DNA from: Candidatus Woesearchaeota archaeon | GTDB taxonomy: Archaea > Nanobdellota > Nanobdellia > SCGC-AAA011-G17 > JACPNG01 | NCBI GenBank assembly: GCA_016185615.1 | Contig: JACPNE010000002.1 | Location: forward strand, 5,253-69,252 | DNA length: 64,000 nucleotides | Reading direction: 5' to 3' | Shown here: positions 1 through 64,000 of the stretch, one piece after another | Numbering within the stretch: the stretch's first letter is position 1 | Layout of the letters: every line of letters begins with the position of its first letter | Made by a program: the position numbers and the translations under genes | The notes under the pieces: model-generated | What the model was told of the DNA's origin: nothing | Seen by the model: the letters and a program-made list of their open reading frames with translations, nothing else | The model's database searches: none

Positions 1-1809
1 CTAATACCCTTCTCATCAGCTGATATAGATGGAGACAAGGCGCTTAACTGGCTTTTATCCCAACAAATTCAGGGAAGTTATAATAATGATATAATAGCTA
101 CCTCTTCTGCCATATTGGCATTAAAAAATGCAGGATACTCTTCACAGATAGAAGAATCAGTTGAATATTTATTATCACAAAAAAATTCTGCTAATTGTTG
201 GCCAAAATTAAATTGCAGGGTTAAAGATACTGCCTTTGCTTTGCTTGCATTGAGTGCAGCTGGAGAGCCAGTTGATGATGTAATTGAATGGCTGGAAAAT
301 GCTCAATCCTCAAGCACAACAAAGGGAAAATGGTTATTACAAATAGCTAATGCTGAAAATGGGCAATGCAGCATAAAATATAATAAAGGACAAACAGAGA
401 TAACAAAACAAGTTGTTATTGAAGATGGAAAATTTCAAAGCTGCAATAATAACAATTGGCTTGATTTGAATTCATGTTTAGAACCGAATTTATTAAGCAA
501 ATATCCTTTAATAACATTTGATATAGACTGTAATAATCTGGATTCTAATGCAATTATTGTTTTATTGTTTAATGTAGGAAACACCTATACATTTGTAGAA
601 AATATTGAAAGTTCGTCTGGCAGTGTAACTGTCGATAACAATTGTTATGGAACAAGCTTCAAAGGAATATGTAATCTAGACTCTACATTATACACTAGCT
701 ATGCTTTGTCAAAGGTTGATAAGCCCTCATCAATATTCTTCCTTAAATCAAATTATGATTCAAATAATCCGGAACATCTGTCCATTATAAGCTTAATAAC
801 ACAAGACCAAGGTTTTATTGATGATCTAGAGAGTAGACAAAGAAATGACGGAAGCTTTGATAATAGTGTAATAAAAACTTCATTAGCTTTAATGACTCTT
901 AATAATAATCAAGAAGCTATTGATTGGCTTGAATCAAAACAGGATCCAGATGGCTCATTTGGAGATATTTTTGAAACCTCTTTTGCTTTATTGGCTTTAT
1001 CCCCAACAACTTTGGTTCCAACTTGCTCTGATAATATAAGAAACCAAGGAGAAGAAGGGGTAGATTGTGGAGGACCATGTAGCAAAGAATGTGGAATATG
1101 TAATTTAAATGATGTGTGTGATGAAGAGTTAGGGGAAGATTCTGATAATTGTCCAAGCGATTGCATTGGTGCTGGTGCATCTAATTTATGTAAAAATGGT
1201 AAACAAGATAATAATGAGGAGGGAATAGACTGTGGTGGGTCATGCTCAGCAAAATGTCCAAGTTGTAATAATGATGGAATATGCGAATTTGACACTTTCG
1301 GAGAGACAGCATTGCAATGCCAGAATGACTGTAGTTGCGGGGACAAAGTGTGTGACTCAACAGAAAATGATGAATTATCAAACACTTACTGCCCACAGGA
1401 TTGTAAAAGAGCAGTATGTAATGACAATGGACTATGTGAACTGGGAGAAAATGAAGACAACTGTCCAAATGATTGTACTATTTCGGGTGGTTCTGAAATA
1501 GAAGAGACAGAAGAAGAAAGTTCATTTCCATTTGTTTCTATCATAATAATTATTGTAATCGGATTAATAATTGTATTTTCAATATATTATTTTACAAAGA
1601 AAAAAGGTAAGAAGCCCGAGTTTAATTTATTCGGAAAATTTGGGAAAGGAAAAGAAACAAAAGAAAATTCAAGAAAAGGGGAGCCTTTTTTTAAGCCCGA
1701 GATTCCAAAATTCCCGGGCAGCAAACCATCGCTGAAATCCCAATCAAAACTTGATGAGGAGCTTGAGAAATCATTAGAGGAAGCTAGGAAACTAATTAAA
1801 AAGAAATAA
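1..1809 (+). CDS. Cell-surface protein (5' end outside window): prenyltransferase/terpene-cyclase-like alpha-alpha toroid repeats, Cys-rich modules, C-terminal TM anchor with Lys-rich tail
   Basis: Frame 1 is open from base 1, so the TTG at 115 is probably internal. Repeated 'DGSF..TS(F/L)AL(L/M)(A/T)L' and 'ALNWLLSQQ' motifs. 'EEG(V/I)DCGG(P/S)CS' occurs twice and C-x4-C-x(8-14)-C-x2-DC four times. Hydrophobic 'FVSIIIIIVIGLIIVFSIYYF' is followed by a K-rich tail. Confidence 0.6.
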   Translation, partial: LIPFSSADIDGDKALNWLLSQQIQGSYNNDIIATSSAILALKNAGYSSQIEESVEYLLSQKNSANCWPKLNCRVKDTAFALLALSAAGEPVDDVIEWLENAQSSSTTKGKWLLQIANAENGQCSIKYNKGQTEITKQVVIEDGKFQSCNNNNWLDLNSCLEPNLLSKYPLITFDIDCNNLDSNAIIVLLFNVGNTYTFVENIESSSGSVTVDNNCYGTSFKGICNLDSTLYTSYALSKVDKPSSIFFLKSNYDSNNPEHLSIISLITQDQGFIDDLESRQRNDGSFDNSVIKTSLALMTLNNNQEAIDWLESKQDPDGSFGDIFETSFALLALSPTTLVPTCSDNIRNQGEEGVDCGGPCSKECGICNLNDVCDEELGEDSDNCPSDCIGAGASNLCKNGKQDNNEEGIDCGGSCSAKCPSCNNDGICEFDTFGETALQCQNDCSCGDKVCDSTENDELSNTYCPQDCKRAVCNDNGLCELGENEDNCPNDCTISGGSEIEETEEESSFPFVSIIIIIVIGLIIVFSIYYFTKKKGKKPEFNLFGKFGKGKETKENSRKGEPFFKPEIPKFPGSKPSLKSQSKLDEELEKSLEEARKLIKKK

Positions 1810-1815
1810 TGATAA

Positions 1816-3063
1816 ATGAAAATAAAAATATTACTTTTGGTTTTTTTATTTAATGTATCTATAGCATTTGCACAGATAGATATAAATATATTGAGGGAAA
1901 ATTATTCGAATTTTGAAACAATACAAGCAGAGATTACATTAGAAAATCCTTTGAAAAATCTGTCAGCAAATGACATAAAAATAGATAACATTAAGGTTGC
2001 GCCATTAATCTTTTCTTTAGAAGAAAATAAGTATTTTATATACTTTAATCTTCCAAATTTACAAAATGGTACACACAACATTTCAATAAGCTCAAGATTT
2101 CTAATAAATAATGCGTTAACAGACATTGTATCTGAGAAGGAATTTAATATAATTGAATCAAATTCTTCCTTATCAATAAAACCCGGAATATTATTCATAA
2201 ACAAAAATAGCTTGCAGGGACATTATATAATTATTTTAAAGAATAATAATCAGCCATTAGATGTTTCTGTAGATTTAGACTCAGATTTTCTTTATCCAGT
2301 AAGAACAAATATTTTTTTAGAAAATAATGAAGAAAAAAATCTTTTTATTATCCCAAAAGAAGGATCAATTCAGGATTCTAAATTAATATTGAATTATGAG
2401 AATACCTATGAAATCCCAATAATAATCTTAGATTATAAAATGGAAAATGATTCAAATACAGATTTAGAAGAATCAGAAAAAAAAGTTTCATTTATAGTTT
2501 CACAGTCATCATTAACAAGGGCATTAAATACAGACCAATCAATTTCAGGACCAATAGAATTCAAAAATAACCTTAATAGGGATATAAATGTAAAATTTTA
2601 TTTGACTGGAGATTTGGATAAAATTATTAAGATTAATATTACGCAGATGAAATTAAAACCAAATGAAGTAAACTCACAATATCTATTCATTAACGAGGAT
2701 AAAAATGCAAAAGGAGTTTATCTGGGAGAGTTAGTTTTAGAAGCGGAAGGGTATAAAGAAGAGTTTACAATAGAGCTTGATTTTATTGAAAAAGTTAATA
2801 ACATAGAAACAACAGATATAGAAGAAGTAGAAGAAGATTCATTGGGAAATATACAAAATGAAGATTTTTCCTCAGAATTGGGAATAGGCATTATCAACTT
2901 ATCTTCTCCTCAAACACAACCAGAAAAAAATAAGAGTTCATATTTATTTTCCATACTACTAATTATTGTAATATTAGTTTTATTATTAGTCATATTTTAT
3001 CTGTCAAAAGTAAAGAGACCACCAAAGACGTTTAAGGATTATACATCATCTATAAAAAGATAA
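1816..3063 (+). CDS. Hypothetical surface protein (signal peptide, C-terminal TM anchor)
   Basis: N-terminal 'MKIKILLLVFLFNVSIAFAQ' looks like a signal peptide. C-terminal 'YLFSILLIIVILVLLLVIFYL' is followed by basic residues. Starts 7 nt after the upstream stop. Confidence 0.5.
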   Translation: MKIKILLLVFLFNVSIAFAQIDINILRENYSNFETIQAEITLENPLKNLSANDIKIDNIKVAPLIFSLEENKYFIYFNLPNLQNGTHNISISSRFLINNALTDIVSEKEFNIIESNSSLSIKPGILFINKNSLQGHYIIILKNNNQPLDVSVDLDSDFLYPVRTNIFLENNEEKNLFIIPKEGSIQDSKLILNYENTYEIPIIILDYKMENDSNTDLEESEKKVSFIVSQSSLTRALNTDQSISGPIEFKNNLNRDINVKFYLTGDLDKIIKINITQMKLKPNEVNSQYLFINEDKNAKGVYLGELVLEAEGYKEEFTIELDFIEKVNNIETTDIEEVEEDSLGNIQNEDFSSELGIGIINLSSPQTQPEKNKSSYLFSILLIIVILVLLLVIFYLSKVKRPPKTFKDYTSSIKR

Positions 3064-3079
3064 TAAATCATATATAATT

Positions 3080-3895
3080 ATGAAAAGAGGCCAAATAACT
3101 TTGTTTATTATAATGGGAATTATGATATTATTGGCTTTTGGAGTTGTTAATTATGGTAAGAACGTAGCTAAATTACTTAATCTACAAATGGATATAGAAT
3201 CTGGAAGTGAGTTGTCATACACCTCATTAGACATAAAAAATTATATTCAGGAATGTGTGGAACAGACCGCAATACAATCTATAACTTCATTAGGTTTACA
3301 TGGAGGTACATTAAAAGAAAGAGACAAGGGTGAAAGAATTGGATTATCTTTTGTAAATTATGGATATTTTATAGGAGAGAATACCCTCCCACCAATTAAA
3401 ATGATGGAAGATGAATTATCAAACTATATGAATGAAGCATTAGACATATGCCTAAATGATTTTTTTAAATTTGAAGATAAAATAAAAATAAGCTCACAGA
3501 AAACGGACACAAGAGTTGAAATAAGAGAAAATGTTTTATTTAATGTTAACAAAACATTTAAGGTTATAGACAAAGAAACTACAATTACATCAAATGAATT
3601 TTATGTTGAAATTCCTGTCAGGCTTGAGTACATGCATAATCTGTCTAATATAATAATAGATGAAGAAATAAGGGATGCTGGTTGGTTACCATATGATTTA
3701 ATGACAAAATTTGATGTAAATATAGCAGTTTACCCTTATAAGGAAGACGTTATTATTTTCTCTCTGATTGATAATAAATCCATTTTGAATGGACAATATT
3801 TTGAATTCCAATTTGCTAATAAATTTGATCCAAACTATCAAGATCCTTTACTGGATAAGGCAGAAAAATTATTGCCTAAAATTATAAGGGGCTGA
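3080..3895 (+). CDS. Hypothetical protein with archaeal class III (type IV pilin-like) signal peptide
   Basis: N-terminus 'MKRGQITLFIIMGIMILLAFG' has basic residues, G, then Q plus a hydrophobic stretch, resembling the prepilin-peptidase motif. Lies in the operon with flanking surface proteins. Confidence 0.45.
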   Translation: MKRGQITLFIIMGIMILLAFGVVNYGKNVAKLLNLQMDIESGSELSYTSLDIKNYIQECVEQTAIQSITSLGLHGGTLKERDKGERIGLSFVNYGYFIGENTLPPIKMMEDELSNYMNEALDICLNDFFKFEDKIKISSQKTDTRVEIRENVLFNVNKTFKVIDKETTITSNEFYVEIPVRLEYMHNLSNIIIDEEIRDAGWLPYDLMTKFDVNIAVYPYKEDVIIFSLIDNKSILNGQYFEFQFANKFDPNYQDPLLDKAEKLLPKIIRG

Positions 3896-3896
3896 A

Positions 3897-5630
3897 ATGA
3901 GATATAAATTATTAATCATAGTATTATACTTAGTGTCTTTGCCTATAATCATCCATGCTCAAGCCGAGTTTGCAGCTTTACCTTTAGCAGAAAAGATTAC
4001 ATGGCTTGAAAAACCTGCCAACTTCAATCATCCGGAATATACCAATAGGCTTTTGCAATATGCTCCACTTAAAGATTATAAAGAACTGTGGTTTGAATAT
4101 TTAAATAAAATTGATATTAACAGTGAGAATGAAAATATTTTCTTTAGATATTTAAATGAAATAGATGATACATCTTCATCAAATCAGAACATTGCAGACA
4201 AATTTTTGACACATAAAAAAACTATAAAAGGGGATAGTATTAATATAGCAAATAGATTTCTCAGCTCTAAAATTAATGGTAATTTTGACATTAGTTCAAG
4301 TAATTCTGAATATTTGGGGGATTGGAAGCTAAAAAATGGAAACATTGAATTAAATCTTAATGACAATCAGTTTTCTGGTGCAAGAATAAAATCATTGTCA
4401 GAAGGAGGTTTCGAGATATCGCCAAAGCAGGCAATTAAAATAGGAGAGAATGTTTACAAAGTTCCTTTATCTTCACAATTTAAACTTAATAATGATTTTT
4501 CTGTTAATGTTCCGAAAGACTCGGAAATATTGCCTAATCAGGGTGGAAAAATAATAGTAAGGGATCTTGATGAATCTATTATAAAAATAAATAATGAGAT
4601 ACAAGTAAGAAATGGCTATATTGACTATATCAATGATAATAAAGTATTGAGTGGCCGGGATTTTAATATTTATTTTAAAAATAGCAGATATTCCGGAAAT
4701 TATATCGCTTTTGAAGGGGATGCTTTCACATTGCAGGGAGAAGCAAGCATCTCAATAAGGAATAGAGATGGACTATATAACACATTTATAGGAAATGATC
4801 AAAAATATGGGTGGGAAAGTCAAGATAGTATAACAATAAAACCATTTGGTCCATCAGAAAAAGATAATACACCATATCTATTTTCGGAGCACGATATAAC
4901 AATAAATGATAAAAAACAAACTATAAAATACAAGTATATTAGTGATGGAAAAGACTTTTATGTCAGACCGGGAACTTCAATAGGTAAACTTGGTGAAATA
5001 GCTGATAGTTTTAAGCTGAATGATGTAAAGCTCCCAGGAATTATAGTAGATACTAAAAATCAATTAAGATTAGATAGTGATGGCCTTTTTATCAAACAAG
5101 TCAACCATTTCTTGGGAAATGAACCAAAGTATGTTCATCATAAGTTTATTTTGGATGATATTACAAAACTTAAAACAATTCAAATGAGGGGAACACAGCT
5201 TACAAATGGTGGGGTAATGACCCTAAACACAGACATAACTTTTACTGAAAACGGGTTTATTCCCTCTGATTTAGATCTTGAGTTACAAAGGGGAAGAAAT
5301 ATAATGACTGTGCCATCTAGCATTCAAGATAAAATAATTAGCGATGCTATAAGAAATAATGCACTGAAGATAGAAATGAAATTTGATCTGGAAAATCTAT
5401 TTGCTAGATTTGGCGATGGAAGATTAAGAAGCAGTTTGCTTGGACTTATAAATGAAATGAGAATAAGTGAAACTGATTTATCTGTTTTTAAAAAAGCACT
5501 TGAGGAATTTGGATTTGGAAAGACATTAAGAATAGAGGGCATGGAAATATTTATAGATAATAAGAAAGTCGGAGTATTAAGTGATACTGAGTCTTTTAAA
5601 AGATTAGTTATTGACTCATTAAACAGATAG
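3897..5630 (+). CDS. Hypothetical secreted protein
   Basis: Signal peptide 'MRYKLLIIVLYLVSLPIIIHAQA'. Starts 2 nt after the previous stop. No family recognised. Confidence 0.5.
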   Translation: MRYKLLIIVLYLVSLPIIIHAQAEFAALPLAEKITWLEKPANFNHPEYTNRLLQYAPLKDYKELWFEYLNKIDINSENENIFFRYLNEIDDTSSSNQNIADKFLTHKKTIKGDSINIANRFLSSKINGNFDISSSNSEYLGDWKLKNGNIELNLNDNQFSGARIKSLSEGGFEISPKQAIKIGENVYKVPLSSQFKLNNDFSVNVPKDSEILPNQGGKIIVRDLDESIIKINNEIQVRNGYIDYINDNKVLSGRDFNIYFKNSRYSGNYIAFEGDAFTLQGEASISIRNRDGLYNTFIGNDQKYGWESQDSITIKPFGPSEKDNTPYLFSEHDITINDKKQTIKYKYISDGKDFYVRPGTSIGKLGEIADSFKLNDVKLPGIIVDTKNQLRLDSDGLFIKQVNHFLGNEPKYVHHKFILDDITKLKTIQMRGTQLTNGGVMTLNTDITFTENGFIPSDLDLELQRGRNIMTVPSSIQDKIISDAIRNNALKIEMKFDLENLFARFGDGRLRSSLLGLINEMRISETDLSVFKKALEEFGFGKTLRIEGMEIFIDNKKVGVLSDTESFKRLVIDSLNR

Positions 5631-5645
5631 CAAAATAATATCTCT

Positions 5646-6269
5646 TTAATATAATCTTTCTTTTAAGAAATTTTCAATGTAATTTTTTAATTTGTACTCA
5701 GCACCCTTACACAATTTTACATATAATATTAATCCAATTTTTGATTGTTTTTGGATTTCAGTAGGCCAACCATCCCGAAGATGTTGTTCGTTAAGACGAA
5801 GTAACCTAATATCGTGGAATAAATCTTCTACTACATCTATTCTGTCATGCCTTATATTTGAGATGTCTTTAACTTCAATAACCTTTCCGTTGAGGTATAA
5901 TGCAACTATAAACCTACCGCGAGGAGAACTTTCAACTTTTCCATCTTTATCAATTGTATTATGATAATCAATCTTAACATATGTCTCAAGATATATTTTT
6001 GTATTCCTAATCTCCTCATAATCCCCTTTTGAATTATTCCATTCAAATTTTTCTTTGTATTTTGCACCAAAATCTTCTATATTTAAACAATTAGCTGAAG
6101 ATTTTCCTGGCCATTTTGTCACATCTTCATTTCTATAAATTTCTTCTTTTTTTAAATCACCTTGAACTGGTGTTATAAAAAGTAAAGTAGATGCTAAAAC
6201 GCCAGCTAATCCTTTCCTAACTTTAGACCAATTTAATACATTATTCTCTAAATTGTTCATTTTAACCAA
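5646..6269 (-). CDS. Hypothetical protein with N-terminal signal/anchor
   Basis: 207-aa ORF with a hydrophobic segment 'GLAGVLASTLLFITPVQG' near the N-terminus. No family recognised. Confidence 0.45.
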   Translation of the reverse strand: MVKMNNLENNVLNWSKVRKGLAGVLASTLLFITPVQGDLKKEEIYRNEDVTKWPGKSSANCLNIEDFGAKYKEKFEWNNSKGDYEEIRNTKIYLETYVKIDYHNTIDKDGKVESSPRGRFIVALYLNGKVIEVKDISNIRHDRIDVVEDLFHDIRLLRLNEQHLRDGWPTEIQKQSKIGLILYVKLCKGAEYKLKNYIENFLKERLY

Positions 6270-6298
6270 TATTAGAAAGGATTATTAGCTTATAAATT

Positions 6299-6724
6299 TT
6301 ATGCCTTATTAGTGGTAAACTTATTTAATTCCCTTCTTAGAACTATATTATTTGCATTTATATTTTTCATTTTCATATCCATATCGTGCAACTTAGCCAT
6401 CAAATCATTGAACATATCCATTATATCTTGAGCCTCTACAGTAGACTTATCGGGCTTTATGATATCTATTGAGCTTGGCATGTAATCAAAGCACATTTTT
6501 GTTATTTCTTTGAAATCTTTAAATTCAATTTCTAAATCAACAAAACTGCTGAACATTCCCTTATACTTCTCATTGCTAAGTTTTTCAGCATCATAAAGAA
6601 CATGACTCTTTACATCAAAAGTATCTTTTATATTATTGATATATTTCCTAATGGTGACTTCAACGTGTTCTTTTGGACTTCCCACTATCTCTACTACTAC
6701 TTTAGCTAATATCTTTCCGTTCAT
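6299..6724 (-). CDS. Hypothetical cytoplasmic protein
   Basis: 141-aa ORF overlapping the 3' end of the upstream LTD gene by 23 nt, so likely co-transcribed. No family recognised. Confidence 0.45.
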   Translation of the reverse strand: MNGKILAKVVVEIVGSPKEHVEVTIRKYINNIKDTFDVKSHVLYDAEKLSNEKYKGMFSSFVDLEIEFKDFKEITKMCFDYMPSSIDIIKPDKSTVEAQDIMDMFNDLMAKLHDMDMKMKNINANNIVLRRELNKFTTNKA

Positions 6725-8207
6725 TTATCAACACCGAAATTAATATGATCAATAGTGCTATAAATAAAAACACACCCAATCTTGAAGCCTCTTTTGAGCT
6801 GTTTTCATATACTATTCTATTGTTTATATTCGCTACTTTTTTGGTTGTTTCTTGAGTTATATTATTCTCTTTAGTATCTTCTTTTTTAATACTTTCCTTT
6901 TTGGAAATATCATCTTTTATAATGCCTTTAGTATAACATTCTTTGCTAATTCCTGATATTTCTATATCTTCCTTATCTTCAGTATTTAAACCCTCTACAA
7001 TTATATTATAAGTTCCGTCTTTATACTTTTCATCACAATTAAGTCCTAATTGTATTGGGAATGTTATCTCATTATTGCTGAACTTTTCATAGACATTTGC
7101 CTTTGAGATCTTTGTTATTCTTTCATCACCCGAAATATAAGATTCTATTACTTCTTTTTCTGTATCTCCCTTATAAACAGAAATCTTTACTCTTATACTT
7201 GATCCCCACTCTGCTTTTTTATTGCTTCCTAGATCATATATCCTGTCTATTTCTATTTTTGAATCAGTAACTTGTTCTATAGTTGAATTATCTTTGTTTT
7301 CTTCATTTGGAGTTGACTCTGTCATTTGCCACATACTGTTTATTTTACTCCAACTTAATCCCTCTTTGCTGTCGCTATAGCTGATCTCATCTATTAAATT
7401 ATCATTAAGATCATATAACATTATCTTTTCAAAACCATTATTATTCAGAAATCCAGAAATCCCATTTGCATAAACAACCAAATAATTCTTTGATTTTATT
7501 CTTGTACTTTCTTCAATATGGACATTATCGATTAATAACTCTTTTTCACTGTCATCTTTTAATTTAAAGCCAAGTAAATCTAAATCTTCATTTCCAGTAT
7601 TATAAAGCTCAACCCACTCGCCATCAGGCATACTTGAATCATCATCTCCAAGAGGATTTGCCATAAACTCATTAATTTTGATTTTTGAATAATCATTAGA
7701 ATTCGTTTGATTATTCTCATTTGATCTTCCTGGGGTTGGTTCTGATTCAACAAATTCTCCATTAATTAATGCAAATGAATTTCCTTCTAAAGTTACATTA
7801 TTGTCATAATATAATACATCAATTAAATTCATATTGTTATCATACAATGTAATGCTTTCATTATTGCTTAAACCATCACCAATGGAATCATCTCCGGTAT
7901 ACAACCATAAAACATTATCATCTATCTCAAAATCATTATACACCCTTGTATCATCATCCACAATTATGGCATAGCCATGGCCTTGAAGTATAATATTATT
8001 ATAACCTTCCAAACTATCATTCTTATTATTGTCCTTTATAGTCCATCCAGTCATATTTATGGAAGTCTCATTATTATTGTACAGTTCAATCCATTCACAA
8101 TGTTTATCGAAAGAACACATTGGATTATACATCACTTCATTTATCACAACATCCGCTAAGGCCAATTGAGTGAACATTAGTAAAATTATAAACATTAGCT
8201 TTAGCAT
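6702..8207 (-). CDS. Surface protein with two lamin-tail domains (LTD), signal peptide and C-terminal TM anchor
   Basis: First LTD signature is 'VVINEVMYNP...EWIELYNNN..TGWTIKD'. Second is 'IKINEFMANP...GEWVELYNTG..LLGFKLKDD'. C-terminal hydrophobic 'LGVFLFIALLIILISVLI'. Confidence 0.7.
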   Translation of the reverse strand: MLKLMFIILLMFTQLALADVVINEVMYNPMCSFDKHCEWIELYNNNETSINMTGWTIKDNNKNDSLEGYNNIILQGHGYAIIVDDDTRVYNDFEIDDNVLWLYTGDDSIGDGLSNNESITLYDNNMNLIDVLYYDNNVTLEGNSFALINGEFVESEPTPGRSNENNQTNSNDYSKIKINEFMANPLGDDDSSMPDGEWVELYNTGNEDLDLLGFKLKDDSEKELLIDNVHIEESTRIKSKNYLVVYANGISGFLNNNGFEKIMLYDLNDNLIDEISYSDSKEGLSWSKINSMWQMTESTPNEENKDNSTIEQVTDSKIEIDRIYDLGSNKKAEWGSSIRVKISVYKGDTEKEVIESYISGDERITKISKANVYEKFSNNEITFPIQLGLNCDEKYKDGTYNIIVEGLNTEDKEDIEISGISKECYTKGIIKDDISKKESIKKEDTKENNITQETTKKVANINNRIVYENSSKEASRLGVFLFIALLIILISVLINERKDIS

Positions 8208-8269
8208 ATCAAATAATAAAAAGACAAATATTTAAATAATTTTATAAGTTTTGTAACTATACTTCAAAT

Positions 8270-9373
8270 ATGAAAGAAAAAATTCAAGATATTCTAAATA
8301 TAGCTGGAATCAAAATTAATGGAAATAATCCTTATGATATCAAAGTTTACAATGAAAAATTATATCAAAGAGTTTTATCCGGAGGCTCTTTGGCTTTAGG
8401 AGAGTCTTATATGGATGGCTGGTGGGATTGTGACAGATTAGACCAATTCTTCTATAGGATACTAAAATCAAAGCTAAATCATAGAGTTATAAATTGGAAG
8501 CAATTAATTATCCAATTTTTGAAAAGTAAACTAACAAATGAATCTAAAAGAAAAAAATATGAAATTGGGAAAAAGCATTATGATATTGGAAATGAATTAT
8601 ACAAAATCATGCTTGATAAAAGATTAGTTTATAGCTGTGCATACTGGAAAAATGCAAAAAATCTTGATCAAGCACAAGCGGCAAAACTGGATTTAATCTG
8701 TAGAAAAATAGGCTTAAAAAAAGGACAGAAAATTCTGGATATTGGTTGTGGGTGGGGAAGTTTCGCAAGATATGCAGCAGAAAAATATAAAGTAAGAGTT
8801 GTTGGAATCACAGTTTCTAAAGAACAAGTAAAGTTAGCAAAAGAATTTTGCAAAAATTTTCCAATTGAGATAAGATTGCAAGATTACAGATCATTAAACG
8901 AAAAATTCGATCATATAGTCTCAGTAGGAATGTTTGAGCATGTGGGTTATAAAAATTATAATGAATATATGAATATTGTAAGAAAATGCCTAAAGCCAAA
9001 TGGATTATTTTTATTACAGACAATAGGAAAAAATACTTCAACGGCTTTGACTGATCCATGGATATCAAAATATATTTTTCCAAATTCTATGTTGCCATCA
9101 GCGAAGAAAATCACTTCAGCATGCGAAAACCTACTTATGATCGAAGATTGGCATAGTTTTGGCAATGATTATGATAAGACTTTGATGGCTTGGCATAAAA
9201 ATTTTGTCAAGAATTGGCAACTCATAAAGCATGATTATGACAATAAGTTTTATAGGATGTGGAATTATTATCTACTTAGTTCAGCTGGAGCTTTTAGGGC
9301 AAATAATATAAGACTATGGCAAATTGTTTTTTCTAGAGATGGTTTAGAAGATGGATACATAAGTATACGTTAA
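8270..9373 (+). CDS. cfa: Cyclopropane-fatty-acyl-phospholipid synthase (bacterial type, SAM-dependent)
   Basis: Collinear with E. coli Cfa as I recall it: 'GESYMDGWWDCDRLDQFF', 'GKKHYDIGNEL', 'YSCAYW', 'ILDIGCGWG', 'VGITVSKEQ', 'LQDYRSLNEKFDHIVSVGMFEHVGYKNY', 'DPWISKYIFPNSMLPS', 'EDWHSFGNDYDKTLMAWH', 'LWQIVFSR'. Confidence 0.9.
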   Translation: MKEKIQDILNIAGIKINGNNPYDIKVYNEKLYQRVLSGGSLALGESYMDGWWDCDRLDQFFYRILKSKLNHRVINWKQLIIQFLKSKLTNESKRKKYEIGKKHYDIGNELYKIMLDKRLVYSCAYWKNAKNLDQAQAAKLDLICRKIGLKKGQKILDIGCGWGSFARYAAEKYKVRVVGITVSKEQVKLAKEFCKNFPIEIRLQDYRSLNEKFDHIVSVGMFEHVGYKNYNEYMNIVRKCLKPNGLFLLQTIGKNTSTALTDPWISKYIFPNSMLPSAKKITSACENLLMIEDWHSFGNDYDKTLMAWHKNFVKNWQLIKHDYDNKFYRMWNYYLLSSAGAFRANNIRLWQIVFSRDGLEDGYISIR

Positions 9374-9376
9374 TAA

Positions 9377-9772
9377 CTACTTTTCTAAATCTAAAATAAG
9401 GTTATCAAAATTTACACCTTTTCTTTTAGCTATGTCATGACTGATTATATAATTGCTGCCTTTGCTTTTTTCCACTTTATCAAGGGGAAGAAAAAACCAG
9501 CCCTTATTCATCACTTTTATTCCAAACCAAGGTTCCGCTCCAAATTTTTCTGAGAATTCTCTTAATTCATTTATTCTTTCTTCTTTTATGTAAATACTAT
9601 TTTTTATGAACTTACATTCAACCGCCAATGTTTTTCCATTCTTTCCAGCCAATAAATCACATGATGGAATTGTTATTGAGCCACTGCCGGCTGTTCTTGT
9701 GACAGCAAATCCATTGTCCCAAAACAAATGTAGAAGTTCTCTCTCCGCACGAGTCCCCTTTTTCTTGCTCAT
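9377..9772 (-). CDS. hjc: Holliday junction resolvase Hjc
   Basis: 'KGTRAERELLHLFWDNGFAVTRTAGSG...DLLAGKNGKTLAVECK' matches the archaeal Hjc catalytic core. Confidence 0.85.
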   Translation of the reverse strand: MSKKKGTRAERELLHLFWDNGFAVTRTAGSGSITIPSCDLLAGKNGKTLAVECKFIKNSIYIKEERINELREFSEKFGAEPWFGIKVMNKGWFFLPLDKVEKSKGSNYIISHDIAKRKGVNFDNLILDLEK

Positions 9773-9821
9773 AAAATTTTTAGAATATTAGAATTTATAA
9801 AGATTAATAGGATGAAAGAGA

Positions 9822-9992
9822 TTATAAGTCTCTTTCTTTTAATGTATTCCTGTTATTTGCTTTGGCTCTTCTTGCAGCATCTTTTATCAAATCTTCAACC
9901 TTTTTGCTAAGAGCTTCTGCGAAATCAGATCCCACGTTGCATCCTTGCGAGAAATTTTTTATTTTACTTCTTACCACTAACATTTCAGCCAT
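9822..9992 (-). CDS. Small histone-fold-like protein (DUF1931-like), absent from ORF track
   Basis: 56-aa ORF 'MAEMLVVRSKIKNFSQGCNVGSDFAEALSKKVEDLIKDAARRAKANNRNTLKERDL' preceded by AAAGGAGGAATTAAA. The pattern resembles DUF1931 family members as I recall them. Confidence 0.55.
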   Translation of the reverse strand: MAEMLVVRSKIKNFSQGCNVGSDFAEALSKKVEDLIKDAARRAKANNRNTLKERDL

Positions 9993-10086
9993 TTTAATTC
10001 CTCCTTTGCTATTTTTTATTTAGAATTTGGATAAAGTGGGTTTATAAAGATTTTGCTAAAACCCCAAATTTTTTACTGTACAGAGG

Positions 10087-11025
10087 CTAAATCCCAAAAA
10101 TATATAATTCCATATCATTGTCACCAATCTTTATCTTATACTTTTTCAACAGCTTGAATTTTCCTTTATATTTGCTCAAATTTGTATTACTTAAGATTGT
10201 TAGACTATCTTTTAACATGATATCACATTGATAAAAAAGTTCTTTTATTCTTTTTATTGATTCATTTTTATTTCTTTGATGAACAAAAATTTTTGTTATA
10301 ATCTTATCAACTTCTTTCTTCTTGAAAGTTTTATCTAATTTCTCTATTTCTTCTTTTACTAAATTTATTTTAATCTTAGCCAGCTTGGAATTGACTTCTG
10401 CATTCTTTAGATTATATAAATTATTATCAAATCCAAATATTTTATCCCCACCAATAAATCCAGCCTCTATCAACAATGTTCCATCTCCGCAAAATGGATC
10501 AACTAATAAATCATTTTTATTATAATTAGATAATATTAAAATAGAATAAGCCAAGCATCCATTCATACTACCTTGACTGGTTCTTAACCTGTAAAATCTT
10601 TTGCATAAATCTTTCTTTATTAATTTTCCAACAAAGCAATATTCATCAATAATATCGATGTAAATTATATTATCGCTCTTTAAATTTACTTTATTACCTT
10701 TTTCATAGATTATCTCTCCAATCTCCTTTTCTAGTTCTAAAGAACTAAAGTTATGAATTCCATCCCTATTGCACCTTACAAGAAAGTCATTTTCTATACT
10801 GAATTTTATCTTTTTAATATTATTTATTAAATCTTTTTTATCCTTAAATTTAAATTTAGAAATTAACTCATAAATTGCATTAATGCTTCTTAATTCTTTT
10901 ATATCATCAGATTCAAAATAAACAATCCCTTTTGTAATTTTTTTAGAATTAATTTTATATTTTTCTTTTATCTCTTTTATAGCTGCTTCTTCCAGTCCTT
11001 TTATTGTTTTAACTATTATTTTCAT
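10087..11025 (-). CDS. THUMP-domain RNA (tRNA guanine-N2-type) methyltransferase
   Basis: N-terminal THUMP-like region followed by the SAM-binding motif 'LVDPFCGDGTLLIEAG'. Confidence 0.7.
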   Translation of the reverse strand: MKIIVKTIKGLEEAAIKEIKEKYKINSKKITKGIVYFESDDIKELRSINAIYELISKFKFKDKKDLINNIKKIKFSIENDFLVRCNRDGIHNFSSLELEKEIGEIIYEKGNKVNLKSDNIIYIDIIDEYCFVGKLIKKDLCKRFYRLRTSQGSMNGCLAYSILILSNYNKNDLLVDPFCGDGTLLIEAGFIGGDKIFGFDNNLYNLKNAEVNSKLAKIKINLVKEEIEKLDKTFKKKEVDKIITKIFVHQRNKNESIKRIKELFYQCDIMLKDSLTILSNTNLSKYKGKFKLLKKYKIKIGDNDMELYIFGI

Positions 11026-11080
11026 AATATATCTTATAATATAATAACAATTAATAAGGATAACTATTCACTTAAAAAGC

Positions 11081-11929
11081 ATGAAGAATTTTAATAAAAA
11101 AGAATTTATTGATTTTGCTTTAGAGAATAGAGTAGTTGGTTTTAAAGCTCCTCCGTTTGAACTTAACTCCGGAAGAATATCAAGTTGGTATGTAAATTGG
11201 AGAAATATTTTGAAAGATGTATACAAATCAGATATATTAACTGATTATATTATTGCATTTACTGATAGCTTAGAACTGAATCCGGATACTTTCCATGGTG
11301 TTAGAGAAGGAGCTTCTTTATTAGGTGCACTTACACAATATAAATGGGCAAAACAATCTAAAAATTATGGTCCTGAAAGTCATTCTTTTTCTATGGGCAG
11401 AGGAAAATCTAAAGATCATGGTGACCCAAAAGATAAAGACTTTGTTGGATACCCTAAGGGTAAAATAATAGTCTTAGAAGATGTAACAACTACTGCACTA
11501 TCATTATTGGAAGAAATTGTTAAAATAAGAGAAGCCGGAGAAGCTGAAATAATAGCAGTATATGGTCTTACAAATAGGATGGAAAGTACCCCGTCTATTG
11601 CAGATGGTTATCTAAAAAAAGGAGTTTATACAAGATTTGTAGATGCTTTTGAGAAAATAACTGGAAAATTTAATAGTTATGATGGAAATATGAGTGTTCA
11701 ACAAGCTTTTGAAAAACTTGGAATTCTATTTTATGCTTTGAGTGATGCTCGTGAATTATTGCCAGAAGCATTTAGAAGATTCAAACCAAATGATAAAATT
11801 TTATCGGAGTTGAAAAAACAGTTAGATAATCCTTTCGTTTCTCTTGTTTCATATTCTGAACTAATTGGACAAGATGATCTTATCAAAGATGAAAGAATTT
11901 ACAAACCAACTGTGTTTGGAAGCTCATAA
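11081..11929 (+). CDS. pyrE: Orotate phosphoribosyltransferase-like type I PRTase (long form)
   Basis: 'FELNSGRISSWYVNWR' and the PRPP loop 'KIIVLEDVTTTALS'. Immediately upstream of pyrF. Longer than typical PyrE. Confidence 0.6.
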   Translation: MKNFNKKEFIDFALENRVVGFKAPPFELNSGRISSWYVNWRNILKDVYKSDILTDYIIAFTDSLELNPDTFHGVREGASLLGALTQYKWAKQSKNYGPESHSFSMGRGKSKDHGDPKDKDFVGYPKGKIIVLEDVTTTALSLLEEIVKIREAGEAEIIAVYGLTNRMESTPSIADGYLKKGVYTRFVDAFEKITGKFNSYDGNMSVQQAFEKLGILFYALSDARELLPEAFRRFKPNDKILSELKKQLDNPFVSLVSYSELIGQDDLIKDERIYKPTVFGSS

Positions 11930-11930
11930 A

Positions 11931-12695
11931 ATGACGATTATTGAATTAACAGAAAAAGAATTATTAGCGAAAGAGAGATTATGTTTAGCTTTAGATAATC
12001 TATCAACAATAGAAGAGTTTGAAAATAGAATAAAAGAATTAAGTCCAGTTGTTGGTTTGTTTAAGATTGGAAAGGGATCATTTACAAGATTTGGCCCAGA
12101 AGCAGTTGAAATAGCTAAGAGATATACCAATGTATTTCTAGATTTAAAAGATTATGACACCCCAAATACTGTTGAAGATGTAGCATATGCTACCGCGAAA
12201 TTGGGAGTGTATATGTTTAGTGTTCATGCCCTTGGTGGGGTTGAAATGATGAAAGCAGCAGTTAAAGGAGCTAGAAAAGCTGCCGAGAATTATAAAGTAG
12301 ATATGCCGAAGATAATTGGAGTTACTATACTAACCAGCATTGATAAAGAGACAATGAATGATGAATTAAAAATAAGAGGAAGTGTTGAAGACCAAGTATT
12401 AAACTTAGCCATATATTCAGAAGAAGCAGGTTTAGATGGAGTGGTTTGTTCTGCTCTAGACTTGAGATACATTAAGGGTGCTTTAAAGAAGAATTTTATG
12501 TATGTTACTCCTGGGCTTGAATTTTATAATGAGAAAAAAAATCCTGATCAAAAAAGAGTTTTTACCCCTGGAAATGCCATTAAGGATGGTTCAACAATCT
12601 TAGTTGCTGGTAGGATTATAACTAGCTATGAAACCCCTCAAGAGAGAATAATAGCAGGACATAGAGTACTAAAAGAGATGACAGAATATTTATAA
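11931..12695 (+). CDS. pyrF: Orotidine 5'-phosphate decarboxylase
   Basis: 'LCLALD', 'FKIG', 'VFLDLKDYDTPNTV' and 'VAGRIIT' motifs. The ATG at 11931 sits 2 nt after the pyrE stop, so the track start at 11865 is probably an overlap artefact. Confidence 0.85.
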   Translation: MTIIELTEKELLAKERLCLALDNLSTIEEFENRIKELSPVVGLFKIGKGSFTRFGPEAVEIAKRYTNVFLDLKDYDTPNTVEDVAYATAKLGVYMFSVHALGGVEMMKAAVKGARKAAENYKVDMPKIIGVTILTSIDKETMNDELKIRGSVEDQVLNLAIYSEEAGLDGVVCSALDLRYIKGALKKNFMYVTPGLEFYNEKKNPDQKRVFTPGNAIKDGSTILVAGRIITSYETPQERIIAGHRVLKEMTEYL

Positions 12696-12968
12696 TTAAA
12701 TCTTAATCTCAAATTTTCTAAATTCGTTTTTATATTCTTCTTTTTTCATATCAAAATTTTTAACCTCAGCAGATATCGGACCTTTTCTGCAATACTCTAA
12801 AATAATTTTAACATTATTTTCTTCGCCTTCAAATACAGCTTCAATTCTTCCATCATCTAAATTTCTAATCCATCCTTTAATCTCTAGTTCATCAGCTTTC
12901 TTCTTGATATATGACCTAAATCCAACTAATTGAACTTTTCCAGAAATAAATACATTATATCTTATCAT
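12696..12968 (-). CDS. acyP: Acylphosphatase
   Basis: 'VFISGKVQLVGFRSYIKKKADELEIKGWIRNLDDGRIEAVFEG' is the acylphosphatase signature. 90 aa. Confidence 0.85.
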   Translation of the reverse strand: MIRYNVFISGKVQLVGFRSYIKKKADELEIKGWIRNLDDGRIEAVFEGEENNVKIILEYCRKGPISAEVKNFDMKKEEYKNEFRKFEIKI

Positions 12969-12993
12969 AAAAAAATAAAATAAAAAAAGGAAA

Positions 12994-13323
12994 TTACCTG
13001 TTTCCAGCTAATTCCCATACAGACTTAACTGCAACAACGATTGCTGCTGGTGCCATTAAAACAACAAAGTTGTTTACGACAGCCTGTAGTAAATTTCCCA
13101 AAGCTGCTGGTGGCACTAATGTCAAGTCTGCAGTACCTGCCATTACTAATGCTACTGCTGCAATTAAAAAAGAATTAACTTCCTTCTCAGTTATGTTTAG
13201 GAAACCTATTACAAGTCCCAATACAACCAAGACAGGAGCAACCCATGCGGCAGCAGGTAAGAATCCAAATATTATTGCTAATACGATTCCTACAACGAAA
13301 GCCCATGATCCGAGTTTCTCCAT
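12994..13323 (-). CDS. Small integral membrane protein (3 TM)
   Basis: Hydrophobic, Ala/Val/Leu-rich 109-aa ORF. No family recognised. Confidence 0.5.
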   Translation of the reverse strand: MEKLGSWAFVVGIVLAIIFGFLPAAAWVAPVLVVLGLVIGFLNITEKEVNSFLIAAVALVMAGTADLTLVPPAALGNLLQAVVNNFVVLMAPAAIVVAVKSVWELAGNR

Positions 13324-13420
13324 CTTTTACCTCCTTTAGGTTTTAATTATATTTGATAAACAGGAAAAAAATATTATATAAACGTTATTAACTACTAACC
13401 AGGTAGAATTATGCTTAATT

Positions 13421-13987
13421 TTATTTACCAAGACCTTTATTTGAATTTAAACTTGGTCTTATCTTCTCATAACCAAATCCTTTCCCCCTTAATCCACGGG
13501 ATTTTCTTCCAGCGCTAGTCAATCCTTTATATACTCTTCCTCTAGAATTCTCCAACCAAGACATTCCAGGATATGTTTTGACAATTTCTCTGTCTAATAA
13601 TATAATCTCATACCAATAATATCTTCCATCTTTGGCTACAAAATAAGAATTTAATACCTCACAATTTGGATACTTTTTATTTGCTCTCTCTTCAGCTACC
13701 CATTGATAACTTTTCTTTACAACCTTTTGTCTCCTCATTTTTCTTGGCTTTCTTCCGCCATGAAATCTAACTCTTTTTCTTCCACCCCTTAGTAATTTGA
13801 CTCTTACTACAACATACCCTTTTTTTGCTTTATATCCAAGATTTCTTGCTCTGTCTAATCTTGTGGGATAATCTACTTTTGTAACTGATTCTTGTCTTCT
13901 CCATTCTATCAATCTTTGTTTCCATAAATCTCCTAAATTTTTCTTAGGTTGTTTCCAGATTTCCCTTATAGACTGATACATTCCCAT
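13421..13987 (-). CDS. rpl15e: 50S ribosomal protein L15e
   Basis: '[16 protein letters not shown]...RLIEWRRQ...[23 protein letters not shown]' is the eL15 signature. Confidence 0.95.
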
Positions 13988-14104
13988 TTCATTATCCTTA
14001 AAAATTTAGTTTAAAAGCTTTTCTAATACAACTTATTTGTATTAAATTTTATAATCAACCATTTCTAGAAACTTTTATAAAACAATCTTTTCTTTAATCT
14101 TTCA

Positions 14105-14497
14105 ATGGCAGAGACAAGACAAGATTCAGCGGGTTCATTAAAACCGGGAAAATATGTAATATTTGACGGAGTCGCTTATGTTGTTAAGAGTATTGATATC
14201 TCAAAGACAGGAAAACACGGCTCTACAAAATGCAGGATTGAAGCAAGTAGTTTGATTGATAATAGGAAAGTTGTAAAAATAATTCCAAGTTCAGATAATA
14301 TTGAAATTCCAATGATAGAAAAGAAGTCTGCACAAGTATTATCCATTAGCGGAGATACAGCAAATGTCATGGATATGGAAACTTATGAAACATTTGATTT
14401 AAAAATACCAGATGATTTAAAGAATGATGTTAAAGAAGGTTCAGAAATATTATACTGGACAATATTGGATGATAAAGTTATGAAACAGGTGAAATAA
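14105..14497 (+). CDS. eif5a: Translation initiation factor 5A (aIF5A)
   Basis: Hypusination loop 'SKTGKHGSTK'. 130 aa with typical SH3 plus OB layout. Confidence 0.9.
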   Translation: MAETRQDSAGSLKPGKYVIFDGVAYVVKSIDISKTGKHGSTKCRIEASSLIDNRKVVKIIPSSDNIEIPMIEKKSAQVLSISGDTANVMDMETYETFDLKIPDDLKNDVKEGSEILYWTILDDKVMKQVK

Positions 14498-14499
14498 AA

Positions 14500-14664
14500 A
14501 TGGCAAAATTTCCAGAAGCATCTGCTAGACTCCACCAAAATATTTTTGTGTGTAAAAGATGCAAGACTAAAATAAGGTCTAACATTCAGAAGATTATGCA
14601 GAGAAAGATAACATGCAGGAGATGTAACTCAAAAGCATTTAGACCAATTAAAAAGGGTAAATAA
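14500..14664 (+). CDS. rpl40e: 50S ribosomal protein L40e (absent from ORF track)
   Basis: 54-aa ORF 'MAKFPEASARLHQNIFVCKRCKTKIRSNIQKIMQRKITCRRCNSKAFRPIKKGK' with a CxxC...CxxC zinc ribbon typical of eL40. Confidence 0.8.
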   Translation: MAKFPEASARLHQNIFVCKRCKTKIRSNIQKIMQRKITCRRCNSKAFRPIKKGK

Positions 14665-15881
14665 TGGCTTTGAATATTGATTATATTTTGTTGATAATTT
14701 TTGGATTAATTCTAATACTAGTTATGTATCTGAACAGGCATAGATTAAAGATAGAAAAATTTCTTTTCCCTTTGTTCTATATAGTTATGTATAGAACTAA
14801 AGTTGGATTGAATGCAATGGACAAATATGCCAAGAGATATCCAAGGTCTCTGGAATTTTTTGGATCATTGTCAATAATAGTTGGTTTTGTGGGGATGGTA
14901 TTTGTATTTTACGAGATACTTCTCTCTTCATATGTTATACTTTTGAATCCGACAACAGCTAATGAAGGGGCAAAATTATTACTTCCCGGAGTCCAGATTC
15001 CCGGATTGCCAAGATTATCTTTCTTTCATTGGATTATTACAATATTTGTTTTAGCTGTTGTTCATGAATTTAGCCACGGTGTTGTTGCAAGATTGTATAA
15101 TGTAAAAATAAAGTCATCTGGATTTGCTGTTCTTGGAATACTGCTTCCATTATTTCCTGCTGCTTTTGTAGAGCCTGATGAAAAACAATTATCAAAGAAA
15201 TCAAGGAAAGCACAATTAAGTGTTGCAGCGGCCGGACCATTTTCTAATTTGCTGTTGGCTGGATTTATCTTTATTGTATTACAATTTTTATTAAATCCAT
15301 TTACTGCTTCATTGGTAGAATCAAATGGAATTGTTATAACAAATCTGGACAATGAGTATCCAAGTTTTAATGCAGGAGTAAGTGTAGGAGAGAAAATAGA
15401 GGAGATTAATGGGGTTATTGTGTCTGATGTTGACGGATTTATAAATGAAGTTGAGAAGATCAATCCGGGAGAAGAAGTTGTAATAAAAACCAATAATAGT
15501 TTTTATAATTTAGTGGCGGCACAACATCCTAAAGAAAATGACAGGGGTTACCTTGGGGTCTCAGTCGCTCCAGAAAACGTCGGTTATAAAGAAGCAGCTG
15601 TAGAAAAATTCGGATTGACTTTAATAAAAGTATTCTTCTGGTTTGATTTGCTGATATATTGGCTATTCTTTATAAATCTAGTTGTAGGGTTAATCAATTT
15701 GTTTCCTATAATGATTACAGACGGTGCAAGGATGGCTTATATAGGATTATCCTTCTTTATTGAAGATGAACTAAAATTGAAAAAAGTCTGGGGATTGTTA
15801 AATATATTTTGTATCTTCTTGTTATTAGTGAATTTTTTACCATCAGTTATTAAATATTTCTTGCCAATCTTATCAGTTTAA
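14664..15881 (+). CDS. Site-2 protease family (M50) membrane metalloprotease with PDZ domain
   Basis: 'HEFSHGVVA' HExxH inside a TM helix, a central PDZ-like segment, multiple TM helices. TAATG overlap with rpl40e. Confidence 0.8.
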   Translation: MALNIDYILLIIFGLILILVMYLNRHRLKIEKFLFPLFYIVMYRTKVGLNAMDKYAKRYPRSLEFFGSLSIIVGFVGMVFVFYEILLSSYVILLNPTTANEGAKLLLPGVQIPGLPRLSFFHWIITIFVLAVVHEFSHGVVARLYNVKIKSSGFAVLGILLPLFPAAFVEPDEKQLSKKSRKAQLSVAAAGPFSNLLLAGFIFIVLQFLLNPFTASLVESNGIVITNLDNEYPSFNAGVSVGEKIEEINGVIVSDVDGFINEVEKINPGEEVVIKTNNSFYNLVAAQHPKENDRGYLGVSVAPENVGYKEAAVEKFGLTLIKVFFWFDLLIYWLFFINLVVGLINLFPIMITDGARMAYIGLSFFIEDELKLKKVWGLLNIFCIFLLLVNFLPSVIKYFLPILSV

Positions 15882-15924
15882 TCTAACCATAAAGTCTATA
15901 AATAAATACATGAACTATCAATAA

Positions 15925-16677
15925 ATGTTAGTTGATGTTCATGCACACATATACAAAGAGTATTTTAATGGAGATATCAATGAAATTATTGAAAAGGCAG
16001 AAAAAAATAATGTTGTTTCTATAATAAATGCCGGAATAAATCATGAGACGAATAAGGAAGTAATAGAATTATCAAAGAAATTCTCAATATTGAAATCTTC
16101 ATTAGGATTATATCCTTTAGAAGGAATAAAATTAGAAGAAGATCAGATAAATGAAACAATAAATTTTATTGATAAAAATAGAAATAAGATCATTGCCATT
16201 GGTGAAGTTGGTTTAGATTATCATTATATAAAAAACAAGAATAAGGAACAAAAGGACATTTTTCAAAAAATAATTAATATCGCCGAGAAATTAGATCTTC
16301 CAATTGTTGTACATTCTAGAGGAGCGGAATCAGATTGTGTTGAAATGTTAGAGTCTTCTAAAATAAAAAAAATAATTATGCATTCTTTCTCTGGAAATAT
16401 GAAATTAATAAAAAGAATCGGAGATAACGGATGGACTTTTTCTATTCCAACAAACGTTGTTTATTCTACACAATTTCAAAATATCGTCGACAAGACATCA
16501 ATATCACAAATTTTGACTGAAACCGATTCTCCATACTTATCTCCTAAAAAAAATGAACGCAATGAACCTTCAAATATAGTTCATTCAATAAAAAAGATTT
16601 CCGATATAAAAAAATTAGAAAAAGAAGAAATTGAAAAATTAATTTTTTTAAATTTTCAAAAAATTTTCATTAAATAG
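15925..16677 (+). CDS. tatD: TatD-family metal-dependent hydrolase/DNase
   Basis: 'MLVDVHAHI', 'IGEVGLDY', 'VVHSR' and 'ETDSPYL' motifs. Confidence 0.85.
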   Translation: MLVDVHAHIYKEYFNGDINEIIEKAEKNNVVSIINAGINHETNKEVIELSKKFSILKSSLGLYPLEGIKLEEDQINETINFIDKNRNKIIAIGEVGLDYHYIKNKNKEQKDIFQKIINIAEKLDLPIVVHSRGAESDCVEMLESSKIKKIIMHSFSGNMKLIKRIGDNGWTFSIPTNVVYSTQFQNIVDKTSISQILTETDSPYLSPKKNERNEPSNIVHSIKKISDIKKLEKEEIEKLIFLNFQKIFIK

Positions 16678-16748
16678 AAACCTTTTTATAGTTAAAATAC
16701 AGTAATAGTTATAGAAAATTTTTTTAAAAAACTAAGGGGTGATATTAT

Positions 16749-16817
16749 ATGGCTGCAAGAAGAAAAGCTTCAACAAAAAGAAAAGCTAAAAAGACAACAA
16801 AAAGGAAGAGGAGATAA
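16749..16817 (+). CDS. Micro-ORF encoding a 22-aa Lys/Arg-rich peptide
   Basis: 'MAARRKASTKRKAKKTTKRKRR' preceded by AAGGGGTGAT (SD) 7 nt upstream. Similar to the peptide at 50252-50299. Confidence 0.3.
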   Translation: MAARRKASTKRKAKKTTKRKRR

Positions 16818-16924
16818 TCCTCTTCTCATATATTTTTTTCTTATAATTTCTATTTAAAAATTATTTATTATTCAAATTAACGACGGGAAATCAAAATTAT
16901 ATAATCAATTTGAATTAATAACAT

Positions 16925-17509
16925 CTATATAAATAATACTTTTCCTTCATTTCCTGGATTAATGATCTTTGTTTGATTTATTTTATCGACGACACCGAAA
17001 TTTTCATGGAAATGTCCACATATAACTAATTTTGGATTTATCCTATTTATGAATTTTCTTATTGACAAATTGCCTGCATGCCCTATTCCTTTTAAAAAAT
17101 CTAATTTTGTATTATACACCGGAGCATGAGTTACTAAAACAATAATTTCATTTTTTTCTTTTTTTATATTTTTACTCCAATTTTCAAATTCCAAGTCAAT
17201 CTTTGAGAAACCACCACCACCGAATCCAATAAATGAATAATTATCTACTCTATAAATTCCTTTATGTATATAGATGAAACCATATTTTTTACATAATTTT
17301 TTTAATTCTGAACCCATCTCATGATTACCATGTATGATTAATAATGGTTTTTTAATTGCTTTTAGTTGATTAAGAACAACATCTAGATCAATGCTGAAAT
17401 TTGACAAATCACCAGCACATACAACAATATCAACTTCTTTTGATTTTTCTATAATCCTTTTTATAGAGCTTTTATTTCCATGAGAATCAGTGAAAACTAA
17501 AATTTTCAT
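16925..17509 (-). CDS. Metallophosphoesterase (MJ0936/YfcE-like)
   Basis: 'ILVFTDSHGN', 'GDL', 'GNHE' and 'CGHFH' motifs. Confidence 0.8.
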   Translation of the reverse strand: MKILVFTDSHGNKSSIKRIIEKSKEVDIVVCAGDLSNFSIDLDVVLNQLKAIKKPLLIIHGNHEMGSELKKLCKKYGFIYIHKGIYRVDNYSFIGFGGGGFSKIDLEFENWSKNIKKEKNEIIVLVTHAPVYNTKLDFLKGIGHAGNLSIRKFINRINPKLVICGHFHENFGVVDKINQTKIINPGNEGKVLFI

Positions 17510-17556
17510 AAGTTTTTTAAACTAATCCTCTTTTAATAATTAACGTTTAATGGGGG

Positions 17557-18699
17557 GTGAAGAGAGACACTCAAAAATTGAAGAAATTATTAATTTTAGG
17601 TATAGACCCAGGAACAACAACAGCTTATGCCATTCTGGATATTGATGGAAATGTTCTTGATGTAAAAAGCAAAAAACATTATAGTCCTAGTTCTTTAATA
17701 ATGGATACAGTGAAACATGGTAGGGTATTATTAGTTGGAACTGATGTTAAGAATACTCCCTTTTTTGTCAAAAAAACAGCTACCCGACTGGGAGCTAAAG
17801 TAATCTCCCCAGATTATGATCTTAAGATTAATGATAAAAAAGAACTTACAAAAGATTATAAAAATATGAATGATCATGAAAGAGATGCCTTATCTTCAGC
17901 TATTTTCGCTTTCAAAAGAAAAAAGGGCTTGTTAAATAAGGTTAATTTGTATCTTGAAAAAAACAATAGAACTGATTTAAAAAATGAAATGATGGAACTG
18001 TTAATGCTGACCCCAATAACATTAACAGAAGCATTCAATAGTCTAATCCAAGTTGATAATGAAATTAAAGTTAAAAGGAAGAGGAACAAAACAGGAATTA
18101 ATATTGAATTTAAGAAAAATGAGATTGAGCTATTGAAACAACAAAATTATAATCTAATGAAAGAAATAAATATCTTAAGAGGAAGATTAGTAAAAAAAGA
18201 ATCCGAGATAGATAATAAAATAAAAGAATCATTAAAATTTAAAGAAAAAAGAATTTCTCAATTAAGTGAAGAATCAAAAAAGTATTTAATGGAAATAAAG
18301 AAATTGAATAATCGGATATCAAAGCTCAATTCTTATCTAAGATTAACAGAGAGCCATATATTAGTGAATAAAGTTGGGAATCTAAGCAGAGATATAAACT
18401 TTAATGTTAGCAAAATTTTATTTGTAGAAAATCCAAATATTTTTAGCGAAAAATTATTTAGTAAAATGAAAGATGAGATTAGTGTAATAATTTACAAAAT
18501 AAAACCAAATGAGATCATTAATGATAGATTAAGTCAAGTATTGATAGATGTATCAAAACTTAAAATAGAAGAAGATAATGATTTTATCCTTATTGATAAA
18601 GAGTCATTGAATAATGAAATAAAAAAAACCAATCTCTTAGATAATGTTATCAAAAATTATAAAAAAGAAAGAGCTAAGCTTCAATATAGCCAAGCATAA
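17557..18699 (+). CDS. DUF460/COG2433-like protein: RNase H-fold (RuvC/YqgF-like) nuclease domain plus coiled coil
   Basis: 'ILGIDPGTTTAYAILDIDGNVLD' N-terminal motif, then a long K/E-rich coiled-coil region. GTG start is uncertain. Confidence 0.6.
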   Translation: MKRDTQKLKKLLILGIDPGTTTAYAILDIDGNVLDVKSKKHYSPSSLIMDTVKHGRVLLVGTDVKNTPFFVKKTATRLGAKVISPDYDLKINDKKELTKDYKNMNDHERDALSSAIFAFKRKKGLLNKVNLYLEKNNRTDLKNEMMELLMLTPITLTEAFNSLIQVDNEIKVKRKRNKTGINIEFKKNEIELLKQQNYNLMKEINILRGRLVKKESEIDNKIKESLKFKEKRISQLSEESKKYLMEIKKLNNRISKLNSYLRLTESHILVNKVGNLSRDINFNVSKILFVENPNIFSEKLFSKMKDEISVIIYKIKPNEIINDRLSQVLIDVSKLKIEEDNDFILIDKESLNNEIKKTNLLDNVIKNYKKERAKLQYSQA

Positions 18700-18772
18700 A
18701 TCCTTCTTCTATTTCATCTATTATATCTCCCTCTAATTGTTCTTCTATTTCTTTAGTTTCGTAGATATCCAT
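18674..18772 (-). CDS. Micro-ORF, 32-aa acidic peptide
   Basis: 'MDIYETKEIEEQLEGDIIDEIEEGFMLGYIEA' preceded by GGAGAGGTGATAAAA. Overlaps the 3' end of the convergent 17557 gene. Confidence 0.3.
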   Translation of the reverse strand: MDIYETKEIEEQLEGDIIDEIEEGFMLGYIEA

Positions 18773-18872
18773 TTTTATCACCTCTCCTTTTTTTTATGAT
18801 GCTATCATCAATCTTTAGTCTTCTTAGCTGTTCACTAAATATGTCTTCAATATATCTTGTATCAAAATTCAT
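18753..18872 (-). CDS. Micro-ORF, 39 aa
   Basis: 'MNFDTRYIEDIFSEQLRRLKIDDSIIKKRRGDKNGYLRN' preceded by AAAGGGGTGAGGAAA. Confidence 0.3.
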   Translation of the reverse strand: MNFDTRYIEDIFSEQLRRLKIDDSIIKKRRGDKNGYLRN

Positions 18873-18915
18873 TTTCCTCACCCCTTTCCAGCGTTGAGCT
18901 CATTATAACTATAAA

Positions 18916-18990
18916 TCAATAAATAGTAAGATCTCTGATTCTATATTCATCAAAATTAATATAGTTCTTACTATTTAGGATAAATTCCAT
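18916..18990 (-). CDS. Micro-ORF, 24 aa
   Basis: 'MEFILNSKNYINFDEYRIRDLTIY' preceded by TTGAGGTGAAATT. Confidence 0.25.
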   Translation of the reverse strand: MEFILNSKNYINFDEYRIRDLTIY

Positions 18991-19102
18991 AATTTCACCT
19001 CAACGATTTTATATTACTATTAAGAGAATTTTATTTATATAGCTCACGCGGGTGGTTGTCCGCTGTCCGCTAGACATATACTAGAAAATATAGATTAAAC
19101 TA

Positions 19103-19372
19103 CTAGATTAATTTTTCACCAGTTTCTTTATCTATTATGTGTATAACAGTTACAGGACATGCTTTTGCCGCCTCCATATGCTGTTCTAGTTGATCTTCTG
19201 TTATCTCTAACTCAAACATTTGGTCGCCTTTATCATTACTAGTCTTTAGAATTGCTTTTCCTTCTTCGTCCATTTCCCATGCTTCTGGCAATGCAGCAAC
19301 ACAGGCAGCTGCGCCTATACATCCTATCCTGTCATACTGAACTATATATCTTTTTTCTCCCATATTAATCAC
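19103..19372 (-). CDS. Small ferredoxin (COG1141-type, probably 3Fe-4S)
   Basis: 'CIGAAAC...CP' spacing resembles single-cluster archaeal ferredoxins, with Ala at the fourth-ligand position. 89 aa, acidic. Confidence 0.7.
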   Translation of the reverse strand: MINMGEKRYIVQYDRIGCIGAAACVAALPEAWEMDEEGKAILKTSNDKGDQMFELEITEDQLEQHMEAAKACPVTVIHIIDKETGEKLI

Positions 19373-19426
19373 AAAAACTTAACTCAATATTACCCTTTTT
19401 ATACTTTTCCAATTATAACAATATAT

Positions 19427-20491
19427 TCAGAATTCATCAAGTTTCTTGATTGAGCTATAGTTTAATACAAGCGTTTTACCACCTTTATCCGAAATTGCAT
19501 TTTCTGCTGTTATAATATTATCTTCAACTAATTTGCTTATTTTTCTCTTAAATGTCTTATAAGAAATTTCATTGTCTTTTTTATAAATATCATAAATCTC
19601 AGTTATTGTTTTTCCAGAGTTTGATTTTATTAGTTTAAGTATATCATTAACATCATCTTCAAAATCATTTGTATTTTTAGTTTTATAATCATCTAATTTC
19701 TTAATTGCATTTTCTGAATGTTCCAAAATTATTTTTTTAGAAGACCCATCTTCAGCAATGTTTCCAGCTTCCCTTAATAAAAATAATCCAGCCCTTATAT
19801 CTCCTAATTCATAAGCTTTCTTGGCTATTAACTCAAATGCTTTTTGTTCCCATACATCTTTTACAAAACCATACTCAATTCTTTTTCTTAGTATTCCTTT
19901 TGTTTGCTCTAAATTATATGATTTAAACCCCAACTCTTCTAAGGTTAATCTTGATCTTAGTCTTGAATCTAAATTAATCAGCCAATCTTTATCGTTTGTT
20001 ATAAAAAAAACTGTTTTCTTATAAATATCTTCTAATATATAATAAATTCCATCTATTTCAGTTAATTTATCCGCTTCATCCATAACAAATACAGCTGTTT
20101 TTTTGTTTAGGATATTTTTTATTTCTTTGAAAAGCTCATCTGTTGTCTTGTTATGCACCCATTTGTAATCAATCTGCTCACAAATGCTTAAAGCCATTTT
20201 ATGTGTAGTGTCCTTTTTCCAGCAGTTTATGTATATTTTGTAAACTTCGTCATACTCCTCTAATTCATTCAAGACATGTTTCAAACAAACTGTTTTTCCA
20301 ACCCCTGGATTTCCGAATATAAGCAAATTCTTTCCATTCCTGTTTTGTAGTAATGGCCTAATACAAGAGGCAATATACCCTTGTTCTGACTCCCTATATG
20401 GAACCAATTTTGGCTGGAAATCAAAATCTAGTTGTTCTGGATTAAGAAATAATGACTCAGAATCCTTTAACATATCATCAAATAGTCCCAT
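19427..20491 (-). CDS. cdc6: Orc1/Cdc6 replication initiator
   Basis: Walker A 'GNPGVGKT', Walker B 'VFVMDEADKL', AAA+ lid and a C-terminal winged helix. Confidence 0.9.
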   Translation of the reverse strand: MGLFDDMLKDSESLFLNPEQLDFDFQPKLVPYRESEQGYIASCIRPLLQNRNGKNLLIFGNPGVGKTVCLKHVLNELEEYDEVYKIYINCWKKDTTHKMALSICEQIDYKWVHNKTTDELFKEIKNILNKKTAVFVMDEADKLTEIDGIYYILEDIYKKTVFFITNDKDWLINLDSRLRSRLTLEELGFKSYNLEQTKGILRKRIEYGFVKDVWEQKAFELIAKKAYELGDIRAGLFLLREAGNIAEDGSSKKIILEHSENAIKKLDDYKTKNTNDFEDDVNDILKLIKSNSGKTITEIYDIYKKDNEISYKTFKRKISKLVEDNIITAENAISDKGGKTLVLNYSSIKKLDEF

Positions 20492-20573
20492 AACAATAGG
20501 ATAAACATTTAGTTTTTTAATTATTTGGTTCTACTGACTATATGTTTTTATACTAAATATTTATTTTAATACT

Positions 20574-21110
20574 ATGGAAAACATAGAAGTTGAAATTAAG
20601 AGTTTTATAACAAAAGAAGAATATAATGAACTAATTAAATTCTTCAGAAAAAATGCTGAATTTATAAACGAGGACAATCAAACAACATATTATTTTGATT
20701 GTGAACAAGATTTAAGAATACAAAAAAATGATTTTTTCTCTAAAATATGCCTGAAAAAAGGCAAACTACATGATCAATATAGGGAAGAAATAGAAGTCAA
20801 ATTTGATAAGGAAGACTTTGAATATTTAGAAAGACTGTTTTTGAATTTAGGATATAATATTCAGATAAAATGGTTTAGGAAAAGGCATTCCTTTAAATGG
20901 GCTGATATTGATGTTATGCTTGATTATACAAATAGTTATGGACACATAATAGAATTAGAAAGCAAATCATCTGAAGAAAATAAAGGGATCATTTTAAAAA
21001 AACTTAAAGAAAGATTAGATAGTTTAAATATTAAATTAACACCAAGAGAAGAATTTGAGAAAAAATTTGAATATTATAAAAATAACTGGAAAGAATTAAT
21101 AAAAGAATAA
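20574..21110 (+). CDS. CYTH-domain protein (triphosphate tunnel metalloenzyme / CyaB-like)
   Basis: N-terminal 'EVEIK' (ExExK) motif and alternating beta-strand pattern. 178 aa. Confidence 0.75.
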   Translation: MENIEVEIKSFITKEEYNELIKFFRKNAEFINEDNQTTYYFDCEQDLRIQKNDFFSKICLKKGKLHDQYREEIEVKFDKEDFEYLERLFLNLGYNIQIKWFRKRHSFKWADIDVMLDYTNSYGHIIELESKSSEENKGIILKKLKERLDSLNIKLTPREEFEKKFEYYKNNWKELIKE

Positions 21111-21419
21111 TTATTTATTTTCTACTAAAACCACATCATTTTCTATCTTGACATCATATTTTTCAACCTTAAGATTCGAATTAAACACAGTTGAACCATC
21201 CCGGACATTATATTCCCAGCCATGCCAGGGACACATTACAACATCACTACTTAATTTGCCTTCACCCAATGGTCCTCCTGCATGCAGGCATATGTTACTA
21301 ATGGCGAAAATCTCTCCTTTAACATTAAATAAAGCCACTTCTTTGCCATTTACCCTTACTATCATATTCTTTCCTTGTGGTAAATCATCTAAATTACAAA
21401 CCTTAACAAATTCAGTCAT
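21111..21419 (-). CDS. Rieske [2Fe-2S] domain protein (NirD-like small ferredoxin)
   Basis: 'CLHAGGPL' and 'CPWHGWEY' Rieske cluster motifs. Confidence 0.85.
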   Translation of the reverse strand: MTEFVKVCNLDDLPQGKNMIVRVNGKEVALFNVKGEIFAISNICLHAGGPLGEGKLSSDVVMCPWHGWEYNVRDGSTVFNSNLKVEKYDVKIENDVVLVENK

Positions 21420-21475
21420 TTTATCTCTCTCCGAATTAGGTTTTTTATTCTAGAAGTATTATATAAACTTATTCT

Positions 21476-22378
21476 TTAAGTAATAAATTTAAAATTATTG
21501 GCTTGTTCTAAACTGAATAATTCTTTTCCTATTCCCCTTCCTATGAAATAGAAAGAATGAGCACTTATTCTTGACAATAAATCAATTAATCTTGTCTTTT
21601 CTTCATAAGTTATTAGATCAGCATCTTCTATTCCAGCCAATTCTTTAGTTATATTAATAGCTAATTCTTTATCCCCCAACTCATCTATTAATCCTAATTC
21701 TTTGGCTTCCTTTCCGAAATAAAAGAAACCATCAGCCATTTTTTTAACCTCTTCTCTTTTAAGATTCCTGTTTTTAGAGACTTCATCTATAAATGCTTCA
21801 TGAACTATATCTAATTTGTTTTGTAATAATCTTCTTTCCTCAGGAGTTAACTCTCTGAAAGGGCTTCCTGCGTCTTTATATCTCCCGGCAACCAATCTTT
21901 CATAATTAACCCCATAATATTCCATTAATCCAGAAAACTCTAAATAAGAGCTTGTTACTCCGATTGATCCTGTAATAGATAATGGATCAGCAACAATTTT
22001 GTCAGAGTTTGTAGCTATCCAGTAAGCACCAGAAGCCCCAACTTCTCTTATTAAAGCCACTACTGGTTTATCAGTTCTTTTAATTTCATTTGATATCTCT
22101 TCAGATGCAACAACGGTTCCACCGGGACTATTAATCTCTAAGATTATACCTTTTACACTATCATCAGAATTTGCTTGTTTTATCCATTTTGTAATGGTTG
22201 CCGAAGAAGTACTTCCGCTTATAAACAAATCTTCTGAACCTTCTCCTGTTATTGTTCCCTTTATTGGAATTACTGCTATCTTATCGCCAAAATCTTCAAT
22301 CCAAAATAATCCTGAGATCGAATAACTAATTAAAAGTAATCCTATTACTACCATTATAAAAAACCAAAATTTTTTCAT
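21476..22378 (-). CDS. sppA: Signal peptide peptidase SppA (36K type)
   Basis: N-terminal TM, 'GASGAYWIA', 'GSIGV' and a ClpP/crotonase-like fold pattern. Confidence 0.85.
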   Translation of the reverse strand: MKKFWFFIMVVIGLLLISYSISGLFWIEDFGDKIAVIPIKGTITGEGSEDLFISGSTSSATITKWIKQANSDDSVKGIILEINSPGGTVVASEEISNEIKRTDKPVVALIREVGASGAYWIATNSDKIVADPLSITGSIGVTSSYLEFSGLMEYYGVNYERLVAGRYKDAGSPFRELTPEERRLLQNKLDIVHEAFIDEVSKNRNLKREEVKKMADGFFYFGKEAKELGLIDELGDKELAINITKELAGIEDADLITYEEKTRLIDLLSRISAHSFYFIGRGIGKELFSLEQANNFKFIT

Positions 22379-22833
22379 TTTTCCATTACCCTTGTATTTG
22401 ATAGTCTTTCAGTATATCTCTGTCCATTGCTGTTGAACATGAATATTGTGTCTATTATTAATAAAGGTAGTGAAATTTTTGTTATATTCCTTATTAATAT
22501 TTGTAGAAAATCAAAATTTCTTGTAGTTGAGACAACCTCAAGATTCATAATATACTTTCCGACAGTTTGTCTCATCTTATATTCTAATGATGCCCAATAT
22601 ATTAAAGAGATGACGGAAACCATCATACTTACTAATAAAATAGATCTTAAATCATTAAATGCCATGCTAAAAACATTTTCTGCATAAAAAATATTTAATT
22701 TATTTCTAAAAGGAGAAATTATTAACATTATAACAAATGAGTCAATTATATATGCTGCTAATCTTTTCCAAAAAGAAGCAACATTGTTCTTTCCTAATAG
22801 CTTATTTAATTCACTTTTTTTGAGGCGCATCAT
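22375..22833 (-). CDS. RDD-family membrane protein
   Basis: 'WKRLAAYIIDSFVI' start of the RDD domain and 3 TM segments. 4-nt overlap with sppA. Confidence 0.55.
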   Translation of the reverse strand: MMRLKKSELNKLLGKNNVASFWKRLAAYIIDSFVIMLIISPFRNKLNIFYAENVFSMAFNDLRSILLVSMMVSVISLIYWASLEYKMRQTVGKYIMNLEVVSTTRNFDFLQILIRNITKISLPLLIIDTIFMFNSNGQRYTERLSNTRVMEK

Positions 22834-22891
22834 TTTATTAAAAAATTATCATATATAAAAACTATTATTTTTATTCAAACTAATTTTATGC

Positions 22892-22936
22892 AATAAAAGC
22901 ATATATGCATATTGAATAAAAGCATATATGCATATT
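22892..22936. repeat. Tandem 22-bp direct repeat, each unit containing the perfect palindrome GCATATATGC
   Basis: AATAAAAGCATATATGCATATT occurs at 22892-22913 and 22915-22936, 1 nt apart. Lies in the divergent intergenic region between the RDD gene and the wHTH membrane-protein gene. Confidence 0.85.
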
Positions 22937-23052
22937 AGTAATATTATATGTATAAAAACGAAATTCTTTTAAATAAAACAGCTATAATATTCTAATGTTT
23001 TTTAGGAGGAACTGTTTTCACACACTATATTATATTAGCATTAATTATATTT

Positions 23053-23946
23053 TTGCCTATAACAATGGGCAATGTAGAAGGAGCTACGTTAGATATAGAA
23101 TTTATCTTGAATAGTAATAAAGCACATCAAACATTATCTTATAATTTTTCAAAGCCAATAATCGATAATTCATTAGAATATACAATTGCTAGTGATATTG
23201 ATAGTGTCAACGTATTAGCTAATGGAAAAGAAGCTGATTTTGAAATAAGCCAAAATGAGGAAGTAAATACAATAAAAATAAATTCTTCAGAACCAATTAA
23301 CGATTTACAAATGTCTTTTAATGTAAATGATGTTATATTTAAGAATGGTAATACAAATCATTTTTTTACTGAATTATCTTTAAATAAAACAATTGTTTCT
23401 GACATTTCAGTAAAGGCAGTAATTCCCGCTGGCTATGGTTTATATGATAATTCATTTAAGCCGGAATCTGGAGCAATAACTAGTGATGGACAAAATGTTG
23501 TTGTTGAATGGGACGACGTAGATACAAGTAAACCATTACTTTTTTCTGTTAAATACAGAAAAGTAACTTTTCCAAGTTGGATTTTATGGACTTTAATAGT
23601 TTCATCTTTGACTATCTTAATAATATTGTTATATTTTCAATATCAACAAAAAACAGAGAAAGCAATGTTATACGGTTTTAGGGAAGATGAAAAGAAAGCC
23701 CTTGTATTCATTAAAACACATAAAAATATCTTACAAAAAGAGCTTCAAAATGAGTTTAAATTTTCACGTGCTAAATCTACAAGAATTGTAAAAAGATTAG
23801 AAGAAAAAGGATTGATAAAAAAAGAAGAATTTGGTAGAACAAATAAAATTATGTGGAGGGGGGAATTTTCTGAAAAAAAAGAGGATATAAAAGATCTTAA
23901 TGAAAAATTAAATCAAACATTCAATTTCTGGGAAAAATTAAAATAA
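23053..23946 (+). CDS. Membrane-tethered transcription regulator candidate: extracytoplasmic N-domain, one TM, cytoplasmic winged helix-turn-helix (COG2512-like architecture)
   Basis: TM 'WILWTLIVSSLTILIILLYF' followed by 'EDEKKALVFIKTHKNILQKELQNEFKFSRAKSTRIVKRLEEKGLIKKEEFGRTNKI' (MarR/wHTH-like). The start codon is uncertain (TTG 23053 or ATG 23065). Confidence 0.6.
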   Translation: MPITMGNVEGATLDIEFILNSNKAHQTLSYNFSKPIIDNSLEYTIASDIDSVNVLANGKEADFEISQNEEVNTIKINSSEPINDLQMSFNVNDVIFKNGNTNHFFTELSLNKTIVSDISVKAVIPAGYGLYDNSFKPESGAITSDGQNVVVEWDDVDTSKPLLFSVKYRKVTFPSWILWTLIVSSLTILIILLYFQYQQKTEKAMLYGFREDEKKALVFIKTHKNILQKELQNEFKFSRAKSTRIVKRLEEKGLIKKEEFGRTNKIMWRGEFSEKKEDIKDLNEKLNQTFNFWEKLK

Positions 23947-23982
23947 ATCAGCATTTAATCTGTTTTACTATTTGTTTTTGTT

Positions 23983-24046
23983 ATTGTTTCAAATTGTTTC
24001 AAAGCTGTTTCACATTGTTTCAAGAACAAATTAAGTATCTGAAACA
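23983..24046 (+). promoter_or_regulatory. Phased TGTTTCA x4 array, TATA-like AACAAATTAAGTA, then inverted TGAAACA; candidate operator/promoter of the 24137 gene
   Basis: TGTTTCA at 23985, 23995, 24006 and 24016 (10/11/10-bp spacing). TGAAACA at 24040-24046. The 3' 42 bp are repeated exactly at 26800-26841. Confidence 0.5.
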
Positions 24047-24136
24047 CTTTCTATTTTTGTCATAATGTTAGTGCGCACAATGTATCCTAGGCACATTGGT
24101 TGCACTAGATAGATAAGTATATTTGGGGGTGAAAGA

Positions 24137-26182
24137 ATGAAAAATGAAAAATATAAGCAAATAGCTGGTGCGCTGGTTGTTGTCTTTTTATTGTTAGCAG
24201 CACCTTTTGCTTTTGCTAATGGTTCTGGTGTAGATACATCTAGCATAAATGTAGATGTAAACACAGAATCGCAGTCAGAAGCAAGTGCTGAAGCAACTGG
24301 AGATGATTCTAGTGCGGAAGCAGACGCTAGTTCTGAATCGGGGGTTGAAGTAGATGCCAGTATTTCCGATGGTGATGAATCTAGTGTTGATGTAAAAGCA
24401 GATGCTAAATCTGAAGCAAATGCACAAGCAACTTCTGAAGTAGATGAAGATGATGATTGTGACACTGGATGCGATGATGAAGATACATCAAGTGAAGCTG
24501 AAGCAGAAGCAAGTGCTGAAGCAGAAGCAGAAGTAAGTGTTGAAACATCTTCCGGAACAAGTGATAACTGTGGTAACAAATGTAAACCTAAATGCGACAG
24601 TGATTGTGATGAAAACACATCTAATATAGAAGTAGAAGCAACAGCTGAAGCTGAGTCTGAAGCACAAGCAAGTACAACCTCATCAGGAGGATCTGGTGGT
24701 GGAAGCTGTAATGATTGTGACGAATGTGACACTGGATGCGATGATGAAGATACATCAAGTGCAGAAGCAGAAGCTAGCGCAGAAGCTGAAGCAGAGGTTG
24801 AAGTAGATAATAATAATGACTGTGGTAGTGAATGTGACGAAGATTCAACAATAAAAGCAGAAGCTAGCGCAGATGCAGAAGCTGAAGCAGAAGCAACTGG
24901 AGAAGGTAGTTCAGCATTTTCTAGTGCTGTAGCAAAAGCTGAAGCAACTGTTAATGTAGTCATTTCTGCATGTAATGAGATGATAGATGCAATAGTCAAA
25001 GCCGTTGCAGAAGCCCAAGCAAATGCACAAGCAACTTCTGAAGTAGATGAAGATGATGATTGTGACACTGGATGCGATGATGAAGATACATCAAGTGAAG
25101 CTGAAGCAGAAGCAAGTGCTGAAGCAAGTGCTGGATCATCATCTAATACAAATGACCACTGCGGAAGTAGATGCAAACCTAAGCCTAAATGTGGTACTGA
25201 ATGTAATAATACAGAAGACACATTAGGCGAGGCAAATGCTGAAGCAGAAGCTGAATCAGATGCTGAAGCAGAAGCAAAAGCTGAGTCTGAAGATGAGGGT
25301 GGTGCAGAAGCATTAGCTAATGCCGACGCAGAAGCTGAAGCTGAGGTTGAAGCTGAATTAGACAAAGCTTGTAATGAAGCTAAGGCTTACGCTAAATCTG
25401 TAGCTGAAGGTAGATCTGAGGCTATAACAAAAGTGTATGAACTTATAACTTCATTTGTAGAAGCTATGACTAAAGTATTCACTTCTGCTGAAGTAGATGG
25501 AGATGAATTAGGCATTGCTGTAGCAGAGGCTATGGCTAAAGCTTATGCAGAAGTTAATGTATTTGCTGACGCAGAAGCTGAAGCTTACGCTAAGGCTTTG
25601 AGTGAGGCTAGAGCAGAAGCTGAAGCAAAATGTGGGGAAGCTTCAGAAGCTAAGGCAAAAACTAACGCTAAAGCTAGTGCAGAAGCAAGAGCAGAAGCAG
25701 AAGCAAGAGCAGAAGCAAGTGCAGAAGCTCATGCCGAAGCTGAAGCTCATGCAGAAGCATGCATTGGATCAGATGAGTTATCTGATGCCGAAGCTCATGC
25801 AAAAGCTAGTGCTGAAGCTTCAGCTAGAGCATACGCACATGCAGTAGCATCTGCATTTGCTAGTGCAAGAGCAGAAGCATACGCTAAAGCAGTAGCTAGC
25901 AGTTCTGCTGGAGATGCAAGTGCTAAAGCAACAGCTGAGGCAAATGCTAAAGCCGCTGCAGAAGCTGCCGACAAAGCAGAAGCTGAAGCAGAAGCAAGTG
26001 CAGAAGCTGCCGCTAAAGCAAAAGCGCATGTAGAAGGACTTGGAAAAGCAGAAGCAGATGCTGAAGGTATTGCTCATGCTGAATCAGATGGTGAGGATGA
26101 AGCAAGCGTTGATTCAAACACATTAGCTGAAGACAATGGTGAAGCAGAAGCAGAAACTTTAGCAGAGGCTAGCTCAGAATAA
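24137..26182 (+). CDS. Secreted hyperacidic Ala/Glu-rich protein with Cys-cluster modules and (Ala-X)n tracts; function unknown
   Basis: GGGGGTGA SD 6 nt before the ATG. Signal peptide 'ALVVVFLLLAAPFAFANG'. 681-aa uninterrupted ORF with three 'CDTGCDDEDTSS' modules and C-x3-C clusters. Hairpin plus T-tract after the stop. Confidence 0.75.
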   Translation: MKNEKYKQIAGALVVVFLLLAAPFAFANGSGVDTSSINVDVNTESQSEASAEATGDDSSAEADASSESGVEVDASISDGDESSVDVKADAKSEANAQATSEVDEDDDCDTGCDDEDTSSEAEAEASAEAEAEVSVETSSGTSDNCGNKCKPKCDSDCDENTSNIEVEATAEAESEAQASTTSSGGSGGGSCNDCDECDTGCDDEDTSSAEAEASAEAEAEVEVDNNNDCGSECDEDSTIKAEASADAEAEAEATGEGSSAFSSAVAKAEATVNVVISACNEMIDAIVKAVAEAQANAQATSEVDEDDDCDTGCDDEDTSSEAEAEASAEASAGSSSNTNDHCGSRCKPKPKCGTECNNTEDTLGEANAEAEAESDAEAEAKAESEDEGGAEALANADAEAEAEVEAELDKACNEAKAYAKSVAEGRSEAITKVYELITSFVEAMTKVFTSAEVDGDELGIAVAEAMAKAYAEVNVFADAEAEAYAKALSEARAEAEAKCGEASEAKAKTNAKASAEARAEAEARAEASAEAHAEAEAHAEACIGSDELSDAEAHAKASAEASARAYAHAVASAFASARAEAYAKAVASSSAGDASAKATAEANAKAAAEAADKAEAEAEASAEAAAKAKAHVEGLGKAEADAEGIAHAESDGEDEASVDSNTLAEDNGEAEAETLAEASSE

Positions 26183-26210
26183 GCCCTTCTGGGCTTTCTT
26201 TTTTTATTTT
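26182..26210 (+). terminator. Hairpin (AGCCC-TTCT-GGGCT) followed by T-rich tract
   Basis: 5-bp GC-rich stem at 26182-26195, then TTTCTTTTTTTATTTT. Oligo-T is the usual archaeal termination signal. Confidence 0.5.
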
Positions 26211-26265
26211 TAAAAATTGATTTAGTAATATATTCAGATGATAAAAAAGAATCTATCGAGGAAAA

Positions 26266-26571
26266 ATGGGATCAAAATTAAAGTTCATGCTAATTACAAT
26301 ATTTGGATTAACTTCAGTACTAGGAGTTATATTTACGAGCTTATTGATCCATGAAGGAATTCATATCTTACAATTAGGAGAAGCAGAAAGCATTTGTTAT
26401 GACATGCAACAGGATACATTTATGCATGTCTCTCATGATTTAAACAAAGTATACAATGGAAAAATAATTTATAATGAGAATATAGGTTACTGGGAAAAAC
26501 AGGCAGTTATAGGGGAAAATATCTTTTTAGTGTTATTAAGTATGTTGATGGGTTTTATTTTAAGAAGATAA
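26266..26571 (+). CDS. Small two-TM membrane protein with HExxH motif
   Basis: 'LLIHEGIHILQ' lies directly after the first TM helix, and a second TM is at the C-terminus. 101 aa. Confidence 0.45.
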   Translation: MGSKLKFMLITIFGLTSVLGVIFTSLLIHEGIHILQLGEAESICYDMQQDTFMHVSHDLNKVYNGKIIYNENIGYWEKQAVIGENIFLVLLSMLMGFILRR

Positions 26572-26594
26572 AATAATGTGGGGGGGGTGTAACA

Positions 26595-26783
26595 ATGAAT
26601 AATCTAAGTAATTATTTAATCGAGATGAAGGGTGTTTCGAGTAGCTTGATAGAAGAGACAGATTTTTGTAGACAATATATACTTTCAAGAATTAGTAAAA
26701 TAATAACAAGTTCAACCCATACATCTATAGAAAAATTGAATCTTATCACACAATTTGAGGGGGGGTGTAGTTTTGCTAGATAA
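26595..26783 (+). CDS. Hypothetical 62-aa protein
   Basis: ATG preceded by a G8 tract plus TGTAACA (SD-like). No family recognised. Confidence 0.35.
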   Translation: MNNLSNYLIEMKGVSSSLIEETDFCRQYILSRISKIITSSTHTSIEKLNLITQFEGGCSFAR

Positions 26784-26799
26784 TATTACTAGAATATGA

Positions 26800-26841
26800 C
26801 TGTTTCACATTGTTTCAAGAACAAATTAAGTATCTGAAACA
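26800..26841 (+). promoter_or_regulatory. Second exact copy of the 42-bp TGTTTCA/TATA/TGAAACA element
   Basis: CTGTTTCACATTGTTTCAAGAACAAATTAAGTATCTGAAACA is identical to 24005-24046. In both copies ATAATG follows exactly 16 nt downstream. Confidence 0.55.
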
Positions 26842-26890
26842 GTCCTTATTCAAATTATAATGGGCACTATATCAACTGGGGGTGACAAAA

Positions 26891-28453
26891 ATGAAAATGA
26901 ACAAATTTAGTGCAATTATTTCAATATTAATTATTGTAGCTTTACCCTTAGTTATAGCACAAGGAGTAAATGATACAATAAATGATAGCTTGGGAAACAA
27001 CACAATGAATGAATTGAATAATATGAGCAACAATACACAGACATTAAATGATACAAGCACTTTAAACAATAATAGTAATGATACTTTCAACGATACCTTA
27101 GACGAAAGTGATGAAATATTGGAAGAAGATTTGATGAATGATTCGGAATTGGAAAATGATTCTGATAATGAAAGTGTACAAACTATGGATGAGGAAGTAA
27201 CTTCAACAAATTTAGGATTCCGTCAATTAGGAGAAGCATTAAATGATTTTATGTTTAATCTTCAATCAGCTTTTACATTTAGGGAAGAATCAAAATTGGA
27301 GTTACTTCAGGATAGGGTAGAAGAATTAAGAGTACGTCAACAAGAATGGGTTGAATTAAAACAACAAGCATTAATTAAATTTGATAGTGAGGAATCTGAC
27401 GCAGAGGAGAAACAGGATGTTTTAGATAGACTTAAAGAAAAACATAATGACATAATAAAAGATTATGTTGAAGTCATCTATGATTTAAATACAATTAAGG
27501 TTGAAGCAAGGGAAGATGGAGAAATAGATATAGAACAAAGAGCAAATAATTTCGCATTAGGAATAGAAGATTCTGATCTTTCACTTGGATTAAATACTAA
27601 TAGTGAAGCTGATTTAGCAGAAGAGATAGATAATGAATCAACAAGTGAAACTAGTGTTTCTGCTCAAGAGGCTATAGAAATTGCTGAAGATGAGTTTGAT
27701 TTTGATGCAACTAGCGTTACTGAAAGGGAGATGAATGGTCGATTAGTTTATCTCGTTGAAGGAACCAGAAGTGATACCTTTGGAACAACAGAATTAGATG
27801 GAATATATCAAGTATTAATTGATGCAAATACTGGAATTATCTCGTCTGTCAATATTAATATAGATATAGCATCAGGAGAGACTATAGAAAATGATTCATT
27901 AGGCATTGATAATCAAACAGCCAGTAATCAAACAACTAATCAAACAACTGGTAATCAGTCTATTGGTAATCAATCCAGAACAATGAATGAATCAAGAACA
28001 AATAGAACTGATAACAGAACTGAAGCTGGGGGGGAGGTAGAAGAAGACATTGAAATTAGAATTAATGGAAATATCAACTTTTCAGAAGAAGATGAAGAAA
28101 TGCTTAGGGATTTAGTTGAAGATTTTATAGAGTCAACTAATGAGGCAAAAATTGCAATAGAGGTTGATAAAGATGGGGGAGCAATTTCAATTGCAAGCAG
28201 TATAGCTGGAGATTTAACCTCTGAACAAGAGGGGAGATGGGATGAGATACAAGAAGAGATAAGATCATTAGTGAGTGAATTTTCAAGTGTCCAACTTAGG
28301 ATAGAAGCAGAGAGAGAATTTAGTGGAGAGTCTAACCAAACTAGTTCAAGCAGAGCAAGTGCTAGTGCCAGAAGTGAAAGTGAGAATGAAACTGCTAATG
28401 CTAGAGCAAGGAGTGAAGCTAGAAGTGAAAGCAGTTCAAGTAGTGACTATTAA
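26891..28453 (+). CDS. Secreted PepSY-domain protein with two N-glycosylation-sequon-rich linkers and a Ser/Ala/Arg/Glu low-complexity tail
   Basis: SD GGGGGTGA precedes the ATG at 26891, so the track GTG at 26882 is less likely. Signal peptide 'FSAIISILIIVALPLVIAQG'. PepSY-like 'SAQEAIEIAEDEF...MNGRLVYLVEG...YQVLIDANTGIISSV'. Confidence 0.65.
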   Translation: MKMNKFSAIISILIIVALPLVIAQGVNDTINDSLGNNTMNELNNMSNNTQTLNDTSTLNNNSNDTFNDTLDESDEILEEDLMNDSELENDSDNESVQTMDEEVTSTNLGFRQLGEALNDFMFNLQSAFTFREESKLELLQDRVEELRVRQQEWVELKQQALIKFDSEESDAEEKQDVLDRLKEKHNDIIKDYVEVIYDLNTIKVEAREDGEIDIEQRANNFALGIEDSDLSLGLNTNSEADLAEEIDNESTSETSVSAQEAIEIAEDEFDFDATSVTEREMNGRLVYLVEGTRSDTFGTTELDGIYQVLIDANTGIISSVNINIDIASGETIENDSLGIDNQTASNQTTNQTTGNQSIGNQSRTMNESRTNRTDNRTEAGGEVEEDIEIRINGNINFSEEDEEMLRDLVEDFIESTNEAKIAIEVDKDGGAISIASSIAGDLTSEQEGRWDEIQEEIRSLVSEFSSVQLRIEAEREFSGESNQTSSSRASASARSESENETANARARSEARSESSSSSDY

Positions 28454-28507
28454 ACTTTAACTCAATTAATTTATCTTTTCTTTTTTTATTTATCTTTGGA
28501 GGATAAA

Positions 28508-29236
28508 ATGAAGAAGAGGTTTTTAAAATGGAAACAAGAAATGAAACTATCTATTAAAAAAGAATTAAATAATGAGAAGTATATTCATAATATCGCACTT
28601 GGAGCAAGTGTTGGAACATTTATCTCTACAATTCCCACACCAGGAATTAATATTCTACTTGCATTATTAATATCATCCATACTTAAAATATTCGGAAAAT
28701 CAATGAGTTTATGGGCTGTTTTTGCATCTTTTGCTTTTTGGAATCCAATAGTGCAATTTCCCATTTATATAGGAAGTATGACTATTGGTTATCTTTTATT
28801 TCAGAGACCATTTCCACAGGATTTACTATCATTTGAGATGATAAAAAACTTTTCTATTCAATATTTTATTGGAGCATTTATATTAGCTTTAATTATATCT
28901 CCACTTTCTTATTTTTTAGTAATAAGAATTTTAAAATTGTATAATAAAAGATCAGATACAACTAACTATGATAAAAGTTTTAATACATTTACTATTTCAA
29001 AAATTAAATTATTACTTTTTATTATTGTTATAACCTCTTTACCATTAGTTTCCGCTTTGAATATAGGCTCACAGTCATCCCACAAGACTTATTCAGATGA
29101 TTCAGATATATTAACAACTAATAATAACATTAATACAAAGTTATCTGATGTTAAGAATTTACTTAGTTACTTAAATTATTTTAATACTACAAAAGAAAAA
29201 ATATCATCAATATTAAATCAGGATAATAATGAGTAG
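28508..29236 (+). CDS. Polytopic membrane protein, DUF2062-like
   Basis: 'NIALGASVGTFISTIPTPGINILLALLIS' resembles the DUF2062 core. GGAGG lies 5 nt before the ATG at 28508, so the track TTG at 28496 is less likely. Confidence 0.5.
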   Translation: MKKRFLKWKQEMKLSIKKELNNEKYIHNIALGASVGTFISTIPTPGINILLALLISSILKIFGKSMSLWAVFASFAFWNPIVQFPIYIGSMTIGYLLFQRPFPQDLLSFEMIKNFSIQYFIGAFILALIISPLSYFLVIRILKLYNKRSDTTNYDKSFNTFTISKIKLLLFIIVITSLPLVSALNIGSQSSHKTYSDDSDILTTNNNINTKLSDVKNLLSYLNYFNTTKEKISSILNQDNNE

Positions 29237-29293
29237 AATATTTACATCATATATAAAGTAAGAATATAGTAAAATCTATTTTGGGGTGAGTTT

Positions 29294-29422
29294 ATGGCAT
29301 CAAGCGTTACATTGGGAATAATAAGCATAATCTTTGGAATAGCAGTAATAGCATTTCCAAAATTTTTGAGATTTATCATTGGATTGTATTTTATACTCAG
29401 TGGAATACTCATTTTAGTATAA
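29294..29422 (+). CDS. 42-aa two-helix membrane peptide (absent from ORF track)
   Basis: 'MASSVTLGIISIIFGIAVIAFPKFLRFIIGLYFILSGILILV' preceded by TTGGGGTGAGTTT. Confidence 0.4.
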   Translation: MASSVTLGIISIIFGIAVIAFPKFLRFIIGLYFILSGILILV

Positions 29423-29469
29423 TCTATGATTAAAAACCTTTATATATTTAATAATATAATTAAAATTCA

Positions 29470-29910
29470 ATGGATAACGACAATAAGATGCTTATATTGG
29501 CTGTTGTAGTTGTTGTAGCATTGGGATTCTTAGGGTTTGTATTTGGTGATTTGACTGGATATGCTACTAGAGATAGCAATGAAAAAATATTAACAAGATT
29601 TTATATATCATCTAATCCAGATATTATTGAAGAGTTTAATCCTACAATTGGAGCAAGTGATTTTGTTTATTTTACAGTTGAAGTTGGAAGTGCAGGAGTA
29701 AATGATCAGATTTCTTTTTATGAAGTAGACGGATTGAATGAAAGAAGAAGATCCCAAACATATATTGGATGTACTGGATATATATGCAGGCCAAACAGAG
29801 TTGAAGTAAAGAAATATAAAATTCCATCTTCATGGGAAGGAGAATACTGTGCTAAGGTTTATGACAGGGAATTTGCTGAAGATGTTAAAACTTGTTTCTT
29901 TGTAGAATAA
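29470..29910 (+). CDS. TM-anchored small extracytoplasmic 4-Cys domain protein (paralog of 52185-52655)
   Basis: N-terminus 'MDNDNKMLILAVVVVVALGFLGFVF' and C-terminus 'GC.GYICR...CAKVYDREFAEDVKTCFFVE' align with the 52185 ORF. Confidence 0.5.
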   Translation: MDNDNKMLILAVVVVVALGFLGFVFGDLTGYATRDSNEKILTRFYISSNPDIIEEFNPTIGASDFVYFTVEVGSAGVNDQISFYEVDGLNERRRSQTYIGCTGYICRPNRVEVKKYKIPSSWEGEYCAKVYDREFAEDVKTCFFVE

Positions 29911-29912
29911 AT

Positions 29913-31085
29913 TTAATATTTGATTCTATTAGCGTTGAAGTACAAAAGAGTAACTAATGCTGCTATCACAAAACTGATACTAAAGAATTGTTCTATCTTC
30001 ATTAAGTATGAGATTAACATAAGTAACGGTAGGAAGAAAATACGTGAAAAATTATATAAGAAGTCCTGACTGATTATAAATAAGCTTTTACTTTTAGTTT
30101 TTCTTGATATGTCATAAAACTGGCTTGACCAAGAAACCATAAGTCCATTATTAACTATATTTCCTAGAATATGATTTCCTGATATGAGTAATATACCCAT
30201 TATAAAAGTTCTAGATAACCATATAACAGAAGAGATAATTGCTGTCAATGATAATAATCTTTCTCTAAATCCTGAATCACTCAAATAACCAACTAAGTAA
30301 GTAGTTATTAACCCAGCTAATAATCCTAATGAAATAATACCTCCAAAATTTCTAATATTCTCAATGTTAATGAATATGAATAGTGGCCATATTATTCTTC
30401 CAACCATTGTTACGGAAGCATATCCAATCGAAGATAATGAGTAGGGTAAAATTTTTTTATCTTTAAGAATGATGAATAAAGATTTTGTGCTCAATTCACC
30501 AACAATTTTTCTTTCTGGAAAGAATAACAATGGAATTATCATCAAAAATAAGATTAAAACACCAACATTGAATGTAAATTTAAAACCAAACAAACTTATT
30601 AATGTACCACCTATGAATGGAGCACTAAATTGGACTAATTGACCAACCATATTTCTAAATCCAACTTCTCTTCCAACATATTTTTTATCAAAAACACTGG
30701 AAAAATTAATATGATACCCTGAGTTGAAGAATATTCTATTTAGTGTTAAAAAAAGAGGAAGAATATAAAATAGAATTGGATATGAGTCTATATAATTTAG
30801 TCCAAGATAATATATAACTAAAAAAGGAATACTAAGAATAATCATTTTCTTGTCAGTAAGTCTTTTTATTAATGGGAGTAGTAATAATAAGAATGATACA
30901 AAGTATAATGCATCTATAAAATAAAAATATAAAATTCTATGAATTTCAAATCCCAATTCCCAGAAATAAATTGGAACAAATATACTAATTAATCCCTGTG
31001 CTAGATTAGAGAGTGCGAGAATAATATAAAGAGAATCTATTTCTCTGTTTCTGAAAAAATGAAAATGTTCTCTATCAAAAAACAT
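29913..31085 (-). CDS. Major facilitator superfamily-like transporter
   Basis: 390 aa with about 10-12 hydrophobic helices in two halves. No specific subfamily recognised. Confidence 0.55.
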   Translation of the reverse strand: MFFDREHFHFFRNREIDSLYIILALSNLAQGLISIFVPIYFWELGFEIHRILYFYFIDALYFVSFLLLLLPLIKRLTDKKMIILSIPFLVIYYLGLNYIDSYPILFYILPLFLTLNRIFFNSGYHINFSSVFDKKYVGREVGFRNMVGQLVQFSAPFIGGTLISLFGFKFTFNVGVLILFLMIIPLLFFPERKIVGELSTKSLFIILKDKKILPYSLSSIGYASVTMVGRIIWPLFIFINIENIRNFGGIISLGLLAGLITTYLVGYLSDSGFRERLLSLTAIISSVIWLSRTFIMGILLISGNHILGNIVNNGLMVSWSSQFYDISRKTKSKSLFIISQDFLYNFSRIFFLPLLMLISYLMKIEQFFSISFVIAALVTLLYFNANRIKY

Positions 31086-31284
31086 AATACATAAATAATC
31101 TTATTATATTAAAATGTTTTTCTAAATTACTTGAATTATACACAGAATCTGATTATTTGCTGATATTTTCTATCTTATTTTTGAAACTAGATTAGTATTA
31201 TTAGTATAATCCCCATAAATTGAAAATTCAGTACAGAGAGTCTTAATAAGTTAATATTATAAATCCTTTTTTTCTGTTTAGATT

Positions 31285-32958
31285 ATGGAATTTTTGCAGC
31301 ATTTAGTTAGAGAAATAAAAGAAAGAAGAATAGAAGATGTAGATGGAATTCTGAAATTAAGAGACTCATTAGCTAAAGTGTATAAGCCAAGACACCTCCC
31401 ATCTTTGATTCAAATATTATTGAATTCTGATGATCATAATAAAACAAAATTTATCCAAACAAAGCCAGTAAGAACTATCTCTGGGGTTGCTCCAATAGCT
31501 ATAATGACTTATCCAAGAGCATGTGATCATGGAACATGCACATTTTGTCCTGGGGGTCCAAACTCATTTTTTGGTAGTGTTCCAAAAAGCTATACAGGAA
31601 ATGAGCCTGCATCAATGAGGGCTTTGAGGAACAAATTTGATGCTTATCTGCAAGTGTTTAATAGGTTAGAACAATATTCATTGTTAAATCAAGTTCCTGA
31701 GAAAGTTGAATTGATAATAATGGGAGGAACTTTCCCCTCTTATTCTTTAGAATACCAAGATGAATTTATAAAAGATGCATTAAAGGCCATGAATGATTTT
31801 AGTATAATATTCTTTAAAGATGATAAATTTAATTTTGAATATTTTAAGGAATTTTTTGAGTTGCCTTCTGATATTTATTCTAAAGAAAGAATTGAAAGAA
31901 TACATAATAAATTATTAAAATTAAAAGGTTCAACATCCCTAGAAGAAGAACAATTAAGGAATGAAAGAATAAAAATTAGATGTTGTGTCTTAAACATAGA
32001 GACTAAGCCTGATGTATGCAAAGAAAGTCATATCAACCAGTTATTAAACCTTGGAACAACAAGGGTTGAATTAGGAATACAGACACTAAATAATCATATA
32101 TTAAAAATTACTAATAGGGGGCATACTGTAGAAGACTCAATTAAAGCTACCCAATTATTAAAAGATTCTTTCTTAAAAACATGTTACCATATGATGCAAG
32201 GACTTCCAGACTCGACAAAGGAAGAAGACATAAATAATTTCAAAGAAATATTCTCAAATCAGGATTACAAGCCAGATGCACTAAAAGTTTATCCTTGTAT
32301 GGTCATGCCTGGCACCCCATTGTATGAACAATACAAAAAAGGATTGTTCAAACCAATTAATACTAAAGAAGCTGCTGAAATCATAATTGAAGGAAAAAAA
32401 TTTATTCCAAAATACTGCAGAGTTATGAGAATACAGAGAGATATTCCGACAAAAGTAACAATAGATGGAGTAAATATAACAAACTTCAGACAATATGTTC
32501 ATGAGATCATGCAAAGAAGAGGAATGCAATGTAATTGTATAAGATGCAGAGAGCCGAAGAATAGAGAAATTGATTTTGATAGCATAAAAATGATTAGAGA
32601 AAATTATGAAGCCTCTAATGGGAATGAAATTTTTATCTCAATGGAAGATACTAAAAATGATATTTTACTTGGATTTATAAGATTAAGAATCCCCTATAAA
32701 CCATTCAGAAGAGAAATAACAAATAATTCAGCAGGAATAAGAGAGTTACATGTTTATGGGAAAGCGATTCCTTTGGGAGAACAAGGCAAAATACAACACA
32801 AGGGCATTGGAAAACAATTGTTAAATGAAGCAGAAAAAATAGCTATAGAAGAATTTGACATTAATAAAATGCTAGTTATTTCCGGAATTGGCGTAAAAGA
32901 ATATTTCTCAAGATTTAATTATAATAAAGATGGCCCATACATGTCAAAACTTCTATAG
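31285..32958 (+). CDS. elp3: Elp3-type radical SAM/GNAT tRNA-modifying enzyme
   Basis: Radical-SAM Cys cluster 'CDHGTCTFCPGG', 'ELGIQT', and a C-terminal GNAT 'QHKGIGKQLLNEAEKIA'. Confidence 0.9.
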   Translation: MEFLQHLVREIKERRIEDVDGILKLRDSLAKVYKPRHLPSLIQILLNSDDHNKTKFIQTKPVRTISGVAPIAIMTYPRACDHGTCTFCPGGPNSFFGSVPKSYTGNEPASMRALRNKFDAYLQVFNRLEQYSLLNQVPEKVELIIMGGTFPSYSLEYQDEFIKDALKAMNDFSIIFFKDDKFNFEYFKEFFELPSDIYSKERIERIHNKLLKLKGSTSLEEEQLRNERIKIRCCVLNIETKPDVCKESHINQLLNLGTTRVELGIQTLNNHILKITNRGHTVEDSIKATQLLKDSFLKTCYHMMQGLPDSTKEEDINNFKEIFSNQDYKPDALKVYPCMVMPGTPLYEQYKKGLFKPINTKEAAEIIIEGKKFIPKYCRVMRIQRDIPTKVTIDGVNITNFRQYVHEIMQRRGMQCNCIRCREPKNREIDFDSIKMIRENYEASNGNEIFISMEDTKNDILLGFIRLRIPYKPFRREITNNSAGIRELHVYGKAIPLGEQGKIQHKGIGKQLLNEAEKIAIEEFDINKMLVISGIGVKEYFSRFNYNKDGPYMSKLL

Positions 32959-32993
32959 AAATCTATTTATACTAAAAATCTATTAGTCATCTA

Positions 32994-33263
32994 ATGGTAG
33001 AGTTGGGTGGAAGTATAAAATTAGAGGGTTTTGATTCAGTAGATTCTGGTTCTTTAATTATAGTTAAGAAGATAGTTGGAAATTATACAAAAAAGGTAAT
33101 GAATAATAATGCTGACTATAAAGGATTAACTATATCGTTAAATAATTCTGAAGCTTATGAAATAAAAGCAGAACTAATGTTGGGGGATAAAACCCATAAT
33201 TCAGAGTCTAAAGGTAGTAATATATTCATGGCTCTAAATGATGTCCTTACTAATCTCCCTTAA
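32994..33263 (+). CDS. Hypothetical protein; weak resemblance to RaiA/HPF-type ribosome-associated factor
   Basis: 89 aa with a beta-alpha-beta-beta-beta-alpha-like pattern, and 'NIFMALNDVLTNL' recalls the HPF C-terminal helix. Weak. Confidence 0.3.
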   Translation: MVELGGSIKLEGFDSVDSGSLIIVKKIVGNYTKKVMNNNADYKGLTISLNNSEAYEIKAELMLGDKTHNSESKGSNIFMALNDVLTNLP

Positions 33264-33366
33264 TATAGGCTTTGTATAAAAAAGCTCAATGACCTATGCG
33301 AAGGACTTTATTAATAAAGGGATTTAGTATAATAATCTATAAATAATAAGCATTATTTCTTTCAAA

Positions 33367-34158
33367 ATGAAAGGTTTAGATCTCAAAAAACCTTTGGTCG
33401 TTATTGATCTTGAAACGACTGGTTTGAACAAACAAGAAGATAGAATTGTAGATATATTTATTATAAAAATTCATCCTAATGGAAAACAAGAAACATTAAA
33501 ATCTCTTATTAATCCAACCATTCCTATTCTTCTTGAATCTACACAAATTCATGGAATAAAAGATGAAGATGTTAAGGATAAACCCACGTTTAAGGAGTTT
33601 TCTAATAAGATAGTTGATTTTATAGCCGATTGTGATTTATGTGGATATGAATTGAGATTTGATTTAGAAATTCTTGAATTGGAGTTTAAAAGGATAGGGG
33701 TTGATTATTCAAAAGAAGGAAGAGTTATACTGGATGTAAAACAAATTTATTTTAAATTAGAGCCAAGAGATTTAAGTTCCGCATATCGAAAATACTGTGG
33801 GAAAGAACTAGAAAAGAACCATAGAGCAGAGAATGATGTTAAAGCCACAATTGAAGTACTTGAAGCCCAATTAAAAAAATATAATGAATTACCTCGTGAT
33901 ATAAATGCATTACAAAATTTTGTAGCCCCTAGAAATCCATCATATATTGATGAAGAAGGGAAATTTATATGGTATAATGGGAAAGCAACTATAAATTTTG
34001 GAACACATCAAGGAAAAACACTTGAATTCTTATCGAATAATGAACAGGATTATTTAAGATGGCTTACGACTGCAGATTTTTCTTCTGAAGTTAAACTTAT
34101 TGTGAATGAAGCTATTGATGGGAAATTTCCGAAACCTGACTTAAATGAAAATGACTGA
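33367..34158 (+). CDS. DEDDh 3'-5' exonuclease (DnaQ/ExoX-like) with ExoX-like C-terminal domain
   Basis: ExoI 'VVIDLETTGL', ExoII 'DFIADCDLCGYELRFD', ExoIII 'HRAENDVKAT'. C-terminal 'FGTHQGKTLEFL...YLRWL'. Confidence 0.8.
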   Translation: MKGLDLKKPLVVIDLETTGLNKQEDRIVDIFIIKIHPNGKQETLKSLINPTIPILLESTQIHGIKDEDVKDKPTFKEFSNKIVDFIADCDLCGYELRFDLEILELEFKRIGVDYSKEGRVILDVKQIYFKLEPRDLSSAYRKYCGKELEKNHRAENDVKATIEVLEAQLKKYNELPRDINALQNFVAPRNPSYIDEEGKFIWYNGKATINFGTHQGKTLEFLSNNEQDYLRWLTTADFSSEVKLIVNEAIDGKFPKPDLNEND

Positions 34159-34786
34159 AAAACCTACTATTAAAGCGTCATGGCTTGGTTCTCATGAATA
34201 TTGTGAGTATAAATGGTATCTAGAAAATGTCCTAAAAGAAGATATCCCAATAGTTAGAGCAATGATTATTGGTAAAGAAGTTCATAAAATAAAAGAGGAT
34301 GAATTCAAAAAAGTTGCAAAACCCACAACACCAAAGGAGTTTCTAAAAAGTAAATTATATACAATAACTAAAGAAATTACATTGGAGAAAGAATTTAATA
34401 ATTTTATTTTAGTCGGAAAAATAGATGAGTTGGGGGTGGATGTGGATCATCTATATGTTATTGATGATAAACCAAGAGCAAAACCCTATCTAGGGACCAA
34501 GAGACAAATTTGGGCTTACTGTATTCTAGTTAAGGAGTTTATTAGAGAAGATTATCCTGAATATTTGAATAAAAAGATATTTGCTGTTTTAAGGGATAGA
34601 GATTCGGATAACGAAGTTTGGAAAGAAGAATTTAGTAAAAATAATGCAATAGATGTTTTAAATATAATTAGTAGAATGTTATTCTTGATTAAGGGAAAAT
34701 CAGAACCAATTCCAAACGATATTCCTGGAAAATGTAGGGCTTGTGTTTTGCATAAACAGGAAAAATGTAGTTTTAGTTGTGGATGA
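34145..34786 (+). CDS. Cas4-like PD-(D/E)XK nuclease with 4-Cys Fe-S motif (stand-alone)
   Basis: N-terminal 'YCEYKWYLE', 'GKIDEL...VIDDKP' (D...DxK), 'QIWAY' (QxxxY), C-terminal 'CRACVLHKQEKC'. Overlaps the exonuclease gene by 14 nt. Confidence 0.75.
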   Translation: MKMTEKPTIKASWLGSHEYCEYKWYLENVLKEDIPIVRAMIIGKEVHKIKEDEFKKVAKPTTPKEFLKSKLYTITKEITLEKEFNNFILVGKIDELGVDVDHLYVIDDKPRAKPYLGTKRQIWAYCILVKEFIREDYPEYLNKKIFAVLRDRDSDNEVWKEEFSKNNAIDVLNIISRMLFLIKGKSEPIPNDIPGKCRACVLHKQEKCSFSCG

Positions 34787-34868
34787 TATCTTTTCTTTTA
34801 TATTTTTCCCATTTTATTATCCCCATCAAAATAATAAGGTTTATAAATTAAGTTTAAGTCTCCTAATC

Positions 34869-35159
34869 ATGGTTAAGCGTTCAGGTGGATTTAGAAGAAA
34901 AACTAGACATAAGTTAAGCAAAAATAAAGTCCTAAGGGGTTTTATAAGGATTAGAGACTACTTTCAAAGATTTAATGAAGGAGACAAAGTCTACCTTAAA
35001 GCTGAACCAGGTATACAAAAAGGAATGTATTTTCCAAGATTTCATAGCAAGGTTGGAAAAATAATAGCAAAACAAGGCAGATGTTACAAAGTTGAGATAA
35101 AAGATGGCTCAAAGACTAAAACACTAATAGTCCATCCAGTTCACTTAAGGAGTGTATAA
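34869..35159 (+). CDS. rpl21e: 50S ribosomal protein L21e
   Basis: 'MVKRSGGFRRKTRHKL...GDKVYLKAEPGIQKGMYFPRFHSKVGKI' is the eL21 signature. The track start at 34743 overlaps the upstream gene. Confidence 0.9.
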   Translation: MVKRSGGFRRKTRHKLSKNKVLRGFIRIRDYFQRFNEGDKVYLKAEPGIQKGMYFPRFHSKVGKIIAKQGRCYKVEIKDGSKTKTLIVHPVHLRSV

Positions 35160-35160
35160 A

Positions 35161-35496
35161 ATGGCTGAAATCGAAGTTGTTAATGAAGTTCCAATAACAA
35201 TGGCACAGATGAAGAAGAAGTTAGAAGAAATTAAGAAAAGAGACAAGGAACTAAACTTCAGAGCAAAGAAAGTTGAAGAATACTTAGACCAGTTCCTTAC
35301 AAAAGATAAGAAACAAGAGGACTTAAGAAAAAAAATAACAGATTTAAATATCTCAAGATTAAGAGACAGACAAATCACAAAAATATTAGATTTAATGCCA
35401 AAAGATATAGAAAGCTTAAAGATAATATTTAGTGGTGATAATGTAACAATAAAACAAGAAGATTTAGAGAAGATATTACAAGCAGTTAAAGAATGA
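35161..35496 (+). CDS. rpoF: RNA polymerase subunit Rpo4 (RpoF)
   Basis: Conserved position after L21e. 'ITMAQMKKKLEEIKKRDKELNFRAKKVEEYL' is typical of Rpo4. Confidence 0.8.
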   Translation: MAEIEVVNEVPITMAQMKKKLEEIKKRDKELNFRAKKVEEYLDQFLTKDKKQEDLRKKITDLNISRLRDRQITKILDLMPKDIESLKIIFSGDNVTIKQEDLEKILQAVKE

Positions 35497-35514
35497 TAAC
35501 CATAAACAAGGAAG

Positions 35515-36063
35515 ATGGCAAAAGAAGAACACGCAATCATTTTAGATTATCTGCCAAACGGCTATCCGTTGGATACAAGACCAGTACACAAGAAGACTGC
35601 AATAGCTCAAGCTATAGGGAAAGAGCATTTTGTATTGCTGGAATTGGTTCCAAAGAAGGGAATTTCTTTACAAACTAATCAAGAGGTTTATTTAGGAGAG
35701 GGTAAAAGGGAAGAAATCCATCATATTCTTGGAAGAATACCCCTTAGTAAATTAACACAAACAGCAAGAGCAGAGCTTGAAATAGTTTTAGATAAGTTGA
35801 TAGATACACATGAAAAAAGATTTGTTGATTTTTTCTCTACAGCTGGTCCGATAAATGCAAGAAGACATTATCTTGAGTTAATTCCTGGAATCGGGAAAAA
35901 GCATATGTGGGAGATAATAGAAGCAAGGAAGGAAAAGCCATTTGAAAGTTTTGATGACATAAAGGAGAGAGTAAAGCTTTTACCAGACCCAAAACATTCT
36001 GTATTAAAGAGAATATTAATGGAAATAGACAATGAGGACAAGCATAAAATATTCACAGGATAA
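35515..36063 (+). CDS. DUF655 (COG1491) predicted RNA-binding protein
   Basis: 'EEHAIILDYLPNGY' N-terminus and a HhH region. Canonical L21e-RpoF-DUF655 gene order. Confidence 0.75.
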   Translation: MAKEEHAIILDYLPNGYPLDTRPVHKKTAIAQAIGKEHFVLLELVPKKGISLQTNQEVYLGEGKREEIHHILGRIPLSKLTQTARAELEIVLDKLIDTHEKRFVDFFSTAGPINARRHYLELIPGIGKKHMWEIIEARKEKPFESFDDIKERVKLLPDPKHSVLKRILMEIDNEDKHKIFTG

Positions 36064-36095
36064 GCTTTATAAATACTAAATTAGCTATTTCTAAA

Positions 36096-36557
36096 ATGCC
36101 TGAATTTAAACAATTAATAAGGTTAGTAGACGCTGATTTAGACGGAAATAGGCGAATTTATCATGCTTTAAGAAAAATAAAGGGAGTCAGTTATAGTTTT
36201 GCTAATGTTGTGTGTAGTGTGGCAAATATTGAAAGAACATCAAAGATAGGAAATCTTGAAGATGATAAATTAAAATTAATCGAGGATATTATAAGAAACC
36301 CATTAAAATATAAAATTCCTTCATGGATGTTGAACAGAAGGAAAGATTTTGACACTAATGAAGACAAACATTTATTGTCATCTGACTTAAAGCTTACAAA
36401 AGACTTTGATATAAGAAGGATGAAAGAAATTAAGAGTTATAAGGGAATAAGACATGGAATTGGACAGCCAGTAAGGGGACAAAGAACAAGGTCTCACTTC
36501 AGAAAGGGAAGGGCTGTCGGAGTAAAAAAATCAAAAGGAAAGAAAGGTAAAGTATAA
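36096..36557 (+). CDS. rps13: 30S ribosomal protein S13
   Basis: 'LIRLVDADLDGNRRIYHALRKIKGV' and 'YKGIRHGIGQPVRGQRT'. Confidence 0.9.
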   Translation: MPEFKQLIRLVDADLDGNRRIYHALRKIKGVSYSFANVVCSVANIERTSKIGNLEDDKLKLIEDIIRNPLKYKIPSWMLNRRKDFDTNEDKHLLSSDLKLTKDFDIRRMKEIKSYKGIRHGIGQPVRGQRTRSHFRKGRAVGVKKSKGKKGKV

Positions 36558-36559
36558 AG

Positions 36560-36916
36560 ATGGAAACTTATAAATGTTTTAAATGTGGAAAAGAAACAAA
36601 ATATGAGTTAGCGATTATGGAGCATATAGTTTTTGGTCTTTCAGTTGGTGGGATTTGTATTGACCATATGAATAATATTGGAACACTAAGAGATGGATAT
36701 GAATTAGTTAAGAAGAGAGAACCAAATTTAAGAGAGATGAATGATGTTTTACCTCAAATTAATAGAACAATGACTAATGAGGAATTAAATAGAGAAGAGA
36801 ATATCTTTCAATATGGTCAAAAAGTAACTGATGTTAAACCATTTTGTACTGGTTTTGTTGATTTAGAATTAAGTACTAAAGTAGAAAAATTGTGGAGAGA
36901 GCACGTATTTAAGTAA
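36560..36916 (+). CDS. Hypothetical 118-aa protein inserted between rps13 and rps4
   Basis: Starts 3 nt after the rps13 stop and ends 1 nt before the rps4 ATG. 'YKCFKCGKE' half zinc-ribbon. No family recognised. Confidence 0.5.
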   Translation: METYKCFKCGKETKYELAIMEHIVFGLSVGGICIDHMNNIGTLRDGYELVKKREPNLREMNDVLPQINRTMTNEELNREENIFQYGQKVTDVKPFCTGFVDLELSTKVEKLWREHVFK

Positions 36917-36917
36917 A

Positions 36918-37499
36918 ATGGGAGATCCAAAAAAACAAAGAAGAAAGTATAGTACTCCACTAAGTCCTTGGCAAGGTCAAAGGATAGAAGAAGAGAAAGT
37001 AATTCTTAATGAGTATGGATTAAGAAATAAGAAAGAAATCTGGAGATTAGACTCATTATTAAGAAAATTCAGATCTCAAGCCAAGCATTTAATAGCAACA
37101 AGAACAGACCAAGCAAGGAAAGAAGAGCAATTATTAATTAATAAACTGACAAAATTGGGATTATTAAATAAAGATGCCCATCTAGATGATATACTTGGTT
37201 TAAATCTAAAGAGTTTATTGGAAAGAAGATTACAAACTTTAGTATATAGAAAAAATTTATCAAGATCAATGAACCAGGCAAGACAGTTTATACTTCATGG
37301 ACACATAACATTAAACAATAAAAAAATATCAGTTCCATCTTATTTAGTCAAGAAAGATGAAGAGAATGAAATAAATTTCATACAAAGTTCATCTTTAGCT
37401 GATGTAAATCATCCTGAAAGGGTTATAGAAAAAAAAGAAGAGATTAAGGAAATAAAGGAATTGGGAGAAGTTTCAAATGGACAGACAACAGCAGCTTAG
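36918..37499 (+). CDS. rps4: 30S ribosomal protein S4
   Basis: '[18 protein letters not shown]' N-terminus and S4 domain '[24 protein letters not shown]'. Confidence 0.9.
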
Positions 37500-37878
37500 A
37501 TGGGGATTAGCACACATTTATGCTAGTTACAATAATACAATAATTCATATTACAGACTTGTCTGGATCTGAGACAATCTCAAAAGGATCTGGTGGAATGA
37601 TGGTTAAAGCCCATAGATTAGAATCATCACCAACAGCAGCCATGGGTGCTGCAAAAAGAGCAGCAGAGGGGGCTTTAGAAAAAGGAATTAATGCGGTTCA
37701 CATAAGAATAAGGGCTCCTGGAGGACATGAAGGTCCAACCCAACCAGGACCTGGAGCACAGGCAGCAGTAAGATCATTATCAAGGGCTGGATTAAGAATT
37801 GGAGTAATAGAGGACGTTACTAAACTCCCACATGGCGGATGCAGAAAATCTCACGCTAGGAGAGGAAGAAGGGTATAA
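37477..37878 (+). CDS. rps11: 30S ribosomal protein S11
   Basis: '[19 protein letters not shown]', 'IRIRAPGG' and '[13 protein letters not shown]'. Confidence 0.9.
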
Positions 37879-38664
37879 ATGGATATTAAACTTTTAAATA
37901 AAGAAAAAGAAAAAGTAAGTTTTGTTATAAAAGATACAGACACAGTTTTCGTTAACACATTAAGAAGAAGTATATCAAGCAATGTTCCAACATTAGCTAT
38001 TGATACTGTTAAATTCATAAAAAATAATTCTGCGTTATATGATGAGATATTAGCACATAGACTAGGATTAGTTGTACTAAAAACAGATTTAAAATCATAT
38101 TCTTTAAAATCAGAATCAAAAGCAAAAAAATCCCCCACAACAGAATTATTATTAACATTAGATTGTAAAGGCCCATGTACAGTTTATGCTGAGAATTTAA
38201 TATCTAAAGATCCAAAAGTAAAGCCAGTATATCCAAAAACTGTTATAGTAAAATTAGACAAAGGCCAGGAATTAAAAATAGAAGCAACAGCTGTTTTAGG
38301 AATAGGAAAAGAACATGCAAAATTCTCTCCAGGATTAGCATATTATCAAGGCTATCCTCAAATTAAAATATTAAAGCCAACTGCACAGGGTGCAACAGAG
38401 GCTGTCAAAATATGTCCAACAAAAGTTTTCAGAGCGGAGAATAAACAGCTAAAAGTTCATGATTTAGAAAAATGTGTTTTATGTAATGCATGTGTTGATT
38501 TATTGGGAGATGGAGTAATAGAAGTTAAGGGAAGCAATAATGATTTTATATTCCATTTAGAACCTTGGGGTCAGCTTAAATCTGATGAAATATTAGAAAA
38601 AGCGATAGATGTAATTGATGAGAAATTGGATGATTTTGCTGCCGAAATTAAGAAAATCAAATAG
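37879..38664 (+). CDS. rpoD: RNA polymerase subunit Rpo3 (RpoD) with ferredoxin-like Cys motif
   Basis: 'FVNTLRRSISSNVPTLAID' and 'DEILAHRLGLV'. Insert with 'CPTKVF...CVLCNACVD'. Confidence 0.9.
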   Translation: MDIKLLNKEKEKVSFVIKDTDTVFVNTLRRSISSNVPTLAIDTVKFIKNNSALYDEILAHRLGLVVLKTDLKSYSLKSESKAKKSPTTELLLTLDCKGPCTVYAENLISKDPKVKPVYPKTVIVKLDKGQELKIEATAVLGIGKEHAKFSPGLAYYQGYPQIKILKPTAQGATEAVKICPTKVFRAENKQLKVHDLEKCVLCNACVDLLGDGVIEVKGSNNDFIFHLEPWGQLKSDEILEKAIDVIDEKLDDFAAEIKKIK

Positions 38665-38666
38665 TT

Positions 38667-38674
38667 TTTAAATA
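38667..38674 (+). promoter_or_regulatory. TATA box for tRNA-Leu
   Basis: TTTAAATA is centred about 27 bp upstream of the mature tRNA 5' end. Confidence 0.4.
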
Positions 38675-38696
38675 AACTCTTGCACTTCTGCAATAT

Positions 38697-38780
38697 GCGG
38701 GAGTGTCAGAGCGGTCAAATGAGCTAGCCTAAGGAGCTAGTGGCTTAGTGCCTACGCAGGTTCGAATCCTGTCTCCCGCA
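38697..38780 (+). tRNA. tRNA-Leu (class II, long variable arm); anticodon reads AAG by hand folding
   Basis: Acceptor GCGGGAG/CTCCCGC. Anticodon stem CTAGC/GCTAG with loop C-T-A-A-G-G-A. Variable-arm stem GGC/GCC. T arm GCAGG-TTCGAAT-CCTGT. No encoded CCA. Confidence 0.85.
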
Positions 38781-38788
38781 ATAAGAAA

Positions 38789-39148
38789 ATGAACAGAGAA
38801 AAAACAAACCCACAATTAATAAGTTTGATTCAAGAATTAAGAGTTTTATCTAATAAGGAGAATGTTAAATTGTGGAAGAGATTGGCAAAAGACTTGGGAA
38901 AATCAACAAGAAGTTATCCTTCTATTAATGTATGGAAAATTAATAAGAATATTAGAGAGAATGAGATAGCATTAATTCCCGGAAAAGTATTATCAAAAGG
39001 AGAATTAACAAAGAAAATTACTATAGCAGCTTTGAATTTTTCAAAAGAAGCAAGAGAAAAAATAAACAAAAAAGGAAAAGCAATCACAATAAAAGAATTA
39101 ATAAAAGAAAATCCAAAAGGATCCAAAGTTAGGATAATAGGAAATTAA
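38789..39148 (+). CDS. rpl18e: 50S ribosomal protein L18e
   Basis: Conserved position. 'TNPQLISLIQELR' and 'KGSKVRIIG' are typical of eL18. Confidence 0.85.
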   Translation: MNREKTNPQLISLIQELRVLSNKENVKLWKRLAKDLGKSTRSYPSINVWKINKNIRENEIALIPGKVLSKGELTKKITIAALNFSKEAREKINKKGKAITIKELIKENPKGSKVRIIGN

Positions 39149-39149
39149 A

Positions 39150-39407
39150 ATGGCACAATCACAATCTGAATTAGATTTAATGGAAATGGGTAGAAGAGAA
39201 ATTAAACTTAGATCTTTAGATTCTAAATTAGAAGGAATTAGAAAAAAAATGAGATACCACCTTGATAGAAGTTATAAAGATAATGGCATTCATTCATTCA
39301 TTCATGAAGCAGCATTATCTCTTTATGAAGTTAAATACTTTAAAATAAAATCTAAACAAGCCGGTTTAATTGGCCAGGGAATTGCGGAGGCACTTTTTTA
39401 CCCTTAA
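39150..39407 (+). CDS. Hypothetical 85-aa protein inserted between rpl18e and rpl13
   Basis: Starts 2 nt after the rpl18e stop and ends 1 nt before the rpl13 ATG. No family recognised. Confidence 0.45.
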   Translation: MAQSQSELDLMEMGRREIKLRSLDSKLEGIRKKMRYHLDRSYKDNGIHSFIHEAALSLYEVKYFKIKSKQAGLIGQGIAEALFYP

Positions 39408-39408
39408 A

Positions 39409-39831
39409 ATGATAATAAATGCAGAAAATTTGATATTAGGAAGATTATCTACAGTAGTAGCTAAGAAAGCGTTAATGGGAGAAACTATTAATGTAGTTAA
39501 TGTTGAAAAAGCAATTATAGTTGGAAGTAAAGACGATATTCTTCATAGATATGAAACAAAAAGAAGAAGGGGAGAGACATTACATGGTCCTTATTTTCCA
39601 AGGACTCCGGAAAGAATAGTAAGGAGAACTATTAGGGGAATGCTTCCACATAAGCAAGAAAAAGGGAAATCAGCATATAAAAGAATAAAATGTTATGTAG
39701 GAATTCCACAAGATTTAAAAGACAAGAAAATTGAAACAATAGACATTGCAAAATTGTCTTCAAGACATATGAAATATATGACTATAAAAGATTTAACAAG
39801 ATATTTGGGTGCAAAAGATTATGGTAACTAA
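39409..39831 (+). CDS. rpl13: 50S ribosomal protein L13
   Basis: 'IINAENLILGRLSTVVAKKAL' and 'RRTIRGMLPHK'. The ATG at 39409 is preferred over the track start at 39370. Confidence 0.9.
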   Translation: MIINAENLILGRLSTVVAKKALMGETINVVNVEKAIIVGSKDDILHRYETKRRRGETLHGPYFPRTPERIVRRTIRGMLPHKQEKGKSAYKRIKCYVGIPQDLKDKKIETIDIAKLSSRHMKYMTIKDLTRYLGAKDYGN

Positions 39832-40225
39832 AGTTGTGCATGCATCAGGAACAAGAAAGAGAGCAGTAGCAAGAGCAACTTTAAAACCAGGAAAAGGATT
39901 GATAAGAATAAACAAAATGTTGCTTGATGTTTATAAGCCGGTATTGGCTAAGAACAGAATTATGGAGCCATTACAATTGGCTGGAGACATTGTTTCTAAA
40001 GTTGATATTAATGTTAATGTTAATGGGGGTGGATGGCAAGCCCAAAGTGAAGCCACAAGATTAGCTATTGCCAGGGGATTATTAGAATTTTCCGGCAGCA
40101 AAGATTTAAAGCAAACATTTTTAGATTATGACAGGCATTTGATTGTAGCTGATATAAGGACTACAGAGCCATCAAAGCCAAACGATTCAAAACCAAGAGC
40201 AAAGAGGCAAAAATCATACAGATAA
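39821..40225 (+). CDS. rps9: 30S ribosomal protein S9
   Basis: 'ASGTRKRAVARATLKPGKG', 'GGGWQAQSEATRLAIARGL' and a C-terminal 'KSYR'. Confidence 0.9.
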   Translation: MVTKVVHASGTRKRAVARATLKPGKGLIRINKMLLDVYKPVLAKNRIMEPLQLAGDIVSKVDINVNVNGGGWQAQSEATRLAIARGLLEFSGSKDLKQTFLDYDRHLIVADIRTTEPSKPNDSKPRAKRQKSYR

Positions 40226-40226
40226 A

Positions 40227-40421
40227 ATGATAATTCCAGTAAGATGTTTCAGTTGTGGAAAGCCCATTGGCCATTTATGGGAAGAATTCCAAGAGAGATC
40301 TAAATCAGAAGAAAAGAAAAAAGTTCTCGATGATTTGGGATTAAATAGATACTGTTGCAGGGCAATATTTATGGGACATGTTGACTTAATTGACACAACA
40401 ATGAAATTCAAGAAAAGCTAA
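40227..40421 (+). CDS. rpoN: RNA polymerase subunit Rpo10 (RpoN)
   Basis: 'MIIPVRCFSCGKPIGHLWEEF...YCCR' zinc-binding signature. Confidence 0.9.
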   Translation: MIIPVRCFSCGKPIGHLWEEFQERSKSEEKKKVLDDLGLNRYCCRAIFMGHVDLIDTTMKFKKS

Positions 40422-40502
40422 TTATACAATGTTATTTAAATTAATTTCTATATTATATTATTATATCTAAATATTTTTATACCTTTTACTAATTTTATTT
40501 TT

Positions 40503-40919
40503 ATGAATGAAGAAAGAGATGATCAATGGCTCATAGAAAAAATGAATAATGTATGGAATTCTTTATTTCCTGAAGTGGAGAGAAAGAATAATGTTGTAAT
40601 AAGATTTAAAGGAAAATGGAAGAATAAATTTGGTCATATAAAAAGGATGAAGAATAAGGATACAGAGATAGTAATTAACTCTTTATTTAAGGATTTAAAT
40701 GTTCCTGCTTACATAATCAATCTTACGATTGCACATGAATTAGTTCATTATATGCATGGATTTAATAGTCCCCATAAACAATTGTACAAACATCCCCATA
40801 AAGGGGGAATTGTCAATAAAGAATTAAGGAAAAGAGGATATTCTGGATTATTGAAACTGGAAAGAAAATGGATCAAAGAGGAATGGCCAGAGATTCATAA
40901 CATAATAAAAGAATTCTAA
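40503..40919 (+). CDS. SprT-like zinc metallopeptidase
   Basis: 'RFKGKWKNKFGHI...IVINSLF...LTIAHELVHYMHG' (HExxH) arrangement resembles SprT-like domains. Confidence 0.5.
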   Translation: MNEERDDQWLIEKMNNVWNSLFPEVERKNNVVIRFKGKWKNKFGHIKRMKNKDTEIVINSLFKDLNVPAYIINLTIAHELVHYMHGFNSPHKQLYKHPHKGGIVNKELRKRGYSGLLKLERKWIKEEWPEIHNIIKEF

Positions 40920-41398
40920 TTTGCTTTGGTTATCTCTACATACTCTGCCTTTGTTGTTATTTTTGCTTTTTCTCCATTCTTAAAGCATGATGGATTTTGT
41001 AAGCCAGGTTTTAGATTGTTTATGCCATATATTGTTCTTTGATAAGCATCTGTTGGAAGGAAAAATAGATTATTATCATTATTTTCAAGTATAAAATCAA
41101 ATCCCGGATAACCATTTATAATGGCCTGATTATTAAATGAATTATCCCCTTTAATACATATGAAATCTATTTTCGATGGCAGCCTAATATTTATTATTTT
41201 GCTGCTTCCTTCATCTAAATAATAAAATGACTCAACATCTTTTCTCAATTTTGATACAAAACTTGTCAACTCAACGGATTCTCCAACCTCATTTAGTTTA
41301 ATGACATAATTAGTGCCCCATATTAATATCATGGCGCCGACAATTAATGCAAACACAAACACAAACGGTTCAGATAATAATTGCCCTTTTTTTTGCAT
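40916..41398 (-). CDS. Hypothetical protein with class III (pilin-like) signal peptide
   Basis: 'MQKKGQLLSEPFVFVFALIVGAMILIWG' has a KG-Q junction followed by a hydrophobic helix. Confidence 0.45.
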   Translation of the reverse strand: MQKKGQLLSEPFVFVFALIVGAMILIWGTNYVIKLNEVGESVELTSFVSKLRKDVESFYYLDEGSSKIINIRLPSKIDFICIKGDNSFNNQAIINGYPGFDFILENNDNNLFFLPTDAYQRTIYGINNLKPGLQNPSCFKNGEKAKITTKAEYVEITKAN

Positions 41399-41423
41399 GC
41401 TAAATAAATTGATATTACTTTAA

Positions 41424-41726
41424 TTAATGTTTCGTTATTGGAAATTTCATATATTTTTTGCAGTTAATGCAGTAATAAACAACTTTTTTGTCTTTTGTTC
41501 TTACTCTGCAATTTATTCCCGGCTTTAAATAAGAATAACAATGCTTGCAGAATTTTCTTTTCAGCTCTTTTGGAATTCTTATTCTGGCTTTCATTGATAT
41601 TCTTCTTGCTAAACTAATGTATTTATCTGACAATTTCGAGTCTTTCTTAAAAATCCCATCAGCTTGATCAAATAAAATAATTATTCTTTCTTTTGCTATG
41701 TTTTTATATTTTTTATCTTGTTTCAT
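41424..41726 (-). CDS. rnp4: RNase P protein component 4 (Rpp21/Rpr2)
   Basis: 'YISLARRISMKARIRIPKELKRKFCKHCYSYLKPG...YYCINCKKY' is the zinc-ribbon Rpr2 signature. Confidence 0.8.
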   Translation of the reverse strand: MKQDKKYKNIAKERIIILFDQADGIFKKDSKLSDKYISLARRISMKARIRIPKELKRKFCKHCYSYLKPGINCRVRTKDKKVVYYCINCKKYMKFPITKH

Positions 41727-42811
41727 CTTAAAAATTTAGTTAACTCTTTTATCTTTTTATAAGGATTTATAAATTTGAAGAAATTTAATAATAGTCTTGG
41801 TGGAATCAATACGATATTACTTATTCCTTTGATATTTTCTATATCTATTATCTCGGCATTCAATGGAATGAAATCTTTTTTGCCCTCAAAATGCATTATA
41901 GACAGTATTTTATCTCCTTTGTCAACTTTATCATTCATTCTTACAGAGAAAATAAATCCGGGATGTTTTGATTTTATCTCTTTTGTAATGTTATTTAAAG
42001 GATCATAAACTGTTGCTAACAATTGTCCTTTTTTTACATTCTCTCCAAGGCTGACTTTCAAGTCCAATACTCCCTCTATTTTTGAAATATAACCTTGTCT
42101 GTCATCAAGGAAAAACTGCCTTAATGGAATCCTTATTACCCCACCCATCATATCAGTATATATCAAGATATTTTTTATCCCAATTATTGTCTCTTCAATA
42201 TAATCTTCATATAATCGCATTGCTCCACCAACCTCAATGGTAATAACATGAATGTTATATTTTCTGAATGATTCTAAAGCTAAAGTTCCTATTTTCGCTT
42301 CTCTTTCCATAACTATTTCTGTTCCAAAAATCTTTCCAAGATCAAAACAAAACTCTTCCCTGTTATTTTTTGGTACTCTTGGATGGGGCAATAAAACATT
42401 ATATTGTCCATCATGTATATCCATTCCAAAATCACATTTACTTACAATCTCTTCCATAAACTTATCAGCAATTATGTTAGAAAAAGTTTTTTTCCCTTTT
42501 CTGTTAAAACTCCTGTTCAGATCTTTATTATCAAAAGGTATGTATCTTATTCTTTCTTTGAAACCATATGGATTTAATAAGGGAGCAAAGATTATTGTTC
42601 CCCTAAGCTTTTTAACATCTAATTTTTTTATTAATCTGTTAATGGTTTCTATTCCATTTATCTCGTTACCATGCATTCCTGAGCATATGAAAATAATCTT
42701 GCCTTCTTTATTTCCTTGTGCAATCATAATAGGGATAACATAACCTTTTGCTAATTCTAAATTTCCTCTTGTTACTTTTCCTTTTATAGATTTACAATTT
42801 CCTATTTTCAT
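41723..42811 (-). CDS. Succinylglutamate desuccinylase/aspartoacylase (AstE/AspA) family zinc hydrolase
   Basis: 'FICSGMHGNEINGIE' (HxxE) plus a downstream H. A C-terminal barrel-like region has 'GQLLATV'. Confidence 0.7.
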   Translation of the reverse strand: MKIGNCKSIKGKVTRGNLELAKGYVIPIMIAQGNKEGKIIFICSGMHGNEINGIETINRLIKKLDVKKLRGTIIFAPLLNPYGFKERIRYIPFDNKDLNRSFNRKGKKTFSNIIADKFMEEIVSKCDFGMDIHDGQYNVLLPHPRVPKNNREEFCFDLGKIFGTEIVMEREAKIGTLALESFRKYNIHVITIEVGGAMRLYEDYIEETIIGIKNILIYTDMMGGVIRIPLRQFFLDDRQGYISKIEGVLDLKVSLGENVKKGQLLATVYDPLNNITKEIKSKHPGFIFSVRMNDKVDKGDKILSIMHFEGKKDFIPLNAEIIDIENIKGISNIVLIPPRLLLNFFKFINPYKKIKELTKFLR

Positions 42812-42844
42812 AAGACTAAAGAATTATAATAATTAATAAATATG

Positions 42845-42964
42845 GTGATGAACAGCATCCCAGATTTCCCGCTCAAAGAGTAGTACAGTCTGAAACGTTG
42901 ACCCGTTTTACTGCCGAGTTCGGAATGGGATCGGGTAGTTCCAGGTCACTATGACCGTCCATCA
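42845..42964 (-). rRNA. rrf: 5S rRNA (orphan, not linked to 16S/23S in this window)
   Basis: Reverse complement reads GATGGACGGTCATAGTGACCTGGAACTACCCGATCCCATTCCGAACTCGGCAGTAAAACGGG...CTGTTCATC. Helix I closes, with two G-U pairs. GC-rich patch in an AT-rich context. Confidence 0.85.
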
Positions 42965-42984
42965 ATAATTTTGTAGAAATAACT

Positions 42985-42994
42985 ATTTATAAAT
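42985..42994 (-). promoter_or_regulatory. TATA box for 5S rRNA
   Basis: TTTATAAATA (minus strand) is centred about 26 bp upstream of the 5S 5' end. Confidence 0.45.
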
Positions 42995-43357
42995 CTAACT
43001 ATGAATTCCAATCATTCTTTTAACTTGTTCCCATGAATTGGATACTATCAATTTTTGACCTTCGCTTGAAACAAATAATTTTCTTTTCTTGAGTTTATTT
43101 TCTAATACTTTAAGTTGTGATTCAATACATTCATCTATTCCTTCTTTATCTCCTCTATCAATTGTCACTTCACCTAAATCTAACTCATGAATTCCATTAT
43201 TTTGGAAACTGGCTTTAATCATATATCTATTTTCAGAAGATGCGCCAGAAAGAGGAGTATAACTAATATTAATCCGAATATCTTCTTGGGACTTTCTTTT
43301 CATAGCTATAGATATTACTTTATCCATAAATCCTTTTTCATCAGGATAATCTATCAT
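42995..43357 (-). CDS. Hypothetical protein
   Basis: 120-aa ORF. No family recognised. Confidence 0.45.
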   Translation of the reverse strand: MIDYPDEKGFMDKVISIAMKRKSQEDIRINISYTPLSGASSENRYMIKASFQNNGIHELDLGEVTIDRGDKEGIDECIESQLKVLENKLKKRKLFVSSEGQKLIVSNSWEQVKRMIGIHS

Positions 43358-43415
43358 ACTATTTCAAAGAAACAATGATTTATAAGCTTTACTATTTTTC
43401 ACTACTAAATAATGG

Positions 43416-43760
43416 TTAATTTATCATCTTCAAATCTTTAGTTATCTTATCTATCTTATCTTCTTTATCTGGACCTATTCCAAGACACGTTAATGTAGCT
43501 TTATTAAAGAAAGTTCTTCCGGCATCCTTGATCAAAGCAGTAATTAACTTTTCTTTTTTAGCTAATCTCTCAAACTTCAATAATTCTTGATCATCTTCAA
43601 CAGCTAAAACAACTTTTTTCCCATTTGATTTATTCAACCATTCATTTACTTTTCTTTTATCTGACTTCAAAACAGCTTCAACAGCAGCATGAGCACATTG
43701 TGCGGAAGCCTTTCCTGTTGGCATCTTAATATCTTTTCTCAATAATATAACTAATTTCAT
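43416..43760 (-). CDS. pth: Peptidyl-tRNA hydrolase, archaeal type (Pth2)
   Basis: 'MPTGKASAQCAHAAVEA' and 'LIKDAGRTFFNKATLTCLGIGP'. Confidence 0.9.
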   Translation of the reverse strand: MKLVILLRKDIKMPTGKASAQCAHAAVEAVLKSDKRKVNEWLNKSNGKKVVLAVEDDQELLKFERLAKKEKLITALIKDAGRTFFNKATLTCLGIGPDKEDKIDKITKDLKMIN

Positions 43761-43780
43761 ACATAACTTATGGATAACTT

Positions 43781-43789
43781 TTATAAATA
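43781..43789 (+). promoter_or_regulatory. TATA box for tRNA-Pro
   Basis: TTATAAATA is centred about 30 bp upstream of the tRNA 5' end. Confidence 0.45.
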
Positions 43790-43815
43790 GTTTATGTTAT
43801 AGGGAATATTAAAAA

Positions 43816-43890
43816 GGGGCTGTGGTGTAGCTTGGTCTATCATCTCGGGTTTGGGACCCGAGGACCTCGGTTCGAATCCGGGCAGCCCCA
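43816..43890 (+). tRNA. tRNA-Pro (anticodon TGG)
   Basis: Acceptor GGGGCTG/CAGCCCC. Anticodon stem TCGGG/CCCGA with loop TTTGGGA. T loop TTCGAAT. Confidence 0.85.
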
Positions 43891-43899
43891 AATTTTAAT

Positions 43900-44283
43900 A
43901 TGAAATACCCACAATTAATATTAAGGATTGGTTTAGGAGCAGTATTTTTTTATTTTGGAATAATGAAATTTTTTAATCCAGTATTCTGGGCAAGTTTTAT
44001 TCCAGTATATATTGAAAATTTACTGCCAATAAGCATTAATTTATTTTTATATATACAAGGATTAGTTGAAGCAATCATTGGATTAGCATTGATATTCGGA
44101 TTTTATACAAGATTATTTTCATTTTTGACAGCCTCAATCCTTTTTGTGATTATGGTTTCGCTTGGATTTAATGATGTTACTGTAAGAGACTTTGGATTGT
44201 TCATGATGGCAGTATCATTGATAATAAGTGGGGCTGGAGAACTAAGTTTGGACAATAAAATAAAACCAAAAAAAAGTTTATAG
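43900..44283 (+). CDS. DoxX-family membrane protein
   Basis: 'LRIGLGAVFFYFGIMKF' and 4 TM helices. Confidence 0.65.
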   Translation: MKYPQLILRIGLGAVFFYFGIMKFFNPVFWASFIPVYIENLLPISINLFLYIQGLVEAIIGLALIFGFYTRLFSFLTASILFVIMVSLGFNDVTVRDFGLFMMAVSLIISGAGELSLDNKIKPKKSL

Positions 44284-44317
44284 AAAGATTTTTAAAACAA
44301 CCTAAAATAGGATTAAT

Positions 44318-44527
44318 ATGAAAACTAAGAAAGTAGGTTCAGCCGGCAGATTTGGTGCAAGATACGGTAGAAAGGTAAGGCAAAGGGTTATTGATATTGA
44401 AGTAAAACAAAGACAATGGCACAAATGTCCTTATTGTTTAAAATCAAGAGTCAGAAGATTAGCTGTAGGAATATGGAAATGCAAATCATGCGATTCTGAA
44501 TTTACTGGAAGAGCTTATGAGGTATAA
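44318..44527 (+). CDS. rpl37ae: 50S ribosomal protein L37Ae (eL43)
   Basis: 'KKVGSAGRFGARYGRKVR' and a 'CPYC...CKSC' zinc ribbon. Confidence 0.9.
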   Translation: MKTKKVGSAGRFGARYGRKVRQRVIDIEVKQRQWHKCPYCLKSRVRRLAVGIWKCKSCDSEFTGRAYEV

Positions 44528-44529
44528 AA

Positions 44530-44667
44530 ATGAAATCATACAAATGTGTGCATTGTGAAAATATGGTAAAGTTAGAATATATAAGAAAAAAAATAAGATG
44601 TCCTTATTGTGGTGGAAAAATTTTATATAAAGTTAGAAATGTTCCAACAGAAGTAAAAGCAGTATAA
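44530..44667 (+). CDS. rpoP: RNA polymerase subunit Rpo12 (RpoP), absent from ORF track
   Basis: 45-aa 'MKSYKCVHCENMVKLEYIRKKIRCPYCGGKILYKVRNVPTEVKAV'. Canonical position after L37Ae. Confidence 0.8.
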   Translation: MKSYKCVHCENMVKLEYIRKKIRCPYCGGKILYKVRNVPTEVKAV

Positions 44668-44668
44668 A

Positions 44669-45001
44669 ATGAAATTATCTAAAGAAACTGAACAAAATAT
44701 CTCCCAATTACAGTTATTAGAACAAAACTTACAGAATTTCTTGGCGCAAAAGCAGACTTTTCAAGCCCAATTAATGGAAGTGGAAAATGCATTAAAAGAA
44801 CTTGATTCTGCAAAAGATGATACTTATAAGATAGTTGGTAATGTAATGATAAAAGAAAAAAAAGAAGAATTAATAAAGGACTTAAATTCAAGAAAAGAGA
44901 TAGCTGAATTAAGATTAAAAACAATAGAGAAACAAGAAACAAAAATAAAAGAAAGAGCTGAAGAATTACAAAAAAAAGTAATGAAAGAACTAGAAAAATA
45001 A
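44669..45001 (+). CDS. pfdB: Prefoldin beta subunit
   Basis: Coiled-coil/beta-hairpin/coiled-coil pattern ('YKIVGNVMIK' hairpin). Canonical L37Ae-RpoP-PfdB order. Confidence 0.8.
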   Translation: MKLSKETEQNISQLQLLEQNLQNFLAQKQTFQAQLMEVENALKELDSAKDDTYKIVGNVMIKEKKEELIKDLNSRKEIAELRLKTIEKQETKIKERAEELQKKVMKELEK

Positions 45002-45023
45002 AAAAAAGAGCGAGAGTGACAAT

Positions 45024-45257
45024 ATGGAAGAGATAATTAGTTTATTAGCCCAGTTAGAACAGGAAGGAGCCCTTCCTAAAAATATAAAATCAAAGATAAA
45101 AAACACAGTAATCATGCTGGATAATAATCTGGATATTGCAATAAAGATAGACAAATCATTACAAGAGCTGGATGAGATAGCAGAAGACCCTAATGTTCCT
45201 AGCTATATAAGGACCCAAATATGGAATGTTATGAGTCTATTAGAGAGTAGAAAATAA
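45024..45257 (+). CDS. UPF0147-family small helical protein
   Basis: 'LPKNIKSKIKNTVIMLDN...DPNVPSYIRTQIWNVMSLLE' matches the UPF0147 pattern as I recall it. Confidence 0.6.
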   Translation: MEEIISLLAQLEQEGALPKNIKSKIKNTVIMLDNNLDIAIKIDKSLQELDEIAEDPNVPSYIRTQIWNVMSLLESRK

Positions 45258-45317
45258 ATTGTAGTTTATAGAAATATTTAAATATAGAGATAATAATAAT
45301 CATTTAGGAGGAACATC

Positions 45318-45719
45318 ATGAGGAGAACTTTAGCAAAGATTAAAGGTATGACAGATAAGCTTATGGGTAGTACCTCTTATTCTGATGACGAGTTTGATGA
45401 AGATTACTTATCAATTGATACTGAGAAGCATACTGGCGAGAAAGCAAAAATACTTGTTAAGCCTTTTACAATAGAAACTTTTGATGATATCAAACCAGCA
45501 TTAGATGCATTAAGAGAGGGTTATACAATAGCTTTAATCAACATAAGAATACTAAAAGATAAAGATATTGTAGAGCTTAAGAGAGCTATTAATAAGATAA
45601 AGAAGACTTGTGATGCTATCGAGGGAGATATAGCTGGATTTGGAGAGGACTGGATTGTAGTTACCCCAAGTTTCGCAAAAGTTGACAGGAATAAAGAGAC
45701 AGCAGAAGTAAAAGAATAA
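45318..45719 (+). CDS. sepF: Cell-division protein SepF homolog
   Basis: C-terminal DUF552-like core 'VKPFTIETFDDIKPALDALREGYTIALINI...RAINKIKKTCDAIEGDIAGFGEDWIVVTP'. Confidence 0.75.
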   Translation: MRRTLAKIKGMTDKLMGSTSYSDDEFDEDYLSIDTEKHTGEKAKILVKPFTIETFDDIKPALDALREGYTIALINIRILKDKDIVELKRAINKIKKTCDAIEGDIAGFGEDWIVVTPSFAKVDRNKETAEVKE

Positions 45720-45771
45720 TTTTTTCTTATTTATAGTAATATTTTTATAATTATCAATTAGAATTATCATT

Positions 45772-46482
45772 GTGAAAGCTATAATAAAATTAGAAGATGT
45801 ATGGAAAATTTATGAGTTGGGTGATGTTAAGGTAGAGGCTTTAAGGGGATTAAACTTAGAAGTCTATCAAGGAGAGTTCTTAACAGTTTTCGGCAAATCT
45901 GGCTCAGGAAAAAGCACTTCATTGAACATGATCGGGGCTTTGGATATCCCTACAAAAGGAAGAATATTTTTAGATGGAAAAAACATCTCAAAATTGGATG
46001 AGTCTGATCTAGCTCAGTTAAGAGGAAAAAAAATAGGTTTTGTTTTTCAGACATTTAATCTAATTCCTAGCTTGACAGCATTGGAAAATGTAATGCTCCC
46101 AATGATGTTTCAGGATATTAATAGGGATGAAAGAATCAACCGAGCTAGAAAGTTATTAGAAGATGTACAACTTGAACATAGAATTAACCATAAGCCAAAT
46201 GAATTAAGCGGTGGAGAGCGTCAAAGGGTTGCTATCGCAAGGGCATTAGCAAATGATCCAGAGGTTGTATTAGCTGATGAGCCAACTGGAAATCTTGATT
46301 CCAAAACAGGAGAGGAAATAATGAACTTATTCAAGGGATTACATAAAAAATTCAAGAAAACAATCATAATGGTTACCCATGATTTGGGATTGACAAAATA
46401 TTCTGAAAGAACATACATTTTAAAGGATGGGAAAGTTATAAAAACTGTAAAAGGTGCTATAACAAAGGAGATGATAACTTGA
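45772..46482 (+). CDS. ABC transporter ATP-binding protein (MacB/LolD-type)
   Basis: Walker A 'GKSGSGKST', signature 'LSGGERQRVAIARAL', Walker B 'VLADEPTGNLD'. GTG start. Confidence 0.9.
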   Translation: MKAIIKLEDVWKIYELGDVKVEALRGLNLEVYQGEFLTVFGKSGSGKSTSLNMIGALDIPTKGRIFLDGKNISKLDESDLAQLRGKKIGFVFQTFNLIPSLTALENVMLPMMFQDINRDERINRARKLLEDVQLEHRINHKPNELSGGERQRVAIARALANDPEVVLADEPTGNLDSKTGEEIMNLFKGLHKKFKKTIIMVTHDLGLTKYSERTYILKDGKVIKTVKGAITKEMIT

Positions 46483-47843
46483 AAAAAGTAATATTTCTAA
46501 CTTTTACATTTTTATTTTTAATTCCATTTGTTAATGCAATTACAATAGATTATGACAGCACTTCATTGAATAAGACAGGAGGCATTGGAGAGTATCCGGT
46601 CTTGGCCATTTCTCAGCTTAAATATGAGCCATATCCTGTTGAACCAGGAGAAAGATTTAGTTTGTGGATTAAAGTAAAAAATATTGGAAGTGATCCTGCT
46701 GACAATGTTTATGTATCTTTGGTTGAGACAAAAACATTTTCCATAGATACAGACAATACAAGAATTATAGGAGAATTGCAGCCAGCCCAGGAAGCATTAT
46801 TAAAATTCGAAAATATAAAAGTAGCAGATGATATTGCTGATGGAATAAATGAAATTGAATTCTTATTAAGCCCGGGCGGTGGTTATTCAAAAAATATTCT
46901 TTCCAGAAAATTAGATATAGAGATAAGGTCTGTTGATCCTATATTAAATATATACGTTGAAACATATCCGGAAATTCTATCTCAGGGATCTCCTGCTAAA
47001 TTAAATCTTACACTAGAAAATGCTGATAATTCTATAATAAGAGATATAAACATTAAACTCCAGCTTCCGGATGAAATAGCTCCGATAGGAACTTCTATTG
47101 AGAAAAAAATAGATAGGCTGTTGCCAAAGCAGAGGGCATCTTTAATTTATGATATAATTCCATTAGGGGATGCTTTGTCAAACGCATATAAAATTCCAAT
47201 AAATTTAACTTATAGAGATGAAACTGGAGATACAATCTCAAAAGATGAGGTTATAGGATTATTAATTGGTGGTGTTATAGACTTTGATTTGGGAATAAAA
47301 GAAACAGACATAGTCAGGAAAAATCAAAAAGGAGAAGTAACATTGGGGGTTTCAAATGTTGGACCTTCTGATATAAAATTCTTAATACTTGAGGTGCTTC
47401 CATCCGAAAAATATGAAATATTATCCAATCCAAGAGAGTATATAGGAAATCTGGAAAGTGACGATTTTCAGACAGTAGAATTTAATCTTTATATAAAAGA
47501 AGACAATCCCGAAATAAAAGTATCCTTAAAATATAAAGACAACTTTAACCAAGATAAAGAAGAGATAATTGATGTTCCATTAAATACATACTCATATAAT
47601 GAAGCAAGAAAGTATGGTCTTGTAGAAAGTGGAAATCAATTAATGTATCTTTTTTATATAGTAATAATTATTATACTACTTTTAACATGGGGCGAATGGA
47701 GAAAAACAAAAAATGTAAAAGAATCAATAAAGAATGCTTTTGAAAGATTCTTTAGAGGATTAATCAGAATAATAAAATCGTTTAGTTGGAGAAATATAAA
47801 GAGACTCCCAAGAAGAATAAAGAACTTTTTTGATTCATCATAA
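46479..47843 (+). CDS. Secreted COG1361/CARDB-like repeat protein with C-terminal TM anchor
   Basis: Signal peptide. 'LKYEPYPVEPGERFSLWIKVKNIGSDPADNVYVSL' has a CARDB-like pattern. Its position between the ABC ATPase and FtsX permeases is a recurrent archaeal arrangement. Confidence 0.6.
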   Translation: MKKVIFLTFTFLFLIPFVNAITIDYDSTSLNKTGGIGEYPVLAISQLKYEPYPVEPGERFSLWIKVKNIGSDPADNVYVSLVETKTFSIDTDNTRIIGELQPAQEALLKFENIKVADDIADGINEIEFLLSPGGGYSKNILSRKLDIEIRSVDPILNIYVETYPEILSQGSPAKLNLTLENADNSIIRDINIKLQLPDEIAPIGTSIEKKIDRLLPKQRASLIYDIIPLGDALSNAYKIPINLTYRDETGDTISKDEVIGLLIGGVIDFDLGIKETDIVRKNQKGEVTLGVSNVGPSDIKFLILEVLPSEKYEILSNPREYIGNLESDDFQTVEFNLYIKEDNPEIKVSLKYKDNFNQDKEEIIDVPLNTYSYNEARKYGLVESGNQLMYLFYIVIIIILLLTWGEWRKTKNVKESIKNAFERFFRGLIRIIKSFSWRNIKRLPRRIKNFFDSS

Positions 47844-49030
47844 TGATACACGATTATCTTAGAATAGCTCTTATTAATATAATGCATAGAAAACTGAGGG
47901 CCTGGCTTACAGTTATAGGAATAGTAATTGGGGTAGGTGCAGTAATAACATTATTTTTGGTTTCTAGTGGACTAGAAAATGCAATTGTCGAGCAATTCAA
48001 TCAGCTTGGTGCAGGAAGAATATATGTTTTCCCAAAAACACAAATAGCAGGCTCATTTGAGTCAGCATTGACTGAACAAGATTTAGATACAATAAGCTCT
48101 GTTCCAGGGGTAGAGTGGACACTAGGTTACAGAGTAACAGGTTCAGGAATAGAATTCGGAAGAGAAAAAGATTTTACTCCCTATTTAATATCAATACAAA
48201 CAGATAATCTCAAGGAAAAAGTAGAAGGCATTACTTATTTTACTCCAGCAGAAGGAAGGTTGTTTGAGAACAATGAAAGGGGATCTGCTTATATAGGCCA
48301 TAATATTGCCTACGAAGTTTTTGAAAAAGACATGAGCATTGGGAATAATTTATTAATAAACAATGGAAAGTTTAAGGTTATAGGAATAGCCCCAAAAATA
48401 GGAACTCCGGATGATAACAATATATTCATGTCTGATGATGATTTTGTTGAATTGTTTCCGAATTTTGGAGATGAGGTTTCATTCATAGAATTGAAAGTAA
48501 CTGATGGTAGTGATATAGATGAAATCTCAAATAGAATTCAAAATGAATTGGAAAATGCAAGGGATGATGAGAATTTTAATATACAAACCCCTGAAAGTTT
48601 TTTGGAATCATTACAAGTAATCCTAACAGTCATACAAGTAGTTCTTGGTGGAATAGCAGCTATATCACTTGTAGTCGGAGGGATAGGAATAGCAAACTCA
48701 ATGTTCACTTCTGTATTGGAAAGAACAAGGGAAATAGGGGTAATGAAAGCAATCGGAGCAAGGAATTCAAGTATACTTTTGTTATTTCTAGTTGAATCAG
48801 CTATGATAGGATTAATCGGAGGAATAATTGGATTATTATTAGGAATAGGAGCCTCTCTGCTAATAGAGAGAATAGTAATTAATTCAGGATTTGGATTACT
48901 AAAAATAATTGTAACACCATGGATAATAATATTTGGGTTATTTTTTGCTTCAGCTGTAGGCATAATTTCCGGATTAATTCCAGCTTATAGGGCATCAAAG
49001 CAAAAACCAATTGATGCGTTGAGGTCATAA
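47843..49030 (+). CDS. FtsX/MacB-like ABC permease (paralog 1)
   Basis: N-terminal TM, large extracytoplasmic domain, C-terminal FtsX 3-TM bundle 'GGIGIANSMFTSVLERTREIGVMKAIGA'. Confidence 0.85.
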   Translation: MIHDYLRIALINIMHRKLRAWLTVIGIVIGVGAVITLFLVSSGLENAIVEQFNQLGAGRIYVFPKTQIAGSFESALTEQDLDTISSVPGVEWTLGYRVTGSGIEFGREKDFTPYLISIQTDNLKEKVEGITYFTPAEGRLFENNERGSAYIGHNIAYEVFEKDMSIGNNLLINNGKFKVIGIAPKIGTPDDNNIFMSDDDFVELFPNFGDEVSFIELKVTDGSDIDEISNRIQNELENARDDENFNIQTPESFLESLQVILTVIQVVLGGIAAISLVVGGIGIANSMFTSVLERTREIGVMKAIGARNSSILLLFLVESAMIGLIGGIIGLLLGIGASLLIERIVINSGFGLLKIIVTPWIIIFGLFFASAVGIISGLIPAYRASKQKPIDALRS

Positions 49031-50217
49031 TGGAAATAAATGAAATAATTAGGTTGTCATTTAGGAATTTAATAAGAAGAAAACTGAGATCAGGGTTGAC
49101 AGTTATAGGAATAATTATTGGAATCACGTCTATTATCTCATTAATCTCATTATCACAGGGATTAGAGGAGTCAATAACAGGAGAATTTGCAAGACTAGGC
49201 TCAAATAATATAATAATTACACAAAAAGGATTATCCGGGCCACCGATAGGAACAAAAGCATTAACTGAAAAAGACCTGGAATTTCTGGAAAAATTTAATG
49301 AATTTGAATTTGTCCTTCCTGGCTATATTAAATCTGCTGAAGTTGAATTTAATAATCAAAAAGTTGTAACCTTAGTTTCTGCAACAGCACAGAATTTAGC
49401 TGACGAAAGGGCGGAAGTTTTCGGATTTGAATTTGCAGAAGGTAGAAATCTTAATGATAATTCACGAGGGGATGTGTTTATCGGAGATGTACTTGCAAAA
49501 GATACATTCGATAAGGAGATTTTTATTAATTCAAATATAGAGATAAACAATAAAAGATTTAGGGTTATTGGGATTCTTAAGAGAGAAGGTTCTCAGGAGG
49601 TTGATAGGATTATAGGAATGTCCGAAGAGGATATTAAAGAATTATTTGATTTGGAAGATACAGTAAATGCGATTAATGCGCAGGTTAAAGAAGGAGTTGA
49701 TCTTGATAGCTTAGTTGAGGAAGTCAAAAGAGAATTGGAGGACTTTAGAGATTCAGAGGATATAGATGTTCAGACACCAGCACAACTCCAGGAGCAATTT
49801 AGTAATATAATCGGAATTGTAAGCATTGTTGTCGTGGGAATAGCAGCTATATCACTTGTAGTCGGAGGGATAGGAATAGCAAACTCAATGTTCACTTCTG
49901 TATTGGAAAGAACAAGGGAAATAGGGGTAATGAAAGCAATCGGAGCAAGGAATTCTGAAATTCTTGGTATATTCATCTGGGAAGCAGCAACAATAGGATT
50001 AATCGGAGGAATAATTGGTGTATTTCTTGGATTATTGGTTTCATATTTAATAAAATTAGGAGCATCTCTTGGAGGCATTGAAATTAATATAATCTATAAT
50101 CTAAATGTAATAATCTTTGCATTGGTTTTCTCGATGGTAATTGGGATAGTTTCGGGATTATGGCCTGCTGTACAAGCATCAAGACAGAAGCCAGTTGATT
50201 CGTTAAGATATGAATAA
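49030..50217 (+). CDS. FtsX/MacB-like ABC permease (paralog 2)
   Basis: Same architecture and same length (395 aa) as paralog 1. ATG overlaps the upstream stop. Confidence 0.85.
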   Translation: MEINEIIRLSFRNLIRRKLRSGLTVIGIIIGITSIISLISLSQGLEESITGEFARLGSNNIIITQKGLSGPPIGTKALTEKDLEFLEKFNEFEFVLPGYIKSAEVEFNNQKVVTLVSATAQNLADERAEVFGFEFAEGRNLNDNSRGDVFIGDVLAKDTFDKEIFINSNIEINNKRFRVIGILKREGSQEVDRIIGMSEEDIKELFDLEDTVNAINAQVKEGVDLDSLVEEVKRELEDFRDSEDIDVQTPAQLQEQFSNIIGIVSIVVVGIAAISLVVGGIGIANSMFTSVLERTREIGVMKAIGARNSEILGIFIWEAATIGLIGGIIGVFLGLLVSYLIKLGASLGGIEINIIYNLNVIIFALVFSMVIGIVSGLWPAVQASRQKPVDSLRYE

Positions 50218-50251
50218 AAAAATAAAAAAAGAAATTTTATATGAGAATTAT

Positions 50252-50299
50252 TTATCTCTTCCTCTTTTTTGATGCAGAAGCTTTTCTCTTCTTTGCCAC
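50252..50299 (-). CDS. Micro-ORF encoding a 15-aa Lys/Arg-rich peptide
   Basis: GTG-start 'MAKKRKASASKKRKR' preceded by GAGGTGATAAAG. Shares 'RKAS' with the 16749 peptide. Confidence 0.25.
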   Translation of the reverse strand: MAKKRKASASKKRKR

Positions 50300-50360
50300 C
50301 TTTATCACCTCACAATTATTATTAGTTAAATCGATAAGTCAATCTAGTTTAAAAATATTA

Positions 50361-50906
50361 TTATTTTTTTAGTTTGATGACTTCGTTTTTAGTCAACATA
50401 GAATTAGGAATGTAAACAATATCTTTCTTTTTTGTCTTTATTCTTGTCTCGACAAGATTGACATGTATGACTTCTCCCTCTATATCTTTTACCCTTATTT
50501 TATCCCCTGGTTGGATTTTTTCTTTCTGGTGGATCATAAATCCGGCCACAATATTTGGGATAAAATCTTTGAATGCCAATATGATAAATCCGACCAATAT
50601 AGCGAGTATTATTATCAGCAAGATTGACAATAAAGTTGTTGTTAATCCAAGCTGGTTAAGCGCCATTATTACAGCTATGAAATATATAAGATATTTTACT
50701 AATGATGCTATAAATTCCTCTACTTGTATCTTTACTCCGGCTTGCTCCTTGAGAATCCTGTTTGTTTCCAGCTCTTGAAGCAGCTTCTTTGTAAGATTAC
50801 TTAATATTCTTGCTATTACAAACCCTATCAACAAGATTATAATTGCTGTTATTAATCTGATGACTATATTCTGAGAATCTATATTAAATATACTCAAATC
50901 AACCAT
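50361..50906 (-). CDS. mscS: Small-conductance mechanosensitive channel (MscS family, short form)
   Basis: Three TM helices followed by the beta-domain 'GDKIRVKDIEGEVIHVNLVETRIKT'. Confidence 0.7.
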   Translation of the reverse strand: MVDLSIFNIDSQNIVIRLITAIIILLIGFVIARILSNLTKKLLQELETNRILKEQAGVKIQVEEFIASLVKYLIYFIAVIMALNQLGLTTTLLSILLIIILAILVGFIILAFKDFIPNIVAGFMIHQKEKIQPGDKIRVKDIEGEVIHVNLVETRIKTKKKDIVYIPNSMLTKNEVIKLKK

Positions 50907-51014
50907 AAATTACCTCTTTTTATGAAGTTTAAAAATTTGTTGTTTACAATATTAATATACTAAAAGAAAGTTATCTATCGGAAAGTTTATAACTAATCAA
51001 CCTGTAATTTTAAT

Positions 51015-51284
51015 ATGAATGAAAGGAAAGAAGCATTATTCAAAATAATTGTTCTTATTGTATCAGGCATTATATTGGGCGTGTGGGGATATTTAATTGG
51101 AATATTATCTCTTGTGCATTGGATTATAGTAATCTTCTCAAATAAAAGAAACAAATCCATTGCAGAATTTTTGGAATACTGGAATACAGAATCTTATAAA
51201 TTTTATAAGTATATAACCGGTGTAACTAATGACAGGCCATTTCCATTTTCAGAGATGTCAAGAATTAGTAAATTTAAGAGATGA
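51015..51284 (+). CDS. Small membrane protein (DUF4389-like)
   Basis: Two TM helices and a 'NDRPFPF' tail. Weak family resemblance. Confidence 0.4.
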   Translation: MNERKEALFKIIVLIVSGIILGVWGYLIGILSLVHWIIVIFSNKRNKSIAEFLEYWNTESYKFYKYITGVTNDRPFPFSEMSRISKFKR

Positions 51285-51358
51285 TTCTTTATAAAATTCA
51301 GATAATAGAGTAAATTTAAATATAATTGTTATTCCTAAACTATATCTTGTGAACAAAA

Positions 51359-52192
51359 ATGGCAACAAATCCAGGTTATGAATATGCTAATGCTCTTAAG
51401 AAGTATCATGAAGCTAAGACAGTAAATGAAAAACTAAAGGCATTGCATGAGATGTTGCAGACTGCTCCAAAACATAAGTCTGCAGAAAATCTTTTAGCAG
51501 ATATAAAAGCCAAGATAGCAAAATACAAAAAGATGGTTGAGAAGGAGGCATCCCAAAAAAGGGGAAAAACCAAATTCTCGATAAAAAAGGAAGGCTCAGC
51601 TACAATATGCATTGTCGGAACAACTAATTCTGGAAAATCTACATTATTAAAAGATTTGACAAATGCCAAGCCGGAGATAGCACCCTATCCATTTACAACC
51701 AAGAAACCAGAGGTTGGAACATTGGATTATAATGGAATAAAACTGCAAGTTATAGAAATTCCCCCAATAGTAAAAAATTTTAGGGATACAAAAAATGGAT
51801 TGGCATTTCTTAGTATAATAAGAATGTCTGATCTTGTTATCTTGATGTTTAATAATGATAAAGAAAAAAAGTTATTGGAGGATGAATTGTATGACATAGA
51901 TATCCCAATATTAACTTACACCAATCAGTCTAATCTAAATGATAAAATTTGGAATAAGCTTGGATTGATAAAAGTATATACAAAACAGCCTGGAAAAGAA
52001 AAAGATTATCCTCCTGTTGCATTGAAGAAAGGCTCAATTGTAAGGGAATTAGCTGAACATGTTCATAAAGACTTTGTAAAAAAATTCAAGTTTGCAAGAG
52101 TATGGGGAAAATCTGTAAAATTTAATTCTCAAAGGGTTGGCATGGATCATATAATGCAGGATAATGATATTGTAGAATTACACATTAAATAA
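51359..52192 (+). CDS. Obg/DRG-family GTPase with C-terminal TGS domain
   Basis: G1 'GTTNSGKST', G2 'YPFTT', and TGS 'IKVYTKQPGKE...ARVWGKSVKFNSQRVGMDHIMQDNDIVELH'. Confidence 0.8.
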   Translation: MATNPGYEYANALKKYHEAKTVNEKLKALHEMLQTAPKHKSAENLLADIKAKIAKYKKMVEKEASQKRGKTKFSIKKEGSATICIVGTTNSGKSTLLKDLTNAKPEIAPYPFTTKKPEVGTLDYNGIKLQVIEIPPIVKNFRDTKNGLAFLSIIRMSDLVILMFNNDKEKKLLEDELYDIDIPILTYTNQSNLNDKIWNKLGLIKVYTKQPGKEKDYPPVALKKGSIVRELAEHVHKDFVKKFKFARVWGKSVKFNSQRVGMDHIMQDNDIVELHIK

Positions 52193-52655
52193 CATTGAAA
52201 CAAAGTTTAATCTCTTCTTCAAATCCTCTGTCATAGAATACGGCACAGTTTAATCCTCTTTCTAATCCTAATGTTAAATGTTTAAGTTCCCTATCAAATC
52301 CGCCCCTGCAATATGGCTTTCCGCAACCCTCTATATAATCTCCACCCTTATACAACTCATTGCTTTTTATTCCTGTTGTTTCATCAGGATACCAAAAGAA
52401 CTTTACTAATGAATTTGTACCAAAAGGATATCCAGTATTAATTTTAAAGTAAACATGTTTTCCATATTTAACATCAAGTAATTCATCATCATAATAATTG
52501 ATGTCATCATTAGATATCATTACAGTTGTCATCTGTCTTTCTTCATAGCCCCTTGACTTCTGTTTGATTATATTTCCAGTAAATGCAAAGCTTAGAAATC
52601 CTAAAGCTAACAACACAACAACCGCTATAGCCAGTATCTTGGTGTCATTCTCCAT
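52185..52655 (-). CDS. TM-anchored small extracytoplasmic 4-Cys domain protein (paralog of 29470-29910)
   Basis: 'MENDTKILAIAVVVLLALGFLSFAF' and 'GCGKPYCR...CAVFYDRGFEEEIKLCFNVI' align with the 29470 ORF. Confidence 0.5.
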   Translation of the reverse strand: MENDTKILAIAVVVLLALGFLSFAFTGNIIKQKSRGYEERQMTTVMISNDDINYYDDELLDVKYGKHVYFKINTGYPFGTNSLVKFFWYPDETTGIKSNELYKGGDYIEGCGKPYCRGGFDRELKHLTLGLERGLNCAVFYDRGFEEEIKLCFNVI

Positions 52656-52686
52656 AAACTAAATATAATTTACTTATATTTAAAGG

Positions 52687-53289
52687 TTATTTAAACACTT
52701 CTCCTGCTTCCATGCTCCAGAATAATAAGTCAAGCTCATCCATATGTATCTTTATATTATCTGAGAATTCCTTAAACTTCTCTTCTATCTCAAAATATTT
52801 ATTCTTTGTCAATGATTTTGGTATATCATCTATTATATTATACTTTTTGAGATTTTTTAGTATATGCCTGTCTAGAATTGCGAGATTTCTATATCCTATA
52901 TTCCTAAGAAAATGCGCTGCTTCTTTATATCCATATCCTTTTACGTTCTTAACTAAAAATTCTCTAAGTTCCCTTGAATCTCTTCCTTTATTTATCTCAT
53001 TAAATAAAAAATCATATTTTTCTTTTGCTTCCATAATATATTTTGATTTATTATTGCTGAATCTTATGTTTTTTAGGAGCTTTACAGGATTAAAATTATA
53101 AGAGTTCTTGAAATCATGTTTTTTTAATTCCTGAATACATTTATCCGCTGCTCTTGCACTTGTTTGCGGAGTTAATAAACAAAAGCACATCTCATAAAAT
53201 ATCTCCTCTTTCTTTATGTTCTTGAAATCATTTAATCTTGATTTTATTATCTCTTTTTTCTTGTTATATTCATCTATCAGCTCTTTCAT
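52687..53289 (-). CDS. ogg: Archaeal-type 8-oxoguanine DNA glycosylase/AP lyase (Ogg2, HhH-GPD)
   Basis: 'CFCLLTPQTSA', HhH 'GYGYKEAAHFLRNIGY' and catalytic 'AILDRHI'. Confidence 0.75.
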   Translation of the reverse strand: MKELIDEYNKKKEIIKSRLNDFKNIKKEEIFYEMCFCLLTPQTSARAADKCIQELKKHDFKNSYNFNPVKLLKNIRFSNNKSKYIMEAKEKYDFLFNEINKGRDSRELREFLVKNVKGYGYKEAAHFLRNIGYRNLAILDRHILKNLKKYNIIDDIPKSLTKNKYFEIEEKFKEFSDNIKIHMDELDLLFWSMEAGEVFK

Positions 53290-53366
53290 TTTAGAATTAT
53301 CCTATATTATTATCCTGAAACAATAAGTATTTAAATCTTATTAGCCATATAACCTAAAATTCTAAT

Positions 53367-55967
53367 ATGATAACCCATAAAGAGAAGCCTAATGAAGAGA
53401 AAGAGCTATTTGAAGTATTACATCCCATAGTAAAAACATGGTTCAATAACAAATTTAAGAATTTTTCATTGCCGCAATTATATGGTGTGATGGAAGTTCA
53501 TTCAAGAAATAATGTTCTTATATCCGCTCCAACAGGTGCTACTAAAACATTAACAGGATTCATGGCTATAATCAATGAGCTTATTGATTCTTCAATAAAG
53601 GGAATAATTGAAGATAAAGTATATTGTGTATACATTTCTCCTCTTAAAGCACTCAATTCTGATATTGCTGTAAATTTATTACAACCATTAGAGGAGATGG
53701 AAAAATTGTATGATAGGATGAATATTGACAAAGTAGCAAAGAAAAATCTAGGCATTAGGGTTGCTGTAAGAACCGGAGATACAACACAAAAAGAAAAATC
53801 AGCTATGCTAAAAAATGCCCCACATATCCTTATAACAACTCCCGAGTCTTTGGCTATTTTGTTGAATTCTCCAAAGTTTAAGGAATATCTTAATGATGTC
53901 CAATGGTGCATTACAGATGAGATACATGCATTAGCTGATAATAAAAGGGGGGTTCATTTATCCATTAGCTTAGAAAGATTGCAAAAATTAAGCCCGGGGA
54001 TGACAAGGGTTGGATTAAGCGCTACAATCTCTCCTTTAGAGGATATTGCCAAGTTTTTAGTCGGGAATGAAAGAAAATGTAAAATAATAAATGTCCAATT
54101 TCTAAAAGAATTGGATTTGAAAGTTTTATCTCCTGTTGAGGATTTAATTGATACATCACATTCATATATGCATCATGAAATGTATAAATTATTGGATAAT
54201 CTAATACAGGAGCATAAAACAACATTAATCTTTACAAATACAAGATCAGGGACAGAAAGGGTAGTTCATTATCTAAAAGATAAGTTTCCGAAAAGTTATA
54301 CAGAGAATATTGGAGCCCATCACGGCTCATTATCTAAAGAACACAGACTAAAATTAGAAGAAAGATTAAGAAAAGGATTACTAAAAGTTGTAGTCTCTTC
54401 AACTTCATTGGAATTAGGAATTGATATTGGTTATATTGACTTAGTTATCTTATTGGGAAGCCCAAAATCTGTCGCTCGTTGCTTACAAAGAATTGGTAGG
54501 AGTGGACATCAATTACATTCTGTTACAAAAGGAAGAATAGTTGTTCTTGATAGGGATGATTTAATTGAATGCAGTTTATTATTGAAATCTGCTGTTGAGA
54601 AAAAGATTGATAGAATTCATATTCCTACAAATGCATTGGATGTGTTATCCCAACAAATATTTGGGATTGCTATTTCAGAGCAAATTCACATTAATGACTT
54701 GTTTGAGTTAGTAAGAAAGGCATATTGTTACAAAACATTATCAAGAAAAGATTTTAATGAGGTTATAGATTATTTAGCTGGAAAATATATTTCTTTGGAA
54801 GACAGACATATTTACGCTAAGATTTGGTATGATGAAGAAACTGGAATTATTGGAAAGAAAGGAAGATTAGCAAGGGTTTTGTACATGACAAATATAGGCA
54901 CTATTCCAGATGAAACTCATGTAAAAGTAAAAATAGGAGAGCAAATAGTTGGAACAATAGATGAGGCATTTTTGGAAAGATTAAGAAGGGGAGATATCTT
55001 TGTTCTTGGAGGAAACACTTATGAATTTAAATTCTCCAGAGGAATGGTTGCACAAGTACAATCTTCTGTTAACAGGCCACCAACAGTTCCATCTTGGTTT
55101 TCTGATATGCTTCCATTAAGTTTTGATCTTGCTTTAGAGATACAAAGATTTAGAAAATTAATGGAGCAGAGATTTAACTTAAAACAATCAAAGAAAGATA
55201 TTATAAAATTCATAAATGAGTATTTATATGTTGATGATAATGCGGCAAATGCAATCTATAACTATTTTGAAGAGCAGTTTAAATTTTCTGAGATTCCTCA
55301 TGAAAACAAAATAATAATTGAAAATTATACAGATGAGCACGACAGAAAATATGTAATATTCCATACATTATTTGGAAGAAGGGTAAATGATGTCTTGTCA
55401 AGGGCATTAGCTTATGCTATCTACAAAACACAGCATAGAGATGTAGAAATTGGAATAAATGATAATGGATTTTATTTATCTTATGACAAGAACATTAATG
55501 TCATTAAAGCATTCTCATTATTGAATTCAAAGGATCTTAGGAGAATACTGGAATTAGCAATAGATCAGACTGAAGTTTTGAAAAGAAGATTCAGGCACTG
55601 TGCAACAAGGGCATTAATGATCTTGAGAACTTATAAAGGAAAGACAAAGAAAGTAGGAAGACAACAAGTAAGCTCAATGATATTGTTGAATGCTGTAAAA
55701 AGAATCTCCGAGCAGTTTATTATTTTAAAGGAAGCAAGAAGAGAAGTTTTAGAGGATTTGATGGATATTGACAATGCTATTAATCTAATTAAAATGATAG
55801 AAGACAAAAAAATAGAAATGAAAGAGGTGCAAACAAGAATTCCAAGCCCTTTTGCCCTTAATCTAGTTATGCAGGGTTATGCTGATATCCTAAAAGCAGA
55901 TGATAAAGTTGAATTCCTCAAGAAGATGCATCAGCAAATTTTAGCTAAAATTAGTTTGAAACATTGA
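53367..55967 (+). CDS. lhr: Lhr-like DEAD/DEAH-box ATP-dependent helicase
   Basis: Motif I 'APTGATKT', motif II 'DEIH', 'SAT' and 'QRIGRSGH'. C-terminal Lhr WH/DEAD-associated region 'GGNTYEF'. Confidence 0.85.
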   Translation: MITHKEKPNEEKELFEVLHPIVKTWFNNKFKNFSLPQLYGVMEVHSRNNVLISAPTGATKTLTGFMAIINELIDSSIKGIIEDKVYCVYISPLKALNSDIAVNLLQPLEEMEKLYDRMNIDKVAKKNLGIRVAVRTGDTTQKEKSAMLKNAPHILITTPESLAILLNSPKFKEYLNDVQWCITDEIHALADNKRGVHLSISLERLQKLSPGMTRVGLSATISPLEDIAKFLVGNERKCKIINVQFLKELDLKVLSPVEDLIDTSHSYMHHEMYKLLDNLIQEHKTTLIFTNTRSGTERVVHYLKDKFPKSYTENIGAHHGSLSKEHRLKLEERLRKGLLKVVVSSTSLELGIDIGYIDLVILLGSPKSVARCLQRIGRSGHQLHSVTKGRIVVLDRDDLIECSLLLKSAVEKKIDRIHIPTNALDVLSQQIFGIAISEQIHINDLFELVRKAYCYKTLSRKDFNEVIDYLAGKYISLEDRHIYAKIWYDEETGIIGKKGRLARVLYMTNIGTIPDETHVKVKIGEQIVGTIDEAFLERLRRGDIFVLGGNTYEFKFSRGMVAQVQSSVNRPPTVPSWFSDMLPLSFDLALEIQRFRKLMEQRFNLKQSKKDIIKFINEYLYVDDNAANAIYNYFEEQFKFSEIPHENKIIIENYTDEHDRKYVIFHTLFGRRVNDVLSRALAYAIYKTQHRDVEIGINDNGFYLSYDKNINVIKAFSLLNSKDLRRILELAIDQTEVLKRRFRHCATRALMILRTYKGKTKKVGRQQVSSMILLNAVKRISEQFIILKEARREVLEDLMDIDNAINLIKMIEDKKIEMKEVQTRIPSPFALNLVMQGYADILKADDKVEFLKKMHQQILAKISLKH

Positions 55968-56001
55968 AAACCTATATATACTAGTTTTACATGATAATTT
56001 A

Positions 56002-56307
56002 ATGTATAATCTATATGGAATGATGTATCCATTTTCACCTTACTTTTTAAACTCTCCATTTTTTCTGCTTTTTGTAATGCTTGCGGTATGGAGTTTGATA
56101 TGGAAAGGGTTAGCATTATGGAGGGCCGGAAGAAATAATCAAATGTACTGGTTTATTGCATTATTAATAATTAATACAGCAGGAATATTGGAAATTATTT
56201 ATATAGCATTCTTCCAGAAAAATATGAATCCAAGAATGACATCACATCCAAATGCTGTTCCAAAAAAGACTTCTAAATCTGTAAGAACAAGAAGAAAAAG
56301 AAGATAA
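56002..56307 (+). CDS. Small membrane protein (DUF5652-like)
   Basis: 'WSLIWKGLALWRAGRNNQMYWFIALLIINTAGILEIIY' with a basic tail. Confidence 0.5.
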   Translation: MYNLYGMMYPFSPYFLNSPFFLLFVMLAVWSLIWKGLALWRAGRNNQMYWFIALLIINTAGILEIIYIAFFQKNMNPRMTSHPNAVPKKTSKSVRTRRKRR

Positions 56308-56316
56308 TTATTAATC

Positions 56317-56634
56317 ATGTTTTCATATCTGATAGAAAAATTCGGAAGATTTAAGCAACACATACCATACAAAATGTACTGTCAGAATTGCGGATTAGAA
56401 TTAACAAATAAAGGAGGGGATGTTTCTGTTTCTGGCGGGATTTATTGTGATAACAAAATAGAATGTGTGGTTGCAAGGATGAAAGATTCTCCTAAATCAA
56501 TAAATTCTAATAAAATTAATGTAGGATCACATTTTAAATATCTTTTTTTAGATCCAACTAGATTGCAAAAATTAGTTAATAAAGGGAAAATAACAAAATA
56601 TGGACCTTTAGAGAAAGCTGTTTCTAACACTTAA
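56317..56634 (+). CDS. Hypothetical protein
   Basis: 105-aa ORF with 'CQNCG...C' Cys residues. No family recognised. Confidence 0.4.
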   Translation: MFSYLIEKFGRFKQHIPYKMYCQNCGLELTNKGGDVSVSGGIYCDNKIECVVARMKDSPKSINSNKINVGSHFKYLFLDPTRLQKLVNKGKITKYGPLEKAVSNT

Positions 56635-57381
56635 TTATTCTAATAATAATAAAGCCAGCATAACTAATATTCCGGAAATTATTGCTATTAATTGCAAAAA
56701 TGATCTCCCTGGACTTGTTTCTTTATGTAACTCTGGAAGTAAATCCGAGCCAGCTATGTAAATAAAACCGCCAGCTGTGAATGGAATTAAAAAGTCACCA
56801 AATCCTTGTATACTTGAACCCAAAACTATAGATAATACTGCACCCAAAATAGCTAATGACGCTGAAGCAAAATTATACATTAATGCCTTTGTTTTAGTTA
56901 ATCCTGCGTGAAGCAAAACCCCAAAATCACTTATCTCTTGTGGAATCTCATGGAATATCACAGCCAAAGTAGTTGCAATTCCTAAAGGGATATTAACCAA
57001 ATAACTCCCGCCAATAATTAATCCATCTACAAAATTATGCAATCCATCTCCAACTAAATTTGTAAATGCTAAAGGATGAGGATGATTTTTTGATGTTGGT
57101 ACATGACAGTGTCTCCAGTGTACAAATTTTTCTAATACAAAAAATGAGATTATTCCGGATAATATATATACTGGGATTTTAACTCCCAATCCCAGCCCAA
57201 ATGATTCTGGAATTAAATGAATAAAAGCGTCCCCAAATAAAGCCCCTGCTGAAAAGCTTACAAGGAATAATAATGAGTTTTTTATATACCCATTATTAAG
57301 GACTACAAAGAATATTCCTATCAATGAGATTAATGAAACTATTATTACGCTTATTATTGAATATAGCCATACATTTAACAT
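56635..57381 (-). CDS. ZIP-family divalent metal transporter
   Basis: 'HNFVDGL' and 'HEIPQEISDFGVL' ZIP motifs, with about 8 TM helices. Confidence 0.85.
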   Translation of the reverse strand: MLNVWLYSIISVIIVSLISLIGIFFVVLNNGYIKNSLLFLVSFSAGALFGDAFIHLIPESFGLGLGVKIPVYILSGIISFFVLEKFVHWRHCHVPTSKNHPHPLAFTNLVGDGLHNFVDGLIIGGSYLVNIPLGIATTLAVIFHEIPQEISDFGVLLHAGLTKTKALMYNFASASLAILGAVLSIVLGSSIQGFGDFLIPFTAGGFIYIAGSDLLPELHKETSPGRSFLQLIAIISGILVMLALLLLE

Positions 57382-57433
57382 ATTTCTAATTTAGAATAGC
57401 TCAATTTTTAAATCTTTTTAATTTAATTTCCTT

Positions 57434-57697
57434 ATGACATTTGGAATTGTTGTATACAGAAGACACGGAAATTATAACTCCATTATAATAGCAGGCAGCA
57501 CTAGTTATGATAATTTTTTGAGAGAGCTAAAGAAAGACAGTGTAGAAATTATTGCCGGAAGAAAAGATATTTCTAAAGATGAGACCATTAAAATAAGTTG
57601 TGAGATAAATGATTTATTTTCCAGATTGGATGATGGAGAAAAATTAGACGGGAAAAAAGAATTAGAGACTATTTTAAAGGATCCATCTACTGATTAG
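57434..57697 (+). CDS. Hypothetical protein
   Basis: 87-aa ORF. No family recognised. Confidence 0.35.
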   Translation: MTFGIVVYRRHGNYNSIIIAGSTSYDNFLRELKKDSVEIIAGRKDISKDETIKISCEINDLFSRLDDGEKLDGKKELETILKDPSTD

Positions 57698-57986
57698 GCC
57701 GGATTATTCCAAGCCTTATTGTTGCTGTCTGTCCGTCTTCTGTTGGTACGGTTAATGTTACAAATCCTTGGGAGTTTAATTGCTGGATCATCTGCTGCAA
57801 TATAAGATTATTGGCATCCTGAACCCCTTGTCTGTAAGATTCTAATAATTTCTGCTGCTCTTCAGCTGTCTTTTGCTGCTGTTTTTCATCATAAAGGTCA
57901 AACCCAATGTAAATAACAGAAATTATAAGAAGTATAAGGAGGACAAAGCTTTTTTTGTCTTTTAATATACTAGTTAAAAAATTCAT
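57687..57986 (-). CDS. Hypothetical N-terminally anchored protein
   Basis: TM 'FVLLILLIISVIYIGF' followed by a Q-rich segment. Confidence 0.4.
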   Translation of the reverse strand: MNFLTSILKDKKSFVLLILLIISVIYIGFDLYDEKQQQKTAEEQQKLLESYRQGVQDANNLILQQMIQQLNSQGFVTLTVPTEDGQTATIRLGIIRPNQ

Positions 57987-58025
57987 AATTATGCCTTTAT
58001 CCTTTATTTTATAAACTTTATTATG

Positions 58026-58319
58026 CTATTGACCAACAAAAATTCTTTCTTTTTCTGGCAACAATTTTGCTAATCCATTCTCATCTGATTTATGTGAATA
58101 TATTCCTTTACCATCAAATTCAGGATTTTCTGTTCTTATGTATGCTAATGGTGGAAATCTTATCTTTTCTCCTGTGTCAGAATATCCCATCCTTTCTTGT
58201 CTTCCGCATTCAGGATAATCACACCACCAAGCTTGACCAGTAATTCCAAAATCTATATAGAATACCCTGTCATGTTTACATTCAGGATTGCCTTCATAAG
58301 CTACTTGATTTTCTGCCAT
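58026..58319 (-). CDS. Hypothetical protein
   Basis: 97-aa ORF with possible metal ligands 'CKHD...WWCDYPEC'. No family recognised. Confidence 0.4.
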   Translation of the reverse strand: MAENQVAYEGNPECKHDRVFYIDFGITGQAWWCDYPECGRQERMGYSDTGEKIRFPPLAYIRTENPEFDGKGIYSHKSDENGLAKLLPEKERIFVGQ

Positions 58320-58366
58320 AATTTTAATTGAAACAGATAGATTATAAATCTTGTTGTTGTATAATA

Positions 58367-58864
58367 TTATAATGATAAAAACATTTCAAAATACTCTTCC
58401 ATTTCTGGAATAAATTCTTCAGGATGCTCTTGAAGTTGTTTTTTCAATTTATCTTTAGAGAACCATTTAATCTCTTCAACCTCATCTTCTTGTATCTTAA
58501 GTTCACTAATATTTTTGTCAATATTTAATGTATACCATTGAACAAAATAGTTATATTCATTATCAACTTTCATTTTTATATTAAGTTTAGGTTTAATACT
58601 TTTGAGCCCGAGTTCTTCTTCTGCTTCTTTGATTATGTTTTCTTTGTAAGTTTCTCCTTTCTCAACAGTTCCAGCAACTGCCGGTCCCCATTTTCTTGGA
58701 TTATGTGATTTTGTACGATGCCTTCTTGCAAGAAGAATCTCATTATGAGAATTAGTAATCCATAATGCAGAAACACGATAAATATCTCCTTTCTTTAAGT
58801 TATCTCTATATTTATAATCGATAATATTGTCGTTTTCATCTACAACAACTATTTTTAATTTCAT
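58367..58864 (-). CDS. NUDIX hydrolase
   Basis: Nudix box 'GTVEKGETYKENIIKEAEEELGL'. Confidence 0.8.
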   Translation of the reverse strand: MKLKIVVVDENDNIIDYKYRDNLKKGDIYRVSALWITNSHNEILLARRHRTKSHNPRKWGPAVAGTVEKGETYKENIIKEAEEELGLKSIKPKLNIKMKVDNEYNYFVQWYTLNIDKNISELKIQEDEVEEIKWFSKDKLKKQLQEHPEEFIPEMEEYFEMFLSL

Positions 58865-58922
58865 CTTAAAACTGAATCAGATAAATCATATATATTATAA
58901 ATCTTATTATCCTAAAAATTTT

Positions 58923-59633
58923 ATGAAGATTAATGACAATTTAGAGATAATTGATTTAGCTTTATATTTAAAAAAAGAAAAAGCTTTGATTATCTCAGAT
59001 ATGCATATTGGATATGAAGAATCTTTGAATAAACAGGGAATATTAATCCCAAAATTCCAGTTCAAGGAAACTTTGGAGAGATTAACCAAAATATTTTCAA
59101 AAGTAAATCCGAAAACAATAATATTAAACGGAGATTTTAAGCATGAATTTGGAACTATCTCTGATTCTGAATGGAGAGATACATTAAAAATCCTGGATTT
59201 TTTGATAAGCAAATCTGAAGAGTTGATATTGATAAAAGGAAATCATGATACTATTTTAGAACCAATAGCCAGGAGAAGAAATTTAATTGTTAAGCCATAT
59301 TATAAAATAAATGATTATTACATTTGTCATGGGGAAGAGATTTCTTCTAATCTTGATTTTACTTACTCTAAGACTATTATTATAGGACATGAGCATCCTG
59401 CTGTCTCAATTAAATCCAATACAAGAAGTGAATTGTATAAATGCTTTTTAGTTGGAAAATTCAAGAATAAAACTTTGATTGTTATTCCATCCTTTAATCT
59501 AGTTACAGAAGGAACAGATGTTCTTAAAGAAAGATTATTAAGCCCTTTTTTACAGGAAGATCTAGATGATTTTGAGGTTTATGTTGTTTCTGATAAGATT
59601 TATAAGTTTGGAAAGTTGAAGAATTTGAGATGA
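58923..59633 (+). CDS. Metallophosphoesterase (COG1407-like)
   Basis: 'LIISDMHIGYE', 'LNGDFKH', 'IKGNHD' and 'GHEHP'. The ATG at 58923 is preferred because the track start at 58827 overlaps the divergent NUDIX gene. Confidence 0.7.
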   Translation: MKINDNLEIIDLALYLKKEKALIISDMHIGYEESLNKQGILIPKFQFKETLERLTKIFSKVNPKTIILNGDFKHEFGTISDSEWRDTLKILDFLISKSEELILIKGNHDTILEPIARRRNLIVKPYYKINDYYICHGEEISSNLDFTYSKTIIIGHEHPAVSIKSNTRSELYKCFLVGKFKNKTLIVIPSFNLVTEGTDVLKERLLSPFLQEDLDDFEVYVVSDKIYKFGKLKNLR

Positions 59634-60001
59634 GAACAATATATATCATCCATTCCAGAGATTTCGATTTCAAGAATGAACTATATAGTACAATTAGAAA
59701 AAGCCAGTTAAATAAACAATATAATTTTGTTCTACCTCATGAGAAAAGTGATAAATTATTTGATTCAAAAGAGTTGTTCAAGAGTGGATGCGATATTGTT
59801 ATTGTAGAATCATCATATCCAAAGATAGGGGTAGGAATAGAAGTCGGATGGGCTGACGCTTATAACATTCCAATCATAGCTATTTATAAAAAAGGCTTTA
59901 AGATATCAAGTTCTATAAAATTCATAAGCGAAGCAGTAATAGAATATAATTCTTCAGATGATATGGTATCTAAATTAAGAAAAGTGCTTGAAAGAATTTA
60001 A
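59630..60001 (+). CDS. Nucleoside 2-deoxyribosyltransferase-like protein
   Basis: Flavodoxin-like layout: 'IYIIHS', 'GVGIEVGWADAYNIPIIAIY'. Moderate resemblance. Confidence 0.45.
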   Translation: MRTIYIIHSRDFDFKNELYSTIRKSQLNKQYNFVLPHEKSDKLFDSKELFKSGCDIVIVESSYPKIGVGIEVGWADAYNIPIIAIYKKGFKISSSIKFISEAVIEYNSSDDMVSKLRKVLERI

Positions 60002-60041
60002 GATAAATAAATTTATATAAAAAAGAAAGAGAAGATTAAGT

Positions 60042-60464
60042 ATGAATTGGTTAATTTATGGTATTTTGGCCATGATTGCTTATGCCTTATTTAATTTCTT
60101 TGTTAAATTATCATCAAATAAAATAAATGTGCCGTTAGCAGTTGGAATCATTAGTCTTACTGCTGCAATAGTTGGGTTTATAATTTTCGGATATCTAAAA
60201 ATAACAAATCAAAATATCATCTATTCAACGGATGGATTAAAATTTGTAATTCTAGCTGGAATTTTTGTTAGTTTAGCAGAACTCTTCTATTATTTTATGT
60301 TTATGGAAAAAGTTAATCTTTCAATAGGGCTTCCATTAGTTGTAGGTGGAACCATAGCTATAGGTTCAATATTGGGAGTAATATTCTTATCTGAATCTTT
60401 AACTGCTTATCAGATATTTGGTATTATATTTACATTAATGGGAATTATTCTACTTTCTATATAA
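60042..60464 (+). CDS. EamA/DMT-superfamily small membrane protein
   Basis: 140 aa with 4-5 TM helices in a single EamA-like half. Confidence 0.55.
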   Translation: MNWLIYGILAMIAYALFNFFVKLSSNKINVPLAVGIISLTAAIVGFIIFGYLKITNQNIIYSTDGLKFVILAGIFVSLAELFYYFMFMEKVNLSIGLPLVVGGTIAIGSILGVIFLSESLTAYQIFGIIFTLMGIILLSI

Positions 60465-60503
60465 TTTTAGAAAGTTATAAAAATATATCCAAAACTAAAT
60501 TTT

Positions 60504-61190
60504 ATGCCTAAATTAGTATATATCTCTCATGAAATAAGTGGAGATGTAAAAGGTAATATAAGAAAAATTCTTGGAATATGTAAAATAGTCCATACTAAAG
60601 ATACAATACCTTTTACTCCTTATCTATCTTTATTACAATATCTTGATGATGAATCTATTGAAGAAAGATTATTGGGAATGGAAGCAAATGCTGAACATTT
60701 TAGAAGAGGAAGTTTTGATGAGCTCTGGGTTTATGGGACAAAGGTTTCTAAAGGGGTTTTTGAAGAATTGGAATTATCTGTACAATTTAATATTCCTGTA
60801 AAAGTTTGTGATAAAAGGGTTAAAGTTGAAACAAATTATGCTTTTAAGGGGATAAGAAGAGGAATGGCTCTTCCAAGATATTTAATGGCTGAAAGAAAAT
60901 TACCAAATAGAAATACATTATTTTTTAGAAGGGATTCAACTAATGATATTGTTCTATTTGAATCAGATACTTTTCTTGATCCAAAAACAGGAAAAGATGT
61001 CTCAAGATTTATTCCAACTGTTATTTCATGGGATGAAATTCTGGATGGTTGGATTGCATTAGAAAATAAATGTAAAAATTATGGAAGAGCCAAACAAAGA
61101 AGTTTTAAGGAAAGATTTTATGATCATCTGGCTGGATTATATGGGAATCACAGATCTTTAGATAATGCTTTTAGTGCTTCATTAGCATAA
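60504..61190 (+). CDS. Hypothetical protein
   Basis: 228-aa ORF. The N-terminal about 100 aa look flavodoxin-like (DUF4406/NDT-like?). Not confidently assigned. Confidence 0.4.
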   Translation: MPKLVYISHEISGDVKGNIRKILGICKIVHTKDTIPFTPYLSLLQYLDDESIEERLLGMEANAEHFRRGSFDELWVYGTKVSKGVFEELELSVQFNIPVKVCDKRVKVETNYAFKGIRRGMALPRYLMAERKLPNRNTLFFRRDSTNDIVLFESDTFLDPKTGKDVSRFIPTVISWDEILDGWIALENKCKNYGRAKQRSFKERFYDHLAGLYGNHRSLDNAFSASLA

Positions 61191-61615
61191 AATCTTACAT
61201 TATCTTTTAGTTCTTCATTATCCAATTCTTCTTTAGAAAACCATTTACAATCTTCTGTTATCTCTTTATCTGAAAGTTTTAATTTATCTGAATTTGATTT
61301 GGCGAAATAAACAAGAGTTACATGCTCATGGTTATCATTAATTCTATGCCTGTTTAGATAAAATGGAGGAATTAGCTCTTTATAGTTCTTATCAGAGGGA
61401 TTTGGAATATCTATAGGAGAGTATAATTCTATATCTAATCCCACTTCTTCTTTAACTTCTCTAATTGCAGCTTCATTTGGGTCATCTTCTAGTTCTATAT
61501 GTCCTCCAATACTGAGCCATATTTTATATTTGTCATGCTTTCTTAGTAGAACTTTGTTGTTATATACAATAAATACTTCTACAGTAAAATCAATCTTATC
61601 ATGAATATGTGGCAT
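61148..61615 (-). CDS. NUDIX hydrolase
   Basis: Nudix box 'GGHIELEDDPNEAAIREVKEEVGLD'. Confidence 0.8.
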   Translation of the reverse strand: MPHIHDKIDFTVEVFIVYNNKVLLRKHDKYKIWLSIGGHIELEDDPNEAAIREVKEEVGLDIELYSPIDIPNPSDKNYKELIPPFYLNRHRINDNHEHVTLVYFAKSNSDKLKLSDKEITEDCKWFSKEELDNEELKDNVRFYANEALKALSKDL

Positions 61616-61714
61616 TTTTTATAATAATAAATATTTACTTAAAAGAATAACCATTTAAGAAAATAATAGTTTAATAATATTAAAGCTTTTAAATTAATTG
61701 AATTCTATCAAAAT

Positions 61715-62407
61715 ATGACAGAATTGAAAAGGCCTAAAAGTCTTGTAATAGTGCGTCATGGTCAATCTACCCATAATGTAATCCTTGATTTATTACAGCC
61801 TGATTTGGAAGAAATAGCAAAGCATAAAAAAATAAGAGAATCTGACATTGAACTTACTAAAGAAGGATTCAGACAAGCTAGAGAAACAGGAATATATCTA
61901 TCAAAAAGAGAAAGATTTGATATCTGTATTGCTTCCCCTTATGTAAGAACATGGAATACAGCCAATACAATTGTAGATAATATTGGTTATAAATTAAAAT
62001 TATTTCCAGATTACAGGATTCGTGAGAAAGGATTTGGAAATATGCATGGCCTTACAACAGAAGAGATTAGAGAAAAATATCTTGATGAGTATGAAAGAAG
62101 GGAAAGAGAAGGAAAATTCTATTATAAGCCGTTAGGTGGAGAGAATTATCTGGATGTCAGTGATAGAGTTCGTGAATTTATGGGTAAACTAGTTAGAGAT
62201 CACTCTGGAGAGAATGTTTTGGTTGTAACTCATCAAGTTACCTGTAAAGCATTTGTAATGTCTTATATGCATCTTCTTGAGAAAGAAGTTCTTGCTTTGA
62301 AAGATGTTCCAAATTGTGGCATTGTTGAATTTGAAGTTGATACAAGTAGAAAAGAAGAAGGAAGAATGAAATTAGTTAGATATGGTTATGTTGCTTATGA
62401 AAGGTGA
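61715..62407 (+). CDS. Histidine phosphatase family (phosphoglycerate mutase-like)
   Basis: 'LVIVRHGQSTHN' catalytic RHG motif and a downstream 'VVTHQV'. Confidence 0.8.
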   Translation: MTELKRPKSLVIVRHGQSTHNVILDLLQPDLEEIAKHKKIRESDIELTKEGFRQARETGIYLSKRERFDICIASPYVRTWNTANTIVDNIGYKLKLFPDYRIREKGFGNMHGLTTEEIREKYLDEYERREREGKFYYKPLGGENYLDVSDRVREFMGKLVRDHSGENVLVVTHQVTCKAFVMSYMHLLEKEVLALKDVPNCGIVEFEVDTSRKEEGRMKLVRYGYVAYER

Positions 62408-62452
62408 ATTTATGATTAGAAAGTTATTTAAATTTATGAAACACAATAAATT

Positions 62453-62581
62453 ATGCCAAATTTTTTAGCTAAATATAGAACAAAAACAAAAAGACCCATA
62501 AGTTTTAAGACAAAAAGTGGAAAGAGAGTTCGTTTTAAAGGAAAAAGAACTTCAATGAGAAGGAAAAGAGTAGTGTTTTAA
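62453..62581 (+). CDS. Micro-ORF encoding a 42-aa highly basic protein
   Basis: 'MPNFLAKYRTKTKRPISFKTKSGKRVRFKGKRTSMRRKRVVF'. No clear SD. Absent from ORF track. Confidence 0.3.
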   Translation: MPNFLAKYRTKTKRPISFKTKSGKRVRFKGKRTSMRRKRVVF

Positions 62582-62673
62582 TATATTAATAAAATAATTT
62601 TTGTTTCATAAATTTTACTAATTATTTCTCTCTCATTAATAAAGTTTTTATATATAGAATATAGTCATCCGTT

Positions 62674-63996
62674 ATGAAAGAAAAATTGTTGACATTAGAT
62701 GGTTTGGATGGTTATCAATTCGAAGAACTTATAGCTAAGATTATGAAGAAGAAGGGAATGAGTAATATAAAAATTACTAAAAAGTCTCGTGATGTTGGTA
62801 AAGATATAATTATGGAAGATAGTGAAGATAATCTTGTTCTTGTTGAATGTAAACATCAGAACTTTGTTGGTAGACCAATTATACAGAAGTTACAAGGGGC
62901 TATAAATCATGAAGAGCAAAGGAATCAAAACAGGAATGTTAGGGGGATTATTGTAACATCTGGAAATTTCTCAAAAGAAGCATTAGAATACAATGAAGAA
63001 ATAGGACAAAATATAGAACTTATTGATGGTACTAAATTAAAAGAGATATGTAAAGAACTTAAACTAGTTATACTAAATGGTAAAGTTCAAGTGTTGATTA
63101 ATGAATCTTTTAAGAATATATCTAAGAATCAATCGAAAGACTTAATAAATAAGAATTATTCAAAGATTTATTGGAGTAAAGAACATAAACCTAATATTAA
63201 ATCAAATTTTGAATTTATTCCAGTTTGTTATATAAAATATTTAGTCAAGTTTGATACTAATACTTCTGTGGGTTGTATTGATAGTTATTCTAGCTCCGGA
63301 GAAATTGCAGTTGATGGAGTAACTGGTAATGAATTAAATAATGAAGTTAAAGATTTCTTCTTCTCTAGTAAGATTGATATTGAGCAAATAAAAGATGAGT
63401 ATGGTGATAAGAAAATACCGTTTGAATTTACTGAGAATGATATTGAAGAGAGAGCTATAAATTCAATTATAGAAGAACATACACATAGTATAGGGTATAC
63501 TGGAAATAATAATGTTTCTTATGTAAAAGAATGTATCCCTAAAAGAAGGGATATAGACATAAAAAAATTTGTTCCGATCTACTTGCCTTATTGGGATAAT
63601 AATCTCATTATTAAGAAAATGAGATATAATCAAAAATTTTATGTTAAAGGAAGTAACCAATTTTATACGAATGATCATTTATTAATATGTAAAATTTGTG
63701 AGAAGGAGAAGAGTGAATATGAAGATATGAATGTATGCCCAGATTGTGGAAGGATTGTTTGTAATCGTCATAGGAAAATTGATTATTTTGATAAAGAAAC
63801 ACCAATATGTACACTCCATGCAAAACCGTTTAAGCTATGGTTACAAAATAGATATTTTGCTAAAATTGAGAATAGAAATGAATATAAGAGATTATGGGAA
63901 TCTAAAAATCTTTTAGAGAGGTTATATGAAGATAAAATAGTATTAACACTAATAGTTATATTTATTATATTATCAATAATTTTAATTTCTTCATAA
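62674..63996 (+). CDS. Mrr-cat-type restriction-endonuclease-fold domain fused to Cys-rich region and C-terminal TM anchor
   Basis: 'LDGYQFEELIAKIMKKKGM...RDVGKDIIME...LVLVECKH...GRPIIQKLQGAI' (D...ExK core). 'CKICEKE...CPDCGRIVCNRH'. C-terminal 'IVLTLIVIFIILSIILISS'. Confidence 0.65.
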   Translation: MKEKLLTLDGLDGYQFEELIAKIMKKKGMSNIKITKKSRDVGKDIIMEDSEDNLVLVECKHQNFVGRPIIQKLQGAINHEEQRNQNRNVRGIIVTSGNFSKEALEYNEEIGQNIELIDGTKLKEICKELKLVILNGKVQVLINESFKNISKNQSKDLINKNYSKIYWSKEHKPNIKSNFEFIPVCYIKYLVKFDTNTSVGCIDSYSSSGEIAVDGVTGNELNNEVKDFFFSSKIDIEQIKDEYGDKKIPFEFTENDIEERAINSIIEEHTHSIGYTGNNNVSYVKECIPKRRDIDIKKFVPIYLPYWDNNLIIKKMRYNQKFYVKGSNQFYTNDHLLICKICEKEKSEYEDMNVCPDCGRIVCNRHRKIDYFDKETPICTLHAKPFKLWLQNRYFAKIENRNEYKRLWESKNLLERLYEDKIVLTLIVIFIILSIILISS

Positions 63997-64000
63997 TCAT

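Follow-up and report, generated by a model that had tools for sequence, protein, structure and literature searches.

The window (the whole 64,000-nucleotide stretch analysed here, from a contig of a groundwater Candidatus Woesearchaeota archaeon) contains a gene at positions 24137..26182 of the + strand, stop codon included, which is the longest open reading frame at its position and encodes a protein of 681 residues. Alanine accounts for 25% of this protein, in a genome of 30% GC whose other open reading frames mostly contain 1-9% alanine. A Shine-Dalgarno-like site (GGGGGTGA) precedes the ATG, and a terminator-like hairpin with a T-run (26171..26205, +) lies directly after the stop codon. 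The sequence-only reading had taken the product to be secreted, and this is borne out by a Sec-type signal peptide read from the sequence (residues 1-27; 24137..24217, +), in which MKNEKYKQ is followed by the hydrophobic core AGALVVVFLLLAAPFAF and then by AFA and NG, with cleavage placed between the two. AlphaFold2 gives a helix over residues 3-28 in this region.

The signal peptide is followed by a polyanionic N-terminal part (residues 28-404; 24218..25348, +) that has a net charge of -98 and holds 19 of the 22 cysteine residues of the protein; the net charge of the whole mature protein is -134. The cysteines occur in clusters (CDTGC, CGNKCKPKCDSDC, CNDCDECDTGC, CGSEC and CGSRCKPKPKCGTEC) and are carried by a duplicated module of approximately 201 residues. 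Residues 84-138 recur at 285-339, and the DNA counterpart of this duplication is a 132-nt repeat of 94% identity. Each CxxxC module is directly trailed by a short (EA)n run, as in ...DDEDTSS-EAEAEASAEAEAE. The runs of alternating alanine (A-x runs, X being the residue between two alanines) in this part are of a purely acidic type (EESEE), with 2-5 negative charges and at most one positive charge per run, most having none. AlphaFold2 leaves the N-terminal part mostly unstructured, pLDDT being below 50 for residues 22-257 and 298-386. The 603-nt (201-residue) module is missing in two assemblies, L002 and L018, which reflects either an allele or an assembly collapse.

The remainder of the protein (residues 405-681; 25349..26179, +) is an alanine-rich domain in which 35% of residues are alanine. 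Both strings on which the sequence-only reading was based were located in the translation of 24137..26182 (+), as were the shorter runs that it described as scattered through the protein (121-131, 209-219, 322-332, 366-382 and elsewhere). The first, SAEARAEAEARAEASAEAHAEAEAHAEA, corresponds to residues 514-541, within a strict A-x-A run of 31 residues (511-541; nt 25667-25759, +) of the AEAEAR/AEAEAH hexapeptide type. The X positions of this run comprise eight acidic residues, three basic residues and two histidines, and its DNA (25667..25759) contains an 18-nt unit present in 2.2 perfect copies. The second, AEAHAKASAEASARAYAHAVASAFASARAEAYAKAVAS, spans residues 551-588, of which the strict run covers 551-587 (37 residues; nt 25787-25897, +) and carries Y566, V570, F574, Y582 and V586 at spacings of i+4, i+4, i+8 and i+4. 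Across all runs, the 103 X positions are occupied by Glu (46), Ser (13), Ala (2) and also by Lys, Arg, His, Tyr, Val and Phe.

The strict alternation of alanine with a period of two residues was confirmed by autocorrelation and Fourier analysis. Within nt 25560-26040 (residues 475-635), 75% of residues belong to strict A-x runs that are 7 residues or longer. Alanine autocorrelation was -0.29 at lag 1 and +0.62, +0.51 and +0.42 at lags 2, 4 and 6, and the dominant Fourier peak of the alanine positions was found at a period of 2.02. We counted 123 A-x-A pairs, as against 43.1 +/- 4.9 in 5000 composition-preserving shuffles (z = 16), and only 6 AA neighbours as against 43 (z = -7.5). The longest strict run in shuffled sequences reached 21 residues when the whole protein was shuffled and 25 when only region 475-635 was, so that the natural runs of 31 and 37 residues both exceed the shuffle maximum. 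The predicted 6-nt periodicity at the DNA level was likewise recovered, Tandem Repeats Finder reporting degenerate arrays of period 6, 12, 18 and 30 with GCWGAA-type units.

Low complexity and the absence of homologues might suggest a spurious open reading frame or a neutral repeat expansion within an intergenic insertion, and an antisense open reading frame at 24031..25365 mirrors the gene. This second frame was considered as a gene and rejected: it is a reverse-complement effect of GCN-GAR codons, it has its third codon positions in register with those of the + frame, and the alternating C-terminal region lies outside it. A comparison with sister strain L001 gave a whole-gene dN/dS of 0.17. 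All 17 amino-acid differences from L001 fall in the N-terminal part, while residues 405-681 differ by nine synonymous and no nonsynonymous changes. With 639 nonsynonymous and 192 synonymous sites, the chance of nine out of nine differences being synonymous is approximately 2e-6. Neighbouring genes have dN/dS values of 0.07-0.32 and an amino-acid divergence of at least 6%. The other independent groundwater assemblies in which the domain is covered encode the same protein sequence for residues 405-681 and show no indels there, apart from a run of N in L021 and, in L024, a junction where repeats have collapsed. Together with the signal peptide and the Shine-Dalgarno-like and terminator-like sites, these observations make a non-functional origin very improbable. 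The gene is genuine and under purifying selection.

The gene uses native codons, which further supports its being genuine. GC3 is 0.137, like that of the neighbouring genes, and the gene's GC content of 42-47% therefore stems from its alanine and glutamate codons. The alanine codons are mixed (85 GCA and 75 GCT) and the period-6 arrays match at only 64-75%. Thus, recent slippage does not account for the alternation.

Database searches identified no relatives in other lineages. Pfam and NCBIfam scans of the 681-residue protein assigned no family, and an exact-sequence look-up of the protein found nothing on record. An exhaustive phmmer search with residues 29-480 against 1.84 billion representatives gave no matches. 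When the full protein was used in a word-index homology search, the matches were all compositional, to bacterial (AEAK)n tracts, and reached at most 72 bits, and a search of PDB sequences returned only low-complexity tracts, (QA)n and similar. A scan of viral contigs gave no match, and hence no sign of a viral origin. On these searches, exhaustive for residues 29-480, the alternating-alanine gene is an orphan whose homologues are confined to a single species-level lineage. The motif as such is nothing new: tracts with alternating alanine occur commonly in nature, and strict A-x runs of up to 177 residues, with up to 12 exact copies of EAK16, occur in bacterial proteins such as FtsY. The novelty of the tract had also been overstated, many bacterial proteins containing tracts that are much longer and far more EAK16-like.

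The alternating-alanine gene lies within a cassette of regulator and PepSY gene that is conserved in DPANN relatives. Upstream is the gene of a membrane-anchored winged-helix protein of the DUF7343/MarR-like type (23053..23946, +; winged-helix domain at residues ~200-297, Pfam DUF7343 and MarR at residues 212-267), a presumed regulator whose homologues were found in Woesearchaeota and Aenigmarchaeota; a scan of genome contigs with the regulator protein gave no match. Downstream are the gene of a small protein with two predicted transmembrane segments and a HEGIH (HExxH) motif (26266..26571, +) and that of a secreted PepSY-domain protein (26882..28453, +; Pfam PepSY match). The small HExxH protein matched no Pfam or NCBIfam family, and its homologues are strain-level copies only. 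The PepSY protein is the regulator's conserved partner in relatives, its orthologues lying directly 3' of the regulator gene in L013 and L017 (BLASTP E 1e-45 and 7e-35). In the window, the alternating-alanine and HExxH genes sit between the winged-helix and PepSY genes, and the pair appears to have been inserted into the conserved regulator-PepSY cassette. No homologue, domain or characterised neighbour points to a function for the alternating-alanine protein.

A cis element was found upstream of the alternating-alanine gene (23985..24067, +). It reads TGTTTCA(C/A)-ATTGTTTCAA ... TGAAACA, with two tandem copies of the half-site, and may also be written TGTTTCAC-N-TTGTTTCAA...TGAAACA. The element is a 63-nt direct repeat of the upstream region of the PepSY gene, where the second copy is located (26800..26862, +), and the first 42 nt of the two are identical. 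In DPANN relatives it follows the stop codon of the winged-helix gene, although the regulator proteins are only 37-41% identical. Possession of its own copy of the PepSY-gene element suggests that the alternating-alanine gene is probably under the same control as the PepSY gene. The controlling factor is presumably the adjacent regulator, which would be membrane-bound and for which the element would act as operator. The PepSY protein itself has a period-2 Ser/Ala/Arg tail, and its gene has a 5' region in common with the alternating-alanine gene. A common origin of the two proteins was considered and set aside, there being no significant protein similarity between them.

The arrangement of the N-terminal part and the gene order could be read in terms of proteolytic processing. 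The EAEA spacers of yeast α-factor and the pro-region of promelittin are removed by dipeptidyl aminopeptidases, and the (X-Ala)n tracts could likewise be spacers or pro-sequences trimmed stepwise by such enzymes, freeing Cys-rich module peptides. The short (EA)n run at the end of each CxxxC module and the small HExxH membrane protein encoded next door would both fit. However, no dipeptidyl peptidase gene lies nearby, the longest runs are C-terminal and precede no peptide, and the runs are under strict purifying selection with their X residues included. Furthermore, stepwise dipeptidyl processing is not known outside eukaryotic secretory pathways. We find this explanation scarcely credible.

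The sequence-only reading had likened the C-terminal runs to the ionic self-complementary peptide EAK16 (AEAEAKAKAEAEAKAK), proposing that (Ala-X)n forms amphipathic β-strands with an all-Ala face. Such strands would assemble into extracellular EAK16- or silk-like fibrils or membranes, perhaps only once Glu had been neutralised by divalent cations or low pH. The strict and highly significant alternation of small apolar with polar residues and the secretion of the protein both speak for this proposal, and His together with the acidic excess could serve as a cation or pH switch. The tract also shares with EAK16 a high helix propensity by composition. EAK16 favours helix (mean Chou-Fasman propensity 1.38 for helix versus 0.69 for sheet) and yet shows the circular dichroism of a β-sheet as a free peptide (PMC2387071). 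Chou-Fasman propensities were in turn rejected as a discriminator, EAK16 and the tract scoring equally.

The charges of the tract do not reproduce those of EAK16. Because acidic residues (49 D/E) far outnumber basic ones (16 K/R) at the X positions taken over all runs, ionic self-complementarity is absent. EAK16 itself is charge-neutral, with four negative and four positive residues in alternating pairs, two negative and then two positive, whereas the tract is acid-dominated (8/3 in the first run; net -14 for region 475-635) and irregular, with Ser, His, Tyr, Val and Phe at X positions. Only runs 551-587 (three negative, four positive) and 594-610 (two of each) are nearly charge-balanced, which favours β-assembly, but their charge order is irregular. 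Moreover, EAK16 assembles as a free 16-mer, whereas the runs here are 30-40 residues long inside a conserved domain of 277 residues. The analogy with silk β-crystallites also fails: in (GA)n or poly-Ala repeats, Gly, Ala or Ser occupies both alternating positions and the sheets can stack tightly, whereas here Glu fills 46 of 103 X positions and Lys, Arg, His, Tyr, Val and Phe are present too.

The spacing of hydrophobic residues was assessed by permutation on the lattice of X positions, using the C-terminal runs, which contain only nine large hydrophobic X residues. A peak of the Eisenberg hydrophobic moment at 180° merely restates the Ala/charged alternation and is structurally uninformative, and was dropped in favour of this test. 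Large hydrophobic X residues were never spaced at i+2 (0 observed versus 2.3 expected, P=0.022) and were enriched at i+4 (5 versus 1.9, P=0.005). This avoidance of i+2 and enrichment at i+4 fits one face of an α-helix and not a strand in which all X residues point one way. Opposite charges at i+4 showed a weak trend (P=0.09). The periodicity of large hydrophobic residues peaked at 100° in residues 370-450 (1.46); in residues 405-646, the 100° and 180° peaks were equal (0.93 each). Gly, Pro and Asn are absent from runs 511-541 and 551-587, and a single strand of 31-37 residues with no turn former is implausible.

AlphaFold2, applied to residues 367-650, predicted four long helices (368-450, 455-542, 549-589 and 594-649) at low to moderate confidence, with a mean pLDDT of 65 and a pTM of 0.32-0.35 for a prediction that rests on a single sequence. 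The helices run counter to the proposed strands, although AlphaFold2 calls any Ala/Glu/Lys-rich sequence helical, EAK16 included, and so has no discriminating power here. The predicted helices are separated by the Gly/Ser/Asp-rich breakers CIGSDELSD, SSSAGD and VEGLGK. The models gave no confident tertiary arrangement, and a Foldseek search of the PDB with the C-terminal model gave no match with E below 5.

The EAK16 sequence itself is located within the middle domain of zuotin. A self-assembling EAK repeat was found in this yeast protein (PMC7889856), yet in the full-length native complex the middle domain is a long α-helix (PMC8060413). Taken together, the EAK16 reading of the tract is weak and fibril-forming β-strands are improbable. 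The alternating-alanine tail most likely forms long α-helices.

A structural counterpart may be found among the Ala/Glu/Lys-rich spacers of bacteria. In TolA, domain II consists of Lys/Ala-rich tandem repeats that form a long α-helix outside the cytoplasm, and E. coli strains differ in how many repeats tolA has (PMC3477136). Long A-x tracts likewise occur in bacterial proteins with Pfam domains of FtsY/SRP-GTPase, AsmA and peptidoglycan-binding kinase types. These spacers and the tract have in common long A-x stretches and short degenerate DNA repeats (6- to 30-nt in our gene) with an Ala/charge composition, and the TolA helix fits the rod predicted here, albeit at a pLDDT of only approximately 65. 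However, the bacterial spacers are charge-balanced and connect a globular domain to a membrane anchor, whereas the present tract is acidic and length-invariant, bears an i+4 hydrophobic stripe and lacks a flanking globular domain. The protein also has a cleavable signal peptide but no anchor, and no Pfam or NCBIfam domain; the database matches are compositional and do not amount to homology.

Other alanine-rich helices differ in further respects. The Alacoil motif and the bee, ant and hornet silks of the coiled-coil type, which are secreted and contain approximately 30% alanine, have small residues that permit very close packing of helices, and offer a possible model for assembly through two alanine stripes per helix. 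Theirs is a heptad pattern (3.5-residue periodicity) with alanine in the core, however, whereas the dominant period here is 2 with a secondary signal near 3.6, and no homology was found. ER/K single α-helices are very rich in Glu, Lys and Arg, with opposite-charge pairs at i/i+4 and almost no apolar residues. By comparison, run 511-541 is 52% alanine with E/K/R at 11 of 31 positions, and the i+4 charge pairing noted above is a weak trend. The strict dipeptide repeats (Gln-Ala)n of TCERG1, Med15 and Spt20-like proteins were the best PDB sequence matches, but they are uncharged, nuclear and eukaryotic, and the match is purely compositional.

Those compositional matches, together with the net charge of the mature protein, the low pLDDT of its N-terminal part and the degenerate 6-, 12- and 18-nt tandem arrays, could be taken to indicate that the whole protein is an intrinsically disordered polyanion. 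Such a protein would lack stable secondary structure and serve at the cell surface as a cation sponge or an entropic brush, and the period of 2 would have arisen incidentally as hexanucleotide repeats expanded. Substitutions and changes in length are usually accepted in disordered spacers, and the N-terminal half shows this here, whereas no part of the island is better conserved than the tail, which has no nonsynonymous changes or indels across assemblies. Additionally, the i+4 hydrophobic stripe and the regular E/R spacing point to a defined structure, and the codon mixture and imperfect arrays argue against recent repeat growth. We consider disorder throughout the protein rather unlikely.

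We therefore lean, with somewhat better than even confidence, towards a secreted and extremely acidic envelope protein that combines a disordered N-terminal polyanion with a long-helix C-terminal module for structure or oligomerisation, co-regulated with the PepSY gene. The N-terminal ~380 residues would be largely disordered, and the embedding of repeated CxxxC clusters in Asp/Glu suggests a role in cation or metal binding or in disulfide cross-linking. The C-terminal ~280 residues would fold into a few very long α-helices with short Gly/Ser/Asp breakers between them. Alanine at every second residue of a helix would produce two opposite stripes of small residues, with the X residues filling the two stripes between. 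With Y, V, F or M at every second X, the helix would have an apolar face that is broad and flat; with Glu alternating at i+/-4 with Arg, Lys or His, it would be soluble and gain stability from salt bridges. Helices striped with alanine could pack closely as a hairpin, bundle or coiled-coil oligomer, and on account of such packing we infer that the C-terminal domain is the structural or oligomerisation part, serving as a rod or scaffold from which the acidic N-terminal part is displayed on the cell surface. At low ionic strength, parts of the C-terminal domain could be left unfolded by the net negative charge.

A switchable module may also be envisaged, in which the secreted protein consists of charged, soluble helices until Glu and His are neutralised by a divalent metal or lower pH. 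Sheets or fibres would then form by lateral association, driven by the two opposite alanine stripes or by an α-to-β transition, giving rise to an extracellular matrix or attachment layer. We regard this as quite improbable; if true, designed materials of the EAK and RADA types would have a counterpart in nature, arisen de novo in a single lineage of a host-dependent DPANN archaeon.

For alternating Ala/charged patterns in general, charge complementarity and the i+2 versus i+4 spacing of hydrophobic residues are informative, whereas resemblance to EAK16 alone is not. Should the tail assemble, biomaterials could draw on it as a compact scaffold sequence of natural origin; otherwise it simply joins the other alanine-rich helical rods. 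The evolutionary interest is mild: an orphan, low-complexity secreted gene was apparently inserted into a DPANN envelope cassette and gained a copy of the cis element of that cassette, and very strict purifying selection now acts on its tail, which derives from repeats.

The alternating-alanine (A-x) pattern lies in a plus-strand ORF of 2046 nt (24137..26182) encoding 681 aa, with the flagged interval 25560-26040 (residues 475 to 635) in its 3′ third. Both peptides that the sequence-only reading had quoted as having Ala at every second residue were found, at residues 514 to 541 and 551 to 588. A register scan of the protein identified 16 strict A-x-A runs of 7 residues or more, of which residues 511 to 541 (31 aa) and 551 to 587 (37 aa) are the longest. 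Shuffles that preserved composition gave a longest run of ~8 residues on average, with maxima of 21 for the whole protein and 25 for region 475 to 635. Against shuffles of the A-x protein, A-x-A pairs numbered 123 versus 43.1 ± 4.9 expected (z = 16), whilst AA neighbours were rarer than chance (6 vs 43, z = -7.5). Fourier analysis of its Ala positions gave a top component at period 2.02. The period-2 signal, which that reading had proposed to compare with shuffled sequence, is significant. The 6-nt periodicity claimed at the DNA level is matched by degenerate period-6 arrays in the gene, detected by Tandem Repeats Finder together with arrays of period 12, 18 and 30. The alternation of Ala is confirmed and far exceeds chance.

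The window has a GC content of 30%, and 82 of its 86 other ORFs of at least 100 aa contain 1-9% Ala, an antisense mirror ORF being one of the exceptions. Ala makes up 25% of the A-x protein and 43% of the flagged region. GC in the gene reaches 42-47%, yet GC3 (0.137) resembles that of neighbouring genes and the Ala codons include 85 GCA and 75 GCT, which argues that the Ala-rich composition is imposed at the protein level with native codon usage. The antisense ORF (24031..25365) was rejected: it is long, but mirrors GCN-GAR codons in reverse complement and stops short of the flagged region. A Shine-Dalgarno-like site (GGGGGTGA) lies ahead of the ATG, and a hairpin plus T-run is found 3′ of the stop codon. 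Judged from its sequence, the N-terminus resembles a classical Sec signal, in which MKNEKYKQ leads into a hydrophobic core and an AFA-NG cleavage site, in agreement with the secreted nature earlier ascribed to the protein.

No family for the A-x protein was found in Pfam or NCBIfam, and a word-index search returned compositional matches only. Exhaustive phmmer with residues 29 to 480 against 1.84 billion representatives yielded zero proteins at E <= 0.001, and Foldseek with the AlphaFold2 model of the C-terminal domain gave no match. Residues 28 to 404 carry a net charge of -98 and are predicted by AlphaFold2 to be unstructured except for one helix (258 to 299). This region contains a duplicated module of ~201 aa, in which residues 84 to 138 and 285 to 339 are near-identical, and most of the Cys (19 of 22), which form CxxxC clusters within Asp/Glu-rich sequence (DEDDDCDTGCDDED, CGNKCKPKCDSDC, CGSRCKPKPKCGTEC) with short, purely acidic (EA)n runs downstream. 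The tail (residues 405 to 681) is 35% Ala with a net charge of -36.

Selection was assessed against the sister strain L001, which was obtained from a JGI metagenome, carries an A-x orthologue and has a regulator protein (see below) that is 94% identical. The tail showed 9 synonymous and 0 nonsynonymous differences, an outcome with a chance of ~2e-6 given 192 synonymous and 639 nonsynonymous sites, whereas residues 1 to 404 showed 19 synonymous and 17 nonsynonymous (dN/dS 0.24); the two parts differ in substitution pattern (Fisher's test on direct counts, P = 0.007). Flanking genes gave dN/dS of 0.07-0.32. In other groundwater assemblies, collected via the gene downstream of the A-x gene, the tail protein sequence is identical with zero indels, save for an N stretch (L021) and a junction where repeats have collapsed (L024). 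Indels of 1-2 codons occur in the N-terminal half, and one 201-aa module has been lost there. We conclude that the alternating-Ala pattern is real, selected and part of a secreted orphan protein.

The module that varies is flanked by a 132-nt repeat (24392-24523 and 24995-25126; 94% identity, 603 nt spacing). Two independent assemblies (L002 and L018) lack exactly one module (480 vs 680-681 aa), L024 has a chimeric junction between the repeat copies, and Logan short-read contigs stop at the start of the gene; the absence could be a true difference in copy number or an artefact of assembly collapse. Separately, dS of the A-x gene (24137-26179) against L001 is 0.05-0.08, two to four times below its neighbours' 0.12-0.20, possibly owing to strong codon restriction (GCA/GCT, GAA), nucleotide-level selection or more recent inter-strain exchange.

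The locus comes from groundwater metagenomes, and Cdc6/Orc1 and ELP3, recognised among the neighbours by Pfam domains, mark the source as an archaeon. A protein identical to the regulator carries an annotation from a Candidatus Woesearchaeota archaeon. Two Woesearchaeota genomes (L003, L004) with ELP3 81-83% identical lack the whole block 23053-29236, which sits between an RDD gene and a 146-aa 'MDNDN' gene. Compared over 22833-29470, the block comprises five genes, encoding the presumed regulator (a membrane-anchored winged-helix DUF7343 protein, 23053..23946), A-x, HEGIH, PepSY (26882..28453) and DUF2062 proteins; Cdc6, an S49 peptidase, RDD, 'MDNDN' and ELP3 are kept in both genomes. Its absence despite retained flanks marks the block as a variable envelope island, with no integrase or tRNA at its borders. 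More distant Woesearchaeota and Aenigmarchaeota have regulator homologues (35-46% identical). In two of the three neighbourhoods examined (L013/L014, L017), the next gene encodes a PepSY orthologue (E-values 1e-45 and 7e-35), accompanied by a DUF5667 protein; in the third (L015/L016), a DUF5667-like protein comes next. This adjacency of regulator and PepSY suggests that the A-x and HEGIH genes are a lineage-specific insertion.

The HEGIH ORF (26266-26571, plus strand), inserted together with the A-x gene, encodes 101 aa with two predicted TM segments and an HExxH zinc-protease-like motif just past the first; it is likewise an orphan, with strain-level copies as its only homologues and no Pfam or NCBIfam match. 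A 62-aa ORF follows (26595-26783); it has a G-rich Shine-Dalgarno-like site of its own, and gene calls in other assemblies include it. In the PepSY protein, the N-terminal region is rich in Asn and holds numerous N-x-S/T sequons, and the C-terminus forms a separate period-2 tail (RASASARSESENETANARARSEARSESSSS, 28352-28431) from a degenerate 12-nt repeat; the similarity of this protein to the A-x protein is not significant. Elsewhere, a 564-aa ORF (115-1809; 32 Cys, pI 4.4), whose only Pfam match is weak and sub-threshold (squalene-hopene cyclase C-terminal domain), may encode another Cys-rich secreted protein. Downstream lie tRNA-Leu(AAG) (38696-38781), a minus-strand 5S rRNA gene (42847-42962) and tRNA-Pro(TGG) (43816-43890), amid many small basic ORFs resembling ribosomal proteins, an ordinary housekeeping context.

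The A-x/HEGIH insertion lies between the two copies of a 63-nt direct repeat (24005-24067, 26800-26862; first 42 nt identical), and this repeat includes the element TGTTTCAC-N-TTGTTTCAA-N14-TCTGAAACA. In general form (N~14), this combines a direct repeat with an inverted half-site and lies directly 3′ of the regulator stop codon in the Woesearchaeota and Aenigmarchaeota relatives (L013 5805-5880; L015 6876-6950; L017 6819-6890; in the window, 23985-24067 and 26800-26862). It is a likely operator or promoter for a so far undescribed DPANN envelope cassette that encodes the regulator, a PepSY protein and a DUF5667 protein. Since the element is duplicated upstream of the A-x gene in this lineage, giving that gene its own copy, the gene is probably controlled together with the PepSY cassette.

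The tract had been likened to EAK16, a self-assembling peptide whose sequence lies within the zuotin middle domain and whose defining features are alternation and ionic self-complementarity (4 negative, 4 positive charges). The strict alternation of Ala is shared; however, the X positions of the A-x runs are acid-dominated (49 acidic, 16 basic), so that self-complementarity is absent. Run 511 to 541 has 8 negative and 3 positive charges, and positive charges are few or absent in the N-terminal runs. Beyond this protein, strict A-x tracts are common. The search matches, with runs of up to 177 residues, include proteins with FtsY/SRP-GTPase Pfam domains, protein kinases with peptidoglycan-binding domains, an AsmA-domain protein and others; their tracts contain up to 12 overlapping exact EAK16 copies with balanced charges. 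The sequence type is already known, and what is new is an acidic, archaeal, secreted variant.

Self-assembly of the tract as a β-sheet, the reading that the alternation shared with EAK16 invites, is less likely, and would require the charges to be neutralised. The Eisenberg hydrophobic moment has its maximum at 180 degrees; this was set aside as structural evidence, as it restates the alternation, and occupancy of X positions is more informative. Within the X lattice formed by the C-terminal runs, pairs of large hydrophobic residues are absent at i+2 (0 vs 2.3 expected, P = 0.022) and enriched at i+4 (5 vs 1.9, P = 0.005), with 3 vs 1.2 at i+8; examples are V462, M466 and Y470, and Y566, V570, F574, Y582 and V586. 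In a helix these residues would form a single stripe flanked by Ala stripes; in a strand they would share one face with charged residues. Run 511 to 541 has Arg or His every six residues with Glu at i±4, and opposite charges at i+4 show a weak overall trend (P = 0.09). The 31- and 37-residue runs contain zero Gly, Pro or Asn; turn formers are concentrated in the short breakers CIGSDELSD, SSSAGD and VEGLGK, which coincide exactly with interruptions between the AlphaFold2 helices (368-450, 455-542, 549-589 and 594-649). With modest confidence (mean pLDDT 65, pTM 0.35), and because EAK16 itself would be called helical, this prediction serves as supporting evidence only. Tracts of this type studied in native proteins are long α-helices, namely the Lys/Ala-rich tandem repeat of TolA domain II (PMC3477136) and the zuotin middle domain (PMC8060413). 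The best-supported reading is a helical rod or bundle, rich in Ala and partly amphipathic, that would provide a polyanionic envelope protein bearing Cys clusters with its structural or oligomerisation module.

Follow-up and report, generated by a model that had tools for sequence, protein, structure and literature searches.

Introduction

ToxR, CadC and TcpP are single-pass proteins that combine an extracytoplasmic sensor with a winged helix and bind direct repeats in a promoter beside their own gene. The candidate regulator described here is encoded in a 64-kb stretch of DNA from a Candidatus Woesearchaeota archaeon, analysed at its full length and referred to below as the window. It is like these bacterial proteins in its single-pass design of sensor and winged helix-turn-helix (wHTH), but the resemblance is functional only and does not reflect homology. 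The topology is opposite, with an N-terminal ectodomain and a C-terminal wHTH, so that the order seen in the ToxR/CadC family (N-terminal cytoplasmic OmpR-type wHTH, transmembrane (TM) segment, C-terminal periplasmic domain) is not found. The wHTH itself is of the MarR/Lrs14/DUF7343 type instead of the OmpR type, and the promoter is an archaeal TBP/TFB promoter.

GvpE is a soluble, leucine-zipper-like protein that is unrelated to the window regulator. The GvpE UAS of haloarchaeal gas-vesicle promoters is an activator site made up of direct repeats, TGAAACGG-n4-TGAACCAA, which abut the BRE at a spacing that cannot be altered (PMC2241852). Its TGAAAC core resembles the box of the window element, but the UAS has a 12-bp period, has no inverted box downstream of the TATA box, and carries its boxes on the opposite strand.

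The ArnR proteins have C-terminal TM segments and no large ectodomain. ArnR and ArnR1 of Sulfolobus acidocaldarius are summarised as membrane-bound transcription factors (TFs) with an N-terminal HTH (PMC6396743 as cited in PMC13286277). According to that account they are, like the window regulator, archaeal and membrane-anchored, and they control genes for cell-surface structures, as the window regulator is predicted to do. They are, however, crenarchaeal proteins with different sites, and the window regulator is set apart from them by the architecture given for them in PMC13286277. The best sequence similarity of the window DNA-binding domain is to the Lrs14/Sta1/MarR-type regulators, to which it appears to be only distantly related, and the window protein shares their extra C-terminal helix. 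Those proteins are small and soluble, whereas the window protein is fused to a TM helix and an ectodomain of 170 aa.

In the literature searched on DUF7343, on DUF2207 in archaea, and on membrane-bound TFs of DPANN archaea, neither the regulator family nor the motif was found to be described. Conserved in DPANN archaea and beyond, this is an uncharacterised regulator family whose putative operator lies on both sides of the TATA box. To our knowledge, almost nothing has been learnt of gene regulation in DPANN archaea, because very few have been grown in culture. The locus offers a concrete and testable triplet of regulator, operator and targets, comprising a 7-bp box, a strict spacing, a predicted transcription start site (TSS) and secreted-protein genes, with a conservation that reaches from Woesearchaeota to Hydrothermarchaeota. 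Half-sites placed symmetrically around a TATA box and read by a membrane-anchored factor would be an unusual promoter design, and one open to study with the archaeal in vitro transcription systems already available.

A 42 bp Direct Repeat

The window has a GC content of about 30%, is archaeal, and carries an Orc1/Cdc6 gene at 19427–20491. The first-pass annotation had described an exact 42-bp duplicate whose flanks diverge immediately upstream and, for 15 nt, downstream, ahead of a shared ATAATG, and each of these observations was reproduced. The 42-mer, CTGTTTCACATTGTTTCAAGAACAAATTAAGTATCTGAAACA, occurs at 24005–24046 (copy 1) and 26800–26841 (copy 2), base for base and with 0 mismatches across the 64-kb window. 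The upstream flanks of the two copies are unrelated from the first base, while downstream 6 of 15 nt agree before ATAATG is reached in both (Table 1). Together with this downstream stretch the copies span 63 nt, with 86% identity. A third copy is absent from the window at up to 3 mismatches, the weaker matches at this threshold being register shifts of the two known copies. The 42-mer was matched in 0/100 shuffles of the window, and no match is expected by chance.

The copies have the same orientation and stand 2795 bp from each other, with a GC content of 0.42 in the segment between them. Further direct TGTTTCA boxes are found upstream of copy 1 only (23985–23991 and 23995–24001), bringing its total to four direct boxes (10/11/10 bp spacing) and one inverted box. 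Logan contigs (k = 31) from four independent samples (SRR12113383, SRR12113422, SRR12113429 and SRR12113433) break within the 42-mer: contig L283, which was read, ends about 31 nt into copy 1, and L286 and L287 start, as judged from coordinates, with about the last 30 nt of copy 2. An exact repeat longer than k behaves in this way, and its occurrence in four samples indicates that the repeat is real in the population and not an assembly artefact.

Table 1. Positions of the features discussed in the text (window numbering).
Feature	Position	Strand	Remarks
Candidate cognate regulator	23053–23946	+	Ectodomain, one TM helix, C-terminal DUF7343 winged helix (MarR/Lrs14-like)
Two extra direct TGTTTCA boxes	23985–24001	+	In 10–11 bp register with boxes 1 and 2
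Copy 1, putative promoter-operator	24005–24046	+	Exact repeat; architecture kept in about 50 elements of other archaea
Copy 1, box 1	24006–24012
Copy 1, box 2	24016–24022
Copy 1, BRE-like	24023–24028		AGAACA
Copy 1, TATA-like	24029–24036		AATTAAGT
Copy 1, box 3	24040–24046		Inverted (TGAAACA)
Predicted start region, copy 1	24058–24067	+	ATAATG 24062–24067; 5′UTR about 75 nt; SD GGGGGTGA 24125–24132
Candidate target 1, 681-aa secreted protein	24137–26182	+	Signal peptide, acidic Ala/Glu repeats, Cys-rich motifs
Two small ORFs	26266–26783	+	101-aa membrane protein (26266–26571); 62-aa ORF (26595–26783)
Copy 2, putative promoter-operator	26800–26841	+	Exact repeat; no counterpart in the syntenic locus L125
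Copy 2, box 1	26801–26807
Copy 2, box 2	26811–26817
Copy 2, BRE/TATA-like	26818–26834
Copy 2, box 3	26835–26841
Predicted start region, copy 2	26853–26862	+	ATAATG 26857–26862; 5′UTR about 34 nt; SD GGGGGTGA 26878–26885
Candidate target 2, 520-aa secreted PepSY-domain protein	26891–28453	+	Signal peptide; Pfam PepSY, E 1.1e-7

The Candidate Regulator Gene

The stop codon of the regulator ORF lies 58 nt before copy 1. The ORF is 100% identical to a deposited protein (P0001, Candidatus Woesearchaeota archaeon), which carries the NCBI name 'MarR family transcriptional regulator' and is 293 aa long from a start at ATG 23065. Residues 212–267 match Pfam DUF7343 (PF24034; 34.8 bits against a gathering cut-off of 27.6, E 1.5e-8), and MarR is also matched; PF24034 was found in all 31 homologues. 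Among the NCBIfam models, Sta1 (1.9e-6) and Lrs14 (3.3e-6) match the DNA-binding domain, both below their family cut-offs, and a sequence search of the PDB gave a single marginal match, to the Lrs14-like entry 6cmv (E 0.009).

An AlphaFold2 model built from the 31-member alignment (pLDDT 92) is laid out as a beta-sandwich (7–166), a TM helix (171–202), the wHTH (207–264) and a C-terminal helix (270–292). According to Foldseek, folds similar to that of the ectodomain occur in M1 aminopeptidase/LTA4H (N-domain) and in Ost1. Two segments hardly vary in the family alignment, namely the recognition helix (FSRAK[SAM]TRI) and the wing (GRTNK). Nearly all homologues have a signal peptide at the N-terminus, and basic residues follow the TM helix, so that the ectodomain would be extracellular and the wHTH cytoplasmic. 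When 1.84 billion cluster representatives (50% identity) were searched with a profile, 164 clusters matched at E ≤ 1e-30, with near-full-length alignment in most among the 150 matches listed.

The 5′ end of the window gene is atypical. A strong AGGAGG at 23004 is followed, up to 23067, by in-frame codons resembling a signal peptide (VFTHYIILALIIFLPIT), with no ATG, GTG or TTG among them, and the deposited protein, beginning at ATG 23065, is without the signal peptide that nearly all homologues possess. The start codon may be an unusual one or may have been damaged, or the sequence may contain an error; the protein may be altered at its N-terminus or may begin at an unusual codon.

The promoter region of the regulator gene contains an exact 18-nt tandem duplicate, AAAGCATATATGCATATT (22896–22913 and 22919–22936), with the palindrome GCATATATGC inside it; there is no further exact copy in the window. 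It may be the operator of a different factor that controls the regulator. At the other end of the gene, T-runs at 23963–23966 and 23975–23979 lie between the regulator gene and the element, and may stop the regulator transcript ahead of it.

Conservation of the Element and Its Association with the Regulator

The conserved architecture is TGTTTCA-N3/4-TGTTTCA-N17-TGAAACA. Boxes 1 and 2 have a period of 10 or 11 bp, and the spacer between boxes 2 and 3 is always 17 nt. Among the matches listed in variable-gap scans of genome contigs, chance bacterial ones prevailed; the first archaeal matches came from such a scan, and a clean set was obtained with a fixed-gap pattern, TGTTTCANNTTGTTTCAN17TGAAACA, run on one genome per species (185,579 species). 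This motif-first scan gave 20 loci, of which 11 are archaeal-type and nine are from Mucilaginibacter. The contig titles of the archaeal-type loci are Woesearchaeota, Aenigmatarchaeota, 'uncultured archaeon', some 'Methanosarcinales' TPA bins, and one small 'Saccharibacteria' contig. Beside the element, 9/11 of them have a homologous regulator ORF (258–347 aa, with a signal peptide) sharing the C-terminus ...KLE.KGL..KE..GRTNK..W. The regulator ends just upstream of the element in eight of the nine and is divergent in L049, and in these loci a signal-peptide gene starts 28–90 nt downstream of the element.

The Mucilaginibacter matches (L031, L034, L059, L065, L085, L096, L116, L120 and L123) belong to a multi-copy repeat of three or four direct TGTTTCA boxes and GTGAAACA. 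The copies are very alike within a genome and are not accompanied by a DUF7343 regulator. With its different layout and the lack of a regulator gene, this repeat was set aside as unrelated.

A regulator-first scan with the regulator alignment, again of one genome per species, gave 54 loci with 48 full-length relatives. The 46 usable loci, each with at least 120 nt after the gene, span Woese-, Aenigm-, Iain-, Nano- and Hydrothermarchaeota. An element was counted where GTTTCA-N4/5-GTTTCA-N17-TGAAAC occurred on the same strand with up to 2 mismatches in the 18 box bases. In 39/46 loci one was found 0–700 nt past the end of the matched gene, mostly within 100 nt, and several elements begin just 2–15 nt past the regulator stop codon. 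Four further loci have an element nearby or divergent, and 3/46 have none within the available sequence, which in one of them is just 190 nt after the gene. The set includes near-duplicate genomes (L134/L135, L139/L170 and L150/L161), so these counts are slightly inflated. At up to 1 mismatch there were 51 matches in 544 kb, compared with about 0.005 expected from a uniform-base estimate. In Hydrothermarchaeota the element directly follows the gene even though the regulator is only 24–26% identical. Two to three copies of the element near the regulator gene are also seen in L134, L157 and L023.

Both scans, and the Hydrothermarchaeota loci, display the conserved co-occurrence expected of a local TF-operator pair, and on this comparative evidence the two would form such a pair. 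The first-pass annotation had postulated a shared cis-regulatory module; in agreement with this, the same boxes stand before secreted-protein genes in dozens of distant archaeal genomes, next to genes of one TF family.

Putative TATA Box and Predicted Transcription Start

In 22 elements from genomes with at least 44% GC, positions 1–2 and 16–17 of the spacer between boxes 2 and 3 are G/C and positions 7–12 are 82–95% A/T. A second A/T patch follows box 3, at +3 to +10. Examples from relatives are cGAAAgATTAAAATA and cGAAgtTTTCTAATA, the window spacer being aGAACaAATTAAGT; typical spacers (cGAAAgATTAAAATAcg, cGAAgtTTTCTAATAgg and aGGAgtTTATAATAcgg) consist of a BRE-like purine stretch and then a TATA box. 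This is the form of an archaeal BRE/TATA core, with an A/T core of about 8 bp in a fixed place and a purine BRE before it. Boxes 2 and 3, which are inverted, have their dyad axis at this core.

In at least 12 loci an ATG occurs 15–28 nt after box 3, either preceded by an SD (GGTGAT at +15 to +21) or leaderless (L134 and L143). If the TATA box came after box 3, the TSS of these short-leader loci would fall within the gene, and the spacer core is therefore taken as the TATA box; given this, the downstream A/T patch corresponds to a promoter-proximal element. The TATA box had earlier been placed tentatively at AAATTAAGTA, and an A/T-rich core is indeed fixed at that spacer position even at 44–62% GC. 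The window core, AATTAAGT, is an imperfect TATA-like sequence.

The position of the ATG in these relatives suggests a TSS about 13–16 nt after box 3, 27–28 nt from the centre of the spacer A/T core, which agrees with the canonical archaeal distance of about 25–28 nt between TATA centre and TSS. Applied to the window, the geometry of the relatives predicts starts at 24058–24062 and 26853–26857, at or near the ATAATG where the first-pass annotation had expected transcription to begin. Counted from the predicted TSS, boxes 1 and 2 cover −56 to −40, and box 3 covers about −22 to −16.

Candidate Target Genes

The 681-aa protein encoded after copy 1 has no Pfam match. Its gene contains a 132-nt internal repeat (24392–24523 and 24995–25126, 94% identity) and recurring Cys-rich motifs (CDTGCDDEDTSS). 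The two small ORFs that follow have no family matches and no homologues in the related loci, and may belong to the first transcription unit.

The gene after copy 2 can be placed in a wider context. By BLASTP, the window PepSY protein matches the genes that follow the element in L141, L132, L131, L157, L127, L145 and L134/L135 (E 4e-38 to 2e-15), and a PepSY homologue is found a few kb downstream of the regulator gene in 17/48 loci, most of them within 1.5 kb. Most of 50 elements have a signal-peptide ORF within about 160 nt. All-against-all BLASTP joined 28 of the downstream proteins into one cluster. By eye, some of its members are PepSY-type and share the conserved segment LG.RQ.GE.F.DFVF...LTFD..AKL.LL, and others belong to a family about 270 aa long that has GxGxAIS.SDP.DF together with Cys-rich repeats. 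DUF5667 proteins and small Zn-ribbon proteins make up smaller groups. A PepSY-type gene thus appears to be the usual target of the element. A regulon of the two downstream genes had been suggested from the window; in its favour, other genomes carry an ortholog of the window PepSY gene behind the element. The predicted targets are surface or secreted proteins, which makes the system a candidate for the control of host interaction.

The element could be a real promoter-operator that is bound by some other factor, the membrane winged-helix protein being merely a conserved neighbour. The link between regulator and operator is drawn from genomic association, which is not binding; the regulator's own promoter region has a different duplicated palindrome (22896–22936), and the three loci lacking an element in the available sequence fit such a reading. 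It is nonetheless considered unlikely, since the short distance of 2–15 nt between the regulator stop codon and the element recurs in many loci of several phyla, and the element stays when the downstream family changes (PepSY-type, GxGxAIS, DUF5667 or Zn-ribbon). The invariant boxes also parallel a nearly invariant recognition helix and wing. Loci that have only the wHTH in common with the family (L173–L178) show no box array in the first 230 nt past the gene.

Origin of the Second Copy

The woesearchaeotal locus L125, with a regulator 44% identical to that of the window, is syntenic: regulator, element, a 613-aa acidic AE-rich secreted protein, a 222-aa protein and a 462-aa PepSY-type protein. 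The 613-aa protein is weakly similar to the 681-aa protein of the window and occupies the same syntenic place. There are no boxes before the PepSY-type gene of L125, so copy 2 of the window is specific to its lineage. Within L125 (6058–6615) the element lies about 415 nt from the AE-rich gene, and an unannotated ORF of 163–185 aa in this stretch begins at the predicted TSS.

According to the family position matrix, two independent functional elements share about 26/42 positions, and the probability of 42/42 is about 4e-11. Paralogous copies elsewhere (three in L134 and two in L157) differ in the spacer. Complete identity therefore needs recent copying, and copy 2 probably reflects a lineage-specific promoter duplication or gene conversion. 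Selection and very recent duplication had been offered as alternative reasons for the identity, and both apply: the boxes, their spacing and the TATA box are under selection, while the identity of unconstrained positions is due to recent copying. In L023, where the regulator is only 30% identical, the element is identical at 39/42 positions. The window element departs little from the family consensus, and more of its positions may be under selection than the matrix would indicate.

Recent copying, together with the single element of L125, would also be expected if copy 2 were a neutral duplication of 42 bp with no function of its own. This is very improbable, because the copied piece coincides exactly with a single promoter unit (about −57 to −16 relative to the predicted TSS), has been placed 50 nt before the ATG of a gene that is the usual target elsewhere, and has an architecture conserved across phyla.

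It is more doubtful still that the element acts as RNA, either as a hairpin terminator of the regulator gene or as a structure in the 5′UTR. Boxes 2 and 3 could form a 7-bp stem with a 17-nt loop, but the sequence folds no better than its shuffles (z −0.7, −0.95 and −0.2) and has no Rfam match at the element. Box 1 and the extra boxes are conserved direct repeats that are unable to pair, and what is conserved in the loop is an A/T core at a set position. The predicted TSS comes after the element, and no compensatory stem changes were seen among the relatives, in which the boxes are invariant. The search for known RNA families gave only a sub-threshold match to isrG (36.5 bits against 100) at 25779–26018, in the coding region of the AE repeats, which is regarded as spurious.

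A MITE-like mobile element, or attL/attR sites around a 2.8-kb insertion carrying the AE-rich gene, could explain direct repeats 2795 bp apart with a higher GC (0.42) between them and an internal inverted repeat, but is the least credible reading, as there are just two copies in 64 kb and not the many copies with target-site duplications or terminal inverted repeats that the first-pass annotation had named as the mark of such an element, no target-site duplication directly flanks either copy, the ORFs at 24047–26799 include no integrase, transposase or recombinase, the GC is accounted for by the GCN/GAR codons of the Ala/Glu repeats, the AE-rich gene of L125 has the same syntenic place with a single element, and in other genomes the element keeps to one place, behind members of a single gene family. 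Reading the element as a replication-origin (ORB) sequence because of the nearby orc1/cdc6 gene was rejected, since it tracks the regulator gene across genomes.

Proposed Mechanism

From these comparisons, each 42-mer probably joins a complete archaeal core promoter to an operator, the latter most likely bound by the adjacent membrane regulator, and the two copies would serve a local secreted-protein regulon. The promoter/operator reading put forward from the window sequence is supported by the conserved geometry and gene linkage. In such a promoter, two direct TGTTTCA boxes one helical turn apart would abut the BRE-like purine stretch, and the TATA box would sit on the dyad axis between box 2 and the inverted TGAAACA box. 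The boxes would be occupied by the wHTH of a single-pass membrane protein with its ectodomain facing outwards, making it a one-component sensor-regulator. Direct boxes one turn apart present a single face of the DNA, which fits proteins whose only access to the DNA is from the side of the membrane. The inverted boxes are 24 bp apart, too wide for a classical MarR dimer.

With regulator on both sides of the TATA box, the assembly of TBP, TFB and RNA polymerase could be controlled directly. A box between TATA and TSS is typical of archaeal repressors, and boxes upstream of the BRE are typical of activators; the GvpE UAS, with its direct repeats set against the BRE, is a published case of the latter (PMC2241852). 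The best guess is recruitment through the direct repeats that abut the BRE, with box 3 leading to clamping or to (concentration-dependent) repression, and the arrangement leans slightly towards activation through boxes 1 and 2. The acidic AE-repeat protein would thereby be co-regulated with the PepSY protein in a small local regulon. A role of the neighbouring S49 peptidase/RDD genes in regulated intramembrane proteolysis was also considered and was rejected, these neighbours being conserved in 0/48 related loci.

A broader interpretation can be put forward tentatively, namely that this is an undescribed system, widespread in DPANN archaea, in which a membrane-tethered wHTH sensor, using half-sites symmetric around TATA, acts on a TBP-bent promoter and so couples an extracellular cue to the production of secreted or surface proteins. 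Were this so, the placement of the regulator gene beside its operator might solve the problem of target-finding for a membrane-bound protein, and genome-reduced episymbionts would have a means of sensing the state of their envelope or contact with the host.

Leaders and Upstream ORFs

Unusually long G-rich, SD-like motifs precede several ORFs of the window: GGGGGTGA and GGGGGGGGTG (26578–26587), with sites at 24125–24132, 26761–26769 and 26878–26885. They suggest that these ORFs are translated from leadered mRNAs. The ATG of each ATAATG at the predicted TSS opens a tiny ORF, of 15 codons at 24065–24112 and 16 codons at 26860–26910, and the two peptides are unrelated; these could be leaderless upstream ORFs or a coincidence.

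The two 5′UTRs of the window show no significant fold. In six relatives (L126, L127, L131, L134, L145 and L157) a stable, GC-rich hairpin is found in the 5′UTR of the target gene soon after the predicted TSS, with z scores of −2.3 to −4.3 against shuffles, and several of these are followed by a T-run. In some members of the family such a hairpin could serve as a leader attenuator or have a stabilising role.
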